A stretch of DNA of 32,000 nucleotides from Acaryochloris marina MBIC11017 (lineage in GTDB: Bacteria > Cyanobacteriota > Cyanobacteriia > Thermosynechococcales > Thermosynechococcaceae). Of this stretch, positions 1 through 32,000 are shown one piece after another. The notes below the pieces were generated by a model, which worked only from the letters and a program-made list of their open reading frames with translations, had not been told where the DNA came from and made no database searches. How positions within the stretch are numbered: position 1 is the first letter of the stretch; each line of letters starts with the position of its first letter. The position numbers were made by a program, and so were the translations under genes. The stretch covers positions 2,760,001-2,792,000 of the forward strand of contig NC_009925.1 in the NCBI RefSeq assembly GCF_000018105.1. Reading direction: 5' to 3'.

Positions 1-1052
1 AAATCGCGGCGTTGAGATTCATTAAAGTCTTGCACCCATAGACGGGTCGAAAGTTCCAGACGGTCGGCAGGTTCCTGCTCGTTATAGGCTTTAGGACGGG
101 AAGTGACGATAAATACTGATTTGCTGTAATGGCGCATCTGGTCATTAATCCATCGAGCCACTGCCGGACGCTGCCCAGAGGCCACCTCATCAAAGCCATC
201 CAGCATCACCACCGCTTTTCCTTGACGGAGCTGTTTCTGAACCCAATCCTCCGGTAAGTCAGCTAGCTTGTCAGAGTCTGGTAAATCTGGAATGTGATGG
301 TTTTTAATCAACTCAAGCAGAGTCGGTGGTTGCTCCTGAGCGAGACGGTCTCGATGTTTCCGCAACACTAGCAAAAATGGTACTCGTCGCGGAACGCCAT
401 ACTTGCCCTGTTGATCCATCCCATAGGTATGGGCAATATGTTTAAGCAAAGTCGTTTTGCCATACCCACCCCAGGCCAACACCACAATTTGTCGGAAGGT
501 TAATTCTTGATCCGTCTTGCCAAGTAAGTCCCAAATTTTGTGTCCACAAACTCCATCACGAGCAGACTTTTCAAGGTGCTGTTCAGGGAACTTCCGCCAA
601 CCTGCTGGTAAGGAGCTAGCGTCCAACTCTAAAGGAACATAAATTTCTTCCAACAGGGGCATAAAAATACCATCATGTTGCACCACCCCTTCAGATTTCT
701 GACGACGGCAAGCCCAAGCTTGACATCGATAATACTGTTCTTCTACGCCACTAACTTTAGCAATGCCATGATCAATCGCTTTATTGGCGGCTTCTCCTGC
801 TTTTGTTAGGCGATCTTGATTGCCCTTATGAACTGGGTTAAGCAGACTGGCTCCATAGGAAATTCCCAAACCAATCACTCCAGACGCCAAGGCTTTGGGA
901 ATATCACTATCTTTGAACAGGGACCAAAACGCACCTGCTCCACCTACCGTCACCCCACCTGTCCGTACTGCTTTAACCACAACATCCGCAATCTGGTCGC
1001 TGAGAGAAACCTTAGCTTTAGGTTTTGAAGTAGGTTTGTCAGTCTTGGTCAT
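1..1052 (-). CDS. NACHT-family STAND NTPase, N-terminal part; the gene continues beyond the window start
   Basis: Not in the ORF track because no stop lies in the window. Reverse-strand ATG at 1052-1050 opens MTKTDKPTSKPKAKVSLSDQIADVVVKAVRTGGVTVGGAGAFWSLF... A Walker A motif (VVLAWGGYGKTTLLKHI) sits at about 452-478 and a Walker B motif (AVVMLDGFDEV) at about 183-212. The frame stays open to position 1. The pre-NACHT motif EEIYVPLEL resembles QDIYVRLEV in the second NACHT gene. Confidence 0.8.
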   Translation of the reverse strand, partial: MTKTDKPTSKPKAKVSLSDQIADVVVKAVRTGGVTVGGAGAFWSLFKDSDIPKALASGVIGLGISYGASLLNPVHKGNQDRLTKAGEAANKAIDHGIAKVSGVEEQYYRCQAWACRRQKSEGVVQHDGIFMPLLEEIYVPLELDASSLPAGWRKFPEQHLEKSARDGVCGHKIWDLLGKTDQELTFRQIVVLAWGGYGKTTLLKHIAHTYGMDQQGKYGVPRRVPFLLVLRKHRDRLAQEQPPTLLELIKNHHIPDLPDSDKLADLPEDWVQKQLRQGKAVVMLDGFDEVASGQRPAVARWINDQMRHYSKSVFIVTSRPKAYNEQEPADRLELSTRLWVQDFNESQRRD

Positions 1053-1193
1053 GGCTCTGGAAATATGGCGCTGCCTTTAGTACAGGACAGAACTTTTATC
1101 AGCTAGCTAGGGGTATGTTTTTAAGGAGAGCACGACCCCTCACAGCTAGATCCAATGTTTTTCTAGTCAACAGTCTCAATTATGCTACATTAG

Positions 1194-1342
1194 CCCCCTA
1201 AATCCCCCATTCTGGGGGACTTTAATCCTATAGCTAGGCAGGAGCATAAAGCCCAAAATCTTCAACATATTTCCCTCAAATCTGATTGTGAATATCTGTG
1301 AAAAAAACAGGTGAAGTCCCCCACTGGCAGGGGATTTAGGGG
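1194..1342. repeat. Inverted pair of a ~33-bp palindromic dispersed repeat (copies A and B), MITE-like
   Basis: Copy A (1194-1228) is ccccctaaatcccccattctgggggactttaatcc. The reverse complement of copy B (1311-1342) is cccctaaatcccctgccagtgggggacttcac. Each copy has an internal CCCCC-loop-GGGGG hairpin. The two copies are inverted around about 80 bp of non-coding DNA. Confidence 0.6.
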
Positions 1343-1376
1343 ACCAGTGCAATGGAGAAAGCTATAGACATAATCA

Positions 1377-1407
1377 CCTCAAATCCCTCATTCTGGAGAC
1401 TTTGATT
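1377..1407 (+). repeat. Degenerate copy C of the same palindromic repeat, overlapping the 3' end of the DUF559 gene
   Basis: cctcaaatccctcattctggagactttgatt aligns with copy A (ccctaaatcccccattctgggggactttaat) with a few mismatches. It contributes the last codons (..SKSPE*) of the DUF559 ORF. Confidence 0.5.
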
Positions 1408-1822
1408 GTCGATCAAGGCTTTGCTCACTCGCATATCGGATTTGCTGAAGTACCTGATCTAGGTGGTGCATAACGTCTGAGTTCTGGAATCGGATCACTC
1501 GGAAACCAAGCTGGTTGAATTGCTCGGTACGGGCTTCATCATACTCCACCTGCTGATTGTGGATGTCGCCGTCTAGCTCAATCACTAATCGGCATTGGGG
1601 ACAGTAAAAATCGACAATGAACGAACCAATGGCGTGTTGACAGCGGAATTTCAGGCCGCTGAGTTGACGTTTTTGCAGTGCTTTCCACAGCTTTTGTTCG
1701 GCAGGCGTCAGATTGAGTCTGAGTCTTCGCGCGGCGGCAACGACGGCTGGGGTCATGCCGCGAATACGGTGGCGCTGCATCTGCTTCTCTCGCATCGTGT
1801 TACCCCTAACCCTATCTCCCAT
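1388..1822 (-). CDS. DUF559 / Vsr-like endonuclease-domain protein
   Basis: 144-aa ORF. LTPAEQKLWKALQKRQLSGLKFRCQHAIGSFIVDFYCPQCRLVIELDGDIH...RTEQFNQLGFRVIRF matches the typical DUF559 (restriction-endonuclease-fold) pattern. The true start may be an internal Met. Confidence 0.8.
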   Translation of the reverse strand: MGDRVRGNTMREKQMQRHRIRGMTPAVVAAARRLRLNLTPAEQKLWKALQKRQLSGLKFRCQHAIGSFIVDFYCPQCRLVIELDGDIHNQQVEYDEARTEQFNQLGFRVIRFQNSDVMHHLDQVLQQIRYASEQSLDRQSKSPE

Positions 1823-1840
1823 CTCGGAGAATCATAAATC

Positions 1841-1872
1841 TCAAGGTCCCCCAGAATGGGGGATTCAGGGGG
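1841..1872 (-). repeat. Copy D of the palindromic repeat, just upstream of the DUF559 gene and inverted relative to copy C
   Basis: The reverse complement of 1841-1872 is ccccctgaatcccccattctgggggaccttga. This is nearly identical to copy A. Confidence 0.6.
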
Positions 1873-1977
1873 CGAATGCAGAGTTAAATTGGGCTTCCAA
1901 AACAACTTCTCAACCCGGCTTATGATGACGACAGAGGGTGATGGCTTCAATGTTTGTCCTATAACTGAGGACACTTC

Positions 1978-3186
1978 TCAATCGTATTGAACAATCAACT
2001 CCAACCCCTTTGCTCCCCTCAGCCGAAACGCATGCAAAACAATTGGATCCTTCAACTCCAACTCCGCAGTCGGATCATAATCCTCAAAATAAGCTGCAGC
2101 AGGCGCATCCCCATCCAAAAACTGAATCACCGCATCTTCCCCAAACCGTTGCTTCGCCACCGCCAAACAATCCTTCATCAACAACGACGGCGTAATCATC
2201 GAGCCTACATACGCCTTCGTTTCCTCATCAAACACCCGAATCCCCCGCGCCACCGACTGGGTCTCATGCAGCATAAACGGGCCACCCCGCTTATACTCCC
2301 CTCGCTCCAACACCGCCTCAATATCCTCCGGCTTACGAATCACCCCATGGGTATCAATCGTCACCATCGCCACATCCGGTTGGGCCTCCAGCTGCTCTAG
2401 CTCCTTGCGAATTTGCCCCTTGATATCATCCAGCCGCTCATTACTCGTCTTCCCTTCCCCTTCCAAATCGCTGAAATCCAGATAAGCCGACCGCCCATCT
2501 GCATAGGTCACCAGCCCCGACAACAAAATATTGGGGGCAGATTGCCCTGAAATCTTAGACGAACGGTAGATCGGCAGCTCCGTTTGCCCCGCGTTCTTCG
2601 GTAACCGATTGGGATTGAAATAGACATAACTGAGGGGAATCGCTTCCTTCTTTTTGGTAAAGCCCTTGAAGGTCGTACCAAAAATTCCCAGCACCTTGCC
2701 CCCCGTGCTCTCAATTTCCGCCTTCACCGTCTTATAGCTGTGATCCGGCAAGAGGGGCATAATCACCGTGCCCGGTTTGCGCTCAAACACAATCGCCGGA
2801 CCCTGACCATACCAGTTCAGTGGCGTATCCGTCAGTACCGATTTACCTTCCACCTTGGTCCGACCAGGAACAGGATAGGTTAAATATTCTCGACCGTTAT
2901 TATCAAGGGCAAACTGGGGTTCATTGCCACGATACTGAAGGGGCGCAACATCAACAGTTTTAATCACCTTTTTCCAGTTGAAGTCATAGTCGTAAAAGGA
3001 AAGCTGAAACACCTTGCTCATGGGCACCGCAGGCTTCGAGGCTAAAGACTCATACTCGATGGGCATTGCTTCTAACCGAAAGGCATCGGGTTCGGAAGCT
3101 GTCTTACGCAACAGGGTACAGTTCACCAACAGAGACGAGCAACCGATCAGCCCCATCAGTTTCACAGATTGAGCAATATTCACCAT
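1978..3186 (-). CDS. Predicted lipoprotein of unknown function
   Basis: 402-aa ORF with an ATG start. The N-terminus MVNIAQSVKLMGLIGCSS carries a lipobox-like L-I-G-C. No family was recognised. It lies 23 bp downstream of the rhomboid gene on the same strand. Confidence 0.6.
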   Translation of the reverse strand: MVNIAQSVKLMGLIGCSSLLVNCTLLRKTASEPDAFRLEAMPIEYESLASKPAVPMSKVFQLSFYDYDFNWKKVIKTVDVAPLQYRGNEPQFALDNNGREYLTYPVPGRTKVEGKSVLTDTPLNWYGQGPAIVFERKPGTVIMPLLPDHSYKTVKAEIESTGGKVLGIFGTTFKGFTKKKEAIPLSYVYFNPNRLPKNAGQTELPIYRSSKISGQSAPNILLSGLVTYADGRSAYLDFSDLEGEGKTSNERLDDIKGQIRKELEQLEAQPDVAMVTIDTHGVIRKPEDIEAVLERGEYKRGGPFMLHETQSVARGIRVFDEETKAYVGSMITPSLLMKDCLAVAKQRFGEDAVIQFLDGDAPAAAYFEDYDPTAELELKDPIVLHAFRLRGAKGLELIVQYD

Positions 3187-3209
3187 ACAAGCAGCTTTAC
3201 ACTCACACG

Positions 3210-3902
3210 TTAACGGCGGGACTGATCATGATCAAACAGTCCCATCAGTGGACCTAGCAAGGCCCCAAACACAAAGCCCCCGGCATGAGCCCAATAGGCT
3301 ACCCCGCCCATATTCATGGGGGCATTGAGGCTAGCGACGCTATTAAAAGCTTGCTGGGCAAACCAGAATCCTAAAAAGAACACGGCAGGCAGATTAACCG
3401 TCCACCAGAAAAACCCTAAGGGAATTAGGGTTAAGACCTCCGCTTTGGGGAAGCGAATAATATAGGCCCCCATCACCCCTGCAATTGCACCACTGGCCCC
3501 TAAAGACGGAATTTCAGAATTGACGCTAAAAAACCATTGACTGAGGGCCGCTAAAGCTCCACAGCTGAGGTAAAACACCAGATATTTGACATGGCCCAGT
3601 TTGTCCTCAATATTATTCCCGAACACCCACAGGAACAGCATATTCCCGGCAATATGCAAAATTCCCCCGTGCAGGAACTGAGAGGTAAACAAAGTAATCC
3701 AGGCGGGATGAGGCAAGGTCGTGGGTTCTCCTTGGAAACTCGCGGTCAATTCTCGGGGAACCACCGCCCACAAGCGGAAAAAGGCGTCTAGTTCTGGCCC
3801 CAAGCGCAACTCATGCAGGAAGACGACAATATTGAGGGCAATCAGAACATAGGTAACAAAGGGTGTAATTCGAGTGGGGTTATTATCGCGTAGGGGTACC
3901 AC
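3210..3902 (-). CDS. Rhomboid-family intramembrane serine protease
   Basis: 230-aa polytopic ORF with a GTG start. It has HGGILHIAGNMLFLWVFG (H..H...N), the catalytic-Ser motif GASGAIAG, and the catalytic-His region YWAHAGGF. Confidence 0.85.
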   Translation of the reverse strand: MVPLRDNNPTRITPFVTYVLIALNIVVFLHELRLGPELDAFFRLWAVVPRELTASFQGEPTTLPHPAWITLFTSQFLHGGILHIAGNMLFLWVFGNNIEDKLGHVKYLVFYLSCGALAALSQWFFSVNSEIPSLGASGAIAGVMGAYIIRFPKAEVLTLIPLGFFWWTVNLPAVFFLGFWFAQQAFNSVASLNAPMNMGGVAYWAHAGGFVFGALLGPLMGLFDHDQSRR

Positions 3903-4034
3903 AGTTTTTTTTGATCGATTCCACTAAAAGTGCACTATTCTCTACATGGGGCCAAGTCGCTCTCCTGAGCTAAGCGATGGGTCTGACCAGGATTAGCGAT
4001 TTCAGGAGCATAGGCTCTAAAAACCGGACAGGGC

Positions 4035-5885
4035 ATGACAGAGCAGGCAGCAGCACAGACACAACCCCTTCAGTTCATGTTAGCGGATACCGATCCGATC
4101 TTTCGGGTCGGGTTAAAAGCTTGCCTAGACGCCGTAGCCGATATTCAGGTTGTCGCTGAAGCCGACGATCCAGCTCAAGTTTTACAGCTGTTCTCAACGC
4201 CATTGGCAGAAGAGGCCAGCCCAGAGGTCGATCCACAATCTCTGGATTTGCTGATTCTCGATATCAGTCGGGTCGGGGATACCGAAGCGAATGGCCTCCT
4301 CTGTCAACAGCTAAAGGGGCGCTATCCCAATCTGGCCCTGTTTGTTTTATCGGCAACCATCGACCCCAATCAGCTCACCAAACTGTGGCAAGTCGGCGTT
4401 GAAGGCTTTTGTCGGAAAGGCAGTGTCGATACCCCCACCTTAATCCAGCAATTTCGGCGAACCAGTCAAGGCCAGCGGGTTTGGGACGCCGCTCAGAAGG
4501 CCCAGGCTCAGATCGTGCCGCAGCCTGATGCCCCGCCGCCGATGGTCACTCAAAATGTGACCGCCTTTACCCTGTTGCGGCAGGTGTTTATGCAAACGGG
4601 GTTAAAGCAAATTGAGCAAACCCTAGAGCAGCTGCAAGCTCGCCGCCAAGGGGAAGCCTTAACCCAATGGCAACGCGCTGTAAATGAAGGGCGAGAGCGA
4701 GAATTACAATCCGTGCGCTGGCTGGTGCGCCAGTATATGGAGCGCCAGAGTGGTGCCGCTGAGGAAGACGCCCCCGCAGAACCAGAAGAACCTGCTTTTT
4801 CTTGGGCCAATGTCGATCCCTGGGAAACCGATGAGTTAGCGGTCCCCTCGCGGGTTACGGAAGTGAGTGACGGGGGGGACCTCGCTGCTCAGCCAGACAT
4901 CACCACCGTACTGATGGATGGGTTGCTGGCTAAGCTCCCCACTAGCCTCTCCAATCGCACCCAAGATCCGTTAGAAATTGATATTCTCAAGGCCCAAAAG
5001 CGCCAGGATTTATTTCTGATTGTGTTGAAGCAATTTGAAACCGTGGTGGAAGAGTTGCGCTATGCCCAGGTGACGCGATCTCAACTGGTAACCAAACGCT
5101 CCAAACTCCTGCAAGACCTATGGATGGGGGCCACCGCCGATTTTTTTGGTAAGTATTTGACCATCCCGTTATCTCCAGCAGTCAACACCCAGGGCTTAGA
5201 AGATATCGAAATTGTCAGTGTGCTCCAGCAAGACCAAACCATTGTCGAAGCAGAGATCCTCAATAAAATTCCCCTGGTAACGGAACTGCTGGATCATCTC
5301 CTGTTTAAAGCGCCTTTACTGGTTGACAATACCTTGTCCGCCGTGGGTTCTCCTGAAGCCATGCTCCAGGCAGAAGCTCTGCTGAGTAACCTCGTGGTCA
5401 GTGTGGCCAATGGTGTGCTGCAGCCATTGCTGAATCGCTTTGCCACCAATGAAGCGATTAAACAAAGCTTCTACGACCGTTCTTTAATTTCTACCCGTGA
5501 TATTGAGCGGTTTCGCAATGCCCTCTCTAATCACTACCGGTCTCGACGCCTGTTCAAAGAGCCTACTGATATTTTCGAAAGTCAGTATAGGTTAATCGTG
5601 TTTAGTGAGGCGGGGATGCAGAAAATTTCCGTTTATGCTTCCCGCGATCAGGAACTCAAGCAGCTCCAGGGCATCCGGTTTTTTGTGACCTTGGCTTTAG
5701 AGGGGAGAGATGCGATCGCACCGCCACTACAGGCCACCTTCACCTTCCTCGGTCGAGGAGTGGTTTATATCCTCACTCAAGTGATTGGCCGAGGCTTAGG
5801 TTTAATTGGTCGCGGCATCTTACAAGGGGTCGGCGGCACCTGGCAAGACATTTTCGTCAGCCGCAAAAGCCATCAAGAAAAATAA
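4035..5885 (+). CDS. Response-regulator receiver-like domain protein with a long C-terminal region (DUF3685/Ycf55-like)
   Basis: 616 aa. The N-terminus has a CheY-like pattern: FMLADTDPIF, LLILDIS (candidate phospho-Asp), FVLSAT and GFCRKG. An acidic, proline-rich linker is followed by a conserved-looking C-terminal half. The DUF3685/Ycf55 assignment is from memory of this architecture and was not searched. Confidence 0.55.
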   Translation: MTEQAAAQTQPLQFMLADTDPIFRVGLKACLDAVADIQVVAEADDPAQVLQLFSTPLAEEASPEVDPQSLDLLILDISRVGDTEANGLLCQQLKGRYPNLALFVLSATIDPNQLTKLWQVGVEGFCRKGSVDTPTLIQQFRRTSQGQRVWDAAQKAQAQIVPQPDAPPPMVTQNVTAFTLLRQVFMQTGLKQIEQTLEQLQARRQGEALTQWQRAVNEGRERELQSVRWLVRQYMERQSGAAEEDAPAEPEEPAFSWANVDPWETDELAVPSRVTEVSDGGDLAAQPDITTVLMDGLLAKLPTSLSNRTQDPLEIDILKAQKRQDLFLIVLKQFETVVEELRYAQVTRSQLVTKRSKLLQDLWMGATADFFGKYLTIPLSPAVNTQGLEDIEIVSVLQQDQTIVEAEILNKIPLVTELLDHLLFKAPLLVDNTLSAVGSPEAMLQAEALLSNLVVSVANGVLQPLLNRFATNEAIKQSFYDRSLISTRDIERFRNALSNHYRSRRLFKEPTDIFESQYRLIVFSEAGMQKISVYASRDQELKQLQGIRFFVTLALEGRDAIAPPLQATFTFLGRGVVYILTQVIGRGLGLIGRGILQGVGGTWQDIFVSRKSHQEK

Positions 5886-5968
5886 CCTCCGGTCCGTAGA
5901 TTCACGATCGCAATCCCTGAATATTCTCTTGGAATCGGTATATTCACTCTTCTCACTCCCAGAGACCA

Positions 5969-6784
5969 GTGACTAAGATCGAAGCTCAGGATTTGAATAG
6001 GTTAAGCCCCATGATGCAAGTAGCCGAGTTGCTGGAGCGCTACGCTGCCGGAGAAAGAGATTTTTGCGAAATAGAGTTAAAAAATGCGGACTTAAGCCAG
6101 CAGAATTTATCTGGCGCCACATTTATTAAGTCCAAATTAAGCCATATGAATTTGGAGAATGCCTACTTATATGGGGTGAACTTCAAACACAGTTATATCG
6201 AAGATACAAACCTGGCGGGTGCCCAGCTTTGTGGCGCCAACCTATGGGGCGTTAATTTTCAGGGTAGTGTGCTGGCAGAGGCAAACCTCAGTGATGCCTA
6301 TATCCGAGGCACCTATCTCCTCAAAGCAGATTTGAGTAAGGTGAATCTTCAGCGAGCCAATTTGCAGCGGTCTTACCTATGGGGGGCAACCCTGAATCAT
6401 GCCGATATGCGGGACGCCAATTTAACCGGCGCAAACTTAGATTCGGCAACCTTAATGTTTGCCGATCTGAGCGAAGCCAACTGCCAAGATAGCTCTATGA
6501 AAGGGGCGAATTTAAGTGGGGCTTGCCTGATTGGAGCTTGCCTGGATCGCGTTAACCTGAGCCACGCCAACCTAAGCATGGCCGAACTCAGCGAAGCGCG
6601 AATGAAGTTTGCCCAACTGACGGACACCATTTTCCAGCAGGCAAACTTAAGCAGCACCAATCTGGCCTACGCCCAAGTGCAGCTACAGAGACTGCAAGAC
6701 GCCATTTTATCTCGCACCATTTTGCCGGATCAGCGGGTGGTCAACAATCTGGCCCCAGCAATGGTCGCTAGCGTCACACACTAA
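5969..6784 (+). CDS. Pentapeptide-repeat protein (cytoplasmic type)
   Basis: 271 aa, with a GTG start at 5969 and an alternative ATG at 6011. A(D/N)LxX repeats run throughout (ADLSQQNLSGATFIKSKLSHMNLENAYL...). The repeats are degenerate at the DNA level. Confidence 0.85.
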   Translation: MTKIEAQDLNRLSPMMQVAELLERYAAGERDFCEIELKNADLSQQNLSGATFIKSKLSHMNLENAYLYGVNFKHSYIEDTNLAGAQLCGANLWGVNFQGSVLAEANLSDAYIRGTYLLKADLSKVNLQRANLQRSYLWGATLNHADMRDANLTGANLDSATLMFADLSEANCQDSSMKGANLSGACLIGACLDRVNLSHANLSMAELSEARMKFAQLTDTIFQQANLSSTNLAYAQVQLQRLQDAILSRTILPDQRVVNNLAPAMVASVTH

Positions 6785-7244
6785 TCGCCCCGGTTTGAAT
6801 CAACTGGCGAATCTCTTGGCGAACTTGCATTAAGATTTTTCCCAGCTGGTTCTGCCCTTTACCATCTGCACCACATCCCCAATAGGGATCTAAAGGCGAA
6901 TTTTCAACAATCAATTCATCCCCCGTGGATAACAGTTCCGCCTGAATCGTCGGATGGGTCAAGAATTTAGTGCGCACGGCAGCATACATAATCTCAGGCT
7001 TGATCACATCCCAATCAGCCTGCTCGGTATAGAGGGGATTACGACCCAGAGCTGCTGCAGCTTCAGGGGTCGATGCCTGTCGAATCTTGTCGCATAAGGC
7101 TTGGTGGGGCGTACCTTGGTATTTTTGGGCTTGATAGTAATGTTCTGAGGTCGGCCAGGTCTGTCCTTGCAGGTCAATACTATGAAGTGAAAAATTGGAA
7201 AAACATCCGTAAGGATCCTGGACTTTGTAGAAAAAAATGGTCAT
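6774..7244 (-). CDS. NADAR (DUF1768 / YbiA-like) family protein
   Basis: 156 aa. FSNFS..., EHYYQAQK and DPYWGCGADGKGQNQLGKILMQVR match the YbiA/NADAR signature. The 3' end overlaps the convergent pentapeptide gene by 11 nt. Confidence 0.8.
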   Translation of the reverse strand: MTIFFYKVQDPYGCFSNFSLHSIDLQGQTWPTSEHYYQAQKYQGTPHQALCDKIRQASTPEAAAALGRNPLYTEQADWDVIKPEIMYAAVRTKFLTHPTIQAELLSTGDELIVENSPLDPYWGCGADGKGQNQLGKILMQVRQEIRQLIQTGAISV

Positions 7245-7731
7245 CCTCAGCTAACTTACCCGACTATCTCTTTCTATGATGACAGCAAACCTGACTTAGC
7301 AAGGACGTTCTTTTCTCCAAAGCTGGCCAAGTTCACCCTGGAAAGGAGTCACTGCCACCCCAAAAAGGCAGCCGCCTCACTTACGATACCCAGGGATAGA
7401 CAGGGAAGCACTCTCTCTAGGCTGTCTCCCTACTTTTGTTAGCCTCCATCCCGATCAGCAGGAACCTGTTGAAGACCACTGAGTCTGTTGCGCCAGTCCT
7501 CTATCCTCAATCATGGTTTTAAAAGTGCCTAACAAGGCTAACCATCGCTTGACTCAGTTCAGCCGCCACAACCGACGCTGCAGCTCTTCCAATCGCCATA
7601 TCTGTAAATTTTTACAAGATTTTGGTTAAATCTCCCAAAAAAAGATATTTTTCTGAGGAGTTATCTGTCTTAAGCCCCCTATTTTTCACGACGACTGCTT
7701 TGGGAAAAATAATCACGAAAGGATTAAGTCA

Positions 7732-8208
7732 ATGCCGACCTCTAGAAAAATTTCTAGTTCGTTTTTTGCGATTGTTCTGATTTGCTTCTTCTTACCCTTC
7801 ATCACGATTTCTTGCGATCGCACTCCGGTATTGGAGTTATCGGGCATGCAAATGACCACCGGAACGACTGTAGAAACGCCATCATTTGCTGGGCCTGCTG
7901 AATCCAAGAAAATTCCTGCCGATGGCAAAGCCATATTTGCGTTTACCTGCTGTGCCGTTGGCTTAGGCAGCAGTCTGCTCAAGAAAACCCGCAACAATAA
8001 AGTTCTACCAGCTTGCGCAGGTGGATTAGGAGCCTTTTTAATTCTGTCCATCAAGTCTGGACTAAACCAAGAGTTCACCAAACAAGGGGCAGGGTATGTG
8101 GGGTTCAATGCAGAATATGGCTTGGGTTTTTGGGGAGCGTTTATCTTTTTTGTCGCTGCCACCCTCTACAATATCTGGCAAATTGTGAACCCCATTCCCA
8201 CGGACTAA
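7732..8208 (+). CDS. Hypothetical integral membrane protein
   Basis: 158 aa with about four hydrophobic segments (FFAIVLICFFLPFITI, AIFAFTCCAVGLG, LPACAGGLGAFLIL, GFWGAFIFFVAATLY). Preferred over the antisense ORF 7713-8162. Confidence 0.55.
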   Translation: MPTSRKISSSFFAIVLICFFLPFITISCDRTPVLELSGMQMTTGTTVETPSFAGPAESKKIPADGKAIFAFTCCAVGLGSSLLKKTRNNKVLPACAGGLGAFLILSIKSGLNQEFTKQGAGYVGFNAEYGLGFWGAFIFFVAATLYNIWQIVNPIPTD

Positions 8209-8312
8209 GCTCTCTTTCTTGTTCTACTATTTTCAGTTTATTGCTCTACTATTTTCAGTAGCTCTGGGCTATCCAGGGATAAAATTATCCTTCACACACC
8301 ACACCTAAACCT

Positions 8313-8657
8313 ATGGGAAAGACAGACATGTTAGTGACCACAACAGATGTCATTCAAGGCGCTGTAATCGATAGTTATTGCGGCATTGTCACCGCTGAAG
8401 TCGTGTATGGCAGTAATGCCTTGCGAGATTTCTTTGCTGGTATTCGCGATATTATTGGCGGTCGTACAGCCAGCTATGAACGCGTGTTTGAAAAGGGCCA
8501 GCAGGATGCCATTTCGGAACTGGAAAAACGGGCAGACCGGTTAGGGGCCAATGCGGTGATCGGTGTGCGGGTCAGTACCGACACCATTAATATTGATGAA
8601 ACCGGGGTTTTACTGTTAATTACCGCTACTGGGACAGCCGTGAAAATGGCCCGGTAA
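8313..8657 (+). CDS. YbjQ family protein (UPF0145, putative heavy-metal-binding domain)
   Basis: 114 aa. MLVTTTDVIQG...YCGIVTAEVVYGSNALRDFFAGIRDIIGGR...LGANAVIGVRV...ATGTAV is the classic YbjQ pattern. Confidence 0.85.
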   Translation: MGKTDMLVTTTDVIQGAVIDSYCGIVTAEVVYGSNALRDFFAGIRDIIGGRTASYERVFEKGQQDAISELEKRADRLGANAVIGVRVSTDTINIDETGVLLLITATGTAVKMAR

Positions 8658-8729
8658 AATTCGTTCCCTTTAGCTGAATCTGCTACAGTACGGTTTGGAG
8701 CTGTCGCGACGGAATTAAAAGAAAAACGC

Positions 8730-9242
8730 ATGAGATTTGGTGTTTTTGCGATTGCACTCACCCTCGGGGTGACTTTAGGTAGCTCGGCTTTCGCTGCCGA
8801 TCCTAAACATGTTGCTCAGCTCAAACAGGTCAACTCCTGTGAAGGTTGCGATCTCAGTGGCGCTGATTTAAGTGGACTCATTCTAATCCGTGCTAATCTC
8901 CGCAATGCCAACTTGCAAGGGGCGAACCTGCGCAATACCTCGTTACTCCTGAGTAATTTAGAGAACGCTAACTTAGAAAATGCGAATTTCACCGCCGCCT
9001 ATCTATACGGCAGCAACTTAGAAAACACTCAGCTCACCAGCACTGACTTTACCCAAGCCGTTTTACGGAGTGCTAAATTGCAAGGCGCTGATGTGTGTAC
9101 GGCCACCCTTGCCGGAGCAGACTTGACAGATGCTGACGTCGATTTAGACGACTGTCCCCTTGCCCCACCCCCCGGCGCTACAAAGCCAGAGACTCCAGAA
9201 GAAGAATCCTTGATCAAAGATACGCTACCAGAGACTCCTTAA
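8730..9242 (+). CDS. Secreted pentapeptide-repeat protein
   Basis: 170 aa. A signal peptide (MRFGVFAIALTLGVTLGSSAFA) is followed by ADLSGLILIRANLRNANLQGANLRNTSL... and a Pro/Glu-rich tail. Confidence 0.8.
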   Translation: MRFGVFAIALTLGVTLGSSAFAADPKHVAQLKQVNSCEGCDLSGADLSGLILIRANLRNANLQGANLRNTSLLLSNLENANLENANFTAAYLYGSNLENTQLTSTDFTQAVLRSAKLQGADVCTATLAGADLTDADVDLDDCPLAPPPGATKPETPEEESLIKDTLPETP

Positions 9243-9253
9243 TCTGAATCGGG

Positions 9254-9730
9254 TTGGTGACCGTCCATCTGTTCACCTACGGCACTCTTACCCTTCCCGA
9301 AGTGATGCAAGCGGTCACCGGTCAAATTTTCCCAGCCATGGACGCTCTGTTGCCTGGATACGAGCGCTTTTGTGTAGTGGATCAACTCTACCCAGGCATG
9401 ATCAGAACGGGGCACCAGTCTACCCTGGGCAGAATTTATTTCAATATCGATCCCGTGTCCCTAGACCGCCTCGATTATTTCGAAGGGGACCTGTATATCC
9501 GACAAGCTGTAACGGTCATTCTTCCCGAGCACTCCACTCTATATGCCGATACCTATGTTGTCCCGCCTAGCCACAGGAACCAGTTATCTCAAAACTCTTG
9601 GAGCGCAGACCAGTTTCGCAGCTTACATCTGCCTCAGTTTTTAGTTCAAGTCCATCATTGGATGGATGAATACGCTGGGAACTCATCCCCTACAACGGAG
9701 GAACCCGATACCTGGTATTTAGAGCCATAA
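9254..9730 (+). CDS. Gamma-glutamylcyclotransferase-like (AIG2/GGACT family) protein
   Basis: 158 aa with a TTG or GTG start. It has an N-terminal LFTYGTL motif and LDYFEGDLYIR. It lies 12 nt downstream of the secreted pentapeptide gene. Confidence 0.65.
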   Translation: MVTVHLFTYGTLTLPEVMQAVTGQIFPAMDALLPGYERFCVVDQLYPGMIRTGHQSTLGRIYFNIDPVSLDRLDYFEGDLYIRQAVTVILPEHSTLYADTYVVPPSHRNQLSQNSWSADQFRSLHLPQFLVQVHHWMDEYAGNSSPTTEEPDTWYLEP

Positions 9731-9806
9731 AAAATCAGTCCTCTGAACTAGGGGGAGCCATTCAGAGAACTGAGTTAGACATGAGGATCTCTAAAACAAC
9801 GCCAAT

Positions 9807-10127
9807 CTAAGGCTTTTGATAGGTCGCAACCACCTTCGGTTGAGCCTCTTGATCCGCAGCTACAGGCTGAGCTTCTTGAGGTGCAGGAGCCGAGGCTTTA
9901 AAGGTAAAGCCTAAGCGTGACTCTTCTACAGGATTGTCAGGAGAATGCTTGGGAGCAGATGTGGCGGACAGATGGCGGCACCCAGCAGGCACAACTTTGA
10001 CAATAGACGCCGCACCATTGGGACCACAGGTCACTAAAGTCCCTGCATGAGCGGTTTGTGCTAAGGCCGATGCACTGGCTAAAGAGCCAAAAATCAAAGC
10101 AGTATGAAGCAAGGCTTTTGTATTCAT
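9807..10127 (-). CDS. Small secreted hypothetical protein
   Basis: 106 aa with a signal peptide MNTKALLHTALIFGSLASASALA. The mature part is Cys-containing and Pro/Ala-rich. No family was recognised. Confidence 0.5.
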   Translation of the reverse strand: MNTKALLHTALIFGSLASASALAQTAHAGTLVTCGPNGAASIVKVVPAGCRHLSATSAPKHSPDNPVEESRLGFTFKASAPAPQEAQPVAADQEAQPKVVATYQKP

Positions 10128-10533
10128 CTTACTGACCTACTTATTGTCTCATTTGCTATGAGAGTAGTATGCACGTCCTAACTGAGGTCAGCCTGAAAAA
10201 TGTATTAGATTATACTAATTTACTTTATCTAAGTTAACGATTGTCCCCCACATCCAGCCCGTAAAGCACACGGCTAGACGACATTTTGTATGGGTAAAAT
10301 TTTGAATCTTACCTATCCTCTTCAAGATTCAGCATACTGCCCCAGCAGCTCATTATCTGACCTTCAAACTCAGCTCTGAAGCGTCGAAAGCTCGCTTTAG
10401 AGTGGGAATCCTAACTAGTAGCAGGCTAGATCACCGCCGACCCATAGCTGGGGACCACACTTCTCTGCAAACCCTCCGCTAGTTGGGAGAGCGAAGGATC
10501 AGCCTATCCATCCTCTATCTTGTCTAGACCTTA

Positions 10534-13500
10534 ATGAAAACATCGGTAGAACTCTCCCAGTCTGTCTCAGATCGTCTATCTGCCTTAATGGACCAAGGGT
10601 TCTATCTCCAGGCCTATGACTTATGCCAGTCCGTTGATCTGCGGTCGACGGGGCCAGACACTACCACCCAACTTTTGGTAGGTCGCCTCACAGGGGCTCT
10701 AGGCGCGCCCCGACAACGAGCAGCGATATTACTTCGAGCTTGGCGGCGGAATCCAGCGGATCCAGATGCGCTGTATTACTACATCAGTACGATGCTTTGG
10801 CGGCAGGGTCCCTTAGCGGCCTATCGTCTGATTCAAAAGCATCAATCGCAATTTGATCACTTCACTCCATATCAACAAGCCCAGTGGCTGGGGTTACAAG
10901 CCCAGGTGGTTTTAGAATTCCGAGACTTTGATCGAACGGACGCCTACCTCCAAGAAGCAAAGATTTTAGCCCCAGAGGATCCCTGGATCACCCTGTTACA
11001 GTCCCGTTTATGGGAGCAAGAAGATCGATATCCAGACGCTTTAGCCATGGCCCAAAAAGCCTTAGCACAGCATCTATGGTATCGCCCTGCCGTATTGGCA
11101 ACAGCCCATTTATATACCCTCTTAAACCAAGATGACCAAGCGCTGGAACTCCTCCAGCAGGCCACCACTCAGCTAGAGAGTGGAGATATTTGGGCCCAAC
11201 TCGCTGCGCTCCAACTGGAGCTGGGGCAGTATACACAAGCTCAGCACAGTTATCAGCAATACGAACAAGCCTGTCCTCTCCTGGACAAGGCCGGGCAATC
11301 TCGACTATGGTCTGCCCAAGCTGACATTGCCTACCAGAGGGGAGATTTTAATCAAGCCCATCACTTGGCTCAGAAATTAACGGAGTACCCCTACTATCAG
11401 TCCTTAGCCCAACGCCTGCTGGAGCTACCCGAGGGAGAACGGGTGATTTTACCCGTCGGTTTTGTCCGTCAGCACCACATGACGTGTGCCCCCGCCACTT
11501 TGACCACCCTTTGTGCCTATTGGGGCACCACGGTGGATCACCAGCAACTTGCGGACAGCATCTGCTACAACGGCACATCTAGCTACAGTGAGCGGGATTG
11601 GGCCAGTCAGCAAGGATGGGCGGTTTGCGAATTTACGGTGACCTGGGACAGCATTATCCAGCTGATTGATGCTGGCATCCCGTTTACCCTCAGTACCGTT
11701 GAAGCCACGTCAGCCCACTTACAAGCCGTGATTGGCTATGACAGTCGCTTGCAGACCCTGATTATTCGTGACCCTTACCATCGGGGTATCGTTGAACCCT
11801 GGGCCAAGGAATTTCTGGAACGATATCAGGCGTCTGGTCCCCGAGGTATGGTGCTCTTGCCACCAGAGAAAGCGGGCTTGTTAGAAACCCTAGACCTTCC
11901 CGATAGCCGCCTTTACGATCAGCTCCATGCACTACAAGCAGCCCTAACCCACCATGATCGCGCCACCGCCGGTGACTGGAGCCAACGGCTGAATGGAGCC
12001 GCCCCTCACCATCGCCTTGCCCTCCAGGCTCAGTTCGAGCTGGCTTATTATGATGCTGACCACACCAGTGCCTTGGCCGTGATCGAACAAATGCTGGAGC
12101 AGTTTCCCGCTGCACCGCATCTGATGTTGCAGAAACTCCAATACTTACAGGAATTGGCCAGCCGCCAAGATTGTGTTGATTGGCTCACGTATGTGATTGA
12201 GCAAGAACAGTTCCATCCCATTTTTTGGACTCGACTCGCCAAGCTCTTAAGTGACGATGCCAGGGCTGATGAATCCGCCATTCGCTTACTGCGACGATCT
12301 ATCCGGGCAATGCCGACGGAAGCCTATAACTACTTTTTACTGGCGAATCTGTATTGGTCACAACGCCAGTTTGACGTCGCACTGGACTTATATCGATTTG
12401 CAGCCTGTCTCGAAGATAAGGAGCAAACCTATGCTCACAACTATTTCCTGGCGGCTCGGGGATGCCGACAAACATCTGTTGCCCTACAGCTATTGAAACA
12501 ACGGTGGAGCCGGGACCAAAAGCGATCGGCCCGTCCTGTTTATGCTTTGGCGACTGCTTATGACCATTTAGACCGCCCTTCCGAGGCCATTGAGGTATTG
12601 GCGCAAACCCAGTCCTGGCATCCGGGCGATGGAGAGTTGCTGTTATATCGGGCCAAGTACTTGGGCGAGCATGGCCAGTTTGATCAAGCCCATGCCCTAT
12701 TGAAGGAGGCCAAAGCTAAGACGGCCCATAGTCGTTGGTTAAGTACGGCGGCCACCCTGGCACAGTATGAATACAAACCTGACCAAGCCCTCGACTTATG
12801 GCAACAGCTCATCAACGCTGATCCCTTAGATATCGAGGCGAATCGCGCCGTTAGTCAACTGTTAGCGGAACAGGAAGGCGTCACTGCCGCCCGTGAGTTT
12901 ATAGCAGCTACCTGCAGCACCTTCCCGGACCATGCAGGGTTACATCACCTCTGGTATCAACAGGTGCAGGAGGGGGATGCGGTCGTTGCAGAACAGGTAC
13001 TACGGCGACTGGTAGACATTAACCCTAAAGACGCTTGGTCTTGGCGACAAATCGCCTGGCAACTCGGTCGACAACAGCAGCTAGAGGCAGGGTTTGACGC
13101 CTGCGAAACAGCTCAGCACTTAGATCCGCACAACCCAGCCTATTTCACCATCTATGGGTATCTCTGGGTTTTAAACAAAGACATTCCCATGGCTAAGACC
13201 GCGTTCAAATCGGCCCTTCAGCGGTCTGTCGATTCTAGCCGAGCCATTTCCGAACTGATCGATATTTGCCAGTCCACAGAAGAGCAAAAAGACGTTATCG
13301 ACTTTATCTTTCACGAGTTTCAGAAACAGGTGATTACGGGGGATGGACTGTTCACCTTTTACCAATACGCGCGCACTGTCTTGACGCCTGAAGACTTTGA
13401 TCAACGCATCCAGGAAGTGCATGCCGCTCGACCCGATTTATGGCAGGTCTGGACCGTTAGAAGTCGGCAACTCCTCAGTAGCGATAGAACAACGGAAGCC

Positions 13501-15591
13501 TTGGCGATTGCAGTGGAAGCATCGGAGCGCTTTCCCCTCTTGCCCCGGGTGTGGGTAGATTTAGCAATCGTGCATCGCACCCGTAAGGATGATGAAGCCG
13601 AAGAACAAGCCCTGCAAACCGCTTTACGAATTAATCCAGGGTGGGATAGTGCCATTCAACAGTTGGCAGATCTCTATGACCGCACGAATGCGCTAGACAA
13701 ATGCAAAGCTCTGTTAGAAACGGCTCTGATGCATTCACCCCTGGAGGCCTATCTTCACGGCTATCTTGCAGATGTGCGGTGGAAACTGGATGACTGTGAG
13801 GCCGCTCTACAACAGTTGCAGAAAGCCCTTCGTCTTGATCCTAGCTATGACTGGGGATGGAACCGGCTCCAAGAATGGGCTCAGACCTTGGAACGTCCCC
13901 ACCTCACCGCAGACATCGCTCGGGAGCTAACGGTCACTCGATCAGGAGAGGCCCAGTCCTGGTTACGGTTGGCTGAATATCTGACTGGAGACGACACGCT
14001 AGATGAACGGATTGCTGCTGTAGACCAGGCCATTGCGCTCAATCCTCGCTGTTGGGATGCCTATGATTTAAAGGCTAAGGTATTGGCGGCAGCGGAGCGA
14101 TACGAAGATGCGATCGCAACCTGCTCTCCCCCTGAAGTCGACGATGACGTCCCCTCATTTTTGGGCGCTCGGGCCGCTTGGATTCAATACCAGCAAGGCC
14201 AATTTGACGAGGCCATCCAAGCCATGAAGACGATTCTGGCCAAAGATCCTGACTATTTCGCAGGATGGCGTATTCTGGCGGATTGGTATCGACAACTCGA
14301 CCACCTAGACGCGTATCTACCGACCGCGCAACAGCTGGTGCGACTGGCTCCACAAGAGTGTATTGCTTGGGGCTATCAGGGAGAAGCCAAACAAAAAACA
14401 GGAGACCGATTAGGCGCAAAAGCAGATTTTCGCAAGGCTTTTGAGCTAGATCCTGAATACAGTTTTGCCGGGTTGAGTCTCTTTGATCTCGAATTAGAGG
14501 GGCTTGAGACTGAGGCAGCCGCCAACACCTTAGCTCGATTAAAAGAGCATTGTAATGATGAATTTGTTTTGGCTCGTGCCGTTCAGCTTGCAGTCAGACA
14601 GAATGACCTGAATACGGCGACTCAAACCTTAGCACAACTCTGTATCTATCCCAGTGACCAGGAATGGCCCTTGGAGGCTGCGGTGGAGTCCATGATTGCT
14701 GCCAATTGGACCACTGAAGCTCAAACTATTCTCTTTGACGCTTTTCCCCAACCCGATGCCCATCCGAAGGTGGGATATCACTGGGTCTACTGTTGTGAGA
14801 AGCTGAAACAACGGAAATTTTGTCAGAAACAATTACAGAAGTTTCATCCTGACCATCCAGTCCAAAGACAGGCCCTGATCACTTATATCCGTCTTTTGGC
14901 CTATCGCAATTCTTCCGGTCCCTTGCTGAAGTTTCTCCGGGAAAACCGAGACCTTTTGCGATCGCACACTGAAACCTGGGGCATTGTGGGTTATGCCTTA
15001 TCAGAACGGCGAGAGCACAAAATCAATCTCAAATGGTTATCCGATTGGAAAGCACGCAGTGAGGTGAAGCCATGGATGCTGCTCAATCTCGTGCAATCAC
15101 TCCAAGCAACCCAGCATCCTGCTGATGCTATCTCAGTTAGTCAATATTCCCTTACCCTTCCAGAAGATGATGGGACCCTAGTCCATCGGCTCTGGCTAGC
15201 TTATGCCGCCAGCCATGAAGGGCAGACTATCAAAGCCAACCATTACTTGCAGGATATTGATCCAAAATATTTAGAGAAGGAGTATCTGTTTCTCCAATAT
15301 CTCGTAAAGGCCAATCTAGCGATTGACTGTACAGAACTGCCTCGTCGTCAGCGTTTGGAGCAAGCCAAGTTACATGTACAGCAAGCGATGGCTGTTCATT
15401 CCGAGTTTCGAACTCGCTTTTATTGGCAGCATGTCTTCTCCAGTAGTGTATGGAGAATTGCGAAACAGAGTCGGAATATCAGCGGTTATATCTGGGCTCT
15501 CTCCCAAAGCATCCCACCTGATATCTTTTGGGCCATCATCTATCTACTGGGAACCCTCTTTTTTCTGATCCTCAAAATTATGAATCCGTAA
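10534..15591 (+). CDS. Giant TPR-repeat protein with embedded C39-like (papain-fold) cysteine peptidase domain and C-terminal transmembrane anchor
   Basis: 1685-aa uninterrupted ORF. The peptidase core is at about 11431-11823: VRQHHMTCAPATLTTLCAYWG (Gln312/Cys318, TGT at 11485-11487), SAHLQAVIGYD (His395) and LIIRDPY (Asp413). TPR-like A/L/Y/W-rich 34-residue periodicity lies on both sides. The last ~30 aa (IFWAIIYLLGTLFFLILKIM) are hydrophobic. Confidence 0.75.
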   Translation: MKTSVELSQSVSDRLSALMDQGFYLQAYDLCQSVDLRSTGPDTTTQLLVGRLTGALGAPRQRAAILLRAWRRNPADPDALYYYISTMLWRQGPLAAYRLIQKHQSQFDHFTPYQQAQWLGLQAQVVLEFRDFDRTDAYLQEAKILAPEDPWITLLQSRLWEQEDRYPDALAMAQKALAQHLWYRPAVLATAHLYTLLNQDDQALELLQQATTQLESGDIWAQLAALQLELGQYTQAQHSYQQYEQACPLLDKAGQSRLWSAQADIAYQRGDFNQAHHLAQKLTEYPYYQSLAQRLLELPEGERVILPVGFVRQHHMTCAPATLTTLCAYWGTTVDHQQLADSICYNGTSSYSERDWASQQGWAVCEFTVTWDSIIQLIDAGIPFTLSTVEATSAHLQAVIGYDSRLQTLIIRDPYHRGIVEPWAKEFLERYQASGPRGMVLLPPEKAGLLETLDLPDSRLYDQLHALQAALTHHDRATAGDWSQRLNGAAPHHRLALQAQFELAYYDADHTSALAVIEQMLEQFPAAPHLMLQKLQYLQELASRQDCVDWLTYVIEQEQFHPIFWTRLAKLLSDDARADESAIRLLRRSIRAMPTEAYNYFLLANLYWSQRQFDVALDLYRFAACLEDKEQTYAHNYFLAARGCRQTSVALQLLKQRWSRDQKRSARPVYALATAYDHLDRPSEAIEVLAQTQSWHPGDGELLLYRAKYLGEHGQFDQAHALLKEAKAKTAHSRWLSTAATLAQYEYKPDQALDLWQQLINADPLDIEANRAVSQLLAEQEGVTAAREFIAATCSTFPDHAGLHHLWYQQVQEGDAVVAEQVLRRLVDINPKDAWSWRQIAWQLGRQQQLEAGFDACETAQHLDPHNPAYFTIYGYLWVLNKDIPMAKTAFKSALQRSVDSSRAISELIDICQSTEEQKDVIDFIFHEFQKQVITGDGLFTFYQYARTVLTPEDFDQRIQEVHAARPDLWQVWTVRSRQLLSSDRTTEALAIAVEASERFPLLPRVWVDLAIVHRTRKDDEAEEQALQTALRINPGWDSAIQQLADLYDRTNALDKCKALLETALMHSPLEAYLHGYLADVRWKLDDCEAALQQLQKALRLDPSYDWGWNRLQEWAQTLERPHLTADIARELTVTRSGEAQSWLRLAEYLTGDDTLDERIAAVDQAIALNPRCWDAYDLKAKVLAAAERYEDAIATCSPPEVDDDVPSFLGARAAWIQYQQGQFDEAIQAMKTILAKDPDYFAGWRILADWYRQLDHLDAYLPTAQQLVRLAPQECIAWGYQGEAKQKTGDRLGAKADFRKAFELDPEYSFAGLSLFDLELEGLETEAAANTLARLKEHCNDEFVLARAVQLAVRQNDLNTATQTLAQLCIYPSDQEWPLEAAVESMIAANWTTEAQTILFDAFPQPDAHPKVGYHWVYCCEKLKQRKFCQKQLQKFHPDHPVQRQALITYIRLLAYRNSSGPLLKFLRENRDLLRSHTETWGIVGYALSERREHKINLKWLSDWKARSEVKPWMLLNLVQSLQATQHPADAISVSQYSLTLPEDDGTLVHRLWLAYAASHEGQTIKANHYLQDIDPKYLEKEYLFLQYLVKANLAIDCTELPRRQRLEQAKLHVQQAMAVHSEFRTRFYWQHVFSSSVWRIAKQSRNISGYIWALSQSIPPDIFWAIIYLLGTLFFLILKIMNP

Positions 15592-15711
15592 ACCAGGCAG
15601 TTCCCCTTTCATAGCTTGGCCCTAGTACAACCCCTACAGCAGACATGTCCGGTAACAGGCCTAAAGACTGGTTTGGCATCAGTATTGTGATGCTTAGAGG
15701 TTATAGAACCA

Positions 15712-16026
15712 TCAGCCATCAGGGCGTTCGAGGAGCTTTTTCAGCAACGTATAGACATCCTTCTTGTCCCCTTCTTTTCTGCGACCCACACCAACTACGA
15801 CGACAATGATTTTCTCTGACTTCACTTGGTAAACAACCCGATACCGTTGACCGACGGCCCTAACGCTATACAATCCCTTGAGATCACCCGTTAAGGGTTT
15901 ACCCTGTTGCAGAGGTTCACGCTTGAGTTTTTGAATTCGATGGATAATCCCTTGTTGTTCACGTCGATCCTTGATTGCACCGATCATCTCTAGGGCAAGT
16001 TCCGTCAACTCAATGTGAAATTCCAT
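15712..16026 (-). CDS. Type II toxin, RelE/ParE family
   Basis: 104 aa. GKPLTGDLKGLYSVRAVGQRYRVVYQVKSEKIIVVVVGVGRRKEGDKKDVY is the RelE/StbE pattern. It starts 9 nt downstream of the antitoxin. Confidence 0.85.
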   Translation of the reverse strand: MEFHIELTELALEMIGAIKDRREQQGIIHRIQKLKREPLQQGKPLTGDLKGLYSVRAVGQRYRVVYQVKSEKIIVVVVGVGRRKEGDKKDVYTLLKKLLERPDG

Positions 16027-16035
16027 ATTGAGACG

Positions 16036-16299
16036 CTACAATCCCAATTTTGCGATCGCATCTTCAAGCGCTAAGGTCTCACCCTGATCCGCTTGAGCTA
16101 GACTTTGCCTCAAAATATTCATCAGCTCTGGGTCAGAGAGCACTTCAAGAGTTTCCATGATGCTCTCAAACTGTTCATACCCTAGGGCAACCATTGCTGG
16201 CTTACCATGCTTGGTGATGATGACGGGTTCATCAGTCAATTGCTCGGGTAGGGTCAGCAGTTGTTTTCGAGTTTCAGTAATGGTCAAAAACTTGGGCAT
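16036..16299 (-). CDS. Type II antitoxin, Phd/YefM family
   Basis: 87 aa. ITETRKQLLTL...PVIITKHGKPAMVALGYEQFESIMETLEVLSDPELM is the Phd/YefM fold signature. Confidence 0.85.
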   Translation of the reverse strand: MPKFLTITETRKQLLTLPEQLTDEPVIITKHGKPAMVALGYEQFESIMETLEVLSDPELMNILRQSLAQADQGETLALEDAIAKLGL

Positions 16300-16310
16300 G
16301 CTTAACCGAA

Positions 16311-16337
16311 CACTAGAGTGTACACTTTAGTGTACCA
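16311..16337 (-). promoter_or_regulatory. Putative operator of the phd-relE module
   Basis: Palindrome GTGTACAC at 16318-16325 and a second AGTGTAC at 16329-16335 (the first is at 16317-16323). The site lies 12-38 nt upstream of the antitoxin start. Confidence 0.45.
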
Positions 16338-16660
16338 TCTCTGATTTGAATCAACTCACCACATCAGGCAAAATTGTCAGGAGCGGTTAGCCAAGTTGAT
16401 CAGAATCGCCATATTGCCTGCCCGATAAATTCTGTCTTTCTTGTTGTTAAGCTGACTAGACCTCCTGCAATATTCGTTTCATGGTGTGTTACGCACTCAA
16501 TTGATGCCGTGATCTAACTTGAATTTTTAGTTCGCGACCATGCCGTTAGCTGAATTATGCAAGATAGGATAAGCACTCAGCCTATCAGGCTGGTGGCAGT
16601 TCTCCAATACTGGCTACTCAAGACTGACAGATTCGTAGGCCTAACAGGATCAATGGTAGA

Positions 16661-17833
16661 TCAGTATCTTTGGGCAACAGTCATAGAGGTTTGAAGCTGA
16701 GATTGTAGAGGCTGATCTGAGTCAATGACTACCCCTTGGCCTTGAGGTTGATGGGTCTCTCCATGATGATTTACAGCATTAGGATTCGGCCAAAATAGCC
16801 AACAGCTTCCTCGTGGCAAAGTCGATATACCACTCGGATCAGACGTCAGCCAAATAACAGATTGCTGGGGAAACGGCGCTACCGTCACTTCTCCAGCTTG
16901 CACTTGGGCTAGCGTTTCCAGGATAGCTTGCCGCCCCGTTTGTAGCCCCATCTGGGCAGTCCAGAGTTCCACCTGATCTTGATGCTTTTGACCGTAAGCA
17001 TAAAGCGATGCCGCCGCAATCACCGCTTGTTCAAACTGATCAGGCTGCCAATCCCCAGAACTATCCAAAGCAATAACCAGGGTTTGGCCACCCGCAAACA
17101 TTTCCAGTTCGCGAATGCGAAGTTCGTTGTGACGAGCACTCGTACGCCAATGGACGAGCCGTAACGGGTCACCCCAACGATAGGGGCGCACTGACCGGGT
17201 CACCCCTTCATTATTATTTTGGGGGCCAATTTGTTGCGCTTGCCGCTGTCGATCCTGTTCATGGCCCGAATGATCCAGCAGAGGGCATTGCTGTAAGGGC
17301 AAAATTTGGGGATAGACAATCGCTTTGGCCTTGACCGGACGACTCCGACGACACCAAAATAGTCCTAAAGGAGCCGCACTCCGTAATTGCACATTTTGCC
17401 AACGATAGACTCCCCGTTGCTGAGGTTGCAGCGTATAGGTCCAGGTATGGGTTGCCTGGGCAGGAATCTCATCAATGCTGTGAGCAGTCGCAACCCCTAG
17501 ATTTTTTGGGGGGTGGTCGTGGACTTGCAACAGGGACTTTGCCATCTTCGTTGAGTTCGACAGCTTTAAGCCTAAATTCAAAGATTCGCCCACACTAATG
17601 GGCAATAAGGGTAGCCGCTCCACCTGTATCCCTTGCAAAGACTTTATCGGCAAGACAGCCGAGACCAGCAGCAGTCCTAACCCTAGTCCCCCTAAAACGT
17701 ATAACCAGCCTGCGAGGGTGTTCGCAGCGGCCAGCAGAAAAAAGGTGGTGAGGCCCAGAATCACCCAGCCCGCATAGGCTGGCACAGCCCAATGGGTTTC
17801 TAACCAAGATGCGAGTTTGTGGATGAGATACAT
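16661..17833 (-). CDS. DUF58 domain-containing membrane protein
   Basis: 390 aa. Two N-terminal TM helices are followed by VRPYRWGDPLRLVHWRTSARHNELRIRELE, the DUF58 signature. Confidence 0.8.
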   Translation of the reverse strand: MYLIHKLASWLETHWAVPAYAGWVILGLTTFFLLAAANTLAGWLYVLGGLGLGLLLVSAVLPIKSLQGIQVERLPLLPISVGESLNLGLKLSNSTKMAKSLLQVHDHPPKNLGVATAHSIDEIPAQATHTWTYTLQPQQRGVYRWQNVQLRSAAPLGLFWCRRSRPVKAKAIVYPQILPLQQCPLLDHSGHEQDRQRQAQQIGPQNNNEGVTRSVRPYRWGDPLRLVHWRTSARHNELRIRELEMFAGGQTLVIALDSSGDWQPDQFEQAVIAAASLYAYGQKHQDQVELWTAQMGLQTGRQAILETLAQVQAGEVTVAPFPQQSVIWLTSDPSGISTLPRGSCWLFWPNPNAVNHHGETHQPQGQGVVIDSDQPLQSQLQTSMTVAQRY

Positions 17834-17863
17834 AGAAAGGAGGGCAGCCGCAATCAGGCCAGT

Positions 17864-19267
17864 TTATAGGGGTCTGTCCTGAGCATTCCCTACAGCCGTT
17901 GACCAAGAAACACCCCGAATAGAGCAATCTAACAGCTGCATGGGATGGAGCACAGGAGTGGTATGGTCTTGTTGATCTAAATGTTTGCGAATTTGCATGG
18001 TACAACCCACATTAGCCGAGGCAATTAAAGTGGCCCCCGTCTGGGTAAGATTCTGCACTTTTTGCTGCCCCAACTCTTCCGCAATGTCGGGTTGGAGAAT
18101 GTTATAGACCCCAGCACTGCCACAACAGAGAAAAGCATCACGGGGTTCGCGGAGTTCTAAACCCGGAATTTGCTGCAGGAGGCGACGGGGTTGCGCCTGG
18201 ATTTTTTGGCCATGGAGCATATGACAGGCATCTTGATAGACGACAGCCAATGGCTCTGGCTGCAGAGGAGACAAGGGGGTCGTTAAGCCCACTTCATCCA
18301 GAAATTCCTGAACATCTTTGACTTGGTGGGCAAAGGCTTGGGCGCGATCGCGATAGGCTGGATCGTCCTGCAAGATGTGGCCATATTCCTTGAGGGTATG
18401 ACCACAGCCGGAGGCATTGACGATCACAGCATCCAAGTCATAATCGGCAAAACTATCCATCATCTGTCGGGCTAAGTCTTGGGCCTGATCCACTTGGCCT
18501 TGGTGGTGGGGCAAGGCAGCACAGCACCCCTGACTTCTGGGAACCACCACTTCGCAGCCATTCGCCGTCAACACCCGAATGGTCGCTTGATTGACTTCAG
18601 ATAAAAAGAGACGCTGGATACAGCCCAAAATCAAGCCCACCCGATAGCGACGTTTTCCCTGGGCGGGAAAGATCTCCGATTCTGGATCCGTAAAGGCTTG
18701 GGCTTCAATGGGAGGAAGCAGCGACTCCATAGCGACGAGAGACTTTGGCAAGACGCGTGCCAACAGCCCTGACTGGCGCAACATACTTTGCAACCCTAGT
18801 AGTTTTTGGTAAAGCTGTAGGGGACCTAGTAGTCGTCGCAATCGCTGAGGATAGGGCAGTAACGAGAACAGCATTTTCCGCAGGAGTCGCTGGGGCAGAC
18901 TGCGTTGATAATTCTGTTCAATCTGGGCTCGGGTTGAGGTGATTAGCTGGTCATACTCAACCCCTGACGGACAAGTGCTGACACAGGCCAAACAGCCTAA
19001 GCAGGTATCAAAATGGCCCACAGCAGCATCCGTCAAAGTAAAGTCACCTTGATTGAGGCCGTTCATTAAATAGACCCGGCCCCGAGGCGAATCGGTTTCT
19101 TTGCCAATCACACGGTAACTAGGACAGGTGGATAGACAAAATCCACAATGGACACAGCTATCGATCAAGGACTGTTCAGGGGATGTAGAGGGCTGCGCTG
19201 GCGGCTCGGACCAATCCACTGTCGCAGCCGTCACCTGCAGAGAATGGGGTGATTCAGAAGTAGTCAT
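17864..19267 (-). CDS. glcF: Glycolate oxidase/dehydrogenase iron-sulfur subunit
   Basis: 467 aa. It has two 4Fe-4S motifs (CVHCGFCLSTCP and CLGCLACVSTCP) and C-terminal CCG-type Cys-rich repeats. Its start overlaps the stop of the upstream FAD subunit by 1 nt (TAATG). Confidence 0.8.
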   Translation of the reverse strand: MTTSESPHSLQVTAATVDWSEPPAQPSTSPEQSLIDSCVHCGFCLSTCPSYRVIGKETDSPRGRVYLMNGLNQGDFTLTDAAVGHFDTCLGCLACVSTCPSGVEYDQLITSTRAQIEQNYQRSLPQRLLRKMLFSLLPYPQRLRRLLGPLQLYQKLLGLQSMLRQSGLLARVLPKSLVAMESLLPPIEAQAFTDPESEIFPAQGKRRYRVGLILGCIQRLFLSEVNQATIRVLTANGCEVVVPRSQGCCAALPHHQGQVDQAQDLARQMMDSFADYDLDAVIVNASGCGHTLKEYGHILQDDPAYRDRAQAFAHQVKDVQEFLDEVGLTTPLSPLQPEPLAVVYQDACHMLHGQKIQAQPRRLLQQIPGLELREPRDAFLCCGSAGVYNILQPDIAEELGQQKVQNLTQTGATLIASANVGCTMQIRKHLDQQDHTTPVLHPMQLLDCSIRGVSWSTAVGNAQDRPL

Positions 19268-20610
19268 TAAATTCCACCAACGAAACGATCAGGATTCAAA
19301 ATATTGTGAGGGTCAAATTGCTGTTTGAGCTGTTTCATACTGGCGAGGGCGTTGCCAGGATATCCCCACACATCCAGGCTGCGCTTCAGCACTGGCGGAG
19401 CGTCTAAAACCGTTAAAAATCCATGGGCGTTTTGACAGTGCGATCGCAACTCCCGTATCCATTCAACCCCAGGAGAGGGGTTCTTGCCTATCCCTTCCTG
19501 CTCTAATCGCAAGACACCCGTGCCGCTACCGGCGTAGATCCGTCCCCAACCGGTAATTTGCTGTTGTTGGCAGTATCGGTCAAACTGAGCCAAAAATTGC
19601 GTCGATTGGGCGGGCAGCACCCCAAATTTACAGACCAGGGCCGAGGGCTGAGGCACTTGCCAAAACTGCTGGGTGAGCTGCTGCCAAAAGTCCGTATCTA
19701 AGTCACCGGAGAGGGTGCAACTCGAACAGCCTTGGGCCAGTTTCAACATGCGATCGCATTGGGCCACCACACTTTCTTCTACACTCTGAAAGCGCACAGC
19801 CAAGGCCAACTCACCTTCTACCGTGCTAGAGGGGATGGCTGCAGCCGAGAGCAAATCCACCGCCATCGGAGTCAAGGTACTTTTGAGCAATATACGGGTT
19901 AACGCTGTAATATCGGCTTCCGTTCCGCCTATCACCACCGTTTGTGATACTTCTGGCAGGGGATAGAGACGTAGAGTGACTTCAGCAATCACTCCCAAGG
20001 TGCCGAAGGCCCCCGTCATTAACTTCATTAAGTCGTAACCCGCCACATTTTTCACGACTCTACCTCCGGCTTTAGTAGATTGCCCGTCTGCCCGAATAAA
20101 GGTAATGCCAATGCACATATCTCTTAAACTGCCATAGCGATGTCGCAAGCTTCCACCATCGCGGGTGGCGATCAGACCGCCCAAGGTGGCTGTTTCAGCA
20201 TAGGCCGGATCTAGGGCAACATGTTGACGGAAAGGCGCTAGTTTAGCTTGCAGAGTCGCTAGAGATAGTCCAGCTTCTACGGTGACGGTTAAGTCCCCCG
20301 TCGCATGAGCCACCACGCGCTGAAGGCCCTGGGTACAAACCACCAAATCAATCTGCTGCGTCAGGCCGCCCCAATGGAGTTTGCTGGCGTGACCACATAC
20401 CAAGAGTCGCCAGCGCTGTTGATGGGCCACTGCCATCACCGCCGCTAATTCAGCTTGGGTACGCGGATAAACAATATAAGTCGGCAATGCCCCTTGATCA
20501 AGAATCTGCTCTGGAGCGGAGAGCAGGGAGGCCTCAGATAACAGCAAGACCTGCTCAGGACCAACAATAGGGATCAGTTGTTGGGAAATCGCAGCAGTTG
20601 ATAGAACCAC
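19267..20610 (-). CDS. glcE: FAD-binding (PCMH-type) oxidoreductase, glycolate oxidase subunit GlcE-like
   Basis: 447 aa with a GTG start. It carries the FAD-linked oxidase motif GGRVVKNVAGYDLMKL. It is translationally coupled to glcF. Confidence 0.7.
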   Translation of the reverse strand: MVLSTAAISQQLIPIVGPEQVLLLSEASLLSAPEQILDQGALPTYIVYPRTQAELAAVMAVAHQQRWRLLVCGHASKLHWGGLTQQIDLVVCTQGLQRVVAHATGDLTVTVEAGLSLATLQAKLAPFRQHVALDPAYAETATLGGLIATRDGGSLRHRYGSLRDMCIGITFIRADGQSTKAGGRVVKNVAGYDLMKLMTGAFGTLGVIAEVTLRLYPLPEVSQTVVIGGTEADITALTRILLKSTLTPMAVDLLSAAAIPSSTVEGELALAVRFQSVEESVVAQCDRMLKLAQGCSSCTLSGDLDTDFWQQLTQQFWQVPQPSALVCKFGVLPAQSTQFLAQFDRYCQQQQITGWGRIYAGSGTGVLRLEQEGIGKNPSPGVEWIRELRSHCQNAHGFLTVLDAPPVLKRSLDVWGYPGNALASMKQLKQQFDPHNILNPDRFVGGI

Positions 20611-20833
20611 AATAAACCGGCGGGATAAATCAGGGAGAGTCGAGCAGTTTAATCAAACTGTTTATCCACCATAAACGGTATCCCAGACTGCAGACAAATC
20701 CATTCACCAACCCTCTGCGATTAGCTTCGATCTCTAGGGACTAGCGATCCCCCAGACCTTTCCGATTGAGCCAGCCTGCTCGGCCACCCCAACGTCATTC
20801 CTTCAGGTCAGAGAGCTTGAATTCCCGAGTCCT

Positions 20834-21148
20834 TTATTCGTATTGGAAGTTGCCCACGATGGGGAACTCATACTGCAGATCGCCACTTAACGTATATTCA
20901 TAGTTCGGGTTATAGGATTCATCACTCAGCAGTAGGTAGTGGTGATAAAAACCGGGGTAGGGATAGCTATTGTTAAAGAAACCCGCCGACGGAATAAAGA
21001 AAGGAACGGGCGCGACTGGATTGGCAGGGAAACCAAACACGACCTGGGTTTGAGCCGCTGCCGCAGTGGGTGAGAACACGAGGGCTAGACTAGCCAAGGC
21101 AAGCATCGTGAATTTCATGACAGGTCCCTTCTCAGTAGGAAGTAACAA
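20834..21148 (-). CDS. Small secreted aromatic/proline-rich hypothetical protein
   Basis: 104-aa ORF. The likely real start is MKFTMLALASLALVFSPTAAAAQ (about 21118), which looks like a signal peptide. The mature part is Tyr/Phe/Pro-rich. Confidence 0.45.
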   Translation of the reverse strand: MLLPTEKGPVMKFTMLALASLALVFSPTAAAAQTQVVFGFPANPVAPVPFFIPSAGFFNNSYPYPGFYHHYLLLSDESYNPNYEYTLSGDLQYEFPIVGNFQYE

Positions 21149-21436
21149 TAAGCAATGAGGCCCAACACCTCAACTGAGATAATAAGGACTCATAAACCTT
21201 AATTTCTTTCTCTGATCAAAAATCTTAAGGATCTAGCCATTTCATATATTCAATTTGATAAGAAATAGCACAGGATACTTCAGTCTTGATCGCACCTAAA
21301 GCTTATCGTTAACTGAGTTATCCATGTAATCTAGGCAACAAATATCAGCATGGATGTAACGAGACGTAAACCTAACACAAGACATGTAACGCTAGCAGGT
21401 AGCGCCGACAACGCTCATTCCATACAGCCCTAAGCT

Positions 21437-22135
21437 TTAGAACTCAACATTGGGCTGTGCTACCGTCTCTTCAGGCAGGGCTTGAGACAGGGCTGCAATG
21501 TCATCGTCTTCGGCAGGCAGACAAACCTTAGTCGCCCAAGTCCCCTCATACTGAGTGACCCGCAAGGTGCGGCCCGGTTCAATTTTCATGCGGTCGATCT
21601 TGTCTTTGGATAAGCTAGTGACCAATTGTTCGCCCGTGGGAGATACCAGGCCCAGCTTATTCTCTTCCACCACAATCACTGTTCCCTCAAAGACCCGACG
21701 GACACGGGCCGAGTCTAATTTAACGATCTGATTATTGCCATTGACATCAAACCCGACTAAGCTGCCTCGGCGAAAGGTTTGCGTCGCGCTGTTGGCAGCC
21801 ACTTTATAAGTTCGAGCGGTACCATCAATTAATCGGACTGATAGCTGATCGCCTTTTAAGGACCGGACTAATCCGTATTGGCTCAAAATTTCGGTTGGCC
21901 GAACGGAAGGGGTTGTTAATGCAGTTTGAGACGTGTCGGGAGCTGGGGCGGGTGGATTGACCGGTATCGTCACAGGCTCAAACGGCCCCAAAACCTCGGC
22001 ATCGCGAGTGAAATGATTGGCCATGGATGCCGAGTCTTCTGTCACCAGATCGCTGGCTTGGGCATGGCTAGCAACGGTTGCACTGATCAGTGCCAGACCA
22101 ATGATGGATGATGAAGCGATAAATTTTACCAGCAT
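21437..22135 (-). CDS. Secreted hypothetical protein
   Basis: 232 aa with a signal peptide MLVKFIASSSIIGLALISATVASHAQA. A Pro-rich linker precedes a beta-rich C-terminal half. No family was recognised. Confidence 0.5.
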   Translation of the reverse strand: MLVKFIASSSIIGLALISATVASHAQASDLVTEDSASMANHFTRDAEVLGPFEPVTIPVNPPAPAPDTSQTALTTPSVRPTEILSQYGLVRSLKGDQLSVRLIDGTARTYKVAANSATQTFRRGSLVGFDVNGNNQIVKLDSARVRRVFEGTVIVVEENKLGLVSPTGEQLVTSLSKDKIDRMKIEPGRTLRVTQYEGTWATKVCLPAEDDDIAALSQALPEETVAQPNVEF

Positions 22136-22510
22136 TGCTTTTCCGCCGTGACCAATTTAAAGGTTTACTTAAAAATTGCGATAAAACTGAATTTTGGGAG
22201 GGAGAAATTGTTAATAATTCCTCAATTTTTCGAATTTGAAGCAATTTTTTATAACCAAAGAATACCCTATTCAACATCGGAGCAGCAAGGGATTAATGGG
22301 GGCTTCAGAATACAGAATTGGGGGCGAAATTCATTTTTTACAGGTTTATCCCGAAATTTCGAGGTTCCTTAGGTGTTTGACTTTTTTACAAACTGATCAC
22401 AAAAGCTTAAAGAATTGCGATCGCATTTTATGGGACCTTAATTAGCAACACGGCAGATCGAGCGTGTCTCACCTCTGCCAGATTGCTCCCGACACGGTTA
22501 AACAAGGGCT

Positions 22511-24481
22511 ATGTCACAACCCACGATTGAATCCATCCTGCAAGAACAACGCCTGTTTCCACCGCCTGCAGACCTGGCGGCCCAGGCTGAGATCAAAAGT
22601 GCCGAGGAATATGAGCAGCTTTATGCCAAAGCAGAGGCTGATCCTCAAGCCTTTTGGGCTGAACTGGCAGAAAAGGAACTGGACTGGTTTGAGAAATGGG
22701 ATACGGTGCTGGACTGGCAGCCCCCCTTTGCCAAGTGGTTTGTGGGCGGCAAGCTCAACATCACCTATAACTGCTTGGATCGTCACCTCAAAACCTGGCG
22801 ACGCAACAAAGCCGCGCTGATTTGGGAAGGGGAGCCAGGAGACTCACGCACCCTCACCTATGCCCAACTCCATCGAGAAGTCTGCCAAACCGCCAACGTC
22901 CTCAAGCAGTTGGGAGTGGGCAAAGGCGACCGGGTCGGTATTTATATGCCGATGGTACCGGAAGCTGCGATCGCAATGTTAGCCTGTGCCCGCATCGGTG
23001 CCCCCCATACCGTTGTCTTTGGCGGGTTCAGTGCCGAAGCCCTCAAGGATCGCCTCAACGATGCTGAAGCCAAATTAGTGATTACCGCCGATGGTGGCTT
23101 CCGCAAAGACAAAGCCGTCCCCTTAAAAACCGCCGTTGACAAAGCCTTAGCCGATAATGGTGTCCCCAGCGTTAACAACGTTTTGGTGGTGCAGCGCACT
23201 AAAGCCGACGTAACCATGGCCTCCAATCGCGACCATTGGTGGCATGAGTTAGTCCCAGCTGCTTCCGCTGACTGTCCGCCTGAACCCATGGACAGTGAAG
23301 ATATGCTGTTTATTCTCTATACCAGCGGCACCACGGGGCGTCCCAAAGGCGTAGTGCACACCACAGGCGGCTACAACCTCTACACCCATATGACCTGCAA
23401 GTGGGCCTTTGACCTTAAAGATAATGATGTCTACTGGTGTACCGCAGATGTCGGCTGGATTACAGGCCATAGCTATATTGTCTACGGTCCCTTATCCAAT
23501 GGCGCTACCTCTCTGATGTATGAAGGCGCACCCCGCCCTTCCAATCCCGGCTGTTTCTGGGATGTCGTGGAAAAATATGGCGTCAATATCTTCTATACCG
23601 CTCCCACTGCCATTCGGGCCTTTATTAAACTGGGCGATCAGCATCCCCAAGCCCGCAACTTATCTTCTCTGCGGATTTTAGGCACTGTCGGTGAACCCAT
23701 TAACCCAGAAGCCTGGATCTGGTATCAGCAGGTGATTGGCGGCGGCAAATGCCCAATTATCGATACCTGGTGGCAAACGGAAACGGGGGGCTTTATGATT
23801 ACGCCCCTGCCGGGCGCTACGTCCACTAAACCTGGATCTGCCACCCGCCCCTTCCCAGGGATTTTGGCAGATGTGGTCGATTTAGACGGCAACCCCGTCG
23901 CCGACAATGAAGGCGGCTATCTGGTCGTCCGTCACCCCTGGCCCAGCATGATGCGCACAGTGTATGGCGATGACGATCGGTTCCGTCGGACTTACTGGGA
24001 ACATATCCCCCCCAAAGACGGCAAATATGTCTACTTCGCTGGGGATGGCGTCCGCCGAGATGAGGATGGTTATTTCTGGATTATGGGTCGCGTCGATGAC
24101 GTGATCAATGTATCCGGGCACCGCCTGGGGACGATGGAGATTGAGTCTGCCCTGGTCTCTCACCCCGCTGTGGCAGAAGCTGCTGTGGTCGGTCGGCCTG
24201 ATGACCTCAAGGGTGAAGATGTGTTTGCCTTTGTCACCTTGGAAAATACCCATCCTCCGAGTGATGAACTCAATTCTGAACTGAAGCAGCATGTGGTCAA
24301 TGAGATTGGAGTGATTGCCCGTCCGGGCGAGATTCGCTTTGCCGATGCTTTGCCCAAAACCCGCTCTGGCAAAATTATTCGGCGATTCTTGCGCAACTTA
24401 GCCAGTGGTGAAGATATTGCTGGGGATGCATCCACTATGGAAGATCAAAGTGTTCTAGACAAGCTACGGCAAGGATCCTAA
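22511..24481 (+). CDS. acs: Acetyl-CoA synthetase (AMP-forming)
   Basis: 656 aa and full length. It has the AMP-binding signature [23 protein letters not shown] and a C-terminal [11 protein letters not shown]. Confidence 0.95.
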
Positions 24482-24495
24482 GCACGCACTATCGC

Positions 24496-24539
24496 TGATG
24501 AGGTTGAGTCTGTAAGCATCCACAGCCCTAACCTCATCA
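24496..24539 (+). terminator. Possible hairpin downstream of acs
   Basis: 10-bp inverted repeat TGATGAGGTT / AACCTCATCA with a 24-nt loop, 15 nt after the acs stop. There is no clear U-tract. A second 7-bp hairpin (AGGCCTC/GAGGCCT) lies at 24552-24587. Confidence 0.25.
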
Positions 24540-24756
24540 CCTATGGCTTACAGGCCTCAATGTTTAGAGTGATTGTTCTAGAGGCCTTGCTCCATTTGCA
24601 GCGCTTCTAAATTCTCTGTACAGTTCGGCTAGCATTGTCTTTAACTGGATGCCGGAGCAGAAAGACAGCTCATCACCCAAAACTGGTGGAGAAGCCTGAG
24701 AGTGGATACTACTGAGCACACTTTAAGAGCCAAACTGTATCATTAACAACTCAAAA

Positions 24757-27700
24757 TCAACGATACCGTTCCTTCTCCACCCACTGTTCAGCTTTTTCCA
24801 AGGTCGCAAAACGAGTAGGAAAGCGATCATGGAGAGCCGTTGCAAGTCCATCCCAATCTCTGTTGGAATCAATATCGATATTTGAGGGTAGAAATGCACT
24901 GCATATAAGGGGTGGATCAACACCTTCCAGTTGATCACTCGTTAAGTTTTGAGCATCACTCAAAACCGTTCGTATTAAGAAAGTGTTGCTGAGGTTGGCG
25001 CGGATGAGGTTGGCGCTGCTGAGGTCGGCGCTGCTGAGGTTGGCGCGGATGAGGTTGGCGCGGATGAGGTTGGCGCTGCTGAGGTTGGCGCTGCTGAGGT
25101 TGGCGCTGCGGAGGTCGGCGCTGCGGAGGTTGGCGCGGATGAGGTTGGCGCTGCTGAGGTCGGCGCTGCTGAGGTTGGCGCGGATGAGGTTGGCGCGGAT
25201 GAGGTTGGCGCTGCTGAGGTTGGCGCTGCTGAGGTCGGCGCTGCTGAGGTTGGCGCGGATGAGGTTGGCGCTGCTGAGGTTGGCGCTGCTGAGGTTGGCG
25301 CTGCTGAGGTTGGCGCTGCTGAGGTTGGCGCTGCTGAGGTCGGCGCTGCTGAGGTCGGCGCGGATGAGGTCGGCGCTGCTGAGGTCGGCGCTGCGGAGGT
25401 CGGCGCTTCTGAGGTCGGCGCGGATGAGATAAGGCCCAACCGTTTTAGCAAACATCCCTGTTCCAAGAGCATCTGCATAATGAATAATTTTGAGGAGACG
25501 ATCGGCTTGAAAGCTCTCTGTATCAGCTTGACCACAGGGATAAAAATAGATCTCAGGTTGAGGTGTATCGTCTCCAAGATAGGGATAGCCCCCTGGTTGC
25601 GCAGATGCATGTAGCCTAAATAGAAAAATCATCACGTTTAGCCCCGTAAATACATCTACTTGCTTTAATCCGGTAGGGATCTCGTGGCCTAACAGTTGGA
25701 TCAGTTTCTTCTGGGGAAGATTCTCATTGGGGGGAGCATCCAAAAATTCGTTTTGGCACCAGCGATCATAGAAATTATTGAGGCGATTAAACAGCCGTAC
25801 ACGGTCAATATCGCTCTCATCCAGTAGCTCCCACAAATAGGCGACAATTTCTTGACTCAGGCCGCCATAACCCAATACGTCGTAAATTTGTTCATTCAGT
25901 GCTCGTTCATCTAGCCGAAACCGTTGTCGTTTATCTAACTCCGTCCAGGCTTCAAAGGCGTTCAGTAATCGCTCTGCAAACAAATACTCGCCAAAGCTCT
26001 TGTGGGCAAATTCCACTGAACCCCGTTGATCTCTTTCTCCTGGTTTGAGATAAAAGGTGGTCAGTAAATTATTCAGCGCCTTGTCCTCAGATTGCCCAGT
26101 GGTTGCCTGGGCTTGCTTCAGCAATTCAGCGATGGGATTGCTACTGTCTTGAAACCGCTGCTTCACCATTTCCAGTCGGGCCGTTTCATTGCCCGACTGA
26201 ACCACACACAATGCTGCTTCTTGCAGTATCTCCCGTAAATCTTCCAGGGAATCTAGCCCTGATAGCCGCAAATTCTCATCCTGCCGCTGTTTTTTCAACA
26301 CCCAATTCACCGCTGCTCGATAAATCCGCAGCTTGGCCTGAGTGTCTTGATTAAGACCTGCTTGAGTATCTGCAAACATTCCTTGAGTCAGATGCCCCTC
26401 TCGATTAAGCCGCGCCAGCAAGTACAGCAGAAGCGGCTCACGGGCTAGAGTATCTGTGATGTCTTTGGGGCAGGCTGTCAAAAATTCCCGGAACTGATTG
26501 ACCTTCTCTTCTCCAAATAGGGCTTGCCATTTGTTCAGCCAGCCTTCCCTCAACTGATCTCCCATGGGTTCCAGCCGCACCCGCTCCAGATCTTTATTTT
26601 GGGTGATCAGTCGATCGATTCCTTGCAGCGCTAACGGTCGTCCAGTGACCAATAGCTGATGATGGCTACGCCGCTGAAAATCCGTTACTTGCTGCAAAAA
26701 CTCCTTTAAACCACCCGTAGCCCGCCCTTCTAACAAGAGTTCATCAAAGCCATCCAAAATAATAAAAAATCGAGTGTTTTTATCCGCTAGCCAGCTCGAT
26801 TCCCCGCGCACGAAATTTTCCTGCTCTAAATCGGGGCAGTCTTCTAGTGTTTCCGTTAGATTATTTGCCAGTTTCCGTAGGTCTCGTAACCGAATCCGCA
26901 AGGGAATAAAAGCATCTCCAAATTCCGAGCACACCCAATTGGCAATCATGCGACAAAATACAGATTTCCCTCGGCCTGCCTCGCCTTCCATAAACATCAC
27001 TTTGCGGGGCTGGTTGGCTGGCTGGTCTAAAGTTTTCTTCGTCCATTCATGGCTACAGATGGGACTAACATCACGTTTTACCTCTCCTTCCTGAGTTAAG
27101 GGCTGCACCTCTAGCCGTACATAGATGTCTTGAAAGCTTACTCTGGGGCTACTTTCATCAAAGACCTGCTCCTGTGGAGTAGGTCTTATCCGCGTTTTTA
27201 AATACTCGTCAATAGCCGTATAGCGTTCTAGCTCTTGCTGACCACCCGTGCGGTAAAACTCCGCCAAGGGTTCCACACTTTCCCCAGCTTCTGCAATGAC
27301 CTCATGGAAATACCGATGACTTCCCCACAAGACTTGATCTGCCAATCGTTGGGCTTGGCTGTTGTCCAGTCCAAACTGTTGCAACTGCTCTATCAAATCT
27401 GTTCCAAACTTCTCGGCGAATACAGACTCTCGAAATTGGGTAGTGGCTGTCTTTGCCTCCGTGAGGGTCAGCTCTGTTTTATAAAATTTGGAAAGCTGTT
27501 GCTCGACAACATCCTTAAGCAATAGCTGCGCTAGTTTCGCTTTAATCGTCTCATCTTGTTTCTCCAACACTATTTCTAAACTTCGGAGATAGGCGAGTTG
27601 GGCGACAATTGTGACTGAACTCTCGAAAGTTGGCTCCACTTTTGCCAGTTCAATCCCAATTTTCAGCACGTTAATGCCAGCAGATACAAATGGCAACCCA

Positions 27701-27924
27701 GAAATAGCCAACTTTGTCACTGGCGTATCCAGGGCTTTGATCAGTGGTTCTGCTTTTTGCAAATAAGGGGCAAGCTGTTGAATCTGATCGGCATTGTCCT
27801 GCCAAGCTTTTGCAGCATCCGGCAACGCCTTCATGGCTTCAATGCCTTGTTGGGCCACATCTCCCCAAGGAATATCTCGTACATCCGTATTGAGAAAATC
27901 CCAAAATCCTCTGAGAGCTTTCAT
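24757..27924 (-). CDS. NLR-like STAND NTPase: helical N-terminal region + NACHT P-loop module + C-terminal pentapeptide-repeat array
   Basis: 1055-aa ORF. Walker A is VMFMEGEAGRGKSVFCRMI (about 26962-26988) and Walker B is FFIILDGFDELL. A helical/winged-helix-like middle region follows. The C-terminus has 29 consecutive A(D/N)L(S/R/I)(S/R) pentapeptides plus 2-3 degenerate ones. Confidence 0.9.
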   Translation of the reverse strand: MKALRGFWDFLNTDVRDIPWGDVAQQGIEAMKALPDAAKAWQDNADQIQQLAPYLQKAEPLIKALDTPVTKLAISGLPFVSAGINVLKIGIELAKVEPTFESSVTIVAQLAYLRSLEIVLEKQDETIKAKLAQLLLKDVVEQQLSKFYKTELTLTEAKTATTQFRESVFAEKFGTDLIEQLQQFGLDNSQAQRLADQVLWGSHRYFHEVIAEAGESVEPLAEFYRTGGQQELERYTAIDEYLKTRIRPTPQEQVFDESSPRVSFQDIYVRLEVQPLTQEGEVKRDVSPICSHEWTKKTLDQPANQPRKVMFMEGEAGRGKSVFCRMIANWVCSEFGDAFIPLRIRLRDLRKLANNLTETLEDCPDLEQENFVRGESSWLADKNTRFFIILDGFDELLLEGRATGGLKEFLQQVTDFQRRSHHQLLVTGRPLALQGIDRLITQNKDLERVRLEPMGDQLREGWLNKWQALFGEEKVNQFREFLTACPKDITDTLAREPLLLYLLARLNREGHLTQGMFADTQAGLNQDTQAKLRIYRAAVNWVLKKQRQDENLRLSGLDSLEDLREILQEAALCVVQSGNETARLEMVKQRFQDSSNPIAELLKQAQATTGQSEDKALNNLLTTFYLKPGERDQRGSVEFAHKSFGEYLFAERLLNAFEAWTELDKRQRFRLDERALNEQIYDVLGYGGLSQEIVAYLWELLDESDIDRVRLFNRLNNFYDRWCQNEFLDAPPNENLPQKKLIQLLGHEIPTGLKQVDVFTGLNVMIFLFRLHASAQPGGYPYLGDDTPQPEIYFYPCGQADTESFQADRLLKIIHYADALGTGMFAKTVGPYLIRADLRSADLRSADLSSADLIRADLSSADLSSANLSSANLSSANLSSANLSSANLIRANLSSADLSSANLSSANLIRANLIRANLSSADLSSANLIRANLRSADLRSANLSSANLSSANLIRANLIRANLSSADLSSANLIRANLSNTFLIRTVLSDAQNLTSDQLEGVDPPLICSAFLPSNIDIDSNRDWDGLATALHDRFPTRFATLEKAEQWVEKERYR
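24991..25425 (-). repeat. Tandem array of 29 x 15-bp units inside the NACHT gene, encoding the pentapeptide repeats
   Basis: Plus-strand unit consensus is gaggtYggcgcNNNN. Ten of the 15 positions are invariant in all 29 units. Seven unit variants occur. Segments 24991-25095 and 25126-25230 are identical (105 bp). Confidence 0.95.
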
Positions 27925-28298
27925 TACTGACCTTGATTATCCTGAGTTCTTCAAGATAATAGCTGTACTTCCCTGAAAAGTTCTACCTCTGTTAAGTAAG
28001 GCATAGCCAACTTGACGACTGATTACAAAAACTAAGCGCTCTTTATCAACATCAATCAATATCCCCTGGTTGATTGACCAAACTTCAATCGGTCCTATAG
28101 CAAATAGGTTTGTACCTTGAACTCAATCTGCTGTCTTCTTTGCTGCGCTTGTCCATCGCATCTCAACCGGTGTCTTTTACCCCTAAAGCATAGATAAGCC
28201 TGCTCTCCATACGCCAACAATGTTATATCCTGCGTCACCAGCCCTATCAGATCTGTGCCATTGCTGCAGAGGCTTAATCCCAAATCTGCTAGACTTGA

Positions 28299-28321
28299 CT
28301 TGTACGTAAGTATTGTACAAC
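28299..28321 (+). promoter_or_regulatory. Putative YefM-YoeB operator
   Basis: TTGTAC at 28300-28305 and TTGTACAA at 28313-28320 are spaced 13 bp apart. The second ends 2 nt before the yefM ATG at 28323. The E. coli yefM-yoeB operator is built from TGTACA-core palindromes. Confidence 0.5.
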
Positions 28322-28322
28322 T

Positions 28323-28625
28323 ATGCTGAATAAATCTCATTCGGCCTCTCATGTGCGCCAAAACTTCTTCAAAGTTCTGGATGAGGTCACCCAAGATCGC
28401 AACGTCGTCCTAATTGAAAGACGAGATGCCCCAGACGTCGCCATCATCTCCGCCGATGAGCTAACCAGCATGATGGAAAGCCTCTACCTGCTGAGATCCC
28501 CCCATAATGCCCAAAGACTGTTTGACGGACTGGCCTGGTCAAAAACCCAAGATCAGAATCCACCTGGCGCAGAAGCTGCCGAACAAGCCATCGCCCAGTT
28601 GAGAGAAGAGATTGAGCAAGCGTAA
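28323..28625 (+). CDS. yefM: Type II antitoxin YefM
   Basis: 100 aa. SASHVRQNFFKVLDEV...VLIERRDAPDVAIISADELTSMMESLYLLRSPHNAQRL closely parallels E. coli YefM (..ETAYLLRSPANARRL..). Confidence 0.9.
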   Translation: MLNKSHSASHVRQNFFKVLDEVTQDRNVVLIERRDAPDVAIISADELTSMMESLYLLRSPHNAQRLFDGLAWSKTQDQNPPGAEAAEQAIAQLREEIEQA

Positions 28626-28917
28626 ATCCAACATATCGGATCAGCCCCTCACCGTCTTTCGACGATACGCCAATCTATCGCCTCAATTTCGAGAAGATCT
28701 CAAAGCTCTCGCTCAAACCGAACCTAAACTCTACGATCGCACCTGGGTGATCATTGATAATACCCTCGAAGATCCGTTTAAGGGCATTGGCAAGCCTGAA
28801 CCCTTGAAGCATATCGGGAGTGATATTTGGTCTCGCCGCTTATCCCATGAGCATCGCATCGTCTATGTGGTCAGGGATGAGCGTATTGACTTTATCCAAG
28901 CCAAATATCATTACTGA
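28612..28917 (+). CDS. yoeB: Type II toxin YoeB/Txe family
   Basis: PFKGIGKPEPLKHIGSDIWSRRLSHEHRIVYVVRDERIDFIQAKYHY matches YoeB (GKGKPEPLKH..WSRRI..EHRLVY....HY). The only in-frame start upstream of the conserved core is TTG at 28612, which overlaps the yefM stop and gives an N-terminal extension of about 17 aa. Confidence 0.85.
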   Translation: MSKRKSNISDQPLTVFRRYANLSPQFREDLKALAQTEPKLYDRTWVIIDNTLEDPFKGIGKPEPLKHIGSDIWSRRLSHEHRIVYVVRDERIDFIQAKYHY

Positions 28918-28984
28918 TGAATAGGGTCATATTGATGTGAGCACGATTTGAACATTCAGCCAATGCTAATGGATGGTGATAGAC

Positions 28985-29839
28985 TCAACCACAATACGGC
29001 TCTGGCTTATCGGCCAAAATATATACCGTCGTTAGATCATTCCAGAGGCCCTGCTCCGTTTGCAGGGCTTCCAGTTCTGCATATAGTTCAGCTTTGATTT
29101 TTCCTAACTCTGTTGCGGAAAACCGGGATCGCCCATCACCAACAACCTTTGGAGCAGTAATAGAAGGATTCACCACAACGCTCTCCCAAATGGCTTTGGC
29201 TTGATCCAGAGTTGTGTAGCTGCCATGTTGCTCGGTATAAATCTCAACCGCCTCAAAACCAGCCTTTTCAAACAACTGCCGACATTGCTCAATCGAACCT
29301 AACCGATTGCTAGGCTCTAGTTCAAGACCATACTCAGCCAGCACTCTGCGTAACACCACAGCCCCAATATAGGCAGTGTCAGCAGGGGTATGAACGGCGA
29401 TGCGCCCCCTGGGCTTGAGTAACTGATACCACAAACGCAATGTCGCGGCTTTATCCGTCATCCAAGGAAACGTATGGGCACAAAGGATAACGTCAAAATG
29501 ATGGCTGGGATAGTCCAGGGCTTCAGCATCAGCCCGTTGAACCACAACGTTGCTCAGTCCTAACCGCTGAATTTTGCGCTGTGCTTGCTGCAGCATACCT
29601 GGAGAAATATCTACGCCAGTCACATGTCCTTGATCGCCAACTCGTTGGGCAGATGCGATCGCAAGGTAGCCGGTTCCTGTACCAATATCTAAAACCGTCT
29701 GACCAGCACCAATCCGCGCATATTCCAGCAGGCGGTCACAAATTTGAGGGTGCCACTGCCCCTGGTCATAACTTCGACTCCTACGATCATAAAAGTCTGC
29801 AACCCCTTGTTTAAATTTATCTAATGCAAGTGGTTTCAC
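28985..29839 (-). CDS. Class I SAM-dependent methyltransferase
   Basis: 284 aa with SAM-binding motif I, VLDIGTGTGYLAI. Post-I acidic residue context is VTGVDISPGM and motif IV-like context is FDVILCAHTFPW. The substrate is unknown. Confidence 0.8.
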   Translation of the reverse strand: MKPLALDKFKQGVADFYDRRSRSYDQGQWHPQICDRLLEYARIGAGQTVLDIGTGTGYLAIASAQRVGDQGHVTGVDISPGMLQQAQRKIQRLGLSNVVVQRADAEALDYPSHHFDVILCAHTFPWMTDKAATLRLWYQLLKPRGRIAVHTPADTAYIGAVVLRRVLAEYGLELEPSNRLGSIEQCRQLFEKAGFEAVEIYTEQHGSYTTLDQAKAIWESVVVNPSITAPKVVGDGRSRFSATELGKIKAELYAELEALQTEQGLWNDLTTVYILADKPEPYCG

Positions 29840-30182
29840 ATTCAGTCATGATCTACAACTGCCCTCTAGCCTAACGGGAAGTCGAATCCTCAGCAGCACT
29901 TGGCGAATCAAAAGCGGTGCGCTGCAACATCTCACTTTGAAATATGAGAAGCCAAGCCAATCACAAAGAGGCATGCCCGCATCTTTCCAGTCGCTGATCT
30001 ATCGTCAGAGACTCATTTCGGGGCATCCTCCAATCACAGTCAACACGGTGCAATACATCCTACTTGCGGTAAACCGTATACGGTCTATTCGGTGTAGTTT
30101 TACCCCATCTCTGCGGGTAATCTGCACCAGATTTTTTGAGGTGGGTCTGTGAGAATGAAATCACTGAAGTACAGGACCTTCG

Positions 30183-30467
30183 ATGAAACAACCCTCCTTG
30201 TTTAAGCTGTTTCAAGACGCCTTTCGCCAAGGCCTTCGTCATCCAAAATATCGTTGGGCTCTGATCGCTGGCACCTTGTTTTATCTGGTCAGCCCGCTAG
30301 ATCTTGCCCCTGACGTATTACCTATCGCAGGTTGGATTGATGACGGTGTACTCGTAACCTTCCTGATTTCTGAAGTCTGTCAGCTGATGTTGGAAAACAA
30401 GAAAAACAGCACCTCAGAAGAAACCGTTGCAGCCACGATTGATATTGAAGCCAACCCCGTTGTTTAG
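30183..30467 (+). CDS. DUF1232 (YkvA-like) small membrane protein
   Basis: 94 aa. YLVSPLDLAPDVLPIAGWIDDGVLV is the DUF1232 signature. Confidence 0.7.
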   Translation: MKQPSLFKLFQDAFRQGLRHPKYRWALIAGTLFYLVSPLDLAPDVLPIAGWIDDGVLVTFLISEVCQLMLENKKNSTSEETVAATIDIEANPVV

Positions 30468-30510
30468 TCGCCCCACCCGTCCCAACTTGCAGCACCGGAG
30501 AATTTTACAG

Positions 30511-31053
30511 ATGGAAATGAATAACAAAGCCCCCATGAACGCCACATTTTCTCAAATTAAAACTGAAAGCGGGACCCGCAGCCAGCGGATTGCCAAGATC
30601 CTCAAAGAGGCCTTTACGCAAACGTCAGCAGAATTGAAAGAAGGGTATACCATTGTCCGTCCTCTCGCTGCTGAAATGTCGGCCACGGTCGCTGCAGACT
30701 TGCAAGAAAAGCGCCATCAAGCCTCTAGTAATTTCCAAGAGGCTTGGGGTAAAGAAACGGACTCAAAATCAACCTGGGAACGTCTGCAAAGCGTCTTCCA
30801 AATGATGGCCAACGTGATTCAAAAGACCCTCACGCCTCCCCTGCAAAAACAGGCCACTCGCGTCGATACGAAATTCACTGACCAGTATGGTGACTCCTAC
30901 ACATCTATGAAGCACGGACTCCAGTCTCTGAAGAACTGGTACGTCAATGCCACGGATGCTGCCGACCCTGCTGATTCATCCACCCAGCCCGTTCCTCATG
31001 ACACCGTGACGGTGGATGTGGTCGCCTCCCCTGTAGAGGCTCCAGTTCAGTAA
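30511..31053 (+). CDS. Hypothetical protein
   Basis: The ORF-track frame runs 30427-31053. The first ATG (MEMNNKAPMNATF...) is at 30511, which avoids overlap with the DUF1232 gene. The product is predicted helical and hydrophilic. No family was recognised. Confidence 0.45.
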   Translation: MEMNNKAPMNATFSQIKTESGTRSQRIAKILKEAFTQTSAELKEGYTIVRPLAAEMSATVAADLQEKRHQASSNFQEAWGKETDSKSTWERLQSVFQMMANVIQKTLTPPLQKQATRVDTKFTDQYGDSYTSMKHGLQSLKNWYVNATDAADPADSSTQPVPHDTVTVDVVASPVEAPVQ

Positions 31054-31194
31054 AGCTGTGGGCATGGATTCAGCCCCAAGTCGCTCACTACACTTCCCCC
31101 TCCAGATCTTGAACGGCCTAACTCTGCCGCTAGGATAGAGTTAAGCCTCCCCTCAAGTCTGGAGGGATTTTCTATAATTTCACCGCTGCAAGTT

Positions 31195-31674
31195 ATGTCG
31201 TCCCAGACGCAAGCCTATTCTTTAAAAGAGTTATTGGATATGGCGATTGTGATCGCAACCCAATCCCACATAAACCAAATCGATAAAGCGGGCCAGCCCT
31301 ACATTGATCATCCCCTGCGAGTGATGACAGCGGGCCAGACCCTACCGGAGAAAATCGTGGGCGTACTCCATGATGCCGTGGAAGACTCGGACTTAACCCT
31401 GGCAGAACTAGCAGAGTCCGGATTTCCTAAGGAGATTTTGGCCGCCATTGATGCCATTACCAAGCGCGACCATGAATCTTATGACACCTACTTAGAACGC
31501 GTGATGGCAAATGCGATCGCACTGCGAGTCAAGATTGCCGACATGACGGACAACATGGACATCAGCCGCATTGCTCATCCCACAGCGAAAGACTGGACTC
31601 GACTGGAAAAGTATAAAGCCATCCTGCCGCGCTTACAGCAGCGATTAAAAGACAGCACTCATCCCAGGAATTAA
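31195..31674 (+). CDS. Stand-alone HD-domain hydrolase of the RelA/SpoT (RSH) hydrolase type (small alarmone hydrolase-like)
   Basis: 159 aa. AGQPYIDHPLRVM, VLHDAVEDS, AITKRD and VKIADMTDNMD parallel the RSH hydrolase motifs (PYi.HPl.V, LHDvvEDT, TK, KlADRlhNm). There is no synthetase domain. Confidence 0.7.
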   Translation: MSSQTQAYSLKELLDMAIVIATQSHINQIDKAGQPYIDHPLRVMTAGQTLPEKIVGVLHDAVEDSDLTLAELAESGFPKEILAAIDAITKRDHESYDTYLERVMANAIALRVKIADMTDNMDISRIAHPTAKDWTRLEKYKAILPRLQQRLKDSTHPRN

Positions 31675-31781
31675 GACGGCGTAAAGATTGGCAAAGCCAG
31701 TTGCTTCCCCTTCCATCGCGACCAACAATGGAGTTGAACCTTGCAGAGAGCTGTGTCTTGTTAAAGTTATTCCGTGTCTCG

Positions 31782-32000
31782 ATGGCGTTGAGTCGAAAAG
31801 CTGGCTTATGGGTCGGCCTCATACTGATGTGGTTGGGGGTGAATCTTGCCCCGGCCTGGGCTGCCTCTCCTGGGGACGGAGCTGTGCTGTTTGAAACCTA
31901 CTGTGCAGGCTGTCATCCCAAAGGCGGCAATATTATCCGTCGTCGCAAAACTTTAAAACTGAAATCTTTACAGCGAGACGGCTACGACACCCTAGCCCCC
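31782..32000 (+). CDS. c-type cytochrome, cytochrome c6-like (partial; continues past the window end)
   Basis: Not in the ORF track because no stop lies in the window. The frame is open from ATG 31728 or ATG 31782 to 32000. The signal-like segment MALSRKAGLWVGLILMWLGVNLAPAWA is followed by GDGAVLFETYCAGCHPKGGNIIRRRKTL. The haem-binding CAGCH is encoded at 31902-31916. Confidence 0.75.
   Translation, partial: MALSRKAGLWVGLILMWLGVNLAPAWAASPGDGAVLFETYCAGCHPKGGNIIRRRKTLKLKSLQRDGYDTLAP

Follow-up and report, generated by a model that had tools for sequence, protein, structure and literature searches.

Genes and domains at the locus

The window, i.e., the whole 32,000-nucleotide stretch of DNA that was analyzed, comes from Acaryochloris marina MBIC11017, a unicellular cyanobacterium. 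It contains an intact open reading frame whose product is identical to a protein registered for A. marina MBIC 11017 (ABW27749.1 / WP_012163196.1 / UniProt B0C968). The features of this gene and of its divergent neighbors are summarized in Table 1. The original prediction read the product as a protein of the tripartite STAND/NLR type, with a C-terminal pentapeptide beta-helix of about 31 repeats, and both points were confirmed: Pfam, the sequence motifs, a structural model and Foldseek identified an N-terminal NNH3 domain, a genuine NACHT domain and a predicted beta-helix of 32 pentads, or 8 coils.

Table 1. Positions in the window of the NACHT gene, its domains and motifs, and the adjacent toxin–antitoxin pair.
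Feature	Positions	Strand	Basis or remark
Complete CDS, 1055 aa + stop	24757..27924	(-)	Database-identical protein
NNH3 (NACHT N-terminal Helical domain 3), aa 48-258	27151..27783	(-)	Pfam PF22735, E=5e-50
NACHT NTPase core, aa 309-466	26527..27000	(-)	Pfam PF05729; Foldseek matches NLRP3, NOD2, NLRC4
Walker A / P-loop GEAGRGKS, aa 314-321	26962..26985	(-)	Motif and alignment of 89 sequences
Walker B ILDGFDE, aa 389-395	26740..26760	(-)	NACHT-diagnostic D[GAS]hDE signature
Helical / winged-helix-like region after NTPase core, aa 467-832	25429..26526	(-)	AF2 model, conservation
Pentapeptide-repeat array, aa 833-992, 32 pentads, ~8 predicted coils	24949..25428	(-)	Pfam, sequence, model
Homogeneous array core, 29 units x 15 nt	24987..25421	(-)	TRF, strain comparison
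C-terminal tail, 63 aa, aa 993-1055	24760..24948	(-)	Conservation, hydropathy, model
YefM antitoxin (28323-28625) and YoeB toxin (28612-28917)	28323..28917	(+)	Pfam; divergent from NLR gene

The NACHT profile PF05729, proposed earlier as a check, scored 35.2 bits over aa 309-466 against a gathering cut-off of 26.7. Both Walker motifs, previously reported as intact, were found, and in an alignment of 89 homologues, reaching down to 44% identity, residues A316, G317, G319, K320 and S321 of Walker A and D391, G392, D394 and E395 of Walker B were invariant. The region that follows (aa 467-832) is second only to the NTPase in conservation, with a mean identity to the query of 52-63%. The array matched the Pfam Pentapeptide family (PF00805, E=4e-40). 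Behind it, the tail carries the motif QLEG..PPLIC..LP..IDxNRDWD.L...LH.R(Y/F)P..F.TLE.AE.WVE and is predicted to form helices at aa 1024-1034 and 1042-1052; in the closer subfamily it is kept in frame behind arrays of widely differing length.

The AlphaFold2 model of the protein (pLDDT 84, pTM 0.76) predicts that the array is a right-handed quadrilateral beta-helix of A(D/N)LXX pentads, with pLDDT >90 over aa 833-992 and one strand residue per five. In Foldseek, this part superposed on cyanobacterial Np275/276 (2j8k; TM 0.86, rmsd 0.8 Å). The closest structures were cyanobacterial pentapeptide proteins (Np275/276 and HetL), which ranked above Qnr and MfpA, and a sequence search of the PDB with the family profile returned pentapeptide proteins only. 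The NACHT module aligned with NLRP3 (7pzc, 9gu4), NOD2 (5irm) and NLRC4 (4kxf) over ~570-610 columns (E 1e-10 to 1e-12), and these alignments covered the helical / winged-helix extension as one block with the NTPase core.

The N-terminal region, described at first as uncharacterized, contains a named Pfam domain, NNH3, which occupies the place of the effector or adaptor. The models show NNH3 as all-helical, with low confidence for residues 1-94. A separate model of the domain was mediocre (pLDDT 65.6) and had no significant structural neighbor in the PDB (best E=0.44), and a profile search with NNH3 alone returned gene fragments for the most part. According to the alignment and the hydropathy profile, aa 68-95 form a conserved, moderately hydrophobic segment that contains Pro and Gly, with P68 and P78 invariant; on the basis of this segment, one can do no more than speculate that NNH3 is membrane-active.

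The gene was also thought to sit among toxin–antitoxin and other conflict genes. One such pair, YefM/YoeB, does lie directly upstream, but the other close neighbors are genes for acetyl-CoA synthetase, a SAM methyltransferase and glycolate-oxidase-like proteins. The yefM/yoeB pair accompanies the NLR gene in the two chromosomal A. marina alleles only and was not found beside the plasmid alleles or the other homologues examined; it is therefore probably a mere neighbor that does not work together with the NLR gene. The segment comprising the NLR gene and yefM/yoeB is flanked by an imperfect inverted repeat of 24 nt, its right arm overlapping the stop codon of the methyltransferase gene. We note it as a weak lead; no second copy was present in the window. 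A scan for promoters and terminators gave signals no better than in shuffled sequence.

Variation of the pentapeptide array

At the DNA level, TRF identified the core of the array as a 15-nt tandem repeat of 29 copies with 90% matches (24987-25421). The units of this core share the skeleton GCC-[G/A]AC-CTC-NNC-NNC, and the skeleton GCC-AAC-CTC-NNC-NNC is kept across genera, with nearly all third codon positions being C. Variation among the units is confined to the outward-facing positions i-1, i+1 and i+2, and the inward-facing Ala (i-2) and Leu (i) are constant. Across the family, the entropy was 3.3 bits at i+1 and 3.1 bits at i+2, compared with 0.6 at i and 1.1 at i-2. The mean DNA identity between units was 0.82-0.87 in three alleles, compared with 0.41 in free-standing pentapeptide genes; the identity of the units to the amino-acid consensus, computed by hand from unit counts, was ~79%, three of the five residues being variable. 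In pairwise comparisons of the units of three alleles, the ratios of synonymous to non-synonymous codon differences were 3/614 (MBIC 11017), 0/999 and 0/617. We also considered mutagenesis of the array by a diversity-generating retroelement and rejected it: neither a reverse transcriptase nor a template repeat occurred among the window ORFs examined, and the changes in the array were not adenine-specific (AGC to ATC, for instance, is a G to T change).

Comparison between strains identified the array core as a mutational hotspot. In a syntenic strain, the 2,688 nt of the gene that lie beyond the array showed 0 differences, and 3 events were counted over 12,757 nt outside the array. In the array of that strain, one unit is substituted, 3 units are deleted and 1 unit is replaced by 6, giving a net gain of 2 units relative to MBIC 11017. 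Natural alleles that match everywhere but in the array are those of MBIC 11017 and the AP026075 strain. Five Acaryochloris alleles with 84-92% identity in the rest of the gene have unit repertoires that hardly overlap. Some of the array differences between assemblies could be assembly errors.

Among the observations that the original prediction had named as speaking against it were a conserved syntenic core gene and a repeat that never varies. We found instead a strongly varying array in an accessory and mobile gene, which is chromosomal in two Acaryochloris strains and plasmid-borne in two others. One of the plasmid alleles is a pseudogene broken by two insertions, one of which is annotated as an IS4 element. 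The plasmid alleles adjoin NB-ARC, kinase, CHAT protease and two-partner-secretion genes; gene neighbors are not conserved among homologues, and one homologue sits within a prophage-like cluster. In two database alleles (P0002 and P0008), the array runs over into another reading frame.

The architecture is abundant in cyanobacteria: the family comprised 783 matches at 90% clustering and 235 clusters at 50% identity (E<=1e-30). In the family, the array starts at a constant place, near aa 815-845, and its length ranges from ~6 to 63 pentads. Whole coils are not favored, since the pentad counts modulo 4 were 13, 22, 23 and 35. NACHT relatives with a different N-terminus still carry the pentapeptide C-terminus. 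A search of genome contigs with the single protein gave 4 loci, two of which were cut in or before the array, and contigs often end within the array. PADLOC, suggested earlier as a check for defense systems, gave no match with the protein. The NCBIfam model DS8_antiphage matched only at the NACHT level (32 bits; cut-off 790), all NCBIfam pentapeptide matches were sub-threshold, and PHROGs matched through the repeats only, with phrog_923 reaching into the tail. No relative turned up when IMG/VR viral contigs were scanned with the family alignment, and tblastn against 50,697 phage genomes gave no match; the family is thus not obviously phage-encoded, apart from the one prophage-like context.

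Interpretation of the diversified array

Based on these results, we consider it reasonably likely that the gene encodes a self-contained, single-polypeptide STAND switch of the bNACHT type, that is, an accessory conflict sensor with a beta-helix receptor diversified by slippage. The inward residues that determine the fold are fixed; the outward positions evolve very fast, as do the number and order of units, with 15-nt units being gained, lost and reshuffled. Change of this kind from strain to strain, in repeat number and surface residues, would be anticipated for the sensor of an immune receptor but not for a mimic of DNA. By analogy with the NLR/STAND paradigm and with bNACHT proteins tested in other clades, the surface of the beta-helix would be the specificity-determining sensor, and its ligand may be a phage-derived or infection-altered protein. 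Ligand binding would lift autoinhibition and lead to NTP-dependent oligomerization of the NACHT module, and the clustered NNH3 domains would then execute growth arrest or cell death, or recruit an effector that does so (abortive infection). This last step is conjecture, because NNH3 has no structural or functional analogue. The blank PADLOC result and the mostly housekeeping chromosomal neighborhood count against the sensor interpretation, and a perfect 15-nt repeat is expected to change fast in any case by slippage or unequal recombination, so the speed of the change is not proof of selection.

The original prediction had favored a beta-helix that mimics DNA, as in Qnr and MfpA, and that, joined to the NACHT switch, acts as a bait or decoy for phage proteins which bind or modify DNA. 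MfpA and QnrB1 share the fold and rank among the lower structural matches (E ~1e-6), and some pentapeptide proteins inhibit DNA-binding proteins (Kaur et al. 2020). However, although the AlphaFold check bore out the beta-helix, sequence-level charge counts did not indicate an acidic array: it carries a net charge of +2, and values in the family lie between -17 and +6 (median -3, equivalent to -0.11 per pentad). A strongly electronegative surface reportedly underlies DNA mimicry in MfpA (Hegde et al. 2005); by these counts, a surface of that type is neither present here nor conserved. Array lengths of ~6 to 63 pentads are also incompatible with a fixed DNA-like geometry, the NCBIfam models penta_rpt_Qnr (44.9 bits; cut-off 240) and mfpA (26.1 bits; cut-off 360) fell far short, and the cyanobacterial proteins Np275/276 and HetL are nearer in structure. 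We therefore regard DNA mimicry as highly improbable. Somewhat less improbable, in our view, is that the variation is neutral: the 15-nt repeat would slip and recombine in a dispensable or decaying STAND ATPase, the repeat domain of which would bind no particular ligand and serve, for instance, as a scaffold or spacer. The frameshifted alleles P0002 and P0008, the pseudogene with its two insertions (one annotated IS4), the lack of a preference for whole coils and the frequent breaks of contigs inside the array are all in keeping with this, and the frameshifts and the pseudogene are as compatible with relaxed constraint as with an arms race. Against neutrality, most of the closer homologues maintain the frame and the 63-aa tail after very unequal arrays, the NTPase motifs do not vary among 89 sequences with identities as low as 44%, and the family is large and old. 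Moreover, variation limited to outward positions, with essentially no synonymous variation, would not arise from random mutation without selection.

An NLR-type switch might also act outside phage defense, in conspecific non-self recognition or in cell death on other biotic or stress cues, which we judge to be unlikely. Internally conserved repeats with number polymorphism and surface variation form a pattern that is also described for the fungal allorecognition NLRs of the HET-E/NWD type (PMC13449251). Many paralogues occur in cyanobacteria, above all in multicellular ones, and the NB-ARC, kinase, protease and secretion genes described above adjoin the plasmid alleles. In contrast, Acaryochloris is unicellular, and the one homologue in a prophage-like region occupies a typical site of anti-phage genes. 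Anti-phage activity is, in addition, the sole tested function of bacterial NACHT proteins (Kibby et al., 10.1101/2022.07.19.500537). A bolder form of the sensor interpretation would make the array a purpose-built, reprogrammable receptor, in which a 15-nt cassette is amplified, deleted and shuffled so that the surface is repainted and the fold stays intact, as a bacterial counterpart of the diversification of fungal HIC NLRs; this we hold to be doubtful. The conservation of synonymous positions might reflect a special mechanism that operates on the DNA, or a constraint beyond simple slippage.

If the sensor interpretation holds, the array would offer a simple handle on the coding of NLR specificity, with three surface residues per 5-residue unit on a rigid scaffold, and array swaps between the MBIC 11017 and AP026075 alleles, which differ nowhere else, could map specificity directly. 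Even if the array is not an immune sensor, it is a striking mutational hotspot within a conserved gene.

Comparison with known systems

The architecture is not new: Table S1 of Kibby et al. (bioRxiv 10.1101/2022.07.19.500537; Cell 2023) contains a clade 9 with the architecture NNH3/NNH4+NACHT+Pentapeptide. The same study classes pentapeptide repeats as an "antigen-receptor-type" sensor and separates NACHT proteins from other STANDs by the Walker B signature D[GAS]hDE. The A. marina protein shares with clade 9 the families and their order (NNH3, a D[GAS]hDE NACHT domain and a C-terminal pentapeptide array), the single-gene organization and the taxon range, the rows of Table S1 including proteins of Nostoc, Anabaena, Symploca and Leptolyngbya. 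From this shared architecture and these taxa, we infer that it belongs to clade 9; the protein itself was not found in the parts of the table examined. None of the 27 bNACHT proteins tested in that study belonged to clade 9 or carried pentapeptide repeats, and a literature search found no experimental characterization, in agreement with the original prediction. The term "anti-phage" would thus be extended to clade 9 from bNACHT01 and proteins of other clades with LRR, HEAT, TIR or REase domains.

MfpA, Qnr and AlbG/McbG resemble the array as modeled in being right-handed quadrilateral beta-helices of A(D/N)LXX pentads. Unlike them, the array is non-acidic, is not fixed in length and has no equivalog match near the cut-off; they are free-standing dimers, whereas the array forms one domain within a STAND protein of 1055 aa. 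The metazoan proteins NLRP3, NOD2 and NLRC4 appear to share the tripartite effector-NACHT-repeat logic, and their central module aligns with the modeled one. However, sequence identity is 12-15%, the predicted beta-helix is straight where their LRR solenoid is curved, and they carry an N-terminal PYD or CARD in place of NNH3.

The fungal HIC NLRs (HET-E/NWD; Paoletti 2007, Dyrka 2014, Ament-Velasquez & Saupe 2026) likewise combine a NACHT domain with a C-terminal repeat superstructure, and their units also differ in number and order between strains; near-identity of the units in DNA and change at predicted surface positions only may be further points in common. Their units are ~33-42 residues long, compared with the 5-residue (15-nt) unit of the pentapeptide beta-helix, and the Dyrka 2014 criterion is 85% identity, compared with ~79% to the consensus here. 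The Acaryochloris host also differs in being unicellular. Published surveys of HIC repeats cover ANK, TPR, WD40 and LRR only (PMC13449251), and the diversification of NLRs by repeat shuffling documented for those four repeat types would be extended by the A. marina array to pentapeptide repeats.

Domain architecture and predicted structure

The original prediction of a NACHT protein with pentapeptide repeats at window 24757–27924 proved to be real and correctly described, with the addition that the intact 1055-aa ORF lies on the minus strand. The protein is identical to ABW27749.1, WP_012163196.1, and UniProt B0C968 of the A. marina MBIC 11017 chromosome, and WP_012163196.1 carries only the database annotation “pentapeptide repeat-containing protein.” The profile searches suggested with the prediction recovered both Pfam domains, and the domains, motifs, and other window features are summarized in the table below. 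The N-terminal region had been called uncharacterised, but it contains a named Pfam domain, NNH3 (“NACHT N-terminal Helical domain 3”).

Features of the NNH3-NACHT-pentapeptide gene and of other genes in the window
Feature	Position	Strand	Detail
NNH3 (PF22735)	aa 48–258		Pfam E=5e-50
NACHT (PF05729)	aa 309–466		Pfam 35.2 bits vs gathering score 26.7
Walker A GEAGRGKS	aa 314–321		
Walker B ILDGFDE	aa 389–395		
Pentapeptide repeats (PF00805)			Pfam E=4e-40
Pentad array	aa 833–992		32 consecutive pentads, 8 coils
15-nt tandem array (DNA of the repeats)	window 24987–25421		29 copies, 90% matches
C-terminal tail	directly after the array		63 aa
Free-standing pentapeptide protein	window 5969–6784	+	271 aa
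Free-standing pentapeptide protein	window 8730–9242	+	170 aa
NADAR-domain protein	window 6774–7244	-	>17 kb from the gene
DUF559 (endonuclease-like) protein	window 1388–1822	-	>17 kb from the gene

An AlphaFold2 model of the full-length protein, built from an 89-sequence alignment, had a mean pLDDT of 84 and a pTM of 0.76. The beta-helix anticipated in the original prediction was modelled with pLDDT >90, and only residues 1–90 fell below 50. When the model was compared with the PDB using Foldseek, the C-terminal part matched pentapeptide beta-helices, the best natural match being Np275/276 of Nostoc (TM 0.86, rmsd 0.8 Å, 46% identity), and the central part matched the NACHT modules of NLRP3, NOD2, and NLRC4 over ∼570–610 aligned columns (E 1e-10 to 1e-12). 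When the PDB was searched with a sequence profile, the pentapeptide part alone was matched, and no solved close relative of the NACHT module was returned. Residues 1–300, modelled separately, gave a mediocre model (pLDDT 65.6; residues 1–94 <50) with no significant neighbour among known structures (best E=0.44). NNH3 was all-helical in the predicted models, and its residues ∼68–95 form a conserved, moderately hydrophobic segment in which P68 and P78 are invariant. The NACHT fold is thus predicted to be NLR-like and the beta-helix to be rigid, and the protein is almost certainly a NACHT switch of the NLR type that carries a pentapeptide sensor domain.

Family membership and genomic distribution

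When only the 832 non-repeat aa were used as the query, at least 783 proteins (90% clustering) were matched, almost all of them cyanobacterial. Among the matches listed, the NNH3+NACHT+Pentapeptide architecture persisted to ∼43% identity, and the genera represented included Leptolyngbya, Nostoc, Dolichospermum, Laspinema, Cylindrospermum, and Spirulina. Exhaustive searching of 1.84 billion representatives with HMMER gave 235 clusters at E≤1e-30; at E≤1e-10 there were 464. In 89 aligned homologues, Walker A residues A316, G317, G319, K320, and S321, residues D391, G392, D394, and E395 of the NACHT-diagnostic D-G-h-D-E motif, and the T427-G428-R429 motif were invariant; the NTPase is thus subject to purifying selection. 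Relatives that matched from the NACHT module onward only kept the pentapeptide C-terminus but differed at the N-terminus, which held an extra AAA_16/nSTAND2 ATPase, long inserts, or unannotated regions. NACHT and pentapeptide form the constant core, and the N-terminal position is more variable.

Approximately 20,000 bacterial NACHT (bNACHT) proteins have been surveyed by Kibby et al. (bioRxiv 10.1101/2022.07.19.500537; Cell 2023). In their Table S1, the rows for clade 9 list “NNH3+NACHT+Pentapeptide...,” “NNH4+NACHT+Pentapeptide,” and similar architectures, with Nostoc, Anabaena, Symploca, Leptolyngbya, Vibrio, and Nitrospirae among the source organisms. Their Supplementary Discussion groups pentapeptide repeats with LRR, TPR, HEAT, and beta-propellers as “antigen receptor type” sensors, which, in their view, may bind part of a phage or act as guards of a host protein. 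The architecture had thus already been catalogued, and the original claim of mechanistic novelty is left resting wholly on the DNA-mimic idea. bNACHT proteins of other clades protect against phage, and the legend to the 27 tested proteins names only LRR, HEAT, REase, TIR, TM, NNH1, and NCH1 domains, i.e., there is no NNH3 or pentapeptide member among them. We found no later experimental work on this architecture in the literature searched, in agreement with the original statement that it had not been characterised experimentally. By its architecture, the gene probably belongs to a clade of bacterial NLR-related proteins that has been published but is experimentally untouched.

The distribution of the gene is accessory and mobile. 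It is chromosomal beside acs and yefM/yoeB in two strains, and an 89%-identical orthologue is carried on a 310-kb plasmid of A. marina S15 (unnamed8, L011) and on the 277-kb pMB02 of Acaryochloris sp. “Moss Beach” (L012). The neighbourhood common to these plasmids is rich in conflict-type genes: ParB, an NB-ARC STAND protein, a Ser/Thr kinase, and a weakly TPR-like hypothetical protein precede the gene, and a CHAT-TPR protease followed by ShlB/FhaC two-partner secretion genes comes after it. Two insertions split the Moss Beach copy: an IS4 element follows ∼aa 59, and a 1.1-kb insertion is present at aa 331. The A. marina strain AP026075 has a 57%-identical paralogue, which lies among housekeeping genes. 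In other genera, the genes next to the homologues are unrelated, with Abi_C near one homologue and Uma2 and DUF4231 near another. No neighbour is conserved, and the protein therefore most likely acts alone; the conserved syntenic core gene that the original prediction had considered is not what this distribution resembles. The same prediction placed the gene among toxin-antitoxin and other conflict-type genes. One toxin-antitoxin pair does lie directly upstream, but the remaining genes are metabolic, and the NADAR and DUF559 proteins, although of conflict-associated domain types, are distant, and nothing ties either to the gene.

Several other features of these loci were observed. The homologue P0017 (66% identical; Leptolyngbya sp. 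SIO1E4, JAAHFU020000003.1, L006 1–15258) is within a prophage-like cluster containing Phage_pRha, an HTH protein, a run of small unannotated ORFs, Terminase_3, and a small terminase, and a second pentapeptide protein is encoded directly downstream. In the window, a segment holding exactly the NLR gene and yefM/yoeB is flanked by the arms of a 24-nt imperfect inverted repeat (20/24 complementary; 24499–24522 and 28970–28993). This segment lies between the stop codons of acs and the methyltransferase gene, the latter of which is overlapped by the right arm. There was no further copy in the window, and the repeat could be either a chance occurrence or a scar left by a 4.45-kb insertion. A 1685-aa protein with many TPR repeats and a Peptidase_C39_2 (C39-like cysteine peptidase) domain is encoded at window 10534–15591 on the plus strand.

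Composition and variation of the pentapeptide array

Variation in the array is restricted to the surface and very fast. In all 29/29 core units, Ala was encoded by GCC and Leu by CTC, and the units differed only at i-1 (AAC or GAC), i+1 (AGC, ATC, or CGC), and i+2 (AGC or CGC). In the standard pentapeptide nomenclature (Vetting et al., 2006), i-2 and i face inward and i-1, i+1, and i+2 face outward, and all of the variation is therefore on the helix surface. Pairwise comparison of the units gave 614 non-synonymous and 3 synonymous codon differences, and the plasmid alleles showed the same pattern (synonymous/non-synonymous: S15, 0/999; Moss Beach, 0/617). Across the family, the entropy was 3.3 bits at i+1, 3.1 at i+2, 2.3 at i-1, 1.1 at i-2, and 0.6 at i. 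The mean unit-to-unit nucleotide identity was 0.82–0.87 in three Acaryochloris arrays, 0.55–0.72 in more distant homologues (n=5), and 0.41 in the control, the pair of free-standing pentapeptide genes in the window, whose repeats are ordinary and degenerate.

The codon usage of the array is also distinct, with C at the third position in 144 of 145 array codons vs 17% in the remaining gene, where CTC, AAC, and GAC are minor codons. The skeleton GCC-[G/A/T]AC-CTC-NNC-NNC, seen in the window array and in those of L011 and L012, is identical in the MBIC and S15 alleles, and 24.7% of the four-fold sites differ between them in aa 1–828, before the array. The GCC-AAC-CTC consensus and C-rich third positions recur in homologues to 44% identity (loci L001, L002, and L004–L007), and the consensus does not occur in the window's free-standing pentapeptide genes. 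Concerted evolution explains the homogeneity within an array but does not obviously explain the conservation of synonymous positions across genera. An origin by a diversity-generating retroelement (DGR) was rejected: no reverse transcriptase or template repeat was present among the examined window ORFs, and the changes were not adenine-specific.

We compared five Acaryochloris alleles, which are 84–92% identical outside the array, have ∼23–39 units, and have nearly non-overlapping surface repertoires. The main i+1/i+2 residue pairs were SS, IR, and RS in MBIC 11017; SR, FS, and RS in S15; IN, SN, and IS in P0002; SF, NG, and NS in P0003; and HL, SG, and SN in Moss Beach (P0046, an N-terminally truncated fragment). 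In the four full-length alleles, the array begins after residue 828. The locus of A. marina AP026075 (GCA_024347835.1) is syntenic with the window (DUF1232, methyltransferase, YoeB/YefM, the NNH3-NACHT-pentapeptide gene, and acs). Its gene has 0 differences from that of MBIC 11017 in the first 2,496 nt and 0 in the last 192 nt, and, with gene and flanks counted together, 12,757 nt outside the array contain two mismatches and one 3-nt gap. Within the array, one unit was substituted, a block of three units was deleted, and one unit was replaced by six, among them a new AYLRS unit. The array is thus the mutational hotspot of the locus, although slippage and recombination of a perfect 15-nt tandem repeat are expected with or without selection, and array differences between assemblies could be partly artefactual.

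Other observations concern the array and its downstream region. Several draft and metagenome contigs and “partial” proteins (L002, L003; P0020, P0036) stop within or just before the array; the repeat therefore breaks short-read assemblies, so draft-derived array lengths need care. ORFs at window 24975–25610 (minus strand, 211 aa, “APTSA” repeats) and 24983–25432 (plus strand, 149 aa, “LLRLA” repeats) are not genes but the 15-nt array read in other frames. The alleles P0002 (92% identical) and P0008 enter an alternative frame of this kind within the array, and are either frameshifted alleles or sequencing errors. In P0003 (84% identical, A. marina), an unrelated 212-aa C-terminal region (aa 951–1162) with a weak, sub-threshold HrcA_C-like match replaces the conserved 63-aa tail, which points to modular exchange downstream of the array. 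The phage family phrog_923 (proteins of ∼990 residues) matches aa 892–1049 of the window protein through positions 793–954 of 990 (E=3.4e-32), and the match appears to run past the repeats into the C-terminal tail.

Interpretation and comparison with known systems

The original prediction regarded the array as a Qnr/MfpA-type DNA mimic acting as a sensor or decoy, and both features that could be checked argue against this. The scores were far below the NCBIfam cut-offs (Qnr, 44.9 bits vs 240; MfpA, 26.1 bits vs 360), and the array is not acidic: a charge count on the sequence gave a net charge of ∼+2 in the window allele and of -17 to +6 over 93 homologues (median -3, or -0.11 per pentad). Array length also ranges from ∼6 to 63 pentads across the family, which is inconsistent with mimicry of B-DNA of a fixed length. 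Cyanobacteria very commonly encode pentapeptide proteins, and the window itself has two free-standing examples; the fold alone therefore does not imply DNA mimicry, which we regard as very improbable. Neutral repeat instability in a dispensable gene would fit the behaviour of the DNA, but considering the purifying selection on the NTPase, we judge this explanation unlikely. A role in non-phage conflict or allorecognition is marginally less doubtful, but still improbable.

The reading that we favour, and consider rather probable, is that the protein is an NLR-type NACHT switch that functions in conflict or immunity, with the array as its specificity determinant. By analogy with the STAND/NLR paradigm and with phage-protective bNACHT proteins of other clades, the beta-helix would be both the ligand sensor and an autoinhibitory element, ligand binding would lead to nucleotide exchange and oligomerisation, and the clustered NNH3 domains would themselves produce, or recruit, an output of growth arrest or death. 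Allele pairs that are nearly isogenic occur naturally and would make the specificity of the array directly testable, and the phages A-HIS1 and A-HIS2 have been described for MBIC 11017.

Fungal NLRs contain WD40, ANK, and TPR repeats with “high internal conservation” (HIC), which are shuffled and diversify at their surface positions (PMC4986451). HIC repeats have also been reported in bacterial NLRs, in surveys limited to ANK, TPR, WD40, and LRR (PMC13449251). By this analogy, the pentapeptide array appears to behave as the hypervariable repeat sensors in fungal NLRs do, a comparison that we find more interesting than DNA mimicry. As in the fungal HIC NLRs, its units change in number and order between strains, and its DNA-level homogeneity and surface-restricted variation are reminiscent of theirs.

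What the first reader, a model, noticed from the sequence alone, without database searches (positions are those of the whole stretch)
24991..25425. 29 nearly identical 15-bp DNA units with an exact 105-bp higher-order duplication: a candidate hypervariable, concertedly evolving sensor array
Reading the plus strand in 15-nt steps from 24991 gives 29 units of gaggtYggcgc + (tgct | ggat | tgcg | ttct). Positions 1-5 and 7-11 never change. Only seven unit variants exist: 11x SSANL, 7x IRANL, 5x SSADL, 2x IRADL, 3x RSADL in two codon versions, and 1x RSANL. Units 1-7 (24991-25095) are repeated base-for-base as units 10-16 (25126-25230). By contrast, the two other pentapeptide genes in this window (5969-6784 and 8730-9242) encode the same protein motif with fully degenerate DNA. 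Protein-level selection alone therefore does not explain this homogeneity. The pattern points to recent expansion or contraction by slippage or unequal recombination. This parallels the highly internally conserved WD/ANK/TPR repeats of fungal NLRs, which diversify by repeat shuffling. The variable codons fall at pentapeptide positions that are partly surface-exposed (D/N, S/R/I). Because of the periodicity, all six frames are open across the array.
Basis: seen in the sequence. Interest (0 to 1): 0.72.

Follow-up and report, generated by a model that had tools for sequence, protein, structure and literature searches.

The report
Fast-changing pentapeptide array in bacterial NLR
The 29 near-identical 15-base units are real and encode the β-solenoid "sensor" end of an NLR-like immune-type ATPase of the cyanobacterium Acaryochloris marina; this stretch differs in unit number and order between two otherwise almost identical strains, much as fungal immune receptors vary their repeats.

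Summary
One detail is wrong: five of six frames are open, not six.

The array lies on the minus strand inside a 1055-aa gene (24757-27924). This gene is A. marina MBIC11017 WP_012163196. Its architecture is NNH3 helical domain, NACHT NTPase, pentapeptide β-helix, then a conserved C-terminal cap.

Codon bias does not explain the uniformity. The array uses CTC for 29 of 29 leucines, against 18% in neighbouring genes.

The syntenic gene of strain MBIC10699 has 31 units in a different order. The other 14.8 kb compared shows only 2 SNPs and one 3-bp indel (p about 1e-6).

Across 130 related cyanobacterial arrays, 29 are equally homogenised. Variation in those arrays sits at the three outward-facing residues. 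Homogenised arrays change length between close relatives; degenerate ones do not.

This is a bacterial pentapeptide version of the "highly internally conserved" NLR repeats known from fungi. The sensor and immune role is inferred, not shown.

The parts
24757..27924 (-). Complete gene of 1055 aa (WP_012163196 / ABW27749, Acaryochloris marina MBIC11017 chromosome). It encodes an NNH3-NACHT-pentapeptide-repeat STAND NTPase, that is, a bacterial NLR-like protein.
   Evidence: ORF list and translation. 100% match to P0001. Pfam NNH3 170.9 bits, NACHT 35.2 bits (cut-off 26.7), Pentapeptide 135.4 bits. More than 780 homologues, almost all named ones cyanobacterial.
27151..27783 (-). NNH3 (NACHT N-terminal helical domain 3), aa 48-258. 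It sits in the position where NLRs carry the effector or adaptor. Its function is unknown.
   Evidence: Pfam PF22735, E 5e-50. The AF2 model is all-helical, with pLDDT about 85 over aa 100-300 and below 50 over aa 1-84. No PDB fold match at E<0.001.
26527..27000 (-). NACHT NTPase core, aa 309-466. Walker A is GEAGRGKS (26962-26985) and Walker B is IILDGFDE (26740-26763); both are intact.
   Evidence: Pfam PF05729. Motif coordinates. Both motifs fall in near-invariant columns of the 50-sequence alignment.
24994..25428 (-). The array in coding register: 29 units L-x-x-A-(D/N), aa 833-977. This is about 7.25 turns of a right-handed quadrilateral β-helix.
   Evidence: AF2 pLDDT is 98-99 across it, with a strand every 5 residues. 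Foldseek matches Np275/276 (2j8k) at rmsd 0.6 Å over 154 columns and the synthetic solenoid beta1 at E 6e-14.
24991..25095 (.). Copy 1 of the exact 105-bp (7-unit) higher-order duplication.
   Evidence: Base-for-base identity with 25126-25230. In strain MBIC10699 the internal copy is not identical.
25126..25230 (.). Copy 2 of the exact 105-bp duplication. It lies within the stretch (about 25131-25311) that holds all differences between the two strains.
24949..24993 (-). Three degenerate terminal pentapeptide units (LSNTF LIRTV LSDAQ), aa 978-992. They close the solenoid and are conserved among orthologues.
24760..24948 (-). Conserved C-terminal cap of about 63 aa (NLTSDQLEG..PPLIC..RDWD..WVEKERYR). 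It has no Pfam family. It is also found after pentapeptide arrays in a caspase-nSTAND1 protein.
   Evidence: Conserved in homologues. AF2 predicts helix/strand/helix/helix with pLDDT 83-96. The same tail occurs in L166.

Best explanation
The array is the ligand-facing β-solenoid of a bacterial NLR-like STAND NTPase. It evolves by turnover of whole 15-bp cassettes rather than by point mutation.

Each cassette encodes one pentapeptide, L-x-x-A-(D/N). Ala (i-2) and Leu (i) fill the core of a four-sided β-helix and never change. D/N (i-1), S/I/R (i+1) and S/R (i+2) lie on the surface.

Because the cassettes are nearly identical at the DNA level, replication slippage, unequal recombination or intragenic conversion can add, delete and swap units in frame. 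This creates alleles that differ in solenoid length and in the pattern of side chains on the four faces. An indel of n units also rotates everything downstream by n x 90 degrees.

By analogy with other NLR/STAND proteins, ligand binding to this C-terminal domain would release the NACHT module to oligomerise and activate the N-terminal NNH3 domain.

Shown here:
- the domain architecture and the fold;
- DNA homogeneity beyond codon bias;
- differences concentrated in the array between two strains;
- recurrence across the family;
- an excess of non-synonymous variant types at exposed positions.

Inferred:
- the sensor role, the ligand and an immune or cell-death output;
- that the variation is adaptive;
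- which DNA mechanism operates.
For: - Architecture: NNH3, NACHT and pentapeptide repeats. Walker A and B are intact.
- Fold: AF2 model of aa 639-1055 has pLDDT 95.8 and pTM 0.91 and matches Rfr-fold structures.
- DNA identity from common descent, not codon bias: CTC 29/29 against 18% background. The same-residue/same-codon index is 0.94 against a null of 0.29 taken from the rest of the same gene.
- Between-strain hotspot: MBIC11017 has 29 units and MBIC10699 has 31. There are at least 5 events in 435 bp against 3 in about 14,800 bp, binomial p about 1e-6. MBIC10699 is an independent isolate from the same sea area, assembled with Nanopore plus short reads (PMC9324425).
- Unit swapping: most differences recreate unit types that already exist, including a two-nucleotide S-S to I-R change. 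Only one is a new type (LIRAY).
- Lineage-specific amplified unit types on a shared founder unit in four Acaryochloris copies. A 95%-identical orthologue has a degenerate array.
- Family-wide: 29 of 130 arrays have an index above 0.9, and the median is 0.74 against a null of 0.33.
- In 28 homogenised arrays, possible single-nucleotide non-synonymous variants at i-1, i+1 and i+2 are observed 4-6 times as often as synonymous ones (p 7e-9 to 6e-14). At the core Leu the ratio is 0.9.
- Among close relatives (flank at least 95% identical), homogenised arrays differ in unit number (31/33, 58/47, 20/26). Degenerate arrays do not (11/11, 30/30, 38/38/38).
- The same pentapeptide-plus-cap module is attached to another STAND class with a caspase effector. 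That fits a portable sensor module.
- Pentapeptide repeats are listed among the C-terminal sensor repeats of bacterial NACHT proteins (preprint 10.1101/2022.07.19.500537).
Against: - No experiment links this protein, or any NNH3-NACHT-pentapeptide protein, to phage defence or any ligand. PADLOC models give no hit.
- The strain comparison rests on two assemblies. MBIC10699 was polished three times with 150-bp reads, which can miscall bases inside such an array. The single-base differences are therefore less secure than the two in-frame 15-bp indels.
- Several family members come from short-read MAGs, where arrays can collapse. The 58 versus 47 pair may be such a case.
- The non-synonymous excess test is crude. 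It counts distinct variant types, includes related arrays, and has no transition/transversion or recombination model. Within this single array, 6 of 6 non-synonymous types is not significant on its own (my estimate from the unit codons, roughly p 0.15).
- Mean within-array unit identity (0.874) is only slightly above the identity to the S15 copy (0.859). The classical concerted-evolution signal is therefore modest.
- The N-terminal domain has no recognisable effector fold.
Confidence: 0.7

Rival explanations
1. Neutral minisatellite instability. The array is an unstable in-frame tandem repeat that the solenoid fold tolerates. Length and unit order drift through slippage, with no role in recognition specificity and no selection for diversity.
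For: The unit is a multiple of three, and any unit count is structurally allowed: n mod 4 is uniform at 27/29/33/27 in 116 arrays. Homogeneity and length instability go together, as expected from mechanics alone. No significant selection signal exists within this single array. No functional data exist.
Against: Pooled over 28 homogenised arrays, non-synonymous variant types at the three exposed positions are 4-6 times more frequent than synonymous types. At the buried Leu they are not. Neutral drift should give a ratio near 1. About a fifth of a large family keeps such arrays in independent lineages. Each lineage has amplified different exposed-residue variants.
Confidence: 0.2
2. The pentapeptide domain is not the sensor. 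It would be an output or scaffold element, for example a DNA-mimicking inhibitor of DNA-binding enzymes like MfpA/Qnr, or an oligomerisation scaffold. Sensing would be done elsewhere.
For: Pentapeptide proteins such as MfpA, Qnr and AlbG are DNA mimics, and they appear among the fold matches. Kaur et al. 2020 (PMC7159879) place pentapeptide repeats in effector or scaffold positions of other conflict systems and mention this possibility.
Against: The array surface is not acidic: 13 Arg against 10 Asp, with no Glu. DNA mimics are strongly anionic (established knowledge). The domain is C-terminal to the NACHT, which is the sensor position in NLRs. It is the fast-changing part, while NNH3 and NACHT are 100% identical between the two strains. 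The same module is combined with a different, recognisable effector, a caspase, in L166.
Confidence: 0.08
3. Assembly or polishing artefact. The array, or the differences between the two strains, would be produced by mis-assembly of a low-complexity repeat.
For: Short-read assemblies do break in such arrays: several contigs end inside them. MBIC10699 was polished with 150-bp reads. An older CCMEE 5410 record runs out of frame inside its array.
Against: The array is 435 bp, and Sanger reads from the finished MBIC11017 genome should span that length (my inference; I saw no reads). The 465-bp MBIC10699 version comes from a Nanopore-based assembly. Both versions are in frame, with identical flanks and identical first 7 and last 9 units. 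Similar homogenised arrays occur in two further complete Acaryochloris plasmid records.
Confidence: 0.04

Closest known systems
Highly internally conserved (HIC) WD40, ANK and TPR repeats of fungal NLRs: HET-E/D/R and the nwd family of Podospora (Paoletti 2007 PMC1805685; Chevanne 2010 PMC2873952; Dyrka 2014 PMC4986451)
   Same: Both are repeat domains C-terminal to a NACHT/STAND NTPase. Units are near-identical at the DNA level. Repeat number differs between strains. Unit shuffling recreates existing unit types. Variation is confined to a few surface positions. Only a fraction of the family shows it: 16% of fungal NLR repeats against 29 of 130 arrays here.
   Different: The repeat type here is a 5-residue β-solenoid unit of 15 bp, not a 33-42-residue WD, ANK or TPR unit. 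Amino-acid identity between units is only about 0.65, below the 85% fungal criterion, because 3 of 5 residues vary. The organism is a bacterium. No incompatibility or immune phenotype is known. Exchange between paralogues was not shown.
Bacterial NACHT (bNACHT) NLR-related anti-phage proteins (Kibby et al., preprint 10.1101/2022.07.19.500537)
   Same: Both have a NACHT module with an N-terminal NNH-type helical domain and a C-terminal repeat 'sensor'. That survey explicitly lists pentapeptide repeats (Pp) and NNH domains. It also notes a rapidly diversifying C-terminus for bNACHT01.
   Different: In the passages I read of that paper I found no tested NNH3-NACHT-pentapeptide protein. The diversification described there is amino-acid substitution in a short SNaCT domain, not cassette turnover in a repeat array. 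No PADLOC model matches this protein.
Highly repetitive WD40 and TPR repeats in prokaryotic NLR-like proteins (noted in Dyrka et al. 2020 preprint 10.1101/2020.01.06.895854, citing Hu 2017 and Marold 2015)
   Same: These are bacterial, often cyanobacterial, STAND proteins whose repeats show 80-90% internal identity. They were proposed to diversify rapidly.
   Different: That work covers WD and TPR repeats only; the word 'pentapeptide' does not occur in that text. The passage I read proposes rapid diversification by analogy and offers no between-strain comparison.
Pentapeptide repeat proteins of the Rfr fold (Np275/276, HetL, Rfr23/32, MfpA, Qnr) and the designed consensus solenoid 'beta1' (4yfo, 4yc5)
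   Same: The repeat motif and the fold are the same. The best PDB sequence match is the synthetic consensus protein (E 2.9e-36). The best structural superposition is Np275/276 at 0.6 Å. The natural array looks like a consensus-designed protein.
   Different: The two free-standing pentapeptide proteins in this window have degenerate DNA and no NTPase. The array here has no acidic DNA-mimic surface.
Simple-sequence contingency loci and VNTRs in bacterial coding regions
   Same: Both show repeat-mediated, recA-independent or recA-dependent gain and loss of units. This gives high local mutability relative to the flanks.
   Different: The unit is 15 bp, a multiple of three. Changes therefore alter length and composition rather than switching the gene on and off. 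The product is a cytoplasmic NLR-like protein rather than a surface antigen.

Membership tests
Pentapeptide repeat family (Pfam PF00805, Rfr fold) | Tandem A(D/N)LXX units recognised by the family model | tested here: met
   PF00805 at 135.4 bits against a cut-off of 20.2, in 6 stretches.
Pentapeptide repeat family (Pfam PF00805, Rfr fold) | Right-handed quadrilateral β-helix with four units per turn | tested here: met
   AF2 pLDDT 95.8, with a strand every 5 residues. Foldseek matches 2j8k at rmsd 0.6 Å and 4yei at E 6e-14. This is a prediction, not a solved structure.
NACHT-clade STAND NTPase / bacterial NLR-related protein | NACHT NTPase module with Walker A and Walker B | tested here: met
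   PF05729 at 35.2 bits against a cut-off of 26.7. GEAGRGKS and IILDGFDE are present and near-invariant in 50 homologues.
NACHT-clade STAND NTPase / bacterial NLR-related protein | Tripartite layout: N-terminal effector or adaptor, central NTPase, C-terminal repeat sensor | tested here: met
   NNH3 at aa 48-258, NACHT at aa 309-466, pentapeptide array at aa 833-992. This layout is listed for bacterial NACHT proteins.
NACHT-clade STAND NTPase / bacterial NLR-related protein | Protection against phage, or ligand-triggered oligomerisation | not testable with these tools
   No experimental data were found. PADLOC gives no hit. NCBIfam gives only a weak sub-threshold hit to 'DS8_antiphage' over the NTPase region, 32 bits against a cut-off of 790.
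HIC (highly internally conserved) NLR repeats, as defined for fungi | Repeats sit in the C-terminal domain of an NLR/STAND protein | tested here: met
HIC (highly internally conserved) NLR repeats, as defined for fungi | At least 85% identity between units at the amino-acid level over at least 100 aa (Dyrka 2014) | tested here: not met
   Mean pairwise amino-acid identity of units is about 0.65, because 3 of 5 residues vary. DNA identity is 0.89, and the synonymous-codon identity index is 0.94. The array spans 145 aa.
HIC (highly internally conserved) NLR repeats, as defined for fungi | Repeat-number polymorphism between strains of one species | tested here: met
   29 against 31 units in MBIC11017 and MBIC10699, with identical gene flanks. 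Only two strains were compared, and there is an assembly caveat.
HIC (highly internally conserved) NLR repeats, as defined for fungi | Positive diversifying selection at a few positions on the interaction surface | tested here: inconclusive
   A pooled count over 28 arrays gives a 4-6-fold excess of non-synonymous variant types at i-1, i+1 and i+2, and 0.9-fold at the core Leu. No recombination-aware codon model was run. The single array alone is not significant.
HIC (highly internally conserved) NLR repeats, as defined for fungi | Exchange of repeats between paralogous genes | tested here: inconclusive
   The window array and the S15 plasmid copy share 4 unit DNA types. Common descent explains this equally well. 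The DNA of the paralogue in the same genome (P0003) was not obtained.
Diversity-generating retroelement (DGR) targets | Nearby reverse transcriptase and a template repeat | tested here: not met
   No reverse-transcriptase domain was found among the ten larger ORFs of the window that were scanned. No second copy of the unit lies outside the array.

The most novel reading that the evidence does not exclude
Cyanobacterial STAND/NLR proteins use pentapeptide solenoids as a cassette-encoded recognition surface. Each 15-bp unit would place three exposed residues on one of four faces. Slippage or recombination among near-identical units would continually produce new receptor alleles on the time-scale of strain divergence, including 90-degree register shifts of the whole downstream surface. 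This would be a bacterial, β-solenoid counterpart of fungal HIC repeats. It would be a repeat-shuffling route to receptor diversity distinct from DGRs and from gene-family expansion.
Probability: 0.35. Interest if true: 0.75.

Novelty: new variant of a known kind. Interest (0 to 1): 0.6.

Why it matters
NLR-like proteins are abundant in cyanobacteria: 58% of genomes carry them, with up to 23 copies per genome (preprint 10.1101/2022.07.19.500537). How their sensors keep pace with changing targets is largely unknown.

If the reading here is right, a fifth of one large family (more than 780 members) renews its sensor by shuffling 15-bp cassettes. That is the evolutionary regime known from fungal allorecognition and immune NLRs, but on a different fold and in bacteria. 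This would suggest the strategy is a general property of STAND receptors rather than a fungal peculiarity.

Practical consequences:
- These arrays break or collapse in short-read assemblies, so their diversity is under-reported.
- They offer a natural library of consensus-like β-solenoids with defined variable positions.
- The MBIC11017/MBIC10699 pair gives a directly testable case of a locus that changed while its surroundings stayed identical.

Tried and rejected
- PADLOC defence models gave no hit.
- An exact-protein look-up of the window protein in assemblies found nothing on record. No third allele of this exact gene was obtained.
- The metagenome scan found 80 relatives, but the closest was only 69% identical in the probe region. 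No population data for A. marina were obtained.
- N-terminal domain: the AF2 model is only moderate (pLDDT 68.8, aa 1-84 below 50). Foldseek against the PDB gave nothing below E 0.3. The effector mechanism stays unknown.
- 'All six frames open' is rejected: + frame 3 has 25 stops. The + strand ORF 24983-25432 and the second minus-strand ORF 24975-25610 are by-products of the periodicity. Only the 1055-aa frame has homologues.
- Codon bias as the cause of uniformity is rejected.
- The DNA-mimic idea is not supported by surface charge.
- A constraint to whole turns (multiples of 4 units) is rejected: unit counts are uniform modulo 4.
- DGR-type diversification is not supported: no reverse transcriptase was seen and no template copy exists.
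- A selection test on this array alone has too few variant types. I pooled across the family instead.
- Literature searches for pentapeptide repeats together with NLR internal conservation, repeat number or concerted evolution found no paper describing this. The library lacks most subscription journals, so absence is not proof.
Full report
**1. Observation**

Reading the + strand from 24991 in 15-nt steps gives 29 units. Columns 1-5 and 7-11 are invariant. Bases 24991-25095 are identical to 25126-25230.

Tandem Repeats Finder reports one array at 24987-25421, period 15, 29.0 copies, score 660. The unit, allowing up to two mismatches, occurs 27 times in the window, all inside the array, against 0.09 expected by chance.

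One ancillary statement is wrong. Five of the six frames are open across the array, and the third + frame has 25 TGA stops.

**2. What the DNA belongs to**

The array lies on the minus strand inside a 3168-nt ORF, 24757-27924, of 1055 aa. The protein is 100% identical to WP_012163196 / ABW27749 of Acaryochloris marina MBIC11017, on the 6.50-Mb chromosome.

Pfam finds three domains:
- NNH3, a NACHT N-terminal helical domain, at aa 48-258 (170.9 bits);
- NACHT at aa 309-466 (35.2 bits, cut-off 26.7);
- pentapeptide repeats (135.4 bits).

Walker A (GEAGRGKS) and Walker B (IILDGFDE) are intact. The array is aa 833-977 in the coding register L-x-x-A-(D/N). Three degenerate units follow it, then a conserved cap of about 63 aa with no Pfam family.

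An AlphaFold2 model of aa 639-1055, built on 48 sequences, has pLDDT 95.8 and pTM 0.91, with one short strand every five residues across the array. It superposes on the pentapeptide protein Np275/276 at 0.6 Å over 154 columns, and on a synthetic consensus solenoid at E 6e-14. That synthetic protein is also the best PDB match by sequence (E 2.9e-36).

The N-terminal 300 aa are predicted to be all-helical. Confidence is only moderate, and no PDB fold match was found. PADLOC defence models give no hit.

The architecture, a NACHT with an NNH-type N-terminus and pentapeptide repeats as a C-terminal 'sensor' repeat, is listed in the survey of bacterial NLR-related proteins (preprint 10.1101/2022.07.19.500537).

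**3. The uniformity is at the DNA level and is not codon bias**

All 29 Leu codons are CTC and all 29 Ala codons are GCC. Asn and Asp are only AAC and GAC. In eight neighbouring genes CTC makes up 18% of Leu codons, AAC 35% of Asn, GAC 38% of Asp and AGC 16% of Ser.

The two free-standing pentapeptide genes of the window use four or five Leu codons each. Their mean pairwise unit DNA identity is 0.39, against 0.89 for the array. They encode ordinary degenerate repeats, not the same units. They are therefore a control for codon choice only.

I used an index: the fraction of same-residue positions between units that use the same codon. It is 0.94 for this array, against a null of 0.29 computed from the rest of the same gene.

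**4. Direct test of hypervariability**

A second isolate, A. marina MBIC10699 (AP026075), carries the gene in the same synteny. Acetyl-CoA synthetase lies on one side and a YefM/YoeB pair on the other. This strain is an independent isolate from the same sea area. Its genome was assembled from Nanopore plus short reads, and its genome-wide ANI to MBIC11017 is 98.0% (PMC9324425).

Over the 15.3 kb shared with the window, the only differences outside the array are two SNPs and one 3-bp indel. Inside the array there are two 15-bp indels and four substitutions in the BLAST alignment. The 2496 nt of the gene before the array and the 222 nt after it are 100% identical. Finding at least 5 of 8 events in 435 of about 15,250 bases has a binomial probability of about 1e-6.

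The first 7 and last 9 units are the same in both strains, and the middle is rearranged (29 against 31 units). Most changes recreate unit types that already exist, including a two-nucleotide change from S-S to I-R. One unit type, LIRAY, is new. This pattern is what unit gain, loss and conversion would give.

Caveat: three rounds of short-read polishing could have miscalled single bases in such a repeat. The in-frame 15-bp indels are more secure than the substitutions.

**5. History within Acaryochloris**

A syntenic orthologue assembled from public reads (L002/L003, CCMEE 5410-like) is about 95% identical in the first 900 nt of the gene. It has 38 units of 32 DNA types, with ordinary synonymous scatter.

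More distant copies on plasmids of A. marina S15 (L164) and of Acaryochloris sp. 'Moss Beach' (L165) are again homogenised, with indices of 0.96 and 0.92. The Moss Beach copy is interrupted by an IS4 element.

All copies share the founder unit CTCAGCAGCGCC(A/G)AC, but each has amplified private variants:
- I-R in the MBIC strains;
- F-S, S-R and Tyr in S15;
- H-L, S-G and Thr in Moss Beach.

The arrays have therefore been rebuilt independently while the rest of the gene diverged by 5-12%. The classical concerted-evolution measure is only modest: mean unit identity is 0.874 within the array against 0.859 to S15. The reason is that all arrays descend from the same founder unit.

**6. The family**

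More than 780 homologues were found. Nearly all named ones are cyanobacterial, and lengths range from about 870 to 1185 aa.

From 160 loci fetched from genomes and metagenomes I extracted 130 distinct arrays of at least 10 units. The codon index has a median of 0.74 against a null of 0.33, and 29 arrays exceed 0.9. Contigs that end inside arrays have a higher index on average. Short-read assemblies therefore probably under-represent homogenised arrays.

In 28 homogenised arrays, I compared the proportion of possible single-nucleotide non-synonymous variants that is actually observed with the pooled proportion for synonymous variants:
- at i-1 it is 4.2 times the synonymous proportion (Fisher p 7e-9);
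- at i+1 it is 4.0 times;
- at i+2 it is 5.8 times (Fisher p 6e-14);
- at the core Leu it is 0.9 times.

This points to diversifying selection on the exposed residues. It is a crude count, made without a recombination-aware model.

Among pairs whose 900-nt upstream flank is at least 95% identical, the outcome depends on homogeneity:
- homogenised arrays differ in unit number (31/33, 58/47, 20/26);
- degenerate arrays do not (11/11, 30/30, 38/38/38).

Some of these loci are short-read MAGs, so this is supportive evidence only. Unit counts are uniform modulo 4, so whole turns are not required.

**7. Mechanism proposed**

By established knowledge of the Rfr fold, the i-2 (Ala) and i (Leu) residues point into the core. 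The i-1, i+1 and i+2 residues point out, and four units make one turn.

The invariant and variable codons of the array match this exactly. Laying the units on four faces shows that 8 of the 9 I-R units of MBIC11017 sit on faces 1 and 4. The 11 I-R-type units of MBIC10699 (the LIRAY unit included) are spread over all four faces, because the two extra units rotate everything downstream by 180 degrees.

Cassette turnover thus changes both the length and the face pattern of the surface. The array is not acidic (13 Arg, 10 Asp), which argues against a DNA-mimic role like that of MfpA or Qnr.

A different STAND protein on plasmid pREC2 of MBIC10699 has the layout caspase, nSTAND1, pentapeptide repeats, and it ends in the same conserved cap. 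This fits a portable sensor module.

The sensing role, the ligand and the downstream action of NNH3 are inferred from the NLR paradigm. They are not shown.

**8. Comparison with what is known**

The closest analogue is the highly internally conserved WD, ANK and TPR repeats of fungal NLRs. These show repeat-number polymorphism, unit shuffling and positive selection at surface positions, and they make up 16% of fungal NLR repeats (PMC4986451; PMC1805685). [quoted passage not shown]

I found no description of the same regime for pentapeptide arrays, within the limits of the held library. The formal fungal criterion of at least 85% amino-acid identity between units is not met. Identity here is about 0.65, because three of five residues vary. 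The array therefore works like a HIC repeat but is not a member by that definition.

**9. Verdict**

- The feature is a new variant of a known kind.
- The immune or sensor function and the adaptive value are unproven.
- The decisive check is read-level validation of the two alleles, followed by a population survey.

Noticed in passing
window 28323-28625 (+) and 28612-28917 (+): A YefM (Phd/YefM antitoxin) and YoeB toxin pair lies about 400 bp upstream of the NLR-like gene, on the opposite strand. The same arrangement is kept in MBIC10699 and in the CCMEE 5410-like contigs.
   Followed up: partly
L166:1017-4196 (A. marina MBIC10699 plasmid pREC2, NZ_AP026077): A 1059-aa protein with a caspase (Peptidase_C14) domain, an nSTAND1 NTPase and a degenerate 39-unit pentapeptide array. 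It ends in the same conserved C-terminal cap (..LTQSQLEG..PLICN..RD..) as the NACHT protein. The pentapeptide-plus-cap module is therefore shared between two STAND classes with different effectors.
   Followed up: partly
P0002 versus P0123 (CCMEE 5410-like orthologues; no window coordinates): The older CCMEE 5410 record (1063 aa) has two extra blocks of four units, one full solenoid turn each, relative to the 1095-aa version. It then runs out of frame through the rest of the array as ..ISAAPTSSTPTS... This shows that an alternative open frame can be read through. In the newer assembly only a 68-aa C-terminal fragment is annotated. Whether this is a real frameshift or a sequencing error is unknown.
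   Followed up: partly
L165:2001-7562 (Acaryochloris sp. 'Moss Beach' plasmid pMB02): The plasmid copy of the gene is split by an IS4-family transposase insertion. Only the C-terminal 703 aa are annotated as a pentapeptide protein. Its neighbours, like those of the S15 plasmid copy, include a Ser/Thr kinase and CHAT-domain proteins; an NB-ARC protein is annotated next to the S15 copy only.
   Followed up: no
P0003 (WP_012168491, on a 120,693-bp contig, probably a MBIC11017 plasmid): A paralogue in the same genome, 84% identical over NNH3-NACHT. After a shorter, more degenerate array it carries a different C-terminal region of about 300 aa with no Pfam hit, instead of the conserved cap.
   Followed up: no
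window 10534-15591 (+): A 1685-aa ORF with many TPR repeats and a Peptidase_C39-like domain at aa 308-415. It is unrelated to the finding.
   Followed up: no
L001:1-2239 (MBIC10699 chromosome, beyond the window end): A 1457-aa TIR-CHAT-TPR protein gene lies about 6 kb from the NLR-like gene. This suggests a neighbourhood of conflict-system genes just outside the window.
   Followed up: no
loci L006, L012, L026, L053, L083 and others: Several short-read contigs end inside highly homogenised pentapeptide arrays. Such arrays break assemblies and are probably under-counted or collapsed in MAGs.
   Followed up: partly
window 5808-5847 and 8215-8259: Two small two-copy tandem repeats, with periods of 21 and 22. 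The first lies within the last 80 bases of the ORF 4035-5885 and the second in the spacer between ORFs.
   Followed up: no
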